Shown here: positions 1-64,000 of the stretch, in pieces
Layout: the number at the start of each line of letters is the position of its first letter
Numbering within the stretch: the stretch's first letter is position 1
Origin: Octopus sinensis
Lineage: Eukaryota
Reading direction: 5' to 3'
DNA length: 64,000 nt
Assembly (NCBI RefSeq): GCF_006345805.1
Contig: NC_042998.1
Location: 56,606,001-56,670,000 of the forward strand
Notes under the pieces: generated by a model
Database searches by the model: none
Told to the model about the DNA's origin: nothing
What the model saw: the letters and a program-made list of their open reading frames with translations, nothing else
Position numbers and translations under genes: made by a program

Positions 1-496
1 CAGTTAAAAAAAAAATCTCTTACTTAATCCCCATGTTGAAACAAGGTATGAAGACATTGCCTTGTTCTCTACCACTTAGTCTTCACTAAAATTACTCCCA
101 GTTATGACTTTCAATCTTTCAAGTGTGATGATAAATGCAGCCAGTATACCCAAAGTGATTGGTAAACAGACAACAGAGTAGAGAGGACACAATAATTTCT
201 CTATTGTTGTTATCACAAAATGTATCAAGTACTCCACAGAGTGGTTGGTGTTAGGAAGGGCACCAAATCATGCCAAAAATGGTGCATATGAGTGACTTCT
301 CACCCATGCAGTAATGCCAAATAAAAACTCAATCATACAATTTATTCAACCCAATAACATGGAAGCCTAAGACTGGCTGTCCCTGAGAGACTATTTGCTA
401 TAATTGGTTTTTATTACAGAATGTGCTGAGTTACATGAGTTATTAAATGGAGTACAGAAAACCCAGTTGCCATGCTGAAGGTACTCTTGCTCAACA

Positions 497-615
497 TATC
501 ATCATCATCATCATTGTTCGACCATGGTCGAGACAATGGAATTTACCAAGCTACGCCAGAATTCACGGTCCATCATGGCATTACGGAGGTCCTGTTGCTG
601 GACTTAACATATAGG
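497..615 (-). mobile_element. 3' end of a different RTE-type LINE
   Basis: Minus-strand translation QQQDLRNAMMDREFWRSLVNSIVSTMVEQ* followed by (GAT)n. Confidence 0.65.
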
Positions 616-2137
616 ACTTAAGCTAAAGCAGCAAGCTGGCAGAACCTTTACTGTATTGAGGAAAATGCTTAGCACCGTTCCAGTCTTTACGTTCTGAGTT
701 CAAATGCCAAAATTTGAAACCAATATGTAGGATGTAAGCAAAAACACAATATACTCTGTGCAAATAACAGAACAATGTGGGATTTTAAATGCATTAAATA
801 TATGAAACTAGTTGGATGAATAATGTCTAGAGTGCTCAGATAGCTCATCAAAATCGAGCACATCACTAGATTATCAGTTGAATTTAATGCATATAAGAAG
901 AGGTAAAGGTAAAATAAAATGAAATACTGGAATTTGTTTTTGAAGACAACTAGAGAATTAAATACGTTAACTAAATGAAAAACTCACACACATACATGAA
1001 TACACAATAGCATATATGATAAAAATTTGCAATATAAATTCTTACCAGAACTGGATGTTGACCTATTTCTTTCTCTTAACTAGTAACAGGTAACTAACTG
1101 TTCTAAGCAAACATTAACTATACTATATCCCCCCAGTCAAAGAAATTCTGCTAAAATATGAAGTATTCTGCCAATCAAGGTTTTCAGTTTAATTGTATTT
1201 AGCATAATTTCACTTACTTCTGATTAGATTTTATTAAATTTTCGATAAATAAAAATAATTTCTGTTTAACAGCTATCATATTGCAAGCTATTAAATTACA
1301 AAATGTTTGTGTTGTTTATAATAAACTTTATTATACATTTCTCACCCATGAGATTATGTCCGATCTTTAGCATACTGCTGTATGTCTTCTCAAATCATGG
1401 TCACAGGAAAAGTTGTTGATAAGAATTACTAAGCTGATAAATATGCACAGGTGTTGCAAATTAAGTTTAATCACCAATAAATATCAGCTTGGATAACACT
1501 TTAGTCAACTGAGAAGAAGGTGACAGATCAAACTGATTATGGAAACAATGCTTTTCTGCCTATTCTTGTTGGAACCTTTGATATGGAGTATCGAAATGTT
1601 AATCCCTTTCACACTTATAATAAAATGTTAAGCAAACTCCAAGCAATGTAAAATATAGTTCGGACCTTGTTTACCAGCATGAATGTCAGACTTCAAAGAA
1701 TAGTTAACCATTTAACAGTTTTAGTAAATTTATACAGAAAAAGTAAGCATTGTACTGTCTAGCATAAATAAAAATCAACCTCATCATAATTAAGGCATTA
1801 TTTTTTCTGTAAAAACCTATTCTGACATGAAATGAATCAACTTCTGGCACGAATGTTTACACTTTTGTACATTGTTTGCCAACAAAAAAAAATTCTGGAA
1901 ATGATCTACTGATGTAATTTACGCACCCACTAAAGTTTATTTTCATTTTTGTGAAAAAAGTATGTAAATTACATTGGTTTTTACGGTAATACAAAAAATT
2001 AAAAAATAAGATTCTCAAAGTGACTGAAGTAGAGTAGCTAAAACAGAAATGGTCTGAGGAAAACAGGGAGTGAACCTACATCAAAATATGAAAACATACA
2101 ACCAGAGACAGTAGTGGCCATTGGATTAATAACTTAC

Positions 2138-2244
2138 TTAGATTGAGTTTCTTGACTTTCTTTCTTCAGTGTGACAAGTGCCACTTTTCCTTCTTTTACT
2201 TTTGATACCATATCCTTAACATGGTCCTTTAACATTTCTTCATT
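2138..2244 (-). CDS. TACC: TACC-domain exon (NEEMLKDHVKDMVSKVKEGKVALVTLKKESQETQS)
   Basis: Acceptor ttttaattag|AAT and donor AA|GTAAGT; begins NEE-LK as in TACC proteins; exits in phase 2. Confidence 0.88.
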
Positions 2245-2330
2245 CTAATTAAAAAACAAAACAAAAACAACCCATTCAGTGACAATTTAATACAGTTAAA
2301 TTGTTGGGGGGAGAGGAAATACAAATGAAC

Positions 2331-2363
<33 letters not shown>

Positions 2364-5300
2364 ACTGACCTTTTTCAAGCTTTCTATTATTGTCTTTGCT
2401 TTTTCAAAACGTCGATGTAAATCTGAATAAGCTTTTTGAACTGTCTGCAATTCATCTTGGATCTGAAAAGATTGCAATGCAATCAAAATTATCAATTTAA
2501 GCAATCATTTAAAAATTATCAATATAATGGACAGGAATGTGTACAACAAATATCAATGGAATATCAACAGGCTTTGTAGTTTACTTCCAACGAAGACATG
2601 TACAGGTTCGACCTAGCTTTGGTCTATTGTGTCAGAACATAAAATACAATTTACACAGATAATTGATTGAAAATACCTTTCAGTTCTACTTTATGACTAT
2701 GGCTGTAAAAGACAAATGTAACAGAAATAGCCAATGTCCAAATTTTCAGAAATCATCTACCTGTGCATATAATTCAATACATGTAAGTTAAACTTAGACC
2801 CAAGAGGTCTTAAGGTAAACTAAGCAAAGAAGACAGAGCACTGGAATCTTCAGGGCAATGGTCTTGCTTGAAACACAGAAAAGAAATAGGTATAAACTTC
2901 ATAAGCTGTACCCAATATGTAAGTAATGGACACACAGACTAACAGAAAGTATGCCTTACATGTATGTAGGTGACAGATGCAATGGAGCAATATTAACTAT
3001 GAAAATACTGGACATAGATTCTCTTAAATACCTGGATGGCTCACTGGAAGTATTTGATAGCTTTTGTAACCTTAGAAATGTAATTAGGTGCGGAAATTTA
3101 ATGTGCAATATGATAAATAAGGACAAACTTCCTTAAGCATATTAAGCTGCAATAAAAAAAAAACACTCCAAAGAAACAATGTGAAATAATGATAGTCATA
3201 CCTGGAACAACTAATCATAGATATGCTCAATCGGGAATCAAACAAGTTAATATTGATCCAACAGTATTCGGACTTGGAAACATGAAAGCAACTTGGCACG
3301 TAAAATGCACCTTCCGAATGTGGCTGATGCCAGCGCCGCCTTGACTGGCTTCCGTGCCAGTGGCACGTAAAAAGCACCCACTACACTCATGGAGTGGTTG
3401 GCGTTAGGAAGGGCATCCAGCTGTAGAAACACTGCCAGATCAGACTGGAGCCTGGTGCAGCCTTCTAGCTTCCCAGATCCCCGGTCGAACCATCCAACCC
3501 ATGCTTGCATGGAGAACGGACGTTAGATGATGATGATGATGATGAAGCACACACGAAGCTACAAACAGCATGTAAATATTTTGTTGAAAATCCCTTTTGG
3601 ATATGAAGTTTGTAAAATTCTTATGGTGATATATATATATATATATACTGCAACACTAACTTCAGGAAACCAACAAGCCACCTGGTCACCTACCGATCGG
3701 GCCGGCATACTAGCCAAATCGACTACATCCTTGCCAGAAAAAGGGAAAGATGGCTGCTTAAAAATGCCAAAACCTTCCCAGGCGAAGAATGCACCCCACA
3801 ACATAGACTGGTAGTTAGTGACTTTAGGATCAGGACTAAGAGGGCGACTAGAAGACGACCAACATGGAGAAGAAGGGTCTGGAAGCTTAAAGCCCCTGCG
3901 AATGGACAGAGATTTAGAGATATGTTACTTGAAGCCTTTGACGAAGTGGAAGGGGGTATAGCTACACATGGGGTAGAAGACAACTGGACGTTTCTGAGGG
4001 ACAACCTGCTGAAAGCCGCTGACCAGATCTGTGGCTGGTGCAAAGTCCCCTTAAGACCCAAAATAACGTGGTGGTGGAACAATATTGTTGACAGGGCTAT
4101 TAGACAAAAGAAACAGGCTTGGAAGGCCTGGAAGAACGGTGGTAGCAGGGAAGGGTATCAGACTGCCAGAAGGGAAGCTAGGAGACAGGTCTATCTAGCC
4201 AGAGGGGAAGCAGATAAGAGAAAATTTGCCAATGTCCTGCGCCGTGAGGATGAAAGACTTGAGGTATTTCGTGTTGCAAGACAGTGTGTGAGAGAGAATC
4301 GTGATGTGGTAGGAGAGAAATGTGTTCGCATGGAGGATGGTTCACTTGCGCTAAATGAGGATGCAAAGAGAGAAGCTTGGAGACGCCACTATGAAAGGTT
4401 ACTGAATGAGGAAAATGAATGGGATAAAGAGAGTCTGCCGAATGTTGACCCTACAGAGGGACCAGCTATCCGAGTTGATAGTTCCGTGGTAGCTAAGGCA
4501 ATTAGAAGCATGAAGACAGGGAAAGCCCCAGGCCCATCAGGAATTACTGCAGAGATGCTCAAAATATCTGGCAGTGTCGGCTATAACCTAGTCACCCGTA
4601 TAGTCAACCAGGTGATACACGAAGGAGTCATACCCAATGACTGGTGCAGCAGCATACTAGTCAACTGCTACAAAGGTAAAGGTGATGCCCTAGATACAAA
4701 TAATTACAGAGGTATCAAGCTGTTGGATCAAGTAATGAAGGTTACGGAGAGGGTCATAGCCCAACTAATCAGAGAGAGAGTTAGTTTAGATGAGATGCAG
4801 TTTGGGTTCGTGCCAGGAAAAAGTACCACTGATGCTATATTCCTGGTAAGGCAGCTGCAGGAGAAATACCTAGCCAAAGATAAGCCCCTGTACCTGGCTT
4901 TCGTTGACATGGAGAAAGCTTTTGATAGGGTCCCCCGATCCCTTATCTGGTGGTCAATGAGGAAACTAGGGATAGATGAATGGCTGGTGAGGACTGTGCA
5001 AGCCATGTACAGAGATGCCGTAAGTAAGGTTAGGGTTGGCAACATGTACACAGAAGAATTCAAAGTAGAGGTTGGGGTCCACCAGGGTTCAGTACTCAGC
5101 CCCCTCCTATTTATCATAGTACTCCAGGCAATTACGGAGGAATTCAAGACAGGCTGTCCCTGGGAGCTCCTCTACGCTGACGACCTTGCTCTTATTGCTG
5201 AGTCACTATCAGAACTGGAGGAGAAGTTCCAGGTGTGGAAGGAGGGTTTAGAATCAAGGGGCCTTAGAGTCAACCTAGCTAAAACCAAAGTACTAATAAG

Positions 5301-7120
5301 TAGAAAGGTAGACAATCCACAAATATCTTCAGGAAGATGGCCCTGCTCGATCTGTAGAAAAGGTGTAGGTAGAAACTCTATAAGATGTACCCAGTGTAAG
5401 CTATGGACACATAAGAGGTGCAGCAATGTCAAAGGTAGGCTAACTGGGAAGATAGTTTTTGTATGTGGCAGATGCTCGGGAGCATTAACCTCCGAAAATC
5501 TGCAGAAAACAACTTCCGTCACTTTCCAGGGGGAAAAACTAGAAGTAGTTGATAGCTTCCGTTATCTAGGTGACCAAGTCAGTAGTGGGGGTGGGTGCGC
5601 TGAAAGTGTAACTGCTAGAATAAGAATAGCCTGGGCAAAGTTTAGGGAGCTCTTACCTCTGCTGGTGACTAAAGGCCTCTCGCTCAGAGTAAAAGGCAGA
5701 CTGTATGATGCGTGTGTACGAACAGCCATGCTACATGGCAGCGAAACATGGGCTGTGACTGCTGAGGACATGCGTAAGCTCGTGAGGAATGAAGCCAGTA
5801 TGCTCCGATGGATGTGTAATGTCAGTGTACATACTCGACAGAGCGTTAGCACCTTGAGAGAAATGTTGTACCTAAGAAGCATCAGTTGTGGTGTGCAAGA
5901 GAGACGATTGCGCTGGTATGGTCATATGGCGAGAATGGATGAAGATAGGTGTGTGAGAAAGTGCCAATCCCTAGCAGTTGAGGGAACCCGTGGAAGAGGT
6001 AGACCCAGGAAAACCTGGGACGAGGTGGTGAAGCACGACCTTCGAACTTTAGGCCTCACTGAGGAAATGACCAGAGACCGAGACCTTTGGAAATATTCTG
6101 TACGTGAGAAGACCAGGCAGGACAAGTGAGCCCAGCCCACTTATGAATGCCTTTCCTCCCTTGGACACAAAGACCGGTTGAGGCAAGCGAAGTCGATATA
6201 GAACCTCATCCGACGACAGACACCCATCCCAACCCCCCATGCTTGCGAAGACATGTTGGGGCAAGCGAAATTGAAACCGAATTGAACCAGCCAGGATCCC
6301 TGGCCTGGTGGTACGTAAAAAGCACTATCCGACTCGGGGCCGTGGCACGTAAAATACTCCAATGCGACCGTACGACAGGCACCCATGCCAACCCCCTTTG
6401 CTTGTGAAGACATGTTGGGGCAAGCGAAATCGAAATCGAATTGAACCAGCCAGGATCCCTGGTCTGGTGGTACGTAAAAAGCACTATCCGACTCGTGGCC
6501 GTGGCACGTAAAATACTCCAATGCGACCGTACGACAGGCACCCTTGCCAACCCCCTTTGCTTGTGAAGACATGTTGGGGCAAGCGAAATCGAAATCGAAT
6601 TGAACCAGCCAGGATCCCTGGTCTGGTGGTACGTAAAAAGCACTATCCGACTCGTGGCCGATGCCAGCACCGCCTCGACTGGCTTCCGTGCCGGTGGCAC
6701 ATAAAATACACCAATCTGACCGTGGCCGTTGCCAGCCCCGCCTGGCACCTGTGCAGGTGGCACGTAAAAAGCACCCACTACACTCACGGAGTGGTTGGCG
6801 TTAGGAAGGGCATCCAGCTGTAGAAACATTGCCAAATTAGACTGGAGCCTGGTGCAGCCTTCTGGCTTCCCAGAACCCCGGTCGAACCGTCCAACCCATG
6901 CTAGCATGGAGAACGGACGTTAAACGACGATGATGATGATGATGATATATAAATAAAATTAATCCAAACATGAAAACGCAAAGAGAAAACACAACAACGC
7001 GAGGAGGTGGAACAAGTATAGTGTTATTGGATGCTCAGGAAAGGAGGGTTTAACGTTTCGAGCGGAGCTCTTCGTCAGAAACATAGGAAAAGGAAAAATC
7101 CAAAGAAGGGAAGACGGAGG

Positions 7121-7152
<32 letters not shown>

Positions 7153-8364
7153 CGCCAATGGTACAGACACGGTCACATGCTGACATATGAGGTGCATTAG
7201 AATTGGCTCTCTCTCTCTCCAAGCAACCAAGAAATAGAAATACAAAATAAGATATATATGGCAAGGAATCAATGAACAGACACTCACAAGATCAACTTCC
7301 TTCTTACTTCCATCAATACCCTTTGTATAGTCATCTGCACGTTTCTGTTTTTCAGCTGGAATTGAAAATGAAAATGGATTAATCTGTGAAATAAACAATG
7401 ACTATATAAGTGTGGAAATGATAACTGCAAGAGGAGAGATAGGGATTGTTGTGATGTTGGAGCTCTGCCAGGGAATGCCAGATGATTGGGCACTAAGTGT
7501 GATGGTACTGATCTTCAAGGGGAAGGGGCATGCAATGAGTTGCGGGGTGTATAGGGGAGTGAAGTTATTGGAGCATGCAATGAAGATAGTGGAAAGGGCG
7601 TTGGAGTGGAGAATTCAGAAGTGGGTGGATGAGATGCAATTCGGTTTTATGCCAGGAAAGGAGATAATAGATGCAGTGTTCATTGTAAAGGGATTGCAAG
7701 AGGAATACCGAGATAAAAAGTTGTACATGTGCTTCGTTGATCTGGAGAAGGCATTTGATAGGGTTCCAAAGAAGGCGATTGAGTGGGCATTGAGGAAGAG
7801 AGGTGTACTGGCGGTAATAGTGAAGGCAGTGATGACTTTGTTGTATGAAGGGGTAAAGACGAGAGTTAGAATTGAATCAGAGTTGTTGGAGGAGTTTGCA
7901 GCGAAAGCTGGTGTGCATCAGGGATCTGTGTTGTTACTGTTGTAGTTTGCAATAGTGGCTGATGTGGTGACAGAGAGTGCAAAAGAGGGACTGCTAATGG
8001 AGATACTGTGTGCTGATGACCTTATTCTGATGAGTGAGACGATGGAGGGATTAAGGGAGAAATTTTGGAAATGGAAGGAGGCATTTGAAGGTAAACCTCA
8101 GGAAGACAAAGGTGATGGTGAGCAGGGTGGAAGAAGTGTTAGTAAGAAGATTCTTTTTCTTTAAATTCTTGTATATTATTAAAAAGATATATATATATAT
8201 AGGTGCAGGAGTGGCTGTGTGGTAAGTAGCTTGCTTACCAACCACATGGTTCCGGGTTCAGTCCCACTGCGTGACACCTTGGGCAAGTGTCTTCTACTAT
8301 AGCCTCGGGCTGATCAAAGCCTTGTGAGTGGATTTGGTAGACGGAAACTGAAAGAAGCCCGTCG

Positions 8365-8397
<33 letters not shown>

Positions 8398-11288
8398 TTG
8401 TCCCCCTAGCATCGCTTGACAACCGATGCTGGTGTGTGTTTGTTCCCCTAGCATTGCTTGACAACCGATGCTGGTGTGTTTACGTCCCCGTAACTTAGCA
8501 GTTCAGCAAAAGAGACCGATAGAATAAGTACTGGGCTTACAAAGAATAAGTCCCAGGGTCGATTTGCTCAACTAAAAAGGTGGTGCTCCAGCATGGCCAC
8601 AGTCAAATGACTGAAACAAGTAAAAGAGTATATATATATCTTTAGTGATTAGAAATTACAAATCATAGATACATACACACAATAGTATATGTGATACATA
8701 CCAGCTAGATGGTCCATCAAGACAGTATATTCATCCAAGACTTTCCTGGAGAAAAACAAAAAGGCAAATGTATCAGGAATTTAAAACTAATTCCATAATA
8801 TAAAAATCTCAAAACTAATTTGCATAAACAGTTCAAAATATCAACAGAGCAGTCAATTCCAATGAATCAGTGACAAGTACAAGCAGTCCTATATGACAAG
8901 GCTGCATCCTCCAATTGTGGGTACAATCCATCTGGTTTAGGCCACAAACCAGTGGTTAACAGTGCAGCTCCATTATTTAATAGGCCCTATGCCTCATGAT
9001 ACACACCCAAAGACTGGCACCTTGTATGGTAAAAGATTATTGTTGGTAAAAAGCACTCTTTGAAGAATTATGTGGGTTAGCTGAATACCAGGAGAAATAT
9101 TGTAAAGAGCAAGTGAACAGCATGAGCAATAGGCATCACATCAAATAACAAAGAGTAAGTTTTACACTGCTTCTCTATGGTTACTATGGTAATTAACTTC
9201 TAAAGAAAGATAGACTCTTTATTAGATGGAATTTTATCTCTAAAAGTGTAAGACAATATTCACAGGAACCTGACCATCACACAAACATTGGTCAAGTACA
9301 ATTACTATGCAATTTGTTGGAGATCAATAATCTTTTCTGGGAGCTAGGTTCATAAGATATCAAACATTTTCACTACATATGGAGTTGTAAGTAACCATTA
9401 TATCTACATCAAGAAAGGCACAAAATATTGATATAATTGTTGCAAATCATATTTGGACATCACAAGTACATCAACATCAAAATCAATGGAAATTGTAGTT
9501 GTGATCCCTGTGCCGGTGACACGTAAAAAGCACCATCTGAATGTGACCGATGCCATTGCCACCGTCACTGGCTTCCGTGACGGTGGCACGTAAAAAGCAC
9601 CAACCAGCCATGGCCGTCGCCAGCCTCACCTGGCACGTAAAAAGCACCCACTACACTCACGGAGTGGTTGGTGTTAGGAAGGGCATCCAGTTGTAGAAAC
9701 ACTGCCAAATCAGACTGGAGCCTGGTGCAGCCTTCTGGCTTCCCAGACCCCGGTCGAACAGTCCAATCCATGCTAGCATGGAAAATGGACGTTAAACGAA
9801 CGATGATGAACCATAAGACATCAATTGTATTGTATTAGCAGAATGCAGTGAGTCTTAAGTGTTGCATGTCAGACTTTGAGAAACTGACACTAAATTAAAT
9901 ATTCCTTTACGTCAGAGTAATTATTCCTGGAATTACCTTTGATCATAGGTCTGCTCAATCAAGCATGCAGTGGAGCTTAATTACTCTTAATAGCAAGTAG
10001 ATTCTTAAGCAATTTTACTTACTTCATTTCATTAAGCTTTTCTTGACCAGCTTTCTTCTCAGTTTGCAGTTGCAACAGGTCTTTTTTCCTTTGTTCCATT
10101 TCAACATCCTTTTCATTCAAAGCCTTCTGGTGTTCCTCAGTTAATTCAGACATTTTATGAGTAAGTTCCTTGCTAGCAGACATCAAACGGTTTTGATATT
10201 CCAACTCAATATTCTGTTTCATTTTCAGCCAGTCTTCTTCTGTGTATTTTAATACCTATTGGATTACCAAAAGTACAAACTATTTCAGATGGCCACAGAC
10301 ATTTTAAAAACATCTATATGTATAAGGATATTCTTTGAGTGACTTGAATCAGAAAATTTTTGGTTGAATCTGCAACTTGTAAAGTCTTTAATAAAAATTT
10401 TAAAAATTATCACTTTTCTTCACCTAATATAAAGGTGTCCCCCTCACTAATGTAGTCTTGTGAGCTATATGACAACCTCACTAGTGATGCTACACACACA
10501 AAAAAACAAAAACAAAAAAAAACTCCAAAAAACATCCAGTGTACACTAAATGGTTGGTGTTAGGAAGGGTATCTAGCTATTGAAACCATGTCAAAGAAGA
10601 ATTGGAGCATAGCAGTCTTGTGACCAATCTGATTCTGTCAAATTATCTAACCCATTCCAACATGGAATATTGACATAAAAAGATTTACAACTAATAGGAT
10701 AAGTCAAACAAGTTTACAGGACATAAGTTTTGATCAGGCTTTTCATAAAGAGTTACCTTTATTACAACTACTATTACATTAAAATTTTATGCTTAAACTT
10801 GGTAATAATAGTATACAAGATGTCTGGCAGCTTGATAGTTTCATATGAAGATCAGTTGAAAAAATAAGGGTCAGTAATACAAAGGGCATCTAGCTTTGAA
10901 TATTTTCTTAAATCTTGTCCAACACATGCCATCATGGGAAAAGTGAATATAAATGATTATATATCATCACTGAAGTTCACTTTCCCATGACTGCTTGGGT
11001 TTAACAGAATTTGAGGCAGATTTTTAATGGTCAGATGCCCTCCCTGTTGCCAACTCTAACCCGTTTCCAAGCAATGTAATATTTCCCCATGACCAGACAC
11101 GTTTTCCACAGAAGACAAGAAATGAACAGTATCACTTGTATGATGGTGATCCTTGTTTACAATCGTTTCCTTATGGCAAGACAAAGGCACACACAAACAC
11201 AATGGGCTTCTTCCAGTTTTGATCAACCAAATCCACTCACTATGCTTGGGATTATAGAAGACACTAGCCGAAAGCAATATGCCTGCAC

Positions 11289-11326
<38 letters not shown>

Positions 11327-11489
11327 CGCAGGAGTGGCTGTGTAGTAAGTCACTTGTTTACCAACCACATGGTTCTGGGTTCAGTCCCACTGAGTGGCAC
11401 CTTGGGCAAGTGTCTTCTACTATAGCCTCAGGCCGACCAAAGCCTTGTGAGTGGATTTGGTAGACGGAAACTGAAAGAAGCCCATCGTA

Positions 11490-11529
<40 letters not shown>

Positions 11530-11745
11530 CGTGTATGTTTGTGTGTCTGTGTTTGTCCCCCTAGCATTGCTTGACAACCAATGCTGGAGTGTTTATGTCC
11601 CTGTTACTTAGCGATTCGGCAAAAGAGACCGATAGAATAAGTACTGGGCTTACAAAAGAATAAGTCCCGGGGTCGAGTTGCTTGATTAAAGGCGGTGCTC
11701 CAGCATGGCCGCAGTCAAATGACTGAAACAAGTAAAAGAGTAAAG

Positions 11746-11780
<35 letters not shown>

Positions 11781-14700
11781 ATATTGGTAAAACGGTAAGA
11801 TAACAAAAGAAAGAAGGAGACCTCAATATTATGTAAATAGAGGAAATTTATCTATAAAATAATATGTTACATTACTCGATAGTCAAGATAAAACTCTGAG
11901 TTTCAGATGCTGAAGTGGGAATCCACAACGCCATCTCTTCGGTTATAGCCAGATAACTGAAGAGATGGCGTTGTGGATTCTCACTTCGGCATCTGAAACT
12001 CAGAGTTTTATCTTGACTACCGAGTAATGTAACATTATTTTATAGATATATATATATATATATATATATAAAATAAGCAGTGTCAAACCATGCTGTCTAT
12101 AACACCTTTATTCTATATATAAACATAGGGCTTAAATTCTAATTCAAGCTAACTGTAATCACCACTAACCTACCAATTCTCATGATAACATCAGAGAGGA
12201 AGTTGATAGATAAAGGTTGAAAAGATATCAAAACCAAAAGTTAATGTATAAAAAAAAAAACAAAACAAAATCTCACCTGAACAATTTCACTGTTCTTTTT
12301 CTGTGGCAAAGGTGTACCAAAAAATATTGCATCGGCCTAAAAGTATAATACATAATTCAAATATGCTGACAAACACAAAATATTGCAAAATTCTGCAAGG
12401 AAATCATTAAAATGAATTAGAAAACAAAGAATAAAAAAAAAAAATATATATATAGTAGCACAAAAACTTGTTTGGAATGATAAGTGCTTAAAATTCTGAG
12501 GAATTACTTAAGTGGTAATTTTTCCTTTATATTACACTAGCCTTCAATTGGTTGAACAGGTAATCATTACCTAGCGTCTTATTTCCAAATATTCATCTCT
12601 GGCTGGAAACCAATTAGAAAAGTTTATCTCAAAATCAAAAGATTATTAACATTCTTATCCACAGAACCACTTGATGATGAGTTGGAACCACATGAAATAT
12701 TACAGTGCAACTGTAACTTATCTAAATCAGTGTTTCTCAACTGAAGTCCATATAAGATTTTGCTGTTAAAATTTATATGCACTAAATAGGTTATACTTCT
12801 ACAATATACAAGAATATTTTCATTTTTTAAAAATAAAATTCCTAATATTTACTTATAAAAATATGATACTTTTTTTAAACATCGAATGTTTATTAGGGTT
12901 AAATAACCAGAGAGGTCCATAGGCAAAAAAATGGTTGAGAACCACCAATCTAAATATTCTGATAAAAAGCAAAAAGAACAAAAAAAATTAAGAACATAAA
13001 ATAAAAAAAATAAGTACAAAAGCATTAAAAAAGAAAAAATGCTTCAAATCTCACATTGTTATTTGCAGGTGATAATGAGAAAATGTCATCAAGATTGTTG
13101 TTTGTGCTGTTGTTTGTTTTTCTCAGGGGATTGACTTTTTGGTACATGGATTTACGTGTTGGTGAATCCATCATTATAAGATCAGGTGATTTTGGTGGAC
13201 TGGAATTATAAGAAAGACAATATGAAAATATAATTCCGATCATAAAACACCAAACCAGAAGGCAGTAGTAGGATAGCCTATCTGCTAGGACTGAATAAAC
13301 GACAAGTGATGCTGATGCTATAATTAGTGAGGCATTTAGGTTATAAAGCATTTATTGGTGCAGGCATTAGATGTGGTTTGGAAGACTGCAGCGAGACCAT
13401 GTTGGATTCAGATTCGGCCCTTATGCCTGGAACCATCTACTAAAGCACTGGGTTGCCTAATGCTTTGATAGAAACAATGTGAGGAAGCCCATCCATCACA
13501 TGTGCGTGTGTGTGACCACCTGTCTTTTTGTAACTAAGTGATACTACTTGACAGTGGTGTTTGTCTATGTCAACGTGGCTTACTGGTTCAACAAAAAATG
13601 CTTCAAGATGATACCAGCGTGACCAGAGTTTGATGACCGAAAAAGAGCTATCTAATTTGATAGAAAGAGAGAGACATCAGATGCTCTATAATGCAGTCAC
13701 TAGGAAATACATCAGACATAAATTTAGTAATCTGCTGAAGGCCTAGTTTTTATATCATATATGCAGGTTTAATATGAAGTTTCTAAACACCAGGTGTTAA
13801 AAATGATTTTCTTTTGGGAAAGATCAATCCCATTTACAATTTTTTATTACTTCAACTGGCATTGAGACTGAGTGGATAAATTATGCCATACCAACTTAGG
13901 GCACATGGATTGTTATCTACTGCAGGTACTTCCCTGTACACAATAAGCAGCAGGACTTCTGGAAAAATTAACTGAAATCAATCAGCAAGTCATGGAATGA
14001 ATGACTTGGTTTGTTCATTGCTATAGAAATTAAAAGTTAAGAACCAACCCTATGCTGCGGTTTTGTGAAAATTAGCAATTAAATGACAGAATCTTTGATT
14101 TACTTATTAGAGTGCTTCTTGATTTAACTCTTTAGCATTTAAACCAACCAAATGTGGCCCAAATATTCTACCTGTTTAATTTTCAAACCAGCCAGGTCTG
14201 ACCTCTCATGTCCACCCTACAATGTCATTCAAAAAATATACAATAACATCACTGAAATCTTGAAGCTGTGAGATAATGTGTGATTAATTAAAAACAATTG
14301 AATAAATATTATATCTGACAGAGTATTCCCAATGCAAAAGAATTAGTATTACATTTTTGATTTCTTTTCATTAGACACTCCACTAATTATTATGAGAGAG
14401 AGAGAAAGAACAAATATATTTCAAGTAAATCTTACCTCTTAATTTTCTCTAATGCAGGTTGTTTACTCACACTTTTCCTTTTGTCTAAAACAAAAGAATT
14501 TACATCATTTTAACAATTTCAAAAAGTAGTGTGGAATTATTAAAAAACAATACACTGTTGTTATCCATCTCAAGATTAATTGTGATCAAAGGGATCTATG
14601 ATGCAAAGCATTGCAACTATGATTATCCTATCTTTTTAGCAGCAGTTAGAGCATCCTCTGATGTGTCCTTTTTGTATTTTTTTAATGATGGCAAGGTGTG

Positions 14701-17700
14701 AATGAGAGAGATTTGGTGATTATCTCTAGCAAACTGAGCAACTGCATTGAGTCTTTGTTGACTTGGTCAATAAAATGAAATTATAAGAAGCCAACGAGTA
14801 AACTTTCTAATAATGAAATTAGCCATTACATCTCTATAATGAGAAAACATTTTGAGCAAAAGGTCAGTGCTAAGTTACTAGTAAATGAACACTCATTGTA
14901 GAAAGGAGATAATCATTAGCTGAGTAAGATAAGCCAGTCATAGCTAAGTTGCTAAGGTTTGTATCCCATCACTGCTGCTGCATTGCACATGTACCTGGCT
15001 CTGTCTGTCCAGAGTAGTAGATAGATATGAATTGGTGCAACCCACTGCTCACACACCATGTCCTTGCTTTAATCAATTCAATAACCACTACCACCACATC
15101 AAAGCAATGATGAACAAAATTTCTAATTTTGCCAAAATTATTGTTGTGTCTCAAAGGACATCATACTTGCCTATTACCAGTTTAGTGGTAAGAAAAATTA
15201 TATAAAAGGACCATGTAGAGGCATCTTTATTGGTTTGTAAGGTAACAAAGATTAGTGTCAGTATTTGAGATCTTGCAGTAAAGTATAACTTACTCATGTC
15301 AAAATCAATTGTGTTATTCAATCCAAGTAGTGGATCAAACTTTACATAGAGACTTTCGCGACATAACCGAGAAGCATTTATCTGGAAGCAAAAACAAATC
15401 ACACATTTCATTAAAAAACATCATATATTTTGATAAGCTATAATAGTAAATAGTTGTATTTATTTGGTGAAAACTCAAAATGAATAGTTATTTCAAGTAC
15501 TTAAGTTCACAATGTTTTGACAGATATTTTGTTGGGAACCCAGCTGTTGCTTCAGTGTGGAATGCAATAAAACTAAAACACCAACATAATAGTCCCATCT
15601 ACTCTGGATTGTATATGTTTAACTATTTAGCTTCAAATACTCACTGCTGTTGCAGTGTTGACAAGGGATTATCAGTTATTTGACAATCCAATACACTATA
15701 ATCACCAACTGTATCTTGTTGATAATTCCAGAGTTCAAAACATTTTAATGAAGACAATTTTTTTTTTCATCTTATGATTCAGCCATAACACTGCAGCCAT
15801 GCTGGAGCACCACCTTGAAGAATTTCAAGTTAAATGAATCAACCTCAGTACTTAAAATATTTTTCATTAAGCCTGGCACTTACTCTATCAACTTTTTTTT
15901 TTTTTGCTGAACTGCTAAGTTATAGGGACATAAATACACCAACACTAGTTGCCAAGCAGTAATGAAGAAAAAACACACACACACATATATAAAGATATGA
16001 TAGGCTTCTTTCAGTTTCCATCAACCAAATCCACTCACAAGGATTTGGTTGGACCAAGGCTATAGCAGACACTTGCCCAAGGTGCCACAGTGGACTGAAC
16101 CAGGAACTATGTGGTTGGGAAGCAAGCTTCTTTGCTCAAAATTGATTTCCAATTTTGGAATACAAATTTTTTTATTTTGCTTTAATTTAATAAATTTTGC
16201 ACCTTTAATTTAACAAAACACCTAGAACTTGAAAACATAACAGCAAAAATAGGTTACTTAACATCCCTAGTGGGTTCTTGGAAAATAACCCAAAATTAGT
16301 GCCTTTTTTCATTGCTTTAACATCTATTTTTCCATGTTTGAATGGATCAAAAAGTATATTGAGACAGATTTTCTTCTTCCTATTGCCAGCTCTTGTTGCC
16401 AAACAAGGTAACATTTCTTCATAGCCAGATATGATTTCACAGAATATCAAGCCAAGTGAAATGGTAGTCATGGCAGATACTGGTGTCATGCAAAAGCACT
16501 CATTACACACTCAGAATGGTTGGCATTAGGAAGGGCATCCAGCCATAGACACCATACCAAATCAGACTTGAGTCAGGTGCAGCCCTACTCAGCTTACCAG
16601 CCTTGGTTAAACTGTCCAACCCATGCCAGCATGGACAATGGACGTATGATGATGATGATTAGAAATGAATGACATTCATTCACAACAATCACACAATCTT
16701 AAGACAAGGAAAAACACAAATACCCATTCATATATATGCTAGGCTTCTTTCAGTTTCCTAACAAATCTATTCACAAAGCTTTTGTCAGCATTGGGCTATA
16801 GTAGAGGATTACTTTCCCAAAGTGCTATGCAGTGAAATTGAAATCATGTAATTGGGAAGTAAACTGCTTATCCACAAAGCCATGAGAAATTCATCATCAT
16901 CATTTAACGTCCATGCTGGATTGGGTTGGACAGTTTGACCAGGGTTGGCAAGCTGGAAGGCTGCACCAGACTCTGGGCTTATTTGGCATGGTTTCTATGG
17001 CTGGATGCTCTTCCCAACGCCAACCACTCCGAGAGTGCAATGGGTGCATATATGTGCCACCAGTATCTTCTACAACTGCGATTTTACTTCACTTGATAGG
17101 TCCTCTCAAGCACAGCATATTGACAAAGGTCTTGGTCACTACCGCTGTGGGGTCCAACACTCAAAAGGAGCTTTTCACGTGCCACCAGCATTAGCCACTT
17201 TGCCTTCATGTGCAATAAATTGGTTATACTTATACACAAAATATTTTAATTTTCTTAATACAATTTCTAATAATAATAATTATAAAAATGGGATTTATTT
17301 CTGGACAGATTGTCTTATTCCTAGTTAAGTATTTCTGTAGCAGTCTAGAAAAAGGCATGAGTGGTAGCCAACCCTGACATAAACCAAAACAGAAGTTCAG
17401 CCAAGCTAAATCTCTTCTTTATCAATTGATAAAATAAACACCAGTTATGAACTAAGGTTAATCCAACTTATCCCATTGCCTAATTAATGAATTAGTAATC
17501 TCATTATCAGTAGTGTAATTGTGTTGTTTCCTGGTAACAACCACTATTAGCATCATTACAAAAATGCAAAATAAAAGTTTTTCTTTCTCCTCAAGAATAT
17601 GAAGTTATTGAAAATAAAAAGTCAACTATTTGATTAATTAACCAATTCCAGTGTATTTTCCTTTGACTCTGATATGGAGAGAAGGTTTAAAGTGGTGCCC

Positions 17701-20700
17701 TAACACGCTGGGACACACTACACTATTTTTAGATGCCAGGTTAACATGTTTTGAAGAAATTATCAATTAGAGAGATAGAAATATACTTACAACAGTTTTA
17801 TCACAGTTTAACAGCTCCCAGTCATCATCATCACAGATAAATCCTACAAAATAAATGAAACAAATTATTCATCTTCACTCATTTTTCATGCAAACTTAAA
17901 TTAGATGAATATATTACTGAGACACTAGGTTAATGATGACCTTGATACTTTCCAAGTAAGGGATCTCTTATTCCACACATTTGTTTGTCTTTCTTTTTAG
18001 TCTATTTAAATGTGTACACACACACACAATGATGAACAGGAACAAAATGTTTGAGTTGAAGCAGAGAAAACCTAATTCAGACCCTTTCAAATCTACATTC
18101 GAGTGGTTGAGTTGCTCTCTCAGTACCCACTCATAATGCTGAAGTAGCTGTGAGCATGGTATCCTTTTTTTTTTTTTTTCTGGTTCTGAATGAACTCAGA
18201 ATCTATCCAACTATTCACCTGCACAGTGTTGCCATCTTACTCATGTATTATAGATTCCCAGGTCATGCACCAACTGACTGAGCTTGAACTACCCTTGGTC
18301 CTGTGTACTCAGTGTTGCCTGTTTGTGGGTTGATAGTGAAGTGGTTGAAACTTCTCAGTATTGACCTGCATGTTATTTTCATCAGCTCATCCTGCAGTTT
18401 TAGCACGAAGTGCATTCAAAAAGTATCCAACTATTTTTTTCCCTGCCAAAACTAATGTAGTGTGGATAAACTACTTCGGGTGGAACATAATGCCACCCTT
18501 CCTGCACATGTGTGAAAATTTTCATGTCTGTAGGACTGTCAGCTCCTGACTGTTATGCATTGTAATTGAATGCATTAAGCAGAAATACTGCAAGTTTTGC
18601 CAAAAGCTGTGATAACTTAAGCTCAAACCATTCAGAAGATTCAGCAGGCCTTTGGCAATGATGCCATGGGCAAAACTCAGATCAAGGAGTGGTACAACCA
18701 CTTCAAACATAACTGCATTTCAGTGGGGAGAAAGGCATGCTCAGGTAGGCCATCCACAAGCAGAAATGAAGAGCTGATTGAGGTTTGGCAAATCACACTG
18801 AAAGGGAAGCAATTTGAGTTGCAAGAGAAAACTGTGAGAAAAGCAACAATGGAACTCCACAGTATTCCAGGTGTTACCAGCAATGGCAGAACTGCTGGGA
18901 GAAGTGTGTGAACTCCTAAAAGGAATATTTTGAGGGTGATTAAATAAAATTTGTGAAGTGTACAAAATTGCTTTTTTTTAATGCACCTCATGTTATCAGG
19001 GTCCTTGACCACCTGTGATACTTTTGTAACATCAGCATAGCTGGTGAGTGGCTGACTTTATGTCAGAGAGTCACCACAAACACTAGTGGTGGTCTCAATA
19101 CAGTTCTTTGAGCGACTTCACAGAGAGAGAGAGCACCGTTAGCTGCAACTGTCTGACTTCTGCTTTTAAAAAAGTCATGCAGCCACTCTCCTAGTTTTCC
19201 AGCAATACCATGGTCATGCAGTTTGTGACAGATCATCCCATGAGCAACTTTAAGGTCTTAGCAAAGTTAACATATATCATTATCTACATTTGAGTGATTG
19301 AGCTGCTCTCTCAGTATCCAATCATAATGCTGTAGTAGCTGTGAGGCAGTTGTGTTGTGCATTTGCTAGCGAGTTATTTTCTTCCAGGAACGTGATCAGC
19401 CTCCTCTGGACAATGCATTCCATGACCTTGTTAAAATGTAAAGTCAGAGAGATGGGCCTAGCATCTGCTCTGCTTCCTTCTTTAAGGACAGGGCACATTA
19501 TACAATCTTCTAACAACTTGGGAAGTTTACCACATGCAAGGAAACTCTGAAAAAGTATTTGCAGTGGTTTTGTGACAGCTTTCTTGCATGTCTTTAAAAG
19601 AGCAGCTGGAAACCCATCTGGACCAGTTGTTGAGTTCATCTCACCAATGGCCAATATTACATCTTTCTCTCTCTTATGCCAATGTAATTGATGATTGCCT
19701 CTTTTCCCCCGTCGATCTGCAGTGTCGAAAAACTCATCAGGCTTGCTTATTAGCATGTTTCCCAGTGGAGAGGCGAAGAGACTTTGGCATTGCTTATTTG
19801 GCAGTTCACTTATCCTCCTGGGGTCTGAATTTAGAGAGCTGTCTAAACAATAGCACTGAGGCAGATTCTTTTGCAAAATTGTAGGATTTAGGATTCATTT
19901 TTACATTTTTCATTGCTTTGGTTTCTCTTTCTACACCTTAGTGCCTCTCTGAGGAGGGATTTCTTGCTGTTATTGCTGGGGAACAATGTTTTTGTATGCA
20001 GTTGTTCGCTTCTTTGGGACAAATTTAATGCGTATGGCTTGCAATAGATATAAAACTAAACATTTGATAGAAAAGTAAAGACAATATATGTGGACACTTT
20101 TTGAAATTGAGTAAGTTATGGACACTACACAGTTAACTCATAAGGGTACCATACTTAGTTAACTTTCCCAGAAAATATGGTTGGAGTGAAATAAATGTGA
20201 GTAGTTGAATATTCAACTTTGACCCTCTCAAAGCATATCATTATGTATGAAATTAGTTGGTCAACAATGGGGTGAGTGTATGTTTTCATTTTAAATTGGA
20301 CTTGGATTTTTTTGAATTCTTTCATATTTATAATAGTAACTGTATTTGCTTAAGAATCACTTTTTCAATCCTCAACTAACACTTAAAATACCTTGATGGT
20401 ATAAAATATATATGCATACATATAGATGTGTGTATGTATAATATATATATATGTATGTGGATGGGTGGATAGATGTGTGCATGTGTATATATTTACAAAC
20501 GTTAATATGTATGAGAAAAATGTTTTAAAAAATACAAGGGCTAAATTAAAGTCAACAACTTGAATAGTAATTAGACTTCAACAGGCTGACCACAGATACA
20601 ACTGAAAAGAAGCCCCCTTTCTTTGTCTTTCTTCTCTCTTTCTTTATCCATCTTTCTTACATAATAAAGGTGAAATTTTATCCGCCCATCTGGAACTCCT

Positions 20701-23700
20701 GTATTTCAGTCTGCATTTGCTCTAGACATAGACACCTTTTTGGAATCAGAATGATCTTGGGATTGAAAATCGCCTTTTATTTGGTTTGCTGTTTCTTGCA
20801 GGTAAAGCTCATCTAATTCACACCATCATGGTTGGCATTTGTCAAATGATGTCAGAGTTCATTCAAGGTGGAGATAATGACACTTGCTTCATTAATTTTA
20901 CATCAAGATAAGAATTTTGGGACAAATTGGCCAACAATTGGAATCCAAATTGGGACTGGAATGATTGCATTACAAAATTAATTCTCATCCATCCTTCTCC
21001 TCTGATCAAACACCACCAGGGCATATAGTCATGCTAATTAGAACTCTCTAGTTTTGGGCCACAGGCCCAGTTAGCCCCCCCCCCCACAGGAGCTAGCTTA
21101 AAAGCTAGTTCTCTATAAAAAAAAAACAATTAGCATCTGGAAAAAACTACAAACAACCACCAAATATAACAATGAAAGCCATCTCACAGATGAAAACGAG
21201 AAAAAGAATCCCATTCTCTCTTTCTTTCCTCCTTTTCTGTAAACACACATACAACTAATAAAACAAAGCATCTTCTTCCAGATTTGTATAAAAGGCAAAG
21301 AAATGTTCTGTAAAGCTGATATCTGAGGAATCTCCAAGAATGAGACAAAATTATCCAAAATTCTGACTGCCTCTTTTTACTTTATACATATATATAAAAT
21401 CAAAACTTCAAAACTAAAATAACAGTTAAGACGAACTAAAATAAGTTAATTTAAACTATTGCTTGAGTGATTTGTGTTTTCATCATTCCACAACATTTAT
21501 TGTTTTATGTCCATTTTTTTCCATATTATATAGATACAAAACTCATTTGATTACTAAGACACAAGACTATAAAATACTGTTGGTTACACTGGATCATAGT
21601 GGTCACTTTGAGTGAATCTCATACAGCATAACAAGCTTTTAAGGGAAGTATGTCTGCAATCAACTAACCAACATCTAAATCAGTGGTAAAAAAGAAAAAC
21701 AAAACTAATAAAACAAAGAGGATAAATACTTTTCTCAGTTGGTCTAAAAGAGATATTTGCTGACATTCAATAGTCAAATCAGAGATAATAGGGTCACAGC
21801 TGTCAAAAGACTGCAACAAATGTGGTGGCAGATAATTTCAAACATCCTCAGATGTGGCGTTAGAATTCTGTTGTTCAATCTTCATTGCTTTGAGATCTGC
21901 AATGTTCCCAGCAACATCTGAAGTATCTCGCCCTTCACACCTGGTGAGTTAAGGATCTGCTTCTTACATTGGAAAGGATGTCTCCTGAAGGACTTCTTTC
22001 TCTTGTTGAGCTGATGAGTTGGGGATCGGCTCAACAAGAGGTTCCTCACAAGACTGATCCTTTCGAATGTAAGAAGCAGGTCTCTAACTCACCAGCCCTA
22101 CAAGAGAAAGAGGTTCTTCATGAGACTGATCCTTTCCAATGTAAGAAACAGATGCCCAACTCACCAGCCTCAAAAGAGAAAGACATCTTTCACAAGAATG
22201 ATCCTTTCCAATATAAGAAGCAGATCCCTAACTCACCAGCTCAACAACAAAAAGGTCTTTGACAAAACTGATCCTTTCCATTGTAAGAAACAGATCCTAA
22301 CTCACCTGTTCAACAAGGAAAAGAGATTCTTCATGAGACTGATCCTTTCCAATGTAAAAAGCAGATCCCTAAATCACCAGCTCAACAAAAGAAAAAGATC
22401 CTTCACAAGACTTATCCTTTCCAATATAAGAAGCAGATCATTAACTTACCATTTGTTTTTTCTTCGAATTGAATATTTGGTTCCTGTTCATCATAGTTTG
22501 CGGTTTCAGCACTATCACTGGGTTCTGCGCCTTTTAGAATTGTAGAAATGTCATCCTCACATATATGGGTGTCATTTACAGCTGTAACAAGATCAGTAAT
22601 TTCATTTAACTCTTTTCTGTTGGGTTTTTCATTAATATTCTGTCTGGATTGAGAACCCGCATGCTTCCCGTTTCCTACTTGCTGTTGTTTGTTAGGTGAA
22701 GTAGGAGTGATGTCTATTTGAATATCATTTTCAACAGCTACTGCAGCAACTGGAGAATTAGCCATTTGAGTTCTGCCCTCAAATGAGATATCAATATTAC
22801 TTTGACTCCCTTGAATTGATTTGGGAGAATTTAGTAGATGAGTGTTAGTACTGAAGGTGTCAACATCTTTAAAGACTGAAGGATTTGAAATTATTTCAAA
22901 TTTTTGCAGATTATCATCACTTGCTGCAATAGAATTAGGAATTTCACAGTTAATTTTGGAATGGTCACTAGCATCTTTAACTTCAGAAGATTCCATGACC
23001 TCTTCTTCAATATCATTAGGTCTTCCAATATCTACAACAGGCTTCTTGATTTCTACATTTTCAGCAACTGAAGCATTATCTATTGCTTTCGATAGGGGAG
23101 CATTTTCATGAGTGTTTTCTTCAGCTAATTGAGGTTTAGGATATCCATGGCTACAGTCAACATTCTGAGACTCAAGCAGATTTGAATTTTTCTCTTCAGT
23201 CTTCTCTGCATCAACATTTGCTGTGCCAATCTTAGAACTACATTCAAAATGTTCTACATTATCAGACGATTTCTCTTCAGGAATTTTCTCTTTTGTAGTT
23301 AGACAGTTAGCAATTCCAGTTTCAAAAGAATCAACAAACTTTTTAGCTCCTGAAATCTTTTCTTCAGTCTGTACTGTCATCAAAGTAGTTTCACTAGCTG
23401 ACATGTGTTTGTCAGTCTTTGTTGAGCCAGTAGCAACAGACTCATGTATCTGGTTGCTAATTTCAGAAGAGCCAACAGAACTAGAATCAGGGGTTCTATC
23501 TTTTGATTTATCTTCATCATTAAAATAATCAAAGTTCTCCGGGATTGAAATTTCAGCAATCCTTTCTTCAACTTTGCAAGTATCCAAAATATCAGTGTTT
23601 TGCTTTTCATCAACTGGAGGCTGAGCCATGGTCAAAGGATCAGAACTATCGTTTGGCATTTCCACAGACTGGATGACATTAACTGATGACTGTGGAACTG

Positions 23701-26700
23701 GTTTATCATCAACTGGTCTTCCAATATCTGAAACAGGTTTCTTGATTTCTACATTCTCAGCAACTGAAGCATTATCTATTGCTTTCGATAGCTGAGCATT
23801 TCTACTGGTGTTTTCTTCAGTTGATTGAGGTTTTGGACTTTCATGGCTACAGTCAACATTCTGAGACTCAAGCAGATTTGAATTATTCTCTGCATCAACA
23901 TTTGCAGTGCCAATCTTAGAACTACATTCAAAATGTTCTACATTATCGGACGATTTCTCTTTTGAAGTAAGACAGTTAGCAATTCCAGTTTCAAGAGAAT
24001 CAACAGTCTCTTTAGCTCCTGAAATCTTTTCTTCAGTCTGTACTGTCATCAAAGTAGTTTCACTATCTAACATATTTTTGTCAGTCTTTGTTGAGCCAGT
24101 AGCAACAGACTCATTTATCTGGTTGCTAATTTCAGGAGGGGCAACAAAATCAGAATCAGGGGTTCTATCTTTTGATTTATCTTGATCATTAAAATTATCA
24201 AAGGTCTCAGGAACTGAAATTTCAGCAATCTTTTCTTCAACTTTACAAGTATCCAAAATATCCGTGTTTTGCTTTTCATCAACTGGAAGTTGTATGCTAT
24301 TACTTTCCATGGTCAAAGGATAAGAACTATCATTTGGGGTTTCCACAGACTGGATGACATTAACTGATAAATGTAGAAATGGTTTCTCATCAACTGGTCT
24401 TCCAATATCTGCAACAGGCTTCTTGATTTCTACATTCTCAGCAACTGAAGCATTATCTATTGCTTTCGATAGGTGAGCATTTACACTGGTGTTTTCTTCA
24501 GTTGATTGAGGTTTAGGATTTCCATGGCTACAGTCAGTATTCTGAGACTCAAGCAGATTTGAATTATCCTCTTCATTCTTCTCTGCATCAACATTTGCAG
24601 TGCCAATCTTAGAACTACATTCAAAATGTTCTACATTATCAGACGATTTCTCTTTTGAAGTTAGACAGTTAGCAATTTCAGTTTCAAGAGAATCAACAGT
24701 CTCTTTAGCTCCTGAAATCTTTTCTTCAGTCTGTACTGTCATCAAAGTAGTTTCACTACCTGACATATTTTTGTCAGTCTTTGTTGAGCCAGCAGCAACA
24801 GACTCATTTATCTGGTTGCTAATTTCAGAAGTATCAACAGAACTAGAATCAGGGGTTCTATCTTTTGACTTGTCTTCAGCATTAAAATTATCAAATTTCT
24901 CAGGAACTGAAATTTCAGCAATCTTTTCTTTAACATGGCAAACATCCAAAATATCCGTGTTTTGCTTTTCATCAACTGGAGGTTGAAGAATATAACTTTC
25001 ATTGGTCGAAGTATCAGAACTATCATTTGCCGTTTCCACAGACTGGATGACATTAACTGATGAATGTAGAACTGGTTGCTCATCAACTGGTCTTCCAATA
25101 TCTGCAACTGGTTTGTTGATTTCTACATTCTCAGCAACTGAAGCATTATCTATTGCTTTCGATAGCTGAGCATTTTCACGAGTGTTTTCTTCAGTTGATT
25201 GAGGTTTAGGACTTTCATGGCTACACTCAACATTCTGAGACTCAAGCAGATTTGAATTATTCTCTGCATCAACATTTGCAGTGTCAATCTTAGAACTACA
25301 TTCAAAATGTTCTACATTATCAGACGATTTCTCTTTTGGAGTTAGACAGTTAGCAATTCCAGTTTCAAGAGAATCAACAGTCTCTTTAGCTCCTGAAATC
25401 TTTTCTTCAGTCTGTACTGTCATCAAAGTAGTTTCACTATCTAACATATTTTTGTTAGTCTTTGTTGAGCCAGTAGCAACAGACTCATTTATCTGGTTGC
25501 TAATTTCAGGAGGGGCAACAGAGCCAGAATCAGGGCTTCTATCTTTTGATTTATCTTGATCATTAAAATGATCAAAGTTCTCCGGGATTGAAATTTCAGC
25601 AATCTTTTCTTCAACTTTGTAAGTATCCAAAATATCTGTGTTTTGCTTTTTATCAACTGGAGGCTGATCCATGGTCAGAGAATCAGAACTATCATTTGGC
25701 GTTTCCACAGACTGGATGACATTAACTGATGACTGTGGAACTGGTTTCTCATCAACTGGTCTTCCAATATCTGCAACAGGCTTCTTGATTTCTACATTCT
25801 CAGCAACTGAAGCATTATCTATTGCTTTCGATAGCTGAGCATTTCCACTGGTGTTTTCTTCAGTTGATTGAGGTTTAGGGCTTTCATGGCTACACTCAAC
25901 ATTCTGAGACTCAAGCAGATTTGAATTATTCTCTTCAGTCTTCTCTGCATCAACATTTGCAGTGCCAATCTTAGAACTACATTCAAAATGTTCTACATTA
26001 TCAGACGATTTCTCTTTTGGAGTTAGACAGTTAGTAATTCCAGTTTCAAGAGAATCAACAGTCTCTTTAGCTCCTGAAATCTTTTCTTCAGTCTGTACTG
26101 TCATCAAAGTAGTTTCACTATCTAACATATTTTTGTCAGTCTTTGTTGAGCCAGTAGCAACAGACTCATTTATCTGGTTGCTAATTTCAGGAGGGGCAAC
26201 AAAATCAGAATCAGGGGTTCTATCTTTTGATTTATCTTCATCATTAAAATAATCAAAGTTCTCCGGGATTGAAATTTCAGCAATCCTTTCTTGAACTTTG
26301 CATGTATCCAAAATATCTGTGTTTTGCTTTTTATCAACTGGAGGCTGATCCATGGTCAAAGGATCAGAACTATCGTTTGGCATTTCCACAGACTGGATGG
26401 CATTAACTGATGACTGTGGAACTGGTTTCTCATCAACTGGTCTTCCAATATCTGCAACAGGCTTCTTGATTTCTACATTCTCAGCAACTGAAGCATTATC
26501 TATTGCTTTCGATAGCTGAGCATTTCCACTGGTGTTTTCTTCAGTTGATTGAGGTTTAGGACTTTCATGGCTACACTCAACATTCTGAGACTCAAGCAGA
26601 TTTGAATTATTCTCTTCAGTCTTCTCTGCATCAACATTTGCAGCATCAATTTTAGGACTACATTCAAAATGTTCTACATTATCAGATGATTTCTCTTCAG

Positions 26701-28536
26701 GAATTTTCTCTTTTAAAGTTAGACAGTTAGCAATTTCACTTTCAAGAGAATCAACAGTCTCTTTAGCTCCTGAAATCTTTTCTTCAGTCTGTACTGTCAT
26801 CAAAGTAGTTTCACTATCTGACATATTTTTGTCAGTCTTTGTTGAGCCAGTAGCAACAGACTCATTTATCTGGTTGCTAATTTCAGAAGTATTAACAGAA
26901 CTAGAATCAGGGGTTCTATCTTTTGATTTGTCTTCAGCATTAAAATGATCAAATTTCTCAGGAATTGAAATTTCGGCAATCTTTTCTTCGACTTTGCAAA
27001 CATCCAAAATATCCGTGTTTTGCTTTTCATCAAGTGGAGGTTGAAGAATATAACTTTCATTGGTTGAAGCATTAGAACTATCGTTTGCAGTTTCCACAGA
27101 CTTGATGACATTAACTGATTTCTCATCAATTGGTATGCTGTCAGAATTTTGATCTATAATCTTCAAGTAATCCCCATTTTCAACGTCAGTGGAATTAGTT
27201 AACTTTGCATCTTTAGGTAAATTAGTGAAATCTTCAGCATGATGTTCAGCCACTGTTTCTGGTTCTATACAAATGACTTGAGAAGATGGATTTTTATTTT
27301 CATGAGATTCTGAAAGATTGCCAATATTTTGATTATGGATTGCCTCGTTGAATAAATCAGAATTAATTTCAGGTTCTATATACTCCAATTTCTCGTGGAT
27401 ATTTTTATCGGAAATCTTTTCTGGTAAAGATGCTTCCTGTGTCTCATCAATCCCAATAATAGCACTTTCTGAATCTCTTTCACCAGAGTTATTGTTCTTC
27501 ATAAGAGTTCCAGCAACATTCAGTGAAGTTCTTGGTGACGACTCTAGAGATTTAAAAGCATCATTATCACTTGTATTATCAATGTTTAGATCTTCATTTT
27601 TGAAATACTCTGAAGCATCAGTGAAAAATTCATCATCATCTGTAATGACCAATGTCTTGCGGGGTACATTGTCAGGTTCAATTTCTTCAGGGTCGCTCAG
27701 ATAATCTTTTTCAACGAGTTTATCCACACCAGCAAAAGGTTCAGAGAAAGGAAGTTTTACCTTTTTAGGCTGTGCCTGGGTATCCCTAGTACTTTGCTGC
27801 ATTCCATCAGGCATGAGCAGTGCTAATGCAGACATCTGCTTGCAGAGCTCAAAAATAGTCTTTCCTGGTGTTTCTTTAGTGCTTTCAGGAAAGTTCCCAT
27901 TAGGGTTTATATTTTCATTATTAACAGCTTTTGTAGGCCGTGGAGTAGTGTTATAGTGCCAACTTTTATTTTGTTCTTTTTCTGGCTTAGATACACCAAG
28001 AGACGGAACTTTAAAGTTGTCATTCCTGAAAATAAATGAAAAGAAAGCACATATAAGGTAAGGTTAAAAAAAAAAAGGTGCAATATATAATTAGTGTACA
28101 GTACAGTTCTGACCCTTCCAAGAAAATGTTCTGCTTTGGAAGGCAAAGTTTTGTATGAAGATGAGCCAGAATGAATGGTAAAACAAAAAAAAAAAAGAGA
28201 CTCAGAATCACAAACTACAAATCTGTGCTTATTAGAATGCCATAGGATTAGTACAAACGTACAATTAAAGAAATGCCCTTTTTTTTTTTTTACCCCAAAG
28301 AGATAGTTTCAAACACCAGCCAAATCAATTTTCTTTCAATCTCCAGAAATTGTAAGTACCAGCATTACATTGGCTCAAGTCCTTTGACTAATTAAAACAA
28401 CGACTTATTAAAATGACATTACCACTATGGCAAATGCAGTTTAAATTTGCTGAAGAATTTAATTGCTAATCAATTACACTTACCTGTTTGAAGTCTTCAA
28501 GATGCCCAATGGCTTATTGGTAGGTATGTCACTCAT
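2138..28536 (-). CDS. TACC: TACC-family (transforming acidic coiled-coil, TACC3/D-TACC-like) protein; spliced CDS of 12 exons, 3' end not found in window
   Basis: Twelve exons join with GT/AG sites and matching phases (total 6,569 nt). The product contains RESLYVKFDPLL (cf. TACC3 SLYLKFDPLL), VLKYTEEDW at the start of the coiled coil, ELQTVQKAYSDLHRRFEKAKTIIESLKK|NEEMLK (cf. TACC3 [34 protein letters not shown]) and a long acidic N-terminus. Confidence 0.93.
2370..2462 (-). CDS. TACC: TACC-domain exon (IQDELQTVQKAYSDLHRRFEKAKTIIESLKK)
   Basis: Acceptor tctttcag|ATC and donor AAG|GTCAGT; strong match to the TACC domain core. Confidence 0.93.
3290..3546 (+). mobile_element. Short 3' fragment of the same RTE family with (GAT)n tail
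   Basis: Near-identical to about 6660-6945. Confidence 0.9.
3649..6948 (+). mobile_element. 5'-truncated RTE-clade LINE with an uninterrupted ORF (C-terminal APE, RT, PHD-like finger), 3' UTR and (GAT)n tail; antisense in a TACC intron
   Basis: Frame is open from 3649 (CNTNFRK...QIDYIL...QHRLVV) through the 735-aa ORF to 6129. RT motifs KAPGPSG, YRGIKLL, QFGF, FVDMEKAFDRV, GVHQGSVLSP, LYADDL and YLG are present. 5' end abuts (TA)n; ends in (GAT)n. Confidence 0.97.
6225..6662 (+). repeat. 159-bp tandem repeat (~2.7 units) inside the RTE 3' UTR
   Basis: GGGGCAAGCGAAAT recurs at 6258, 6417 and 6576. Confidence 0.93.
6955..7200 (-). mobile_element. Penelope-like element terminal-repeat remnant carrying a minimal hammerhead
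   Basis: Contains the motif at 7048-7082; a related degenerate copy is at about 53915-54085. The PLE origin is inferred from the hammerhead type. Confidence 0.55.
7048..7082 (-). ncRNA. Minimal type I hammerhead ribozyme motif (PLE-type)
   Basis: GTTT-CTGACGA-A-GAGC(TCC)GCTC-GAAA-CG-T-T-AAAC: 4-bp stem I, 4-bp stem II and a palindromic ACGT in place of stem III. Confidence 0.7.
7288..7355 (-). CDS. TACC: TACC exon (AEKQKRADDYTKGIDGSKKEVDL)
   Basis: Acceptor aattccag|CT and donor CTT|GTGAGT; 68 bp, phase 1 to 0. Confidence 0.85.
7405..8150 (+). mobile_element. Degenerate RTE LINE RT fragment
   Basis: YRGVKLLEHAMK, QFGFMPG, FVDLEKAFDRV, GVHQGSVL and CADDL motifs, broken by a stop and frameshifts. 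Confidence 0.92.
8200..8630 (+). mobile_element. tRNA-derived SINE, family A (CORE-like ccttgggcaagt, internal (TA)n(TG)n)
   Basis: A-box-like gtggctgtgtggtaag and B-box-like gggttcagtccc; many copies in the window; internal ~42-bp duplication at about 8390-8472. Confidence 0.88.
8702..8745 (-). CDS. TACC: TACC exon (KKVLDEYTVLMDHLA)
   Basis: Acceptor tttctccag|G and donor CTG|GTATGT; 44 bp. Supplies exactly the phase 2 to 1 change needed between its neighbours. Confidence 0.85.
9500..9810 (+). mobile_element. RTE-family 3' UTR fragment
   Basis: Matches about 6640-6940, with repeated ggcacgtaaaaagcac motifs. Confidence 0.88.
10023..10255 (-). CDS. TACC: TACC exon, start of coiled coil (VLKYTEEDWLKMKQ...LNEM)
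   Basis: Acceptor ccaatag|GTA and donor AA|GTAAGT; heptad-rich; 233 bp, phase 0 to 2. Confidence 0.88.
11323..11742 (+). mobile_element. SINE family A
   Basis: Full-length match to the 8200-8630 copy. Confidence 0.88.
11850..12047. repeat. Near-perfect palindrome (~96-bp arms, 6-nt loop at 11947-11952) made of two inverted hammerhead-containing termini
   Basis: The arms 11850-11946 and 11953-12047 are reverse complements with few mismatches; flanked by (TA)n. Confidence 0.93.
11951..12013 (+). ncRNA. Type I hammerhead-like motif
   Basis: AGATAA-CTGAAGA-GATGGCG...CGGCATC-T-GAAA-CTCAGAG-T-T-TTATCT: 6-bp stem I, long stem II, short stem III, and one extra nucleotide before GAAA. Confidence 0.55.
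12277..12336 (-). CDS. TACC: TACC exon (ADAIFFGTPLPQKKNSEIVQ)
   Basis: Acceptor acttttag|GCC and donor CAG|GTGAGA; 60 bp, phase 0 to 0. Confidence 0.8.
13055..13199 (-). CDS. TACC: TACC exon (SPPKSPDLIMMDSPTRKSMYQKVNPL...NNN)
   Basis: Acceptor aattccag|T and donor AAT|GTGAGA; 145 bp, phase 2 to 0. Confidence 0.82.
14436..14484 (-). CDS. TACC: TACC exon (NKRKSVSKQPALEKIK)
   Basis: Acceptor ttgttttag|AC and donor GAG|GTAAGA; 49 bp, phase 1 to 2. Confidence 0.8.
15294..15381 (-). CDS. TACC: TACC exon with RESLYVKFDPLL motif
   Basis: Acceptor cttccag|ATA and donor GA|GTAAGT; encodes INASRLCRESLYVKFDPLLGLNNTIDFDM. Confidence 0.92.
15775..16135 (-). mobile_element. Old SINE family A copy with CpG decay
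   Basis: Colinear with family A; CG sites are largely converted to TG/CA. Confidence 0.75.
16470..17200. mobile_element. Two older RTE 3' UTR fragments in opposite orientation (about 16470-16660 +, 16885-17200 -) flanking a SINE head (about 16735-16885 -)
   Basis: Both resemble 6770-6945 with CpG decay; (GAT)n and (CAT)n tails face each other. Confidence 0.75.
17791..17843 (-). CDS. TACC: TACC exon (GFICDDDDWELLNCDKTV)
   Basis: Acceptor attttgtag|GA and donor GTT|GTAAGT; phase 1 in and 0 out, fitting both neighbours. Confidence 0.8.
18404..18992 (+). mobile_element. Internally deleted mariner element
   Basis: HTH remnant MGKTQIKEWYNHFK...SGRPSTS; degenerate TIRs cacgaagtgcattcaaaaag and ctttttttaatgcacctcatg. 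Confidence 0.8.
19180..19880 (-). mobile_element. Degenerate CR1/L2-type LINE RT fragment (related piece at about 18085-18360)
   Basis: TGPDGFPAALLK...KPLQILFQ...PVLKEGSRADARPISLT..NKVMECIV. 18095-18155 duplicates 19286-19345. Confidence 0.75.
21941..22027 (-). repeat. Inverted copy (~1.2 units) of the 72-bp minisatellite, fold-back junction at about 22011-22027
   Basis: The reverse complement reads gatccccaactcatcagctcaacaagagaaagaagtccttcaggagac-atcctttccaatgtaagaagcagatccttaactcaccag, matching the array unit. Confidence 0.93.
22028..22450 (+). repeat. 72-bp minisatellite (~5.8 units) adjoining the giant-exon donor
   Basis: GATCCTTTC anchors at 22056, 22128, 22200, 22270, 22341 and (as TATCCTTTC) 22413; unit spacings 72, 72, 70, 71, 72. 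Confidence 0.95.
22450..28025 (-). CDS. TACC: TACC giant exon (5,576 bp): acidic, low-complexity region with six long tandem repeats
   Basis: Acceptor ttttcag|G at 28025. The frame is open from 28024 and continuous with the 1807-aa ORF. Donor ATG|GTAAGT at 22450/22449, phase 1. Confidence 0.9.
23019..27118 (-). repeat. Six tandem coding repeats of 669-708 bp in the TACC giant exon
   Basis: Unit starts (SVNxIxSVE) at 27118, 26410, 25729, 25060, 24367 and 23686; units are visibly highly similar at DNA level. Confidence 0.97.
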
Positions 28537-28556
28537 AATGGAGACTTTGCACTTTC
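28484..28556 (-). CDS. TACC: TACC exon 2, first coding exon; ATG at 28536, MSDIPTNKPLGILKTSN
   Basis: Acceptor ...gtcttaatatag|G and donor CAG|GTAAGT; exits in phase 2, matching the next exon. Confidence 0.8.
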
Positions 28557-28794
28557 CTATATTAAGACAGATAAAATAAAAGATTTGGAAATTTAAGAGA
28601 GATGATGTAATATTGATGTAATTAGCAATTTCATTTTTGCATAATTGTATGAATTTGTGATTAAACACATACACACACAACTACAGGTACCTAAAGGACT
28701 AAACAAGAATTCTAAATGTGCAGTTGGAATGATGCAGACTCTTCCAACCAGTTGTTTTGTCCAAGTTCAATCCTGATTACGTAGATCTATGACT

Positions 28795-28900
28795 AAAGAC
28801 ATTCTAGCCATTATCATCATGTCCAGCTTCAGTGGCATGGTTTCTATGGTTGGATGCTCATCCTTATGCCAACCACATTACAGAGTGTATTGGGTGTCTT
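28795..28900 (-). mobile_element. Degenerate RTE 3' UTR fragment
   Basis: Reverse complement resembles gtggttggcgttaggaagggcatccagc...tgatgat. Confidence 0.55.
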
Positions 28901-29356
28901 TCTTTGGTACCAGGACAATTGAAGTTGCCATGCAGTTTACAAGACTAAGATCCCTTTTGATTGAATGCAGCTACAATAACAAAGGTGACTTTATGATTGA
29001 TGAAAAGTTGAAGCATGAAATAAGGAGCCAGATCAGAAGTTTCTTGCTGTAGAGGAGCTACACATTTTTTTAAAGGAAAATCTAAAATTACATCATCCAG
29101 TGCATTCTTCCTCTCAACCGGTTTGCATCACTCATAAAATACACTGATATGCTGTGATGAGAAGTGAATACTCGCTTCAAGCCAGTTGCTCAATTTTGTC
29201 CTTACCAGTTTCCTCACAATTTCTTAAACCATAGCATGTTTAATATATCACTTGATATAAACAATATATCTTCTGGTGGAGTAAATTAGGCAATTATAAT
29301 ACTGAATTTATTTCATTTTGGCTAGGGTAAGGGACAATTTCCCTTGTTTTCAGGTG

Positions 29357-30152
29357 GAGGTAAAGATCATGGCCTGCACTCTGTCTTTGTTTGTTTTCTG
29401 TTTTTACAGGAACACACTATATTGAGGGTGGAGATTCCGAATCTGCAAAAAAAATCTGCATTTCAAAATTTAAAACCCCACCCCCTGCAGTTTCTTAATT
29501 TTCACTTAAAAAATTGTTTTTGGCAAAATACATAGAAAAATACGGAGATTATAATTTTGAGGGAAAAAATGTAAAATTTCAATTTAAAAAACCCCCACCC
29601 CTTCCCTCTGCCCTATGACAAATAGTGAAATTAAAATGTTTTCTCTTCTGTTTCATGACGAACATCCAACATGTTGTGGTTGAGGGTCTTTTGGAATTAA
29701 GAGAGGTATGTAAAAATTAGATTTTTTGCACACATAACAAAATGATATTTTAATTTTTTTACCCCCTTTTTGGTAATTCGTATTTAGAATGTTGATCTTC
29801 GGTTTAGCTGTTGTTTCTAGCTTTCAGATTGGGGCGTACTTAAAAATTGAAGATTTTGAAAAGTCCCAAAACATGTTTTCATTCTTTGCCACTCAGGCAA
29901 AGAAAAAAGGGGGTGGGGGAAATTTCACTGTCAACTTTTTTCAGAATAATAATCTCCGTATTTTTCTACGTATTCTGCCCCCGATTTTTTTTTTTTTTTA
30001 GAAAAGTGAAAATTTAAGAAATTGGAAGGTGGGGGATTTAAATTTGAAATGCAGGTCTTTTTGTAGATTCGGAATCTCCACCCTCGATATAGTGTTTCTG
30101 TAAAAAAAACCAAAAAAAAAAACCAAGAGGTGCGGTCCATGATCTTTACCTC
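29357..30152. mobile_element. Non-autonomous DNA transposon with long (~200-bp) imperfect TIRs in TACC intron 1
   Basis: gaggtaaagatcatgg/ccatgatctttacctc termini; cactatattgagggtggagattccgaatct mirrored at about 30060-30095. TSD not resolved. Confidence 0.8.
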
Positions 30153-30654
30153 AGGCTGTTTTTATTTGCATAACCTAAAACCACCAGATAATTTCTGGAT
30201 AAAACAGTCTGAGAAAGAGAGAATGCGTGATTCTGACTGCATCAAAATTAACGGTGACCCAACAATTGCTAGTCCTCAGTTAGTTATACTTGGTAAAGAG
30301 GTGTGTTCACCACCACACTGCTCCAGGACAAAAGAAGCCGACCCTTGCTTCCCTCACTTCCTCTTTCTGTTTCGGTAGGGAATCTCGGCCGTTGACGTCA
30401 CAACCCTTTCCTTCTGGTTCATCTCATCTCCACAGGAGATGTGATAAGACCAAACCATGCCAGAAAATGTCAACAAAATCACGCCCGCATCATTCATTCA
30501 AATATCAGAGTTATCTCCCTTGTCCGTCTAACCCGATTGCCAATGTTTATATTACGGGTATAATTTCAACGATCAATTGGGATTTATTAGATTCAGTAAT
30601 GTTAGCCCGCACTCATATCCTGTTATGGTCTACGCATGCATTAGCCAAGAAAAC

Positions 30655-31030
30655 TGAAGACGGGCCTCACAGAGGCCAATGACTAGTGACCGAGACCTCT
30701 GGCGTTATGCTGTGCTTCAGAAGGCACATCAAGTCAAATGTGGCCAATGCTGGTGTCATGTAGCAGGCACCTGCGCCGGTGGTGCGTTAAAAGCACCTTT
30801 TGAGCGCTGGGCCTCACGGAGGTAATTATGAATGACCGAGACCCTTGGCATTATGCCGTGCTCGAGAAGACCCACCAAACCAAGTAAAATTGCAGTCGTG
30901 GCACGTAAAAGCACCCATTACACTCTTAGAATGGTTGGCGTTAGAAAGGGCACCCAGCCGTAGAAAAGATGCCAAATCAGACTGGAGTCTGGTGTAACCT
31001 TCCAACTTGCCAACGGACGAGGAATGATGA
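30655..31030 (+). mobile_element. RTE 3' fragment with duplicated ORF end and shortened 3' UTR
   Basis: gggcctcac..gg...tgaccgagacc..tggc.ttatgc.gtgct occurs twice (about 30661 and 30810), followed by the common 3' tail. Confidence 0.75.
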
Positions 31031-31454
31031 TAATATTCGCAAAACAATTGAATGGGTAAGAAACATTCTGTGATGCAAAAATGATATAGTTATAGCATAT
31101 CAATTTTGTCAAAGTGTTACACTGAAGTCGCAAAAATATAGATTGTTTTCAATTTTGTTCTATAGTTAACATTACTTCTACACCTCCCTATATTTGTTGC
31201 ATTGTTCTTTCTATAATTTCAATGAGTCATAATGGAAAGGCAAAGAGAAATGAACCAATATTTTCTCATATACAATTGTATGTAGCTTCCAGTGCATGTT
31301 CATTTCTTTGGATTATGATAAAACCAACAGTAAAAAGAAGAGGCGACACATTTACTTAGATGTGCACCTTTATTATCTCTGTGAGTTCACATTATTTCAA
31401 AAGAAACTGTATAAATTTTACTCTAAGTGTAAATATATTTCTACATAGATTGCC

Positions 31455-31745
31455 TTGATGCAATAGATGAGCTACTGAGAAAGGCTAACATAGCGAGTTC
31501 TATTCCAGGAGAAAAGACATAAAAGTTACATATTTAAGATCTTGGAAGGACTAGCACCCAAGTTTGTGATTGAAAGTCACATCAACCAACAAACTGGACA
31601 TCATTGTATAGTACCAAAGCCCTGCCCTATTTGTGCTGAGTAAAGGCCCAATATTGTAACAGCTTAGGGCTCAAAGTCCCACAATTTTTTAACACCTTGC
31701 CAAAAGGTCTCACAGATCTACGAGGAGTAGATGTGAATGTGCTCA
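31455..31745 (+). mobile_element. Degenerate CR1/L2 LINE C-terminal fragment
   Basis: Remnants resembling the TYLRSWKD/ILEGL.P and SLGLKVPQ.FN.LP motifs. Confidence 0.5.
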
Positions 31746-31754
31746 AAGAACATT

Positions 31755-33000
31755 TATGAGAGTTGGCTGAAAAGTTAATAGCTTGACCAAGATACCCTCA
31801 GGGAACATGCAGAAATGTTTATCTTTCAATATACTCCACCTTGTGGTTCACGCTTCTCCCACCAGTGTTGCAGTACTTCGATCCCATTCGTGAAGGAGCT
31901 TCCATTCTGTTAGTCAAAAAGGTCATCAGCAGCAGATGACATCATCACTGCAATACTGGTTCCCAGTCAAGTGTTTTTCATGTTGGAAAACATGATAATC
32001 AGATGGGAGTGGGGGGGGGGAATGAGGAAAATAGGGAAGATGATCAACCAGTTCAAAGCTATGGTCATGCACAGCAGCATTTGAAACCAACGACTTGTGT
32101 GCTGGAGCATAGTCCTGACGGAAGAAGACTTTTTTTTGGTTAGTTTCCATGGACATTTGGTCTTAATAGCTTTCATAACTGTCTCATCAAGATGGCATAG
32201 TACTCTTCATTGATGGTGTGGCTCTTCTTTGGTGCAAGTGAAGAAGGGTGTTTCCTCTACATGGACGGTTTCTCTGGGTTAGGAAACATTCAAAGAAACC
32301 AGCTGGATTTGCCTCAAAACATCAGATTTTTCTGAGATGTGATCAGCCTGGTGTACTTTTGACCAAGTGTCAGATGTGGCACTGACTGAGCAGGAACCAT
32401 TGTTATGTCAAGTTCACTGTGCAGAATATTCTCAAATCTCTCAAGGGTGCTAATGGCATTAGCTATTTCACTTATAGTCAATTGCCTATTATCCATCACC
32501 ATGTAGTGAACACGATCAAGGTTTTCCTTGGTGGAGGCAGTTCTAAGACGTCCAGACATTGACTTGACTTGACCGCATTCACCTGGGGTGGGTTGAGCTG
32601 GCTTCATTCATCCTCAATGCTGCATCTCTCACAAACGCCAACCAGACCTGGTGATTTGAGGCTAATGACTGCGTGATCTCCAACCATTCCTTATTCCAGC
32701 GGTGAACGCCGTAGATATGGGGCCTAGGTTGGGTTCCAGATCAGCCTTGACTATCACCAGGTTTTTCGTTGTCCACCACATCGCTTTAGCCAACCCTGAA
32801 GGGAAGCTGCGGCAATTGCTTCGTAGATGAATTCTCCTGACATTGGGTTATCTTCAAGCCTCTTCATTCCCCGCCAAAATTCAGCAGCTTACTTTTGCAC
32901 TGTTGATAATGCTGGAACATCATCCCTTAATTTAGCAATCAAGTCAGCATGAATGTCCTTCAGGGCTAAACCTGCAGGTATTTGATAGCAGCATGGTGCC
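31755..33000 (-). mobile_element. Degenerate mariner transposon with a nested LINE fragment
   Basis: FFRQDYAPAHKS, LVDHLPY..P.PSDYHVF and SGRLRTASTKENLDRVHYMVMDNRQLTI; TIR tatgagagttggctgaaaagtt. Confidence 0.88.
32562..32838 (-). mobile_element. RTE-type LINE 3' fragment inserted in the mariner, with 7-bp TSD
   Basis: GACATTG flanks both sides (32555-32561 and 32839-32845); (CAAGT)n tail; C-terminal WLEITQSLASNHQVWLAFVRDA. Confidence 0.8.
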
Positions 33001-33639
33001 TACTTCAGCAGGATCAATTCCAGAGACAGGGCTGAGAAATAACTCTAAAATAAACAAGCATTAATGCCAAAAGAGGTGCCCCAGTAGGTCTACAGTCTCT
33101 AGCTGAAACCAGTAAAAGTATCGCCACTTTTGTACATGACAGTAACGAAACGTGTTACTTCATACCATTTGCCATGTATTAGAAGTGTCAGGAGTTGTGT
33201 TGGTCTGGTTTGTTGTTAACTGGTCTGAAGTGAGGACTGGTTAATCTATTTATTTGACTGCATGAAAAAATAACTGACAACCACCACAAACTTATCAGAG
33301 GATTTTATTACTGCACAGTTTTAAACTGTAGGTCTTTTACAAATGATAACCACAATAATTACATACTGAGAGAGCGAGACATACTGCTTGGAGTTTATGA
33401 CAAGGTTGCTAATACAGTAATCTGTGGCTAACCCATCACAACTGGAAAATAACTATGCTACATTCGTGGTGAGGGAAATTCCTGTTAGTTGGCTGGATGA
33501 GGTGCGAATGGAGATTATGCTATAATGTTAGAGAATATTCAGTTTCTCATTTCTCCAATAAACATGTAGCTTTTTTGATCTTGAACACTCATATAATTTT
33601 AAAAAAAAATCTTTTGACATTAGAGCCACGCAGGAGCAT

Positions 33640-33916
33640 TGCCTAGCAGAATATTTAGTCGAGCACTGGTACTTATTCTATCGGTCTCTGTTGCATAACT
33701 GCTAAATTACGGGGACGTAAACACGCCAACACCTGTTGCCAAGCGGTTATAGGAGACGGACATAAAAAGAGGTTTCTATCAGTTTCCGTCTAAATCCACT
33801 CACAAGGCAATGGTCAGCCTGAGGACATAGTAGAAGACACTTGCCCAAGGTGCCATGCAGTGGGACTGAACCCAAAACCATGTAGTTGAGAAGCAAACTT
33901 GCTACCACACAGCCAC
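33640..33916 (-). mobile_element. SINE family A, internally deleted
   Basis: Colinear with family A head and body. Confidence 0.75.
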
Positions 33917-34911
33917 AGAAACAATTTTGAATTGGCATCCCTTGGTTTTAACCCAACAAACCAAAACATATAGGGAGGTGTAGAAATAGTTTTTCAACAT
34001 TTCTAAACATGAAAGCATTATTTTTTTAATCCTCAGTTACTGACATGAGAAAATTAAATTTGAATCCAATGCAGCTCCGGTTAATGACAACGGAAGACAA
34101 TTTATATGTCTTTAAAAAACAGTCGACCTATTCCAGACCACTGCCATTTGGAATATATCTTCAATGATTAAACGACTTTCTCATTGACGAAGTAGCTATG
34201 TGAAAAGTTTCATTGAAAAATATTAATTTTTCTGGAAGTTATGAGGCAACAAAGTCGGGAGGTGGTATACATCTGTAATTATGTCAATAATAAGAATATA
34301 TTTCCATACATGAATACACTTTATTTTCCCAAATATCTAGGATATGCAAGTTGGATTTGGGGGTGAAAACACGAACATGGTGATCAGTTTAGCTACAAAT
34401 TCGAGTTTTATTGCTGCAACGAACTTGCTTTTATTCGAAATTTCTAATTCTTCCACAATTATACATACTGAAAGCTTTTAAAAAATTGCTTTTAATCAGC
34501 TTTTCTTTGTTACCAAACCTAAATATTAATCAAATATACGCTTCCAACTTAGTCATTGAATCAACAAGATTTAAATTTGCCAAATTATCGCCATACCATT
34601 ATTTTAATTATATATATTATTTTAATTGTATATATATATATATATCTTTATATATTATATAGCGAGAGAACTTTTCATATTAGTAAAAATAAAACATGAG
34701 TTTTAAGGTAAAACAACGGCAAACATCAACAGAAAAACAAATATTTTTTTTACAATTCGAAAAGTTGTAAAAGTGTAAAATGCGTTTAAGTGCCGAAACA
34801 AGCCATTTAAATAAAACAATTCTTTTGCAAAAATTAAACATTAATGAGAAAACAAGCAAATAGGAAAAAAAAAGATCACAGAAGTTATTTAAAAAAATAA
34901 GATACTCTTAC

Positions 34912-35000
34912 CAATTAAATAAGATAAAAACAAACGTCAACTGTAAAAGCGATTCGTTTACAGCGATACTGAAATTTGAATTTCATCCGCAGATTTGAAT
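34912..35000 (-). other. TACC: Putative non-coding first exon of TACC (5' boundary approximate)
   Basis: Strong donor TTG|GTAAGAGT at 34912/34911, just downstream of a promoter-like motif cluster and a rise in CpG. Confidence 0.5.
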
Positions 35001-35115
35001 TTCCCACGGACATGCGCAGTGTTGACTTCAGAGAGATGGGTAGCATGTCTCATTGTCGCTTTTATACCATCGTGAATCATGTCAAAGCTACCGTTATAAA
35101 CAGACGTCACATGTA
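34960..35115 (-). promoter_or_regulatory. Putative TACC promoter with two CHR-like TTTGAA elements, an E2F-like site and an NRF1-like site
   Basis: TTTGAA at 34975-34980 and 34994-34999; TTTCCCAC at 35000-35007; CATGCGCAG at 35011-35019; GACGTCA at about 35104-35110. Confidence 0.45.
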
Positions 35116-35237
35116 AACAACAACGAGAATCTCTAGGTAGTGGTAGCTCACAATGCTAGAAATAGTAGCCAATGCACCTCAGTTCACATCCTACCGTGTT
35201 TTCCCCTCTTCATTTTAAAGGAATCATTGAATAGTGT

Positions 35238-35675
35238 GGATCTTTTCGCTTTGACCGGCAGATTTTAAAAATAATTTCTTTGTAACTAAAAACTTTTAAA
35301 CTTCGTATACTGGTGTTTATAAAACATCTTTAGATCTTTTCGGTTTGAACGGCAGTTTTTAAAAATAATTTCCACGTAACTAAACACTTTTAAACTTCGT
35401 ATACTGGTAGAATATGTTTATAAAACGTCTTTTTCTCTTGGCTTTATTGAGAAAATTCTATAGTTTGTAAAGATATTTGTTGTTTTTTTCTTCAATTTCT
35501 GCAATTTCAACCAATCAATGACGTCTATTGGAGGTGAAAACATTCTGTGCCGTATGAATATGCCCCTCGTTTAAGAAACAGATTGGGTTTATTTACATTT
35601 CTGAAGAAAAAAAGATACCCTTTGCCCCCACCCCTAACCCTAACTAACCCTAACCCTAAAACAGATTGAAATTCA
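35238..35675 (-). mobile_element. Truncated copy of the TTAGGG-MITE with duplicated terminus, just upstream of the TACC promoter (small fragment also at about 61342-61420)
   Basis: ggatcttttcg..gcag occurs twice (about 35238 and 35334); ccctaaccctaactaaccctaaccctaa at about 35632-35659. Confidence 0.82.
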
Positions 35676-35679
35676 TAGG

Positions 35680-36870
35680 CTGACCAAAATATTTTCATGG
35701 AACGTGACCAAATGAGGCTTATTTTTCAACATAGTTCCCCTTTGTGGCCCACACAGTTCTTCCACCTGTGTTGCAGTGCTTGTATACCATTAATGAAGAA
35801 GCTTTCCTCCTGTTGGTCAAGATAAAAACAAACAAAAGTCATCAACAGCAGATACTGGTTCCCAGCCAAGTACTTTTTCGTGTTGGGATACAAATGGAAC
35901 CAAATCAGGAGAATAGGGAAGTAGCTCAATGAGTTCAAAGCCAGAGTCACGCACAGCGGCCTTTGAAACCAACGACTTGTGTTTGGGCGCATTTCGTCTG
36001 TTTTCCTGGGCATTTAGTTTTGATAGCCTTTCATAAATGCCTCAGCATGTTGGCTAAGTACTCTCCATTGATGATGTTGCTCTTTTGAAGATAATAAACA
36101 ATGCCTTTTGCATCTCAAAAACTGAAGTCATCTTCTTCCTTGCAAGTGAAAAGATCTTGGCTTTCTTTGGAGCAGGCGAGGACGATGATTCCACTGCATG
36201 GATCGTCTCTTTGTCTCTAGCTTAAAGGAATGACCCCAACACTTATGTTGGGCCAGGAGACGTTCAAAGAAACCAACTAGATCTGTCTCAAACAATGTCA
36301 GAATTTTATGTGGTGTAATCAGCATGGTGTGCGTTTGATCAGGTGTCAGTAGACGAGGGATCCACCGAGCAGAAACCTTCCTCAAGCCAACTTAATAGTT
36401 CAGAATATTTTCAACTCTCTCAAAGGATATACTAATCGCATTATCCACTTGATTTATAGTCAATTGCCCGTCATTCATCACCATGCGGTGAACACGATCA
36501 ATGTTTTTCTTGGTGGTGATAGTTACGGGAAGCCCAGAACTCCCAGTCCCACTCCAAAATTCTGCTGCCCACTTTTGTTTTCTTGGTAAAGCTGAAACGT
36601 CATCCCCTAATGTAGCAAGCGTGTCAGCATAAAAGTTCTTGGGGGCTAAACCAATTTTCTGCTGACGCTTAATAACACCACGATGCCAAATTTCGTCCAT
36701 TTTCAAATGTTACTAGTTACGTTTAAAGTCTTCTCTGAACGGTCAGAGAAATCCGAAAAGAAACAATCCAGTTATTAATACGAAGGGTTCATACTGATGC
36801 TTGCAAGATTACCCATTTCTAACGTCGCTCCTTCATAGTTAACCTATGAACGTTTCAGTCCACTCTCGAA
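35680..36870 (-). mobile_element. Degenerate mariner transposon
   Basis: MRKVSARWIPRLLTPDQ...GFFERLLAQ..CW.H.F..ETKRRSMQW; terminus cctatgaacgtttcagtccactctcg. Confidence 0.9.
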
Positions 36871-36876
36871 TATAAC

Positions 36877-37272
36877 ACTAGCAGTATCGCCCGGCGTTGC
36901 TCGGGCTTGTAAGGGAAATAACTATACAGCATTTTTAGAGAGTTATAGCCAAAAAATAGCAAAAAAATGCATTAAAAATGGAAAAAATATGATGGTAAAT
37001 TTTTTTTTAAATCGTTGACTCATCGTAGACATTTTTAGAGAGTTACTTCCCTTTAAAAAAATATGCATGAAAATGGAACAAAATGATGGTAAATTATTTT
37101 TAAAATCGTAGACTCATCGTAGACGCGCGCTAATACCCAGAAGGGCTCGATATGAATCACGACTATAAGATACCCGGTTTTGGTTAAACTGTACCGCAAA
37201 ATGTGGGAGTAGTTAGGAATCTAATTCGAAGGGGACAGACACTCACACAACTACAGTTTTATATATATAGAT
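36877..37272 (+). mobile_element. Non-autonomous Helitron/Helentron-like element
   Basis: Terminus actagcagtatcgcccggcgttgctcggg with hairpin; other end cagacac...ttttatatatatagat. Confidence 0.7.
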
Positions 37273-37413
37273 TATCACGAGAATGTTTAGAATCCACTAA
37301 ATGTGGAAATATTAATTGCGTGAGAACATTATCTGTGTTCGTAATTTGCATCACTCACTCACAGTGTTTAGTCAGGTTTCTTTACACTCTGGGTTCAAAC
37401 CTACCTAGGGTCT

Positions 37414-37414
<1 letters not shown>

Positions 37415-37492
<78 letters not shown>
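37415..37492. repeat. (TCTA)n microsatellite (others at about 38600-38710, 49283-49366 and 50113-50195)
   Basis: Direct reading. Confidence 0.97.
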
Positions 37493-37493
<1 letters not shown>

Positions 37494-38596
37494 CCCGTTA
37501 TATGCAATAAAAGCAATATTAGATTAAATTGTCCATCTGTATATCATACAGATGTAAATACATAAGTAAATTTACTGCAGTATTCACCTGAATATAGTTG
37601 TTTTCTGGACATATTGTACTAAAACCCACACAAATATATCAGTAGCAGACGAAAATCGCCCAGCAGCAGCAGCACAGCAGCAGCAGCAGCAATGGAAATG
37701 CTTGATACGCATTTCTGCACCGTTGGTCATTATAAGCAGCATGTACTCACTGCTAATCCATGCTAAAACAGGGTCCGGTTTAAATATATATTACCTTGAT
37801 AAAATTACGTAGAGTTTAAAAACAATAAATGCTGCAAAACATTTAATCAAATGATTTTCAGTTTTTGTCGCATTCATTCAATTTTATGATTTCTTTATCG
37901 CAAACCAGCGAGGGACCTTCTACGTTAAGCTACGGAATTTAAGTAACGGAGGACAGAAAGAAAGTATTGCATCTCCGTGAACTTTGAAGAAAATTTTCGA
38001 AGTAGACAGACCTTTCAAGAATAAGGATACTATGGTGGAGTTGATTTAAATGGGGCTCCTTCATTCTTGCTAGAGTGTGTGCCAAACAACCTTTAAGAGT
38101 GCAGAGCAGTGTTTAAGTCTGTCCCCACCCCACCTAAGCCTATATAAGCTTATACAGCAGACCCAAAAGTGTCACCCTCATGAAAGCATTGCTCAGAGTG
38201 GACTGCCCCATAGCTACGCTAATGGTCCTTGACACTGAAAAGATTGGAAAACATTGTTTTATGTCGTTTAATAACGAGAGCTTTTGGTTATAGGCAAGTT
38301 TGATTAGAGTTGACAGTGTTAGAAAAAAAAACATAAAAATTTCATTGAAACTGCACTCTACCGTCTTACAAAATAACAATCACATCTTGGATAAGAGACT
38401 GCGTCAGACGAAAAGACGGCTGAGACATCAATGATAAGAAGGCCCGATCGATTAGTGCCAAGATGGATCGAAACAATTACAACAAAGTACAAAACAAACA
38501 TTGTGTATGTTTGTGTTGGGTATTTCGCACTTTATCGTAGCAAATATATTTAAATGGTAGCTGACTGTCAGATGGGGTTGCCTCCCTTTAACCATC

Positions 38597-38709
<113 letters not shown>

Positions 38710-38711
38710 AT

Positions 38712-38861
38712 TATTTACTTGTTTTAGTAATTAGACTGCGGCCATGCTGGGGCACTGGCCTGAAGAATTTTAGTCTAACGAATCGATCCCAGTGCTTTTT
38801 TTTGTAAAGCCTATCGGTCCTTTTTACGTAACACCAACACCGGTTATCAATCGGTGGTGGA

Positions 38862-38960
<99 letters not shown>

Positions 38961-38971
38961 TATATATATAT

Positions 38972-39057
<86 letters not shown>

Positions 39058-39607
39058 TATATTATATATGGTGTGTGTAGGCGTAGGTGTGGCTGAGTGG
39101 TAAAAAGCTTGCTTCCCAACCACATCGTTCTGGGTTCAGTCCCACTACGTCGCACCTTGCGCAAGTCTCTTCCACTATGGCCTGAAGATAGTGTAGAAGA
39201 CACTTGCCCAAGGTGTCACGCAGTGAGACTGATATATATATTCTTTTATTTGTTTCAGTCATTTGACTGCGGCCATGCTGGAGCACCGCCTTTAGTCGAA
39301 CAAATCGACCCGAGGACTTATTCTTTATAAGCCTAGTACTTATTCTATCGGTCTCTCTTGCCGAATTGTTAAGTTACATGGACATAAACACACCAACATC
39401 GGTTGTCAAACGACGGTGGTGGGGGTACACAAAGACACACTCACACATATGACAGGCTTCTTTCAGTTTTTGCCTACCAAGTCCACTCAGAAGGCTTTGG
39501 TCAAACTGAGGCTATAGTAGAGGACACTTGCGCAAGGTGCGACGTAGTGGGACTGAACCCAGAACCATGTGGTTGGGAAGCAAGCTTCTTACCACAGCCA
39601 CACCTGA
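38712..39607. mobile_element. Cluster of SINE family A pieces (38712-38870 -, 39078-39225 +, 39245-39607 -) around a (TA)n block
   Basis: Family A sequence in both orientations. Confidence 0.8.
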
Positions 39608-39610
39608 GCC

Positions 39611-40225
39611 TATGTATGTATGTATGTATGTATGTATGTATGTATGTATGTAGGTATTGTCATAAATGTATGTATGTATGTATGTGTAGTATGTATGTAT
39701 GTATGTATGTATGTATGTATGTATGTATGTAGTATGTATGTATGTATGTATGTATGTATGTATGTATGTATGTATGTATGTATGTATGTATGTATGTATG
39801 TAGTGTATGTATGTATGTATGTATGTATGTATGTATGTATGTATGTATGTATGTATGTTGTATGTATGTATGTATGTATGTATGTATGTATGTATGTATG
39901 TATGTATGTATGTATGTATGATGTATGTATGTATGTATGTATTATGTATGTATTATGTATGTATGTATGTATGTATGTATGTTGTATGTATGTATGTATG
40001 TATGTATGTATGTATGTATGTATATGTATGTGTGTATGTGTGTATGTGTGTATGTGTGTTGTGGTGTGTGTGTGTGATGTATGTATGTAGTATGTATGTA
40101 TGTATGTATGTATGTATGTATGCATGCATGCATGCATGCATGCATGAGTGTGTGTATGTATGTATGTATGTATGTATGTATGTATGTATGTATGTATGTA
40201 TGTATGTATGTATGTATGTATGCAT
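39611..40225. repeat. Long compound (TATG)n microsatellite
   Basis: Direct reading. Confidence 0.98.
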
Positions 40226-40259
40226 GTATACTGGCTGAGTAGCTCGTCGTTACCGGGTA

Positions 40260-41560
40260 AGTTACACGATAGAGTACCTTGGCGAATTTTCAAGTTCTCC
40301 TTCTCTCACTACCGATTTTAGCCAATGTATTTTTTTTTGCACTATGCACTTAAAACGATGGGAGAAACCTTGAAGGTTAAAAAAAATTGAAAAGTATAAG
40401 CCCCACTTGCTAGGGTAATCAACTGATTACAGATTACGGTAATCTACTGTGAAATGATTACAATAGATTACCCTAGCAAGTACCCTAACTATAGACACAG
40501 GACTCAGGCTAGAAACTTGGAAGAATGAGGTCTAGATCATTCATTCTCACTATACCAAACTCATGGCCTCTAAATACCTGGCCCCCAAGAACGCAGCTAT
40601 TGCGGACAACATCAAGTTCGATATCCTAATAACTGACTTGGCGGGAGTGACGAGAAATGTGTCCCGCATGTGCGACACAACAAAATTAGAAAGATAAATA
40701 TAACGTTTTATTCACCGTATCCAGCTAAAGGGACACGATCAGAGTGTAGAAAGGAAACAGAGTTAAGTACAAGGACATCATAGAGAATGATGCAAAGGAG
40801 TAAATCCTGGAATAGCATATAGAGGACCAAGAAGGAGGCAGATAAGGCCAATTCTTGTGTGAGAGCCTAAAATACCAGACTGTCCCGTTCGTTGATGCTG
40901 CTCCTACGGCGAACTAACATATGTTTTTAGGAAACTCTTAGATAACACGAATCTACGGATTAAAGTTGTAGAAAGGCCAGTAACTCCCATAAAACCCCTG
41001 ATCTGTAGAACGTATCCATTTGAAAGGACCCCATGTACGGATAACAACTGTATAGTATGTAGGATGAAGCCACAGGTAAACTGTTAAGATTAGGAATGTA
41101 GTCTATAGTATATGGTGTACTGAGGGACAGTGCCAAAACAGGACTACGTCATATATTGCGGAGACAGCACGCAGCATAGGTGAGCGGATAGATGCACACT
41201 GGCGGGAGTTCAAGGAGGTGAGGAGCTCGTCAGTGCTCTACCAACAAGCTCAATTAGAACATGAAGCTCGGTTAATAACATAGATACTAAGATATGAACA
41301 CATAGAATTGGCACGACATGTAGACAGATTACAGAGGCCATATACAGACGGAACCTCAACAAGAAACATGAATGGAATAATAACACTCCTCCACCACACC
41401 ACACTACGCAACCTGACAACTGAAGACAGAGTGAACTAAACAGAACAGGAGGAGACACGTGGGACTGTGAGAGTCGCTGAAGAGGTCACAGGACGTGTAA
41501 CGAAAGATTTCAGACAAAGGACAGTAAAATATGAATATGAATATGAATAAGGATAAAACT
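40260..41560 (+). mobile_element. Degenerate Penelope-like element (RT thumb, GIY-YIG, terminal region)
   Basis: IKVVERP...CTDNNCIVC...RNVVYSIWCTEGQC...SYIAETARSIGERIDAH remnants, with a hammerhead-like relic at 41473-41515. Confidence 0.78.
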
Positions 41561-41609
41561 GAAGTTAAGATCGAGTGGTTAATTGGCGAAAATATGACCA
41601 TCTCCAAAT

Positions 41610-41657
<48 letters not shown>

Positions 41658-42954
41658 CACACATTACATATATATATGGTTAAAACACACACACACACAC
41701 ACTGAACATCCTCCTTCTGGAATCTTCTTCCTGCTGGCGTTGATCTGCAGCATATTAGCGACATCAAGTTCATTCACCCAGAGGGCTTTGGAGGCCTGTA
41801 AAAGTCATGAACACTATATTTTTTCCTTCGGACTCTGTAAATAAAAAGTGAGTGAGTGAAGAGTTATTGAATAATATGGTTCACTGTCTAAACTGGAAAG
41901 ACGGCATGGTCACGACTGGAATGCCTTTGTTTATAGATCTGTTCAATCACGCTGATCAACATCATCAGCTGCAATGACAGAAACGTTACCACCACCGTCA
42001 CCACCACTCCCATCATCTCCGCCGCCGCTGCCGCCGCCACCACCACCACCACCACCACCACCACCACCACCACCATGAAGTGAAAAAAAGACGTGCCGGG
42101 ATTAATGGTTGTATGCTTGTGTGTGTGTGTGTGTGTGCGTGTGCGTGAGTGTATGCATATATATTATATATTTGAGCACCCCCCCCCCGTCCAATGGGCG
42201 GTGCTGAGTTGTCAAACATTTAAACCAAATTTCTCAAAACAACTTGTCCCTTCCTTTGAGAAACACTGATTTAACCCAAATTTGAGACACCAGCAAAAGA
42301 AGAAATAAAGATAGACTTTTTTCTATTCCAAAGAAAAACGATTTTATTCACACAAATATGCAACCGAAGAGTTTAAAGTACCAGTAATGATAAGGCTGTT
42401 GACTGAGAGAACACAAACATGGTTTAAACAGTAAGCTTGGCAGGAAAGAAACGTGCCTTTAAGCAGTACAAAAACAACAAAAAATGGAAGGTGCAGTTAT
42501 GTACAGGTTGACAGAATAAAAGCAGGAAAAAAACGGCTTTATCGATCGCATTTTCACCTGGAATCGATTTTTGTAATTTTTTCAAGACTCATACACGCCC
42601 TGATACCGTCGGTATCTATATATCAAATTTGAGCGCAATCGGATGGAGGATGCCCGTGATCCTAGAAGACACACACACACAGACAGACAGAACGGATTTT
42701 ATATAATAGATATATATGTATATCATATATAATAGATATATATGTTTATCTCTGTCTCGCTACACACACACACGCGCGCACACACACGCACACGCACGCG
42801 CACACACACACTCCCCAAGACACAAGGAAGTAAAACAAGGACGAATATAAGGTAAGGCAGTGGCAAAAAGTAATCTATGACAATAGACAAGTAGACGTTA
42901 GAAGTGGTGGAAAAGGGAAGAGAAATAAACCGGAACATTAATATTAGTTTCAGA

Positions 42955-43170
42955 TTTTGGCACAAGGCCAGCAAATTTGGAGGAGGGTTGGTAAGTCGAT
43001 TACATCGATTCCACTGCTCAACTGATACTTATTTTATTAGCCCCCGAAATGATGAAAGGCAAAGTCAATCTTGGCGGAATTTGAACACTGAACGTAAAGA
43101 TGGACGAAACGCTCCTAAGCATTTTGCCCGGCGCGCTAAAGATTCTGCCTTATCGCCGCCTTCCCAATAT
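42955..43170 (-). mobile_element. SINE family B, degenerate (similar copies at about 45590-45790 -, 52510-52710 - and 625-715 +)
   Basis: gatgaaaggcaaagtcaa...ggcggaatttgaac... matches the reverse complement of 60860-60920. Confidence 0.72.
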
Positions 43171-44789
43171 TGAAAGATGTATATAATGAAAATATATACA
43201 CGAAACGGGAGAAAATGCAGATCTAACATTTTGAGTTAAACTTTTTATAAAAAATAAACCCCAAAAAGCAAAAAAAAAAAAAAAACCAATTCATGCAAAG
43301 AAGTTGGGTAAAAAATGATAAAATTGATGAGGTTTGTTAATATTGCAGATTTGGTGAAAAAGGTAGTTAGAAAGGAGAAAAGTAGGAGTCTCTGCGGTAC
43401 AAAGTCCACGCCACTTAACTATAGACTGAAAACAACTATGGCTTGATACACCGTGAGCTTGATTTCTTCAAGTTCTTCAAGTTCTTCTTTTCGAAGATAC
43501 GCAGAAAAAGTTTTCCAAAAGTGACATGGGTAGCTTGGATACTGTTCTCGACGATTTTCTCGCTTCGGTCTTACAACAAACATCCAGAAAAACAAAATAC
43601 TTCGAACCAAAATCTATCCAGATTTCAATATCACTGTCTCGAACGCACCAGAAAAACAAGTAGACAATTTTCCTTCTTTCGGAAGCACTCGCATCACAGA
43701 ATGCGCGCGCGTGCACCTCACCTTTCACGCAGTGAGTTAAAAACATAATGAATGCACAAACAAGCGGGAAACAAACACAAATGGTCACCAACCCCTCGTC
43801 TGTTATCGGCTAGCGGGCCAATCGCAATTTTGCGTCTAAGCGATAATATTGAAATCCCCTACTGGTGGCACCGACGGCGAACACCACCGGGAATTGGCGA
43901 AGCAAAAAGCAAGGAACAAGACAGAAAATGTACAAATAGACAAGAATACAATGCAGACAGTTAACATACAAATGTGGAATCCAAAACGAGACGATTAGTG
44001 GATGGACAAGAGACAGAGAAGAAAAGCAAACAGGACTGTGGGCATACAAACGAACTGATATACATAAGTGAACAAAATAAGGCCTTAGCGTCAGACAGGA
44101 GACGAAAATAGCCAACACTGGGAGAGTATGTGTATGGTGTATGTGTGTGAGTGTGTGTGATTTATAATTGGTTACATGTATGTACACACATACATACATA
44201 CATACATACATACATACATACATACATACATACATGCATATATGCATACATACATGGTGGCTGCCCCCTCGTTATCGAGTATGGCCATTGCACGAAGCTT
44301 AATCAATATTGTTATCGTGCAATGCCTGTGCAAGAAGATTTTTTAAAGTGAGGAAAGGCTGTGCACTGAGTCAGTCCCACTCATTAAGCAACAGCAGCCA
44401 TAATCCGAAAAGAAGAACAAGTCAACATCATCGGTAACCACTGAGTCGCAGCTTTTATGACGGAGTTATCCCAGTTACCTGAGTTACCTTCTCCTAGAAG
44501 GATGCCCTAACAAAGGCTAGGAGTCCTTCACTCCCAATGGTTTAACCGCGCGATCGGGTATTCAGTCCGATTATTTCTATGTTCCCGCACTTGATACAGC
44601 ATTAAGAGATTTATTGGATGGCCATTGACTCTCAAGAGTTCCTCCGCCCTTTGACGGGTTTTGTTTTTCATCCCGCAGGGTGTCCAATAAACACCCTCAT
44701 CACCAAGCAAACTTGGTGGGGTTGCCGGTTTAGTCGCAACAGGTCGTACTGGGTTACATGTTATCAGTAGCACTCGAAAGTGACCTGAC

Positions 44790-44812
44790 GTAAACACACA
44801 CACACACACACA

Positions 44813-44851
<39 letters not shown>

Positions 44852-45040
44852 ATACACACAAACAAACACACACACACGATGGGGTCCTTTCAGTTTCCGT
44901 TTACCAAATCCACTCACAAAGCTTTGGTCGACTCGAGGCTATAGTAGAAGACACTTTCTGAAGGTGCCACAAAGTGGGATTGAACCCAGGACCATGTGAT
45001 TGCGAAATAAACTTCTCAACACAGACCCACACCTGTGGCT
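44790..45040 (-). mobile_element. SINE family A head
   Basis: cctttcagtttccgtttaccaaatccactcac...gggattgaacccagg. Confidence 0.7.
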
Positions 45041-45054
45041 CACTCTCTCTCTGG

Positions 45055-45150
45055 GTGTTCTTCTCTCTTACAATATATGTGTCTCACTCTCTCTCTCTCT
45101 CTCTCTAGGTCTTCCTCTCTCTTCCGCCTTCTCTCTTACAATATGTGTCA

Positions 45151-45199
<49 letters not shown>

Positions 45200-45881
45200 A
45201 CTCTCTTTTTTATCTCTATCTCTCTCTTCTCTCTCTCTCTCTCTTCCGCCTTCTCTCTTACAATATGTGTCACTTTCTCTCTCTCTCTCTCTTTCACTCT
45301 CTCTTTCTCTCTCCCTTCCCCCTCTCTCTTTCTCTCTCTCTCTCTTCCCCCTCTCTCTTTCTCTCTCCCCCCTCTCTCTCTCTCTATATATATATATGTA
45401 TCACTATATCGACCTGACTATCAGATATTGCTATACATCTTTGGCCACTATGTGCTTTCTCGCATTTTAAAACCCTTCGAATGATGATGATGATGATGAT
45501 GATGATGACGACGACGACGACGACGATGATGAAAGAGAGAGAGAGGGAGTGCATATTACATAATTACTGGTTTCAAAATTTGGTACAAGATCAGCAATTT
45601 TGGTGGCGGTTTAAGGTCGATGTTATCGCCGCCAGTGCTCAACTGGTACTTACTTTATCGCCCTCGAATGGATGAAAGGTGGAGTCAACATCGGCCAGAA
45701 TTTGAACTTAGACCGTAAAGACTGACGAAATGCTGCTACGTATTTTACCAGGTGTGCCAACGAAGCCTGTCAACTCGCTGCCTTAGTTATGTTATATATA
45801 GTTATGATGAAATGAAATAATTGCCGAGCATAAGTGACCAAGAATTGCTTCCCTTGAACCGACATGTGTGTGTGTGTGTGT

Positions 45882-45940
<59 letters not shown>

Positions 45941-45952
45941 TGTGTGTGTATG

Positions 45953-46012
<60 letters not shown>

Positions 46013-46097
46013 TATATATATTATATACATGCATACATACATATATATATATACATACATACATATATATACATACACACCACACACACACCACATA

Positions 46098-46129
<32 letters not shown>

Positions 46130-46132
46130 ATG

Positions 46133-46163
<31 letters not shown>

Positions 46164-46231
46164 TATACATATATATATATATATACATGCATAATACATA
46201 TATATATATACATACATACATAATATACATA

Positions 46232-46285
<54 letters not shown>

Positions 46286-46574
46286 TATGTATATATATAT
46301 ATATATTATATATATATATATAGATATATTATTATATACATATATATATATACATGCATACATACATATATATATATACATACATACATATATATACATA
46401 AACACACACACACATATATATATATATCTATATATATATATATATGTGTGTGTGTATGTATATATATATATATATATATATAATTATATATATATATATA
46501 TATATATTACATATATATAATTATACATGCATACATACATATATATATATATACATACATCCATATATATACAT

Positions 46575-46620
<46 letters not shown>

Positions 46621-46630
46621 GTATACATAC
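45055..46630. repeat. Compound microsatellite block: (CT)n with a triplicated ~40-bp spacer, (GAT)n/(GAC)n, (TA)n/(CA)n
   Basis: Direct reading; tcttccgccttctctcttacaatatgtgtcact recurs at about 45118 and 45243, with a variant at about 45058. Confidence 0.95.
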
Positions 46631-46953
46631 GATATAGTGTATATTTAAACACATAAGGTATCTACTTATAGGGGTTCTACACGCTAGAAAGAACAGCTAG
46701 GTTCTATAACCACAAAAATTAGGGATAAAATTCGACAGGAATAAATTTAGAAATGAAAAACATTTACCATCTTGTTTCTTGGACCCGGAAACCAATTGGT
46801 TCAGGAAACTTGATGGTAAATGTTTTTCATTTCTAAATGTATTCCTGTCGAATTTTATCCCTAATTTTTGTGGTTATAGAACCTAGCTGTTCTTTCTAGC
46901 GTGTAGAATCCCTATAAGTGGATTCCTTATGTGTTTAGATATACACCGTGTCG
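46630..46953. mobile_element. Fold-back MITE (~150-bp arms, ~22-bp spacer, TA flanks)
   Basis: 46630-46780 is the near-perfect reverse complement of 46803-46953. Confidence 0.92.
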
Positions 46954-47164
46954 TATGACTAATATATAGTCTTTTTGACTATATATTAGACCACAGGAAA
47001 TGTAAATTTTAATTAATTTCCATTTCCCTTTATATGATTAAATACTATATATATATATATATATATACATACATACATACATATATATATATGTGTGTGC
47101 GTGTGTGTGTGTGTATGTGCGTGTGTGTGTGTGTGTGTGTGTGTGCGCGTGTGTGTGTGTGTGT

Positions 47165-47400
47165 GGAGGCGCGTGGCTTAGTGGTTAGGGTGTCAGCATC
47201 ATGATCGCAAGATTGTGATTTCGATTCCTGGACCGGGCGACGCGTTGTGTTCTTGAGCAAAACACTTCATTTCACGTTGCTCCAGTCCACTCAGCTGGCA
47301 AAAATGAGTAACGCTGCGATGGACTGGCGTCCCGTCCAGCCGGGAAACACATGCGTCACTGAAACCGGGAAACCGGGCCCACGAGCCTGGCTAGGCTTTA
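47165..47400 (+). mobile_element. tRNA-derived SINE family C (degenerate relatives at about 55447-55620 + and 62300-62450 -)
   Basis: ggaggcgcgtggcttagtggttagg (A box) and ttcgattcc (B box), followed by gtgttcttgagcaaaacactt. Confidence 0.75.
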
Positions 47401-47943
47401 AAAGGGCGCATTTATTTATTATTATTTATGCATGTATGTATATACGTGCGCGCGCATGCACACCTTGTCAGACTAAATGTTTTTCGTCAGCAAATGCGTG
47501 CAGGTTACTACCATCAAATGCATAATGCACAATGCAAGCACGCATGCACATACACACTCACGTACACACACAAGCATACATACGCATATACGTACATACA
47601 CTTATATATACATAGATGCATGCACATTTACATACATACATACGTACAGACTACAACCTACATACGCACGTGCTTGGCTGTAGAAAGAAATATATTTTAA
47701 AAAATCAAAGAGAAACGTTTACGTTAATATGTATCAGAGTTCATTCACACCGATGCTACTCAGAGTTTCCTGTTTGTGTCACGTTCCTCAAGAACGTGAG
47801 GTTCGTTACCATGGGAACATATACGTCAGTTTATAGACAGAGAAATAACTGCTTAGTGAATATTAAGAGGAGAAGAATGGAAATAAATATCATTGATCTA
47901 TAAAAGAGTCATAAATTAAAAAGAAAGTAAAATATATCAAACA

Positions 47944-48116
47944 TAGGCGCAGGAGTGGCTGTGTGATAAGTAGCTTGCTTAACAACCACATGGTTCTGGG
48001 TTCAGTCCCACTGCGTGGCATCTTGGGCAAGTGTCTTCTGCTATAGCCCTGGGCCGACCAATGCCTTGTGAGTGGATTTGGTAGATGGAAACTGAAAGAA
48101 GCCTGTCGTATATATG

Positions 48117-48155
<39 letters not shown>

Positions 48156-48525
48156 TTGTGTGCCTGTGTTTGTCCCCCTAGCATTGCTTGACAACCGATG
48201 CTGGTGTGTTTACGTCCCCGTCACTTAGCGGTTCGGCAAAAGAGACCGATAGAATAAGTACTGGGCTTACAAAGAATAAGTCCCGGGGTCGATTTGCTTG
48301 ACTAAAGGCGGTGCTCCAGCATGGCCGCAGTCAAATGACTGAAACAAGTAAAAGAGTAAAAAAAGAGATAGGCGCAGGAGTGGCTGTGTGGTAAGTAGCT
48401 TGCTTAACAACCACATGGTTCTGGGTTCAGTCCCACTGCATGGCACCTTGGGCAAGTGTCTTCTACTATAGCCTTGTCAGTGGATTTTGGTAGACGGAAA
48501 CTGAAAGAAGCCCGTCGTATATATG

Positions 48526-48559
<34 letters not shown>

Positions 48560-48832
48560 ATATATATATGTTGTGTGTGTGTTTGTGTGTGTTGTGTTGT
48601 GTGTGTTTGTGTGTGTTTGTGTCTGTGTCTGTGTTTGTCCCCCCAACATCGCTTGACAACCGATGCTGGTGTGCTTACGTTCCCGTAACTTAGCGGTTCG
48701 GCAAGAGAGACCGATAGAATAAGTAGTAGGCTTACAAAGAATAATTGTCCTGGGGTCGATTTGCTCGACTAAAGGCGGTGCTCCAGCATGGTCGCAGTCA
48801 AATGACTGAAACAAGTAAGAGAGTAAAAGAGT
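47944..48832 (+). mobile_element. Head-to-tail dimer of SINE family A (47944-48358, 48369-48832)
   Basis: Two near-full copies separated by about 10 bp of A-rich tail. Confidence 0.9.
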
Positions 48833-49279
48833 ATGTGCGAGTGTGACAAGTATCGCTTTTGTTGGTGACGAGTAAATAGTGAAACAATGCTAACGATGAT
48901 TTTTATTAAAATTCACCCAAAGTTTGGTCCCCCGTGCCACCCGTCCTCTATGAAAATCGTACTTGTATCACATCGCAACACTAAAGTAAGACTATTTCAC
49001 CTCAACTTACCATGCTCTCTTAAAAAATCATACCTAACACACAAGGGAAGAAAAACGATCTTACAAGCATTCAGACGGTCCCAACAAGTTCCAGATAAAT
49101 CACCTACAGATACATCTCTGCAAACAATAATCTTTTTATTTGAATGGGTTATCGTTTCCCCCAAATGACTGTAATATGAAACACTGTTAAATGTCTTACT
49201 GTTATAATTACTGTTACAATTAGATAAGTATTTTCTTGTCATACATAAATTCTGGCCGAAACTTATTCAGGTGTGTGTG

Positions 49280-49283
49280 TGTG

Positions 49284-49369
<86 letters not shown>

Positions 49370-50112
49370 GATCGTTTTTCTTTCCTCTCCCCCTTTTTTC
49401 TTCTTTTTTCTTCTCTTTTGATTTTTCTTTTTTTTTCCCTTTTTTCTTTTCTTTTTTCTTTTTTTTCTTTTCCTTTTCTTTCTTTTTTTGTTGTTCTTTT
49501 TTCCCTTTTACGATCCCTTTTGATCGAAAACCTACGCCACCTTTTTTTTTTCTCCCCCAAAAGAAAAGCTCTACCTTGTAACTTGTCCCATCTGTGTGCA
49601 GCCCTGTGTGGCCAATAAAGAAACTTATCTATCTATTTCTAGCCATACATACACACTCACATACACACACGTACATATGTGTATGTATTTATATATATGT
49701 GTAGGCGCAGGTGTGGCTGTGTGGTAAGAAACTTACTTCCCAGCTACATGGTTCTGGGTTCAGTCTCACTGCGTGGCACCTTGGGTAAGTGTTTTCTACT
49801 ATAGCCTCGGGCCAACAAAACCCTTGTGAGTTGATTTGGTGACGGAAACTGAAAGAAGCCCGTCGTGTATATGTATATATAAGTGTGTTTGTGTGTGTAT
49901 CTATCATTTCTGTGATTACGATCCCTATTGATCAATTTTTTTTCCTCTCCCCTTTTCTTTTTTTCCCTCTCCCCCCCTTTTTTGTCCTCTTTCTTTCCTT
50001 TTACGATCCCTTTTGATCGAAAACCAACCCCCTTTTTTTACCCCCCAAAGAAAAGCTCTACCTTGTAATTTGTTCTGTCTGTGTGCAGCCCTGTGTGGCT
50101 AATAAAGAAACA

Positions 50113-50185
<73 letters not shown>

Positions 50186-50570
50186 CTATCTATCTATTTC
50201 TAGCCACACACATACACCACCATGCGTACATATATGTATATGTATGTGTTTATATATATGTGTAGGCGCAGGTGTGGCTGTGTGGTAAGAAACTTGCTTC
50301 CCAGCTACATGGTTCTGGGTTCAGTCTCACTGCGTGGCACTTTGGGTAAGTGTTTTTTACTATAGCCTCGGGCCAACAAAACCCATGTGAGTGGATTTGG
50401 TGACGGAAACTGAAAGAAGCCCGTCGTGTATATTTATGTATATCTGTCTATGCGTGTGTCTTCCCATTTGTGTTTGTCACCCCACCACTGATTAAAATAT
50501 TCGACTAAAACCCTTCAAGGCGGTACCCCAGCACGGTTGCAGTCTAATGACTGAAACAAGTAAAAGATAA
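49280..50570 (+). repeat. Tandem duplication (~560-bp period) of a (TATC)n/pyrimidine-rich repeat plus SINE A head
   Basis: SINE heads at about 49701 and 50263 share private variants (aagaaactt, ccagctac, gtctcac, gccaacaaaaccc, ggtgacgg); the aaagaaaagctctaccttgtaa...aataaagaaac block is also duplicated. Confidence 0.8.
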
Positions 50571-50740
50571 AGGATGCACACGTATGTGTGTGTGTGTGTG
50601 CGTGTGTGTGTGTGCGTGTGTGTATGTTAATGTTTTTTATATCGACCGATTTAACATTAAACTGATGGATTATTCAATGTTTTTAATTTGAGTACATGCT
50701 TATTAGACATTGACTCATATATATATATATATATATATAT

Positions 50741-51148
50741 TACTCTTTACTCTTTTACTTGTTTCAGTCATTTGACTGCGACCATGCTGGAGCACCGCCT
50801 TTAGTCGAGCAAATCGACCCCGGGACTTATTCTTTGTAAGCCCAGTACTTATTCTATCGGTCTCTTTTGCCGAACCGCTAAGTGACGGGGACGTAAACAC
50901 ACCAGCATCGGTTGTCAAGCAATGCTAGGGGGACAAACACAGACACACAAACACAAACACACATACATATATATATATATATGCATATATACGACAGGCT
51001 TCTTTCAGTTTCCGTCTACCAAATCCACTCACAAGGCATTGGTCGGCCCGGGGCTATAGCAGAAGACACTTGGCCGAGGTGCCACGCAGTGGGACTGAAC
51101 CCGGAACCATGTGGTTGGTTAGCAAGCTACTTACCACACAGCCACTCC
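50741..51148 (-). mobile_element. SINE family A, full length
   Basis: Reverse complement of family A with CpGs intact. Confidence 0.9.
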
Positions 51149-51560
51149 ATATATATATATGGGGAAAATAAGACACGATAGAAAATGCTAAAATAATTTT
51201 GTCATGAAGAACATTTTAGTACCGGTTTCAGTCTTTGCAACTTTTTCAAATTAGAGCAAAGCATGAAAAACACTTAAATTGTAGAAAAATTAAATGAAAT
51301 GTTTAAAAAAATATTTCTATAGTTTTCAAATGCAAGGGACATTTTCCTTTTTTCAGTCTGTCTCTGTCTCTCATTTTTTACTCTTGTGAGGGTTTGGTAA
51401 CAGGTAGCAATTCAATTGCTTTTCATGCTTTACTCAAAGTTGAAAAAGTCGGAAAGACTGAAACCGATTCTAAAATGTTCATGATAAAATTATTTTACCA
51501 TTCTCTACATTGTCTTAGTTTCTTTATACATATCAACTCATGTGTTCCTTTTCAACCTTC

Positions 51561-51613
<53 letters not shown>

Positions 51614-51615
51614 CG

Positions 51616-51803
51616 GGTGCTGAAAAGTTCGTTGTTTTGGGTAAAAGAAAATGCCAGAGGATCAGTTAATCATGATTTCATTCAGCATATTCCCACTTAT
51701 TGCAGCGGTCCTTCAGTTTTTTCTCCCTGTAAAAGAACTCAGAAGATTGGGCCCCTAACCAGGCCTTTCGAGATACCCTTAAAGCCAGGAACTTTTCAGC
51801 ACC
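51616..51803. mobile_element. Mariner-derived MITE
   Basis: 15-bp TIR ggtgctgaaaagttc / gaacttttcagcacc. Confidence 0.75.
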
Positions 51804-51810
51804 ACCCCCC

Positions 51811-51862
<52 letters not shown>

Positions 51863-54294
51863 ATATATATATTTATACACGCGCGTGTGTGTTACGGTAA
51901 AGATAGCTTCTAAAATATCAATGTATATATAAATTTATCGTAATTTACTAAATTTATTATCCGGAAGCTATTATAGTTTAGGAGAAAATGTTAACATTGG
52001 AAAACGTCAGTGAATACAATGCTGTGGAATTTTTTCACCATTGTTACTGTACCGTTGCATGGTGTTGCGTGCTTGACAAAGCAACGCACAATTATCAATG
52101 CACAAAGCGATTATTTGAGAATAACAGATTTATTTTACTTTAAGATTAAGATTAAGTTTGATTGTCTGTCATTGCAAAAATCACTCCAAGTGGAAACTAT
52201 AATTACGTAAGGACGAATGGCGGAGTTGTATCAGACGATCTACTTATGACTTTTTTTGCATAATGTTGTTTTCCATAACGTTCAACTTCTGGAACAAGAT
52301 ACCTTAAATCAAGCGTTCACAGATTGGTTATTCGAACGAAAGAATTTCCCAGAGATGTACTTCAAAATTCCTACGAAAGATAACTCTTCCTGTCTTCACA
52401 TATGCGCTGCAAGTAAATGAAGCAAAACTGAAAATATTTGTCTTATAGTATGAAAGTTTATCATTCGATTTCTAAGAAATAAGCCTTTTATTGATTTCAA
52501 ATTTTGGCAATTGGCGAGTAAATTCGAGTAATGGGGTATGTTGATTACGTCGATCCTAGTATTCAACTGGTACTTATTTTAACGACCCCCAAAAGTATGA
52601 AAGGCAAAGTCAACTTCGGCGGAATTTGAACTCAGAATACACAGACGGACGAAATGCCACTAAGCATTTTTCCCGGTGGGCTAAAGGTTTTGCCCGCTCG
52701 CCGCTGAAGATTATTGCTTATTAACGATTTGTCTGCTAAAGCTGCTGTTGAGTAATGCAACACTGAAATTAAGGTGGACACGATTGAATATAATCCTATT
52801 AGAAAATACGTTGGATATTCTCCTATTTACTTTACATACGAAATTTTTGATAATGCTTGGGGCTGGTTGGAACATTTGTGGATGTATGTAGTTTTCTTCT
52901 TTCGGGTTTCATTTAGGGAAGGCTTACCTATGGACCAGTATCGGATGGTGTCTTGTTAATTAAAACGACTTTTAGGTTTATGGCTTTAACAAGTAAATAG
53001 TTCATAAATAGCATCCCTCGTAAGGAAGCAGATAAAAGAGAGATATTGTATGGCTTAATCCACCTTGCAGAAAGAAAGTAAAAACGAATATAGCGAGAAC
53101 CTTACTGTTATAATTACTTAAGTATTTTCTTGTCATACATAAATTCACACTCTTCCAACCATATTAAGACGAAAGTAAGATGCTGCTGTTTGGGCAACAT
53201 CGCCTAACAAATTATACAAAACAACTGAAAACACAAAGGTAGCTTACCCCTGCCGTCGCAGTCCTTACTCTAACAGCTAACTAACAATTTCTGTACCACG
53301 CAGAACTTTTATTAATATTTTATGTTTTCTTAAAGCGCAGGTAGACAGTCCCACTTCAATACCAAACAGTGCTTATTCAGATAAACTATGATGCAAACTT
53401 AATAGATATATCAGAGCTGATCTAATCAACACACATATACCTTAAGTTTAAGAGGCTGAATCAACTATCTCTTATCACAGTACATCTAGAAACTGAAATA
53501 CAGTGGGATTGCAAACGTCCTTATATCTAAGAATATTATAGAATCTGAACTCTTGTATAATCCTGGAGCAAAAAGGTGTGTGTTGTATTTATGGAGAAAT
53601 GTTTTATCCAAGCTTAATAATTATGGCACAGAATAGATTAAAATCTAGCTACATTACGAACGCAGGACAATGGTTTTGATAAAGCATTTAAAATTGCGAG
53701 TTGATAATAATACTCAAAATAAATTTTTCAACTTAATACAGTATTTGAACATGATCTCTAGTTGGCAGTCGCAAAAAAATGAATCACATTCAATTAGTAT
53801 AAACCAGTTCCACTTGATATTCGCCAATGCCAACAGAGGGGTTGGACTTATATTAACTACCTGGAATAAGGAATCAGTAATTGCTCTTACAGCCAGCCGT
53901 CATGATTGACCGTTAGTCCCTAAAGCTTTTTTTATTCTCTCTCTGTTTTTCTTCCCGTGTTCCTTTCTGTTGAAGAACGTAGGCTCGAAGCGTAAAAGAC
54001 TTTCTCACCTTCCCGAGCGTTAAACTAATACATCTGATGTTTATACACCTGTCTTCGTCTTTTGTTTTTCTCTAAATTCCAACTACATACATACATGCAT
54101 GCATACATACATACATACATACATACATACATACATACATACATACATACATACATACATACATACATACTACATACATACATACATACATACGTACGTA
54201 CGTACATAAATACATACATACATACATACATACATACATACATACATACATACATACATACATACATACATACACACACACACATACACACACA

Positions 54295-55170
54295 CAGAGG
54301 TAAACTGACATCTAAATGTTCAAAGAAGATTTCAAAAGTAGTCATTAGCGATTTTTCTTGAAAATCGACAAAATTTGGCATCGTGACTTTTCAAGTACCT
54401 GTAGAAAAAACAGGTTTAGCCCTCAAGGCTATTCATGATAGCTTTATCAACAGTGCAAAAGTGGGCAGCTGAATAGGGGAACGGAGAGTCTTGAAGATGA
54501 CCCAAGGTCTGGACGTCCTGCAGCAGTCACCAACGAAAAGAACATTGATCGTGTTCACCACATGCTGATCGATGTCAGGCGATTGACTATAAATCAAATA
54601 GCCAGTGCTATTAGCGTATTCCGCGAGGGAGTTGAGAATATTCTGCACACTGAACTTGGCATGTGGAAGGTTTCTGTTTGAGAGGTGCCACGACGTCTTC
54701 TGACACCTGATCAAATGCGCACAAGGCTGATCTCATCATGGGAAAATCTGACAATGTTTCGGGCAGATCCAGCTGATTCCCTCGAACGTTTCTTTAGCCA
54801 GGATGAGTGTTAGGTTCAACACTTTGAGCCTGAGACAAAGCGACAATACGTGCAGTGGAAATACTCCTCTTCACCTGCTCCAAAGAAGGCCATAATAGTT
54901 TCATCTACAGGGAAGGTAATGGCTTCAGTTTTTTGGGGACGCAAAAGGTATTGTGTTTAAAGAGTACTATGCCAACTTGCTGAGGCAGTTACGAAAGGCT
55001 ATCAAGACCAAACGTCCAGGAAATCTCACGAAAGAGATCTTGTTTCATCAAGACTATATGTCCCAGTACAAAACTTCTTGCTTTCAATGGGTGATGTGAG
55101 TGACTGTGACTTTGAACTCTCTATGAGAGTATCTTGGTCAGCCTATGAACTTTTCAACCGACCTTCGTAG
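54295..55170 (+). mobile_element. Degenerate mariner transposon
   Basis: EDDPRSGRP...TTKRTLIVF/RVHHML and KVS...VPRLLTPDQ remnants; terminus gcctatgaacttttcaaccgaccttcgta. Confidence 0.85.
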
Positions 55171-56203
55171 TAATATATTTTGGAATGATTTAGATAATTA
55201 CAAGACAAAAAGAACTGCAAATTTCTTGTCTTTATTATTTCTGTATCACGTATCTTGTCTGGGTATTGTAATTTTTACACACACACACACACGTGCACAC
55301 ACACACACACATGCACGCGCACACATACACACACATGCACGCGCACATATACATACACACACATATATATATATATACATATACACATATATACATGCAC
55401 ACACACACACCTGTCTTATGAATGTGCACCCAACACTGTACCCACTAGGCGCGTGGCCCTGTGGTTAGGTGTTGGGAACATAATCATAATGTCGTGAGTT
55501 CGACTCCTGACTTGGTTGAACGTTGTGTCTTTGAACATCGTATTTTATTTTAATTCACGTTGTTCAAGTAGACTTAGCGAAAAATAAACATCAACTGAGT
55601 GTTGGTGCAGTTCACTCTCTCTCACCAGCTGTCACATTCTTAATGTTCCACTGGGTTAAGGTTTGGAGCACCGATATTGCATCTATGTCTGTTTGTGAAT
55701 CCATAGACGTCTAAAACTATTAGCAAAGGAATTGTACATGCTATCTAGTCATAAACATTTATGAATGGCGGCTATGACTACCATTTTATATAATTTAATT
55801 GCAGCCAGCCTGTATTTGTTCACTCGCCAGACAAAATACAATGCTTTTAATAATGTCTGTTTTGAACCTCCACAAGCTGAAATATTGGAATAACTGGATA
55901 CGATACTATCCAGAACGAACAATTTAAAGTTATTGGTTAGAAAGAAATATTTAGCAGCAGTAGAGTTCAAGTGGATATAAATGTTTGGAAAGACGGATTG
56001 GAAAATTGTCTCGTCATGCACATGGGAGATTAATAGCAAGTATTTTCATGTACTGGAAGCTGTGTAGTTTCTAATGCATTGATATTAATATTTTTTAGAC
56101 TTAGGTCAATCTTGGATAGAGGAAACATGATAAAAAGCGTTCGAGTCATAGTCACTTTGCGTTTTTTCATATATAATTAATATAGCTTAGACCTTATTAT
56201 TTA

Positions 56204-56598
56204 ACTAGCAGTATCACCCGGCGTTGCTCGGGTTTGTTTCGACCCTTTAGAATTGGAGTTTTTGAAAAGTAAAAATTTTGCATTATGTAGCTTGTTATTC
56301 TCTTTAAGTGAACATTTTTCTGGTTGAAATTCACCGAAAAATGGCGACACAGCAGTAAAAAAATCGTAAAAAATAAGGATTTTCGTAGACATCCCCCCCA
56401 CCTTTTTGATGTAAATAATTTTTGGTCTTAACACGGTCCGATTTGAATTTTTTCTTCTACGGAAGGAAGAGCAAGCCTTCTTCTATCATACTTTCAATTT
56501 TGGTCAAATTGCGTCGCAGGGTCTCGGAGGAGATAGTGTTAGTTGAAGGCTACCAAACCTGCCATACACAGACAACTTCAGCTTTATATATAGAGAGA
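56204..56598 (+). mobile_element. Non-autonomous Helitron/Helentron-like element
   Basis: Same actagcagtatc.cccggcgttgctcggg terminus; ends gctttatatatagagagat. Confidence 0.7.
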
Positions 56599-57419
56599 TG
56601 AATCGTACCCCACTTTTTCCCTGAAAGGATAGCAAGAGTAGATTTAGATACATTATGACTGAAAAAGGACAGGATGGACATGGTTTGAAATTCTTCGATC
56701 ATAGTTTAGCTTAACCAATGCTGAATGAGACTAAATAGTCATAACAATAAATCATATTTAACTCATTAAAATATATTCCGAATCCCAACAAAAGGCAATA
56801 CAGAAAACTAAAGATACTGCTTTTATCTTCTTATTGAATTTCCCTATTCTAATAACATCCTTGAAACTTATGGCATATTAGCAAAATAACTAACCAATAT
56901 GCCATCGAGATCTCAACAAATTATCATGGGGTGTTAATCGAATTGAATACAAGGGATTTATTATTTATTATTTTTACTAAAAGATTGATATTTATCAGAT
57001 AGACGATGTTGTTTGTGACATTCGAATAGTTAACACTAGAAGACAACTGGTTAGAAGCTGTTACTTACGTTAGCATTCCCTCTCTTATTCAGCATAGCTC
57101 TTTCCTTTAAGAAAACCTGCGTAAGATTCCCTTTCTTCAGAGCTCCGATAATGTGTATATTTCAACAGGTACCTCAACGTGAGATGACTTTTATTAACGG
57201 ACATCTAGTAATTGTCAACACTCCCGATACACCAGAAACTTGTGAGCCCTTGCTGACTTTCAATTCTTTTTTTTTTTTTGCGTTGATGTGAAGGACTTAA
57301 CGGTAATGTCTTACACCAAACATCATCAAGTGGCGAATCTTAGTGGTTTGAATCCTGTCACTGCAAGATCTGATTTCTTGACATTTCTCAGTATTGCCAC
57401 TATACCAGCAGAACACTGT

Positions 57420-57612
57420 TTAGTGCTTGTCAGAGCAACATACAATTATTCGTGTGTAAATAGATAAGTTGGGAAGAGCATACTTCAATCAATGATTGAC
57501 ACAGATTTATTGACTGTCATTAGGAAAACCACCTGATCTGGAAACTGTAAGCATGTAAGAGTGGATGGGAGAGTGAAGTTTGATTCTTGGTCCAGTAGTA
57601 TGTTTTCCATAA
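57420..57612 (-). mobile_element. Degenerate Helitron PIF1-like helicase fragment
   Basis: Hand translation LPSTLTCLQFPDQVVFLMTVNKSVSIID*SMLFPTYLFTHE*LYVALTS matches helicase motifs QFP...AMTINKSQG...FSHGQLYVALSR. Confidence 0.75.
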
Positions 57613-57701
57613 TATTCAGCTTGTGTAACTAATACATTCATATAAATAAGTTACTGGGATTCTTGTTCCAATACAAAGTCTATTAACCTTATATAAATTT
57701 C

Positions 57702-58124
57702 GGATCTTTTCGGTTTGAACAGCAGTTTTTTCTAGTGGTGTCATATAAAATTGTCACCCATAATTATGACCCTAGTATCGATCTATTGCATTTCAATCTG
57801 TTTTAGGGTTAGGGTTAGAGTTAGGGTTAGGGGGAAGGGTATCTTTTTTCTTCAGAAATGTAAATAAACCCAATCTGTTTCTTAAACGAGGGACATATTC
57901 ATACGGCACAGAATGTTTTTTTTACCTCAATGGACGTCATTGATTGGTTGAAATTGCAAAAATTGAAAAAAAAACAACAAATATCTTACAGATTATAGAA
58001 TTTTCTCAATAAAGCCAAGAGAAAAAGATGTTTTATAAACACATTCTACCAGTATACGAAGTTTAAAAGTGTTTACTTACGTGGAAATTATTTAGAAAAA
58101 CTGCCGATCAAACAGAAAAGATCC
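57702..58124 (+). mobile_element. MITE with ~24-bp TIRs (GGATC...GATCC), 8-bp TSD TAAATTTC and internal TTAGGG repeats; Merlin-like by inference
   Basis: ggatcttttcggtttgaacagcag / ctgccgatcaaacagaaaagatcc; TSD at 57694-57701 and 58125-58132. Confidence 0.88.
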
Positions 58125-58347
58125 TAAATTTCATAACAGCATTATAACAAATCTCTTTAAACATTAATATCAATGCATTAGAAACTACATAGCTTCCAGT
58201 ACATGAAAATACTTGCTATTAATATCCCATGTGCATGACGAGACAATTTTCCAATCCGTCTTTCCAAACATTTATATCCACTTGAACTCTACTGCTGCTA
58301 AATATTTCTTTCTAGCCAATAACTTTAAATTGTTCGTTATAAATTTC

Positions 58348-58765
58348 GGATCTTTTCGGTTTGAACGGCAGTTTTTTCTAGCGGTGTCATATAAAATTGT
58401 CACCCATAATTATGACCCTAGTATCGATCTATTGCATTTCAATCTGTTTTAGGGTTAGGGTTAGGGGTGGGGGGAAGGGTATCTTTTTTCTTCAGAAATG
58501 TAAATAAACCCAATCTGTTTCTTAAACGAGGGACATATTCATACGGCACAGAATGTTTTTTTTACCTCAATGGACGTCATTGATTGGTTGAAATTGCAAA
58601 AATTGAAAAAAAACAACAACAAATATCTTACAGAATATAGAATTTTCTCAATAAAGCCAAGAGAAAAAGATGTTTTATAAACACATTCTACCAGTATACG
58701 AAGTTTAAAAGTGTTTACTTACGTGGAAATTATTTAAAAAACTGCCGATCAAACAGAAAAGATCC
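58348..58765 (+). mobile_element. Second copy of the same MITE, with identical TSD and right flank
   Basis: TSD TAAATTTC at 58340-58347 and 58766-58773. Confidence 0.88.
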
Positions 58766-59144
58766 TAAATTTCATAATAGCATTATAACAAATCTCTTTT
58801 CTCGAACTGCTTTCGTTCACTTTAGGATTCTCAAAATGTCATCTCTTCGTATATTCCATGTTTAGTTTCTTCCATCTGCCTCTGCCACTTTGTAATTCTC
58901 TTTATCTCTTTATCAATAATATACATGTATAGAAAAACAGAAATTATCTAGATCGGCACTTCAGTGTTTCAGAACAGTTAAGCATATCAATTAACACTGT
59001 ATTCTTATGTTTAAAATTTTATTTGTCTACATTATCTGCTGTGAAAGGCTATGGGTGTAGTAATAAAGTTACGTTTTCAAGAGGTGAAAAATAAAACCTA
59101 TTAAAAAGAAACCATCTTTTTAGAGGGAAAAAAAACCGACATGC

Positions 59145-59525
59145 ATCTCTCTATATAAACGGCAGTTTGTCTGTCTGTGTGTCTGTGTGTCTGTCAGGTT
59201 GTACCCTCACCCTGACCACGGCTTTCAACCGATTCTGATGAAACTTGACACACACATAGCCCAATGTCATAATTCAAAACTAAATTCAAAATTTTGAAAA
59301 GTTCCCCCAGTTCTGAAAAAAATCGATAAATTCGACATGGGGTCGAGAATCAGAAACACAAACCACAGACTGTCTAGGGGACGCAACTCGACCTTTTTAA
59401 CTAGCAAAAAAAATTTACCATAATTTTTTTCCCATTTTTTGGCTATTTTTTGGCTATAACTCTCTAAAAATGCTTTATAGTTATTTCCCTTACAAACCCG
59501 AGCAACGCCGGGCGATACTGCTAGT
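59145..59525 (-). mobile_element. Non-autonomous Helitron/Helentron-like element (3' remnant of a relative at about 42520-42712)
   Basis: Reverse-complement termini; shares about 80 bp with the 36877 copy. Confidence 0.7.
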
Positions 59526-59769
59526 AAAGGATAAATGATTTATCAGTCCTCATACATTGTTATACTGCTTATAAATTTTAGGAAAAGCTAATAAAGAACA
59601 AAAAGTATTTGTCCTATGATTTCAAGGAAATGAATTATAAAAAGTATATCGTAGCTTATTTACGTAAAACACAATCTTCTCGCAGTGCAGAGTAAATATG
59701 AAACTGAAAGTACCGTACTAACAAAGGAAGTATCAAAGTAAACCCTTTGATTTTTGCGTCTGCTTCTCA

Positions 59770-59773
59770 CTCC

Positions 59774-59838
<65 letters not shown>

Positions 59839-59929
59839 TTCCTTCCTTCCTTCCTTCTTTCTTTCTTTCTTTTTTCTTTCTTTCTTTCTTTCTTCCTTCT
59901 TTCTTCCTTCCTTCCTTCCTTCCTTTCTT

Positions 59930-59961
<32 letters not shown>

Positions 59962-60040
59962 CTTCCTTCCTTCCTTCCTTCTTTCTTTCTTTCTTTCTTT
60001 CTTCCTTCCTTCTTTCTTCCTTCCTTCCTTCCTTCTTCCT

Positions 60041-60122
<82 letters not shown>
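59770..60122. repeat. Polypyrimidine (CTTT)n/(CCTT)n/(CT)n tract
   Basis: Direct reading. Confidence 0.98.
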
Positions 60123-60126
<4 letters not shown>

Positions 60127-60812
60127 CACACATCACACACACACAGGGGTGAATTTAGTTCAAGATATTTATTTATTAGAGGTCAATGTTAATGTGTAAC
60201 AGACACATTATGTTATTTTAGTAGTAAAGATTTATTTTTGTGGTCTAACGTTGAAAAGGCGACTATTGATTTAAACTTGTTATTTGTACAATAGCGTCGT
60301 CATATGTAGAAAATGTGTTCACTAAAATGTTTCTTGTTTAAAAAAAGAAAAAAAAAAAGCCCAAGTTGATTTAATGGGAATAGTTATCATTATGGTGTCT
60401 ATAATAGATCATTAATGATCTCATTGGTTTCAACCAATCTCATTTACGAGAAAAATAGTAATTAGGGCCATTTATTGTATATGACAAGTTTAATACATCA
60501 AAATAGGGAAATAGAGTATCAAATCTATTAATTAGTATCTGACAAAGATGAATGAAGTCAGTCCATTTACCGTTACCAGCCAAGTTGATTATTGTAATTT
60601 CTTTAATTAAAATTGGATTGGATCTGGGAAGTATTTCGAATATTTGATCAACTTAAAATACCAAGATTGAATCAGTATTATATTATGGTAATAAAGCATG
60701 TGCAGAATCACTGAATCGGAATTGATAATTTGCAGGTATTTAATCGCAATAGAGTCTTTGAAAATGAAGGTCTTGTTGCATATATTATTCTTGAAATTTT
60801 TCTCGGTATTAA

Positions 60813-61325
60813 GGTGGCGAGCTGGCAGACTCGTTAGCACGCTGGACGAAATGCTTAGCGGTATTTCGTCTGCGTTACGTTGTGAGTTCAAATTCCGCCG
60901 AGGTCGACTTTGCCTTTCATCGTGACTTACACCACGACTTTGCCTAATAAAGAAATAGGTATTTCGTCTGCCGCTACGTTCTGAGTTCAAATTCCGCCGA
61001 GGTCGACTTTGCCTTTCATCCTTTCGGGGTCGATAAATTAAGTACCAGTTACGCACTGGGGTCGATGTAATCGACTTAATCTCTTTGTCTGTCCTTGTTT
61101 GTCCCCTCTATGTTTAGCCCCTTGTGGGTCATAAAGAAATAGGTATTTCGTCTGCCGTTACGTTCTGAGTTCAAATTCCGCCGAGGTCGACTTTGCCTTT
61201 CATGCTTTCGGGGTCGATTAAATAAGTACCAGTTACGCACTGGGATCGATATAATCGACTTAATCCGTTTGTCTGTCCTTGTTTGTCCTCTCTGTGTGTA
61301 GTCCCTTGTGGGCAGTAATAGAAAT
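60813..61325 (+). mobile_element. tRNA-derived SINE family B, tandem trimer
   Basis: Head ggtggcgagctggcag with B-box gagttcaaattcc; the body gcctttcatcctttcggggtcgat repeats after taataaagaaatagg tails at about 60957 and 61141. Confidence 0.85.
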
Positions 61326-61490
61326 AAGTATTACGACTGTCGGATCTTTTCTTTTTGAAGGCCAGATTTTCCTAGTTAACTAAAAAATTTGAAACTCCGT
61401 ATACTGGTAGAATGTGTCAAAAGAAAACATTATTGTAAACAAAATTGAAAACAAAATTTGGTAGAGGGAAGCTGTGTGGAATCCCATCAC

Positions 61491-61523
<33 letters not shown>

Positions 61524-61578
61524 TGTATGTATGTATGTATGTATGTATGTATGTATGTATGTATGTATGTATGTATGT

Positions 61579-62262
61579 ATGTCATTGTTCAGTTTTATTT
61601 GTAAATTTCTTACCAATAGAGAGAGAACCGGTTTCTAAACTAGATCCAAGATTCCTTCATTGGTATTTCAACATCAACGACATGGTACTTTTGTATGTAT
61701 GTATGTATGTATGTATGTATGTATGTATGTATGTATGTATGTATGTATGTCATTGTTCAGTTTTATTTGTAAATTTCTTACCAATAGAGAGAGAACCGGT
61801 TTCTAAACTAGATCCAAGATTCCTTCATTGGTATTTCAACATCAACGACATGGTACTTTTGTATGTATGTATGTGTATGTATGTATGTATGTATGTATGT
61901 ATGTATGTATGTATGTATGTATGTATGTATACGTGCAGCATGCATATACCTGCATATCTAGACGTGCTTGTATATACTTAAATGATAAACTTCTGTAAAG
62001 TTTTATAGATTTTTGCTGTTCCAGTGATGGTCTGGATTTGTAGTCTTCGAATCAGCTTTCTCCTTTCTGATTCTGAGAAGCCTAATTTCTCAAGATTGGT
62101 ACTTAGGCAGTGTGTGTGCATGTATGTATGTATGTATGTATGTATGTATGTATGTATGTATGTATGTATGTATGTATGTATGCATGTCATTGTTGAGTTT
62201 AATTTCAAGATTTCTTACCAATATAGAAAGAGTCGGTTTCTAACCTAGATTCAGGGGTCCTT
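61579..62262 (-). mobile_element. 3' ends of an RLE-type (R4/Dong/Hero-like) non-LTR element embedded in (TACA)n
   Basis: C-terminus LEKLGFSESERRKLIRRLQIQTITGTAKIYKTLQKFII* at 61978-62110. The 3' UTR with AATAAA and (TACA)n tail occurs at 61579-61690, 61748-61860 and, diverged, at 62184-62262. Confidence 0.55.
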
Positions 62263-62463
62263 CATTGAAATTCGACGTGACACAGAATACGACAAAACTG
62301 TCCCTTTGAATTCCAGGTGCATCTCATTTATGTCAGCTGAGTGGACTGGAGCAAAGTGAAATGAAGTGTCTTGCTCAAGCACAAAACGCGCCTTACGATC
62401 GTGAACTGAATACCTTAACTTCTAAGCTACACACCTTCATGGGATTAAACAACAATAGTAACA

Positions 62464-62650
62464 GGAGGCGCAATGGCCCAGTGGTCAGGGCAGCGGAATC
62501 GCGGTCGTAAGAACGCGGTTTCGATTCCCAGACCGGGTATTATGAGTGTTTATTGAGGCAAAAACACCTAAGCTCCACGCGGCTCCGGCGGGGGTGGTGG
62601 TGGTGAACCCTACTGTACTTTTTCACCACAACTTTCTTTCTTCATACTTC
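62464..62650 (+). mobile_element. tRNA-derived SINE family D
   Basis: ggaggcgcaatggcccagtgg (A box) and ttcgattccc (B box); inverted relative at 63510-63917. Confidence 0.75.
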
Positions 62651-62934
62651 TGCCACAAAGCAGAGGAACCGTGGTGTAAGTCACTATGGTGTGGTAAACT
62701 TTCAGACCCTAGTCTAGATTGCAAATCCTCTGTACCCCAGGATGGTTCAGCCTTCCACCCGTTTAAGGAATGAGGATAACAACGTAGCTTTCGCGCCCGT
62801 GCAACCGCCAGTCTATCGCGTGTGATGGGTGGATCTTCAAGTTGCCGTACGCATTCTTAATAGCTTAGAGCTGGCTCGAATTAGAGATTATTCTTTGTGG
62901 TTAATGGCGTGAGTCCTGATTGGAAGGAAGAAGA

Positions 62935-63050
62935 TGAAAAGGAAGAAGAAGAAGAAGAAGAAGAAGAAGAAGAAGAAGAAGAAGAAGAAGAAGAAGAAGA
63001 AGAAGACAACAGCAACAACAACTTCAGTAGCAGCAACAACAACAACAAAA
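62935..63050. repeat. (GAA)n followed by (CAA/CAG)n
   Basis: Direct reading. Confidence 0.97.
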
Positions 63051-63445
63051 TTAGTGTGCAAAGAATATCTTAGATTCATTATGTCTAAGACCCCCAGTTT
63101 TTTGCACAAGAAACCAGAGAACAAAGTACGAAGAATGCAGACGATTACATTTGGCATCATCGCAGGCTGCTTCGCGGTTTGCACTCTCTTGCACTGTCTC
63201 CGCGATGAAACAAAGAAACTAAAAATAAAAGACCACCAGGACAGGCGATGGGACACAGTTTGTAGCCAGAGAAAGCTTCAACCCACGCAGTCATCCTCCT
63301 TCTTACCCAAACAACCAGGCATATTTACAATGCCTATAGCACCGTCTAAAGAACATTGTCTCTCCCACTAGGTTCAGATAATCAAAACACACACACACAC
63401 ACACAACACGCACACACACAAATAGCAACAACAACGTTGCCGTCG

Positions 63446-63484
<39 letters not shown>

Positions 63485-63509
63485 CCGCATTGTGCTGGGA
63501 TGTATACCA

Positions 63510-63917
63510 GCAATGAATGATTAGTATAGTGGAAGCACTCCGTCGGTTATGACGATGAGGGTTCCGTTTGATCCGAATCAACGGAACAGCCTGCTCGTGA
63601 AATTAACGTGTAAGTGGCTGAGCACTCCACAGACACGTGCACCCTTAACGTAGTTCTCAGGGATATTCAGCGTGACACAGAGAGTGACAAGGCCGGCCCC
63701 TTGAAATACAGGTACAACAGAAACAGGAAGTAAGAGTGGAGTGAGAGAAAGTTGAGGCGAAAGAGTACAACAGGGGTCGCCACCACCCCCTGCCGGAGCC
63801 TCGTGGAGCTTTAGGTGTTGTCGCTCAATAAACACACACAACGCCCGGTCTGGGAATCGAAACCGCGATCCTCCGACCGCGAGTCCGCTGCCTTAACCAC
63901 TGGGCCATTGCACCTCC
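63510..63917 (-). mobile_element. tRNA-derived SINE family D, longer copy
   Basis: Its head is the reverse complement of 62464-62640. Confidence 0.75.
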
Positions 63918-64000
63918 ACGTTTAGTATAGAGGAACCGCAACAGTAGCACCGACCGAATTCATCTAACTTACCTCTGTCAACCACCAGGACGTGCGGGTA

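What the first reader, a model, noticed from the sequence alone, without database searches (positions are those of the whole stretch)
21941..22450. Ladder of consensus 5' splice sites plus a fold-back arm directly behind the 5.6-kb giant exon
Seen: the 72-bp array runs right up to the giant-exon donor, and that donor (AACTTACC, 22443-22450) is a variant of the unit motif AACTCACC. On the transcribed strand the other units read G|GTGAGTT at 22306 (a full CAG|GTGAGT), 22237, 22165 and 22093, and G|GTGATTT at 22378. Spacings are 72, 72, 69, 72, 72, so all are in the same phase. Every unit also puts a stop in the TACC frame, so use of a distal donor gives a premature stop. A single inverted ~85-nt copy (21941-22027) follows immediately and could pair with any one unit, including the one with the real donor. 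Known: multi-kb exons are hard to define, U1 binding suppresses premature polyadenylation, and one-docking/many-selector pairing controls splice choice in Dscam1. Inference: this could be a U1 decoy/enhancer array or an RNA-structure switch coupling giant-exon splicing to NMD; it could also be neutral debris.
Basis: partly seen in the sequence, partly recalled or inferred. Interest (0 to 1): 0.78.

Follow-up and report, generated by a model that had tools for sequence, protein, structure and literature searches.

The report
Inverted TACC repeats mimic splice donors
The "ladder of splice donors plus fold-back arm" behind the octopus TACC giant exon is the gene's own ancestral 24-residue protein repeat flipped onto the wrong strand, where the antisense of its Asn-Ser-Pro codons happens to spell a 5' splice site; it is most likely a by-product of that inversion, not a designed splicing switch.

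Summary
A 72-bp array (5.7-5.9 units) starts at the giant-exon donor. Pseudo-donors sit at 22378, 22306, 22237, 22165 and 22093, all in phase, with stops in every unit, and an inverted 95-nt copy lies at 21937-22031. The gene is the Octopus sinensis TACC homologue on the minus strand.

The plus strand of the array encodes DPFQCKKQIPNSPAQQEKEILHET. This is the DPF-x2-K-x-Q-x2-NSP repeat of molluscan TACC3-like proteins (E down to 9e-51), which in those proteins lies just upstream of the LYVKFDPL/Aurora-A-binding region. The array sits at that same point in the gene, but antisense. Only the "arm" keeps the sense orientation, and it is frameshifted.

GGTGAGTT is the reverse complement of AAC-TCA-CC (Asn-Ser-Pro). 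The donor in use, G|GTAAGT, is the antisense of an N-L-P unit at the inversion breakpoint. An independent O. vulgaris assembly has identical breakpoints and arm but 13.7 units and 14 donor-like sites, so the inversion is real and the array varies in copy number. The arm's predicted pairing partner changes with copy number. Argonauta has no array.

The closest precedent for the ladder is the human F7 intron-7 minisatellite. A regulatory role is not excluded, but nothing requires one.

The parts
22450..28027 (-). Giant exon (about 5.58 kb) of the octopus TACC homologue. It contains six ~690-bp internal repeats. The last exon base is G at 22450.
   Evidence: Open frame 28063->22415. Mapping of P0002 and P0001. 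Internal repeats at ~90% identity. TACC_C domain in the encoded protein.
22745..22864 (-). Two degenerate repeat units that are still coding, in sense, inside the giant exon: VDTFSTNTHLLNSP and ISFEGRTQMANSP (residues 1311 and 1335 of P0002).
   Evidence: Weak profile hit at 22783-22745, iE 0.17. Motif scan, and blastp alignments to mollusc TACCs that begin at residues ~1306-1310. Weak hit in the annotated proteins.
22444..22452 (-). Donor in use, ATG|GTAAGT. It is the antisense of AAC-TTA-CCA (Asn-Leu-Pro, a variant NSP) in the unit at the exon-proximal inversion breakpoint.
   Evidence: Junction EEKTN|GFICDDDD in three gene models from two species. Unit alignment.
22029..22450 (+). Inverted block of 5.9 units of the TACC DPF-x2-K-x-Q-x2-NSP repeat (24 codons = 72 bp). 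Its coding sense is on the plus strand, antisense to the gene. One unit (22239-22307) carries indels that leave it 69 nt long and frameshifted.
   Evidence: phmmer hits to 29 protein clusters, E down to 8.8e-51. These are mollusc TACC3-like proteins. A mollusc-only profile hits 22053-22370 on the plus strand. TRF.
22093..22378 (-). Five pseudo-donors. The last exon-like G is at 22378 (GTGATT), 22306 (CAG|GTGAGT), 22237, 22165 and 22093 (CTG|GTGAGT). Each is the antisense of AAC/AAA-TCA-CCA-G.
22012..22028 (.). 17-nt junction/loop (TGATGAGTTGGGGATCG on the plus strand; IPNSS in gene sense) between the inverted block and the sense arm. It lies between the 12-nt palindromic arms 22000-22011 and 22029-22040 and marks the distal breakpoint region.
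   Evidence: Inverted repeat I11. Sequence. Identical in O. vulgaris.
21937..22031 (-). The 'fold-back arm': 1.3 repeat units left in the original sense orientation (IPNSS-AQQEKEVLQET-[2-nt deletion]-PFQCKKQILNSP-G). It no longer has an open frame.
   Evidence: Profile hit at 21977-21933 on the minus strand, iE 1.1e-5. Duplex energies of -50 to -98 kcal/mol net with the different units.
21935..21943 (-). CAG|GTGTGA at the end of the arm (last G at 21941). It is in the same phase (1) as the donor in use and is the candidate ancestral donor of the once-longer giant exon. This is inferred.
   Evidence: 7/9 site. Phase worked out. Present in O. vulgaris at L003 19394.
17791..17843 (-). Next exon (G)FICDDDDWELLNCDKTV. 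It begins the region homologous to the Aurora-A-binding/LYVKFDPL segment that follows the repeats in mollusc TACCs.

Best explanation
The array is the TACC family's own central repeat domain (24-residue units with the core D-P-F-x-x-K-x-Q-x-x-N-S-P). In the ancestor it formed the 3' end of the giant exon. A small intragenic inversion of about 422 bp (window 22029-22450) turned roughly six units onto the opposite strand and left 1.3 units (the 'arm') in sense.

In these units Asn-Ser-Pro-Ala is encoded AAC-TCA-CCA-G. The antisense of that is C-TG|GTGAGTT, a consensus 5' splice site, so it recurs every 24 codons and always in the same phase. The first such site, at the breakpoint, is G|GTAAGT, from an N-L-P variant. 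It is in the phase the downstream exon needs, and it now ends the exon. Everything downstream became intron, and the protein lost these repeats.

The remaining sites are pseudo-donors that would each give a premature stop. The fold-back is just sense units lying next to antisense units. Since the inversion the block has evolved as a non-coding, copy-number-variable minisatellite.

Shown: homology, strand, position, breakpoints shared by two assemblies, copy-number difference, and gene-model junctions.
Inferred: that the event was a simple inversion of a multi-unit coding array; that the ancestral donor was CAG|GTGTGA at 21941; that the pseudo-donors are largely silent because the most upstream site wins, as in human F7 intron 7; and that the structure has no selected function.
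For: (1) The plus-strand translation of 22029-22259 hits 29 protein clusters, with E down to 8.8e-51 and 5-17 repeat stretches in nearly all of them. Six of the eight tested have Pfam TACC_C and three have Aurora-A_bind_TACC3. The named ones are TACC3-like proteins of Babylonia, Mizuhopecten, Pinctada, Biomphalaria, Haliotis, Tegillarca, Dreissena and Sinanodonta.
(2) A profile built from 261 mollusc repeat cores, with no octopus sequence, was run over all six frames of the window. Its only hits below iE 0.01 are on the plus strand at 22053-22370 (iE 2.8e-9, 1.9e-6, 3.4e-4, 8.2e-4) and on the minus strand in the arm (iE 1.1e-5).
(3) Position is collinear. In the mollusc orthologues the repeats end 100-200 residues before LYVKFDPL. 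In octopus the array lies in the intron between residue 1448 and the exon that leads to LYVKFDPL at 1477, and two degenerate sense repeats survive at residues 1311 and 1335.
(4) The two best-conserved blocks of the unit are GGTGAGTT and GGAAAGGAT, the antisense of N-S-P and D-P-F. The donor window is matched or beaten by 15 of 64 windows. The core varies less than the linker, 18/271 against 37/219 cells, p = 4.7e-4.
(5) Un-inverting 22029-22450 in silico puts the repeats in frame with the giant exon.
(6) Non-coding decay is visible: a 69-nt frameshifted unit, a 2-nt deletion in the arm, and D>Y, N>K and S>L changes in the motif.
(7) The O. vulgaris assembly (L003) has an identical exon end, unit 1, junction and arm but 13.7 units. 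The frameshifted unit has itself been amplified as part of a 141-bp dimer.
(8) All three gene models use the first donor.
(9) Human F7 intron 7 shows that such ladders exist and that the upstream-most site is the one chosen (PMC1557585).
Against: - No species with the array in sense orientation was available. The inversion is therefore inferred from strand, position and homology, and was not observed.
- The distal junction is not a clean cut-and-flip. A 17-nt partial unit sits between the blocks, and the arm is out of frame after simple un-inversion. The event may have been more complex.
- The in-frame result at the proximal junction has a 1-in-3 prior and depends on where the breakpoint is placed.
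- O. sinensis and O. vulgaris are 99.5-100% identical here, so they say nothing about constraint.
- The units keep the protein motif surprisingly well. That implies either a recent event or some continuing constraint.
- Four pseudo-donors match U1 better than the donor in use. In F7, perfect-consensus pseudo-sites did capture some splicing, so some leakage to NMD isoforms is likely and could be functional.
- No RNA data were examined.
Confidence: 0.8

Rival explanations
1. Functional splicing module. The pseudo-donor ladder recruits U1 snRNP to help define or protect the 5.6-kb exon (enhancer, decoy or telescripting). Alternatively, the arm pairs with one unit at a time, so that donor choice, and hence NMD, is regulated.
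For: Four sites match the U1 consensus at 8/9 or better within 220 nt, out of 15 in the whole 64 kb, and they are stronger than the donor in use. Every distal donor gives a premature stop. The region folds far better than shuffles (z = -8.65), and in O. sinensis the MFE and centroid pair the arm with the unit holding the real donor. In the F7 system, perfect-consensus pseudo-sites do capture some splicing.
Against: All of these features follow automatically from an inverted coding repeat. The donor motif is not preferentially conserved. Copy number differs, 6 against 14, between near-identical genomes. The arm's predicted partner is not maintained: the real donor pairs with it at P = 0.55 in O. 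sinensis and P = 0.01 in O. vulgaris. The arm is transcribed 420-980 nt after the real donor, so U1 can bind the donor first. Argonauta also has a giant exon in this gene but no array.
Confidence: 0.08
2. Same coding ancestry but a different event. A fold-back (template-switch) inverted duplication copied one or a few sense units. The antisense copies were then amplified as a minisatellite, and the ancestral exon never held about seven units.
For: The junction looks like a hairpin: 12-nt palindromic arms with a 17-nt loop. The antisense block is demonstrably still amplifying, by 141-bp dimers in O. vulgaris. Simple un-inversion leaves the arm out of frame.
Against: The O. sinensis units differ by about 20%, and the differences are concentrated in the linker and in the family's variable positions rather than spread evenly. 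That pattern is expected if the units diverged while coding. Mollusc orthologues carry 6-20 units, so a multi-unit ancestor is the default. This rival changes the history, not the nature, of the feature.
Confidence: 0.1
3. Assembly artefact: a misoriented segment or a palindromic long-read chimera in the O. sinensis assembly.
For: Inverted junctions are a known artefact class. The array's length differs between the two assemblies.
Against: The same orientation, breakpoints, 17-nt junction and 2-nt arm deletion occur in an independent assembly of another species, GCA_951406725.2. The arm is only 81-95% complementary to any unit, not an exact palindrome. The gene models of both species splice at the breakpoint donor.
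Confidence: 0.01
4. An antisense (plus-strand) gene or exon is still translated from the array.
For: Two plus-strand frames are largely open across the array, including a 141-aa ORF at 22120-22545.
Against: The repeat frame is broken by indels in one unit, and in O. vulgaris that broken unit has been amplified five-fold. No annotated or predicted protein shares even three 5-residue words with the units. No gene with that ORF as its product is on record. On the plus strand the array is flanked by the antisense of the giant exon. Codon-position variability shows no clear periodicity, 27/15/27.
Confidence: 0.01

Closest known systems
Human F7 (coagulation factor VII) intron-7 37-bp VNTR minisatellite (Borensztajn et al. 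2006, PMC1557585)
   Same: A tandem array whose first unit carries the exon-intron junction, so the authentic donor is followed by a periodic ladder of pseudo-5' splice sites. Copy number is polymorphic. Normally only the most upstream site is used, and pseudo-sites that match U1 better do not compete unless they are perfect consensus.
   Different: The F7 units are identical in sequence and no coding origin is described for them. Here the units are 72 nt, about 80% alike, and derive from the gene's own protein repeat in antisense. An inverted copy adds a long fold-back, and most pseudo-sites are stronger than the site in use. Usage has not been measured in octopus.
Central DPF-x2-K-x-Q-x2-NSP repeats of molluscan TACC3-like proteins (e.g. 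Mizuhopecten XP_021341217.1, Haliotis XP_048237426.1, Babylonia XP_076434557.1)
   Same: The same 13-residue core with identical spacing, tandem arrangement, and position upstream of the Aurora-A-binding/LYVKFDPL region and the TACC_C coiled coil of the same gene family.
   Different: In octopus the units lie antisense to the gene (or, in the arm, sense but frameshifted). They are intronic and absent from the protein. The octopus protein keeps only two degenerate copies.
Dscam1 docking-site/selector-sequence competing RNA structures
   Same: One sequence (the arm) is complementary to each of several tandem units, so the pairings are mutually exclusive.
   Different: No alternative exons are attached to the units. 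Choosing any unit other than the first gives a premature stop. The partner preference is not conserved between two near-identical genomes and the structure is absent in Argonauta. The comparison to Dscam1 rests on my own knowledge of that system.
Intronic inverted repeats as long double-stranded RNA (ADAR substrates, back-splicing promoters)
   Same: A predicted duplex of about 95 bp at -50 to -98 kcal/mol net, within one intron.
   Different: Those are usually formed by inverted transposon copies. Here the repeat is a relic of the host gene's own coding sequence. Editing was not tested.

Membership tests
TACC-family DPF...NSP repeat domain | Sequence matches the repeat core D-P-F-x2-K-x-Q-x2-N-S-P in tandem units | tested here: met
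   phmmer E down to 8.8e-51 with 5-17 stretches per hit in nearly all. The mollusc-only profile gives iE 2.8e-9 to 8e-4 on four units and 1.1e-5 on the arm.
TACC-family DPF...NSP repeat domain | Lies within a TACC gene, upstream of the LYVKFDPL/Aurora-A-binding segment and the TACC_C domain | tested here: met
   The gene has TACC_C. The array lies between residue 1448 and the exon leading to LYVKFDPL at 1477, collinear with eight mollusc orthologues. Pfam PF25777 itself did not reach threshold on the octopus protein.
TACC-family DPF...NSP repeat domain | Encoded on the gene's sense strand in an open frame and present in the protein | tested here: not met
   5.9 units are antisense. The sense arm has a 2-nt deletion, and one unit is frameshifted. 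Gene models of two species splice the block out. It is therefore a relic, not a functional member.
Exon-boundary minisatellite with pseudo-donor ladder (human F7 IVS7 type) | Tandem repeat whose first unit carries the authentic exon-intron junction | tested here: met
   The array ends at 22451 and the last exon base is 22450.
Exon-boundary minisatellite with pseudo-donor ladder (human F7 IVS7 type) | Each further unit carries a donor-like site | tested here: met
   Five further sites score 7-9 of 9. There are 13 further sites in O. vulgaris.
Exon-boundary minisatellite with pseudo-donor ladder (human F7 IVS7 type) | Variable copy number | tested here: met
   5.7-5.9 units in O. sinensis against 13.7 in O. 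vulgaris, with 99.5-100% identical flanks. This compares two assemblies, not a population. Collapse of the array in one assembly cannot be excluded.
Exon-boundary minisatellite with pseudo-donor ladder (human F7 IVS7 type) | Only the most upstream donor is used physiologically | not testable with these tools
   Three gene models use the first donor, but no read-level data were available.
Dscam1-type docking/selector RNA switch | One docking sequence complementary to several selector sequences | tested here: met
   The arm pairs with each of the six units, at net -50 to -98 kcal/mol.
Dscam1-type docking/selector RNA switch | Each selector is attached to an alternative, productive exon choice | tested here: not met
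   There are no alternative exons, and every distal donor gives a stop in frame.
Dscam1-type docking/selector RNA switch | Architecture and pairings conserved across species | tested here: not met
   The predicted partner changes between O. sinensis and O. vulgaris. Argonauta has no array.
Recursive splice site (polypyrimidine tract + AG|GTRAGT) | Juxtaposed 3' and 5' splice-site consensus | tested here: inconclusive
   TCTCTTTTCCTTGTTGAACAG|GTGAGT at 22306 fits by eye, and there are five copies in O. vulgaris. It lies only 144 nt into a 4.6-kb intron. Usage is unknown.
Known structured RNA families (Rfam) | Match at the family's gathering score | tested here: not met
   There are only three sub-threshold snoRNA-like matches, 16-20 bits against gathering scores of 38-60.

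The most novel reading that the evidence does not exclude
The inverted block has been co-opted. The ladder of U1-binding pseudo-donors, stronger than the authentic donor, and the 95-nt fold-back together set what fraction of TACC pre-mRNA is spliced productively and what fraction goes to NMD. The fold-back would be a likely ADAR substrate in a heavily RNA-editing animal. Copy-number variation (6 against 14 units) would then act as a heritable control on TACC dosage.
Probability: 0.07. Interest if true: 0.7.

Novelty: new variant of a known kind. Interest (0 to 1): 0.45.

Why it matters
It replaces a speculative regulatory device with a concrete, checkable history. A micro-inversion of about 0.4 kb inside an exon removed a conserved repeat domain from an essential spindle protein. 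The gene survived because the antisense of the repeat's own Asn-Ser-Pro codons (AAC-TCA-CCA) is a consensus 5' splice site in the right phase.

This is a clean example of how coding sequence can be turned into intron in one step, and of how a periodic "signal" can be a shadow of codons on the other strand. That is a useful caution for motif-based genome scans.

It also offers a natural invertebrate counterpart to the human F7 intron-7 system. Two near-identical genomes carry 6 and 14 pseudo-donors, most of them stronger than the authentic one, which allows a test of whether upstream-first donor selection holds outside mammals.

Finally, it shows that Octopus TACC lacks the DPF...NSP repeats that its mollusc orthologues carry in 6-20 copies. 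That bears on what those repeats do.

Tried and rejected
- The unit occurs nowhere else in the window, either as DNA or as peptide (blastn and tblastn), so a dispersed element was not supported at that scale.
- Codon-position periodicity of the inter-unit differences was 27/15/27, which is not significant. On that basis I first judged a coding origin unsupported. The exhaustive protein search overturned that.
- A word-indexed search with the conserved C-terminal 373 residues returned only two distant Logan TACC proteins and no cephalopods. The same tool found nothing with the octopus repeat peptide.
- A metagenome scan with the unit core found no matches.
- An Rfam scan of 20500-23500 found nothing near threshold.
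- P0001 (O. vulgaris) was not on record as a gene product. The locus was reached through the longer isoform, P0041.
- The look-up of the 141-aa plus-strand ORF found nothing.
- Spearman correlation between mollusc per-position entropy and octopus inter-unit variability was not significant (rho 0.34, p = 0.25). It is also partly circular, because the mollusc units were selected by the motif.
- A literature search for inversion-created splice donors found nothing pertinent. A search for names of TACC repeats was not informative.
- L002 turned out to be the window's own assembly, so it gave no independent evidence.
Full report
**1. Observation.**
- Tandem Repeats Finder reports a 72-bp array at 22046-22451: 5.7 copies, 79% matches, score 502.
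- The repeat finder gives the six units in register, plus an inverted copy at 21937-22031 that is 81-95% complementary to the individual units.
- On the minus strand the donor-like sites are ATG|GTAAGT (last exon base 22450), CTG|GTGATT (22378), CAG|GTGAGT (22306) and CTG|GTGAGT (22237, 22165, 22093). Spacings are 72, 72, 69, 72, 72.
- On that strand of the whole 64-kb window only 15 GT sites match CAG|GTRAGT at 8 of 9 or better. Four of them are here, and the site actually used scores 7 of 9.
- Read-through in the exon frame stops after 12 codons (...EEKTNGKLMICFLYWKG*), and every unit carries a stop in that frame.

**2. Gene context.**
- The window is 100% identical to Octopus sinensis chromosome CM016860.1.
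- The minus strand carries a TACC-family gene. A reading frame is open from 28063 to 22415.
- The frame matches O. sinensis XP_036356626.1, two O. vulgaris models and an Argonauta hians protein. Pfam TACC_C was confirmed on the O. sinensis and Argonauta proteins and is on record for the longer O. vulgaris isoform.
- Mapping the models onto the window gives the junction ...EEKTN|GFICDDDDWELL.... The donor is at 22450 and the acceptor TTTTGTAG|GATTTATC is at 17843, followed by nine further exons down to about 2140.

**3. What the array is.**
The plus strand reads through most of the array as a 24-residue repeat, NSPAQQEKEILHETDPFQCKKQIP. The arm gives the same peptide on the minus strand.

I first tested this by codon-position variability and found no clear signal, 27/15/27. 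An exhaustive HMMER search of 1.84 billion representative proteins with 77 residues of the plus-strand translation then returned 29 clusters, with E-values down to 8.8e-51. Nearly all match in 5-17 separate stretches.
- Six of the eight best have Pfam TACC_C, and three have the TACC3 Aurora-A-binding region.
- The named ones are TACC3-like proteins of gastropods and bivalves: Babylonia, Mizuhopecten, Bulinus, Pinctada, Biomphalaria, Haliotis, Tegillarca, Dreissena and Sinanodonta.
- Their sequences show tandem DPFKPKAQLANSP-type units, including NPF(T/A)CKKQLANSP in Pinctada.

I then built a profile from 261 mollusc repeat cores, with no octopus sequence, and ran it over all six frames of the window and of the Argonauta locus.
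- Its only hits below iE 0.01 are on the plus strand at 22053-22370 (iE 2.8e-9, 1.9e-6, 3.4e-4, 8.2e-4) and on the minus strand at 21977-21933, the arm (iE 1.1e-5).
- It gives one weak sense hit inside the giant exon (22783-22745).
- It gives nothing in Argonauta.

**4. Position.**
- In eight mollusc orthologues the repeat block ends 100-200 residues upstream of the LYVKFDPL motif.
- In the octopus protein that motif is at residue 1477, and the intron holding the array interrupts the protein between residues 1448 and 1449.
- blastp alignments to the mollusc proteins begin at residues ~1306-1310. Two degenerate sense repeats survive there (VDTFSTNTHLLNSP at 1311, ISFEGRTQMANSP at 1335).
- The array is thus at the family's repeat position, in the right gene, but on the wrong strand.

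**5. Consequences for the "design" features.**
- In coding sense the core is GAT-CCT-TTC-CAA-TGT-AAG-AAG-CAG-ATC-CCT-AAC-TCA-CCA.
- The reverse complement of AAC-TCA-CCA-G is C-TG|GTGAGTT, a consensus donor. The reverse complement of GAT-CCT-TTC-C is GGAAAGGATC.
- These are the two best-conserved blocks of the unit. The donor window is matched or beaten by 15 of 64 eight-column windows, and GGAAAGGAT is the best of all.
- The 72-nt period and the constant phase follow from 24 codons per unit.
- The donor in use, G|GTAAGT, is the antisense of AAC-TTA-CC, a Ser-to-Leu variant in the unit that abuts the exon.
- The fold-back is 1.3 sense units lying next to antisense units.
- Taking the inverted segment as 22029-22450, un-inverting it in silico runs the giant-exon frame straight into the repeats...FEEKTN-AQQEVPHKTDPFECKKQVSNSP-ALQEKEVLHETDPFQCKKQMPNSP.... 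This has a one-in-three prior and depends on where the breakpoint is placed, so it is only compatible evidence.
- The arm ends CCA-G|GTGTGA at 21941, in phase 1. The present donor is also phase 1, and so is the Argonauta intron before its FICDD exon (GCACAAG|GTAATT ... TTTTGTAG|ACTTTATC). I infer that this was the ancestral donor of a giant exon about 510 nt longer.
- The distal junction is not clean. A 17-nt partial unit (IPNSS) lies between two 12-nt palindromic arms, and simple un-inversion leaves the arm out of frame. Staggered breaks or a template switch may therefore have been involved.

**6. Did a multi-unit array exist before the inversion?**
- Inter-unit differences are concentrated in the linker: 37 of 219 cells deviate from the majority, against 18 of 271 in the core (Fisher p = 4.7e-4). 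Within the core they fall mostly at the family's variable positions.
- That is what divergence under protein-level selection predicts. It is not what amplification of a single unit after the inversion predicts.
- The correlation with the mollusc per-position entropy is not significant and is partly circular.
- Decay since the event is mild: one unit shortened to 69 nt with two frameshifting indels, a 2-nt deletion in the arm, and D>Y, N>K and S>L changes in the motif.

**7. Independent assembly.**
Through the longer O. vulgaris isoform I obtained the O. vulgaris locus, GCA_951406725.2.
- It has the same exon end, unit 1, 17-nt junction, arm (with the same 2-nt deletion) and CAG|GTGTGA. These segments and the flanks are 99.5-100% identical to O. 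sinensis.
- This rules out an assembly artefact.
- The array is 13.7 units long. A 141-bp dimer (72 + 69 nt, including the frameshifted unit) is present about 6.8 times at 93% identity, giving 14 donor-like sites, five of them CAG|GTGAGT.
- The mollusc profile again hits the antisense strand across the array and the sense strand in the arm.
- The block is therefore evolving as a non-coding, copy-number-variable minisatellite.
- Both O. vulgaris models and the O. sinensis model splice at the first donor.
- Argonauta has a giant exon, with its own 11-residue repeats, but no array. It has an extra 65-codon exon ending ...KPDFKIAQ before FICDD.

**8. RNA structure.**
- The minus-strand RNA of 21900-22480 folds to -223.7 kcal/mol, against -164.6 +/- 6.8 for shuffles (z = -8.65). 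The MFE and centroid pair the arm with unit 1, which includes the real donor.
- Net duplex energies of the arm with the six registers are -98, -79, -81, -95, -82 and -50 kcal/mol.
- In the ensemble, the real donor pairs with the arm at P = 0.55 in O. sinensis but at P = 0.01 in the longer O. vulgaris allele, where the arm pairs with internal units.
- The potential for a long duplex is real, but sequestering of the real donor is not a maintained feature.
- The arm is also transcribed 420-980 nt after the donor.
- Such a duplex would be a plausible ADAR substrate. That is an inference and was not tested.

**9. How it most likely works now.**
- The first donor is recognised and the rest of the block is removed with the intron.
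- The closest experimental precedent is the 37-bp minisatellite in human F7 intron 7. Its first unit carries the exon-intron junction, and only the most upstream of five to nine donor sites is used. Pseudo-sites with higher U1 complementarity do not compete unless they are perfect consensus (PMC1557585).
- By analogy I expect little use of the octopus pseudo-donors, with some leakage at the CAG|GTGAGT sites into NMD-targeted transcripts.
- A selected role for the ladder or the fold-back is not excluded (about 0.07-0.08), but nothing in the data requires one.

**10. Novelty and score.**
- Pseudo-donor ladders from boundary minisatellites are known, and so are fold-backs from intronic inverted repeats.
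- What I did not find described is the origin. An intra-exonic micro-inversion of a conserved coding repeat supplied a working donor from the antisense codons of that repeat. The inversion thereby converted the repeat domain into intron and deleted it from the protein.
- I rate it a new variant of a known kind, with interest 0.45.

Noticed in passing
window 22900-27000 (minus strand; giant exon): The giant exon holds six tandem copies of a ~681-693-bp (~227-231 aa) unit at about 90% identity. TRF missed them because its longest period is 500. Copy number differs between models: the O. vulgaris proteins are 2183 and 2531 aa, while the O. sinensis RefSeq model (1821 aa) covers only 65% of the 1871-aa translation of the window's giant exon used as query, so it skips some repeats.
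   Followed up: partly
L001 10899-15857 (Argonauta hians TACC giant exon): Argonauta's giant exon is filled with about 80 copies of a different, 11-residue repeat (PTDNVPVVEAK). It lacks both the octopus 230-aa repeats and the DPF...NSP units, so the acidic middle of TACC is rebuilt with lineage-specific repeats in each octopod.
   Followed up: partly
L001 16757-16951: Argonauta has an extra 65-codon exon between its giant exon and the FICDD exon. It ends ...EKTPEAKPDFKIAQ, possibly a last degenerate DPF-type unit. Octopus has no intron at that point.
   Followed up: no
window 17770-17791 / P0001: The shorter O. vulgaris model (CAI9718418.1) reads through the donor after the FICDD exon and ends ...DKTVVSIFLSL*. 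This is either a retained-intron isoform or an annotation artefact.
   Followed up: no
window 22286-22312; L003 18445-18471 and four further copies: TCTCTTTTCCTTGTTGAACAG|GTGAGT joins a polypyrimidine tract and AG directly to a consensus donor, like a recursive splice site. It is the antisense of N-S-P-V-Q-Q-G-K-E. There is one copy in O. sinensis and five in O. vulgaris.
   Followed up: partly
window ~19150-19340 (minus strand) vs L001 22279-22451 and 350-547: A stretch of ~170-200 nt in the octopus intron matches two places in the Argonauta locus at 65-70% identity. It is probably an old dispersed repeat shared by octopods.
   Followed up: no
window 57803-57832: Five copies of TTAGGG, an interstitial telomere-like repeat.
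   Followed up: no
window 60947-61339 and 6213-6660: Two tandem duplications with long units: 184 bp x 2.1 at 91%, and 159 bp x 2.8 at 96%. The 184-bp unit looked tRNA-like by eye, but ARAGORN finds no tRNA in the window.
   Followed up: partly
The word-indexed protein search with the exact C-terminal 373 residues of P0002 did not return P0002 itself. The index may not cover the far C-terminal parts of long proteins, so negative results from that tool are weak.
   Followed up: no
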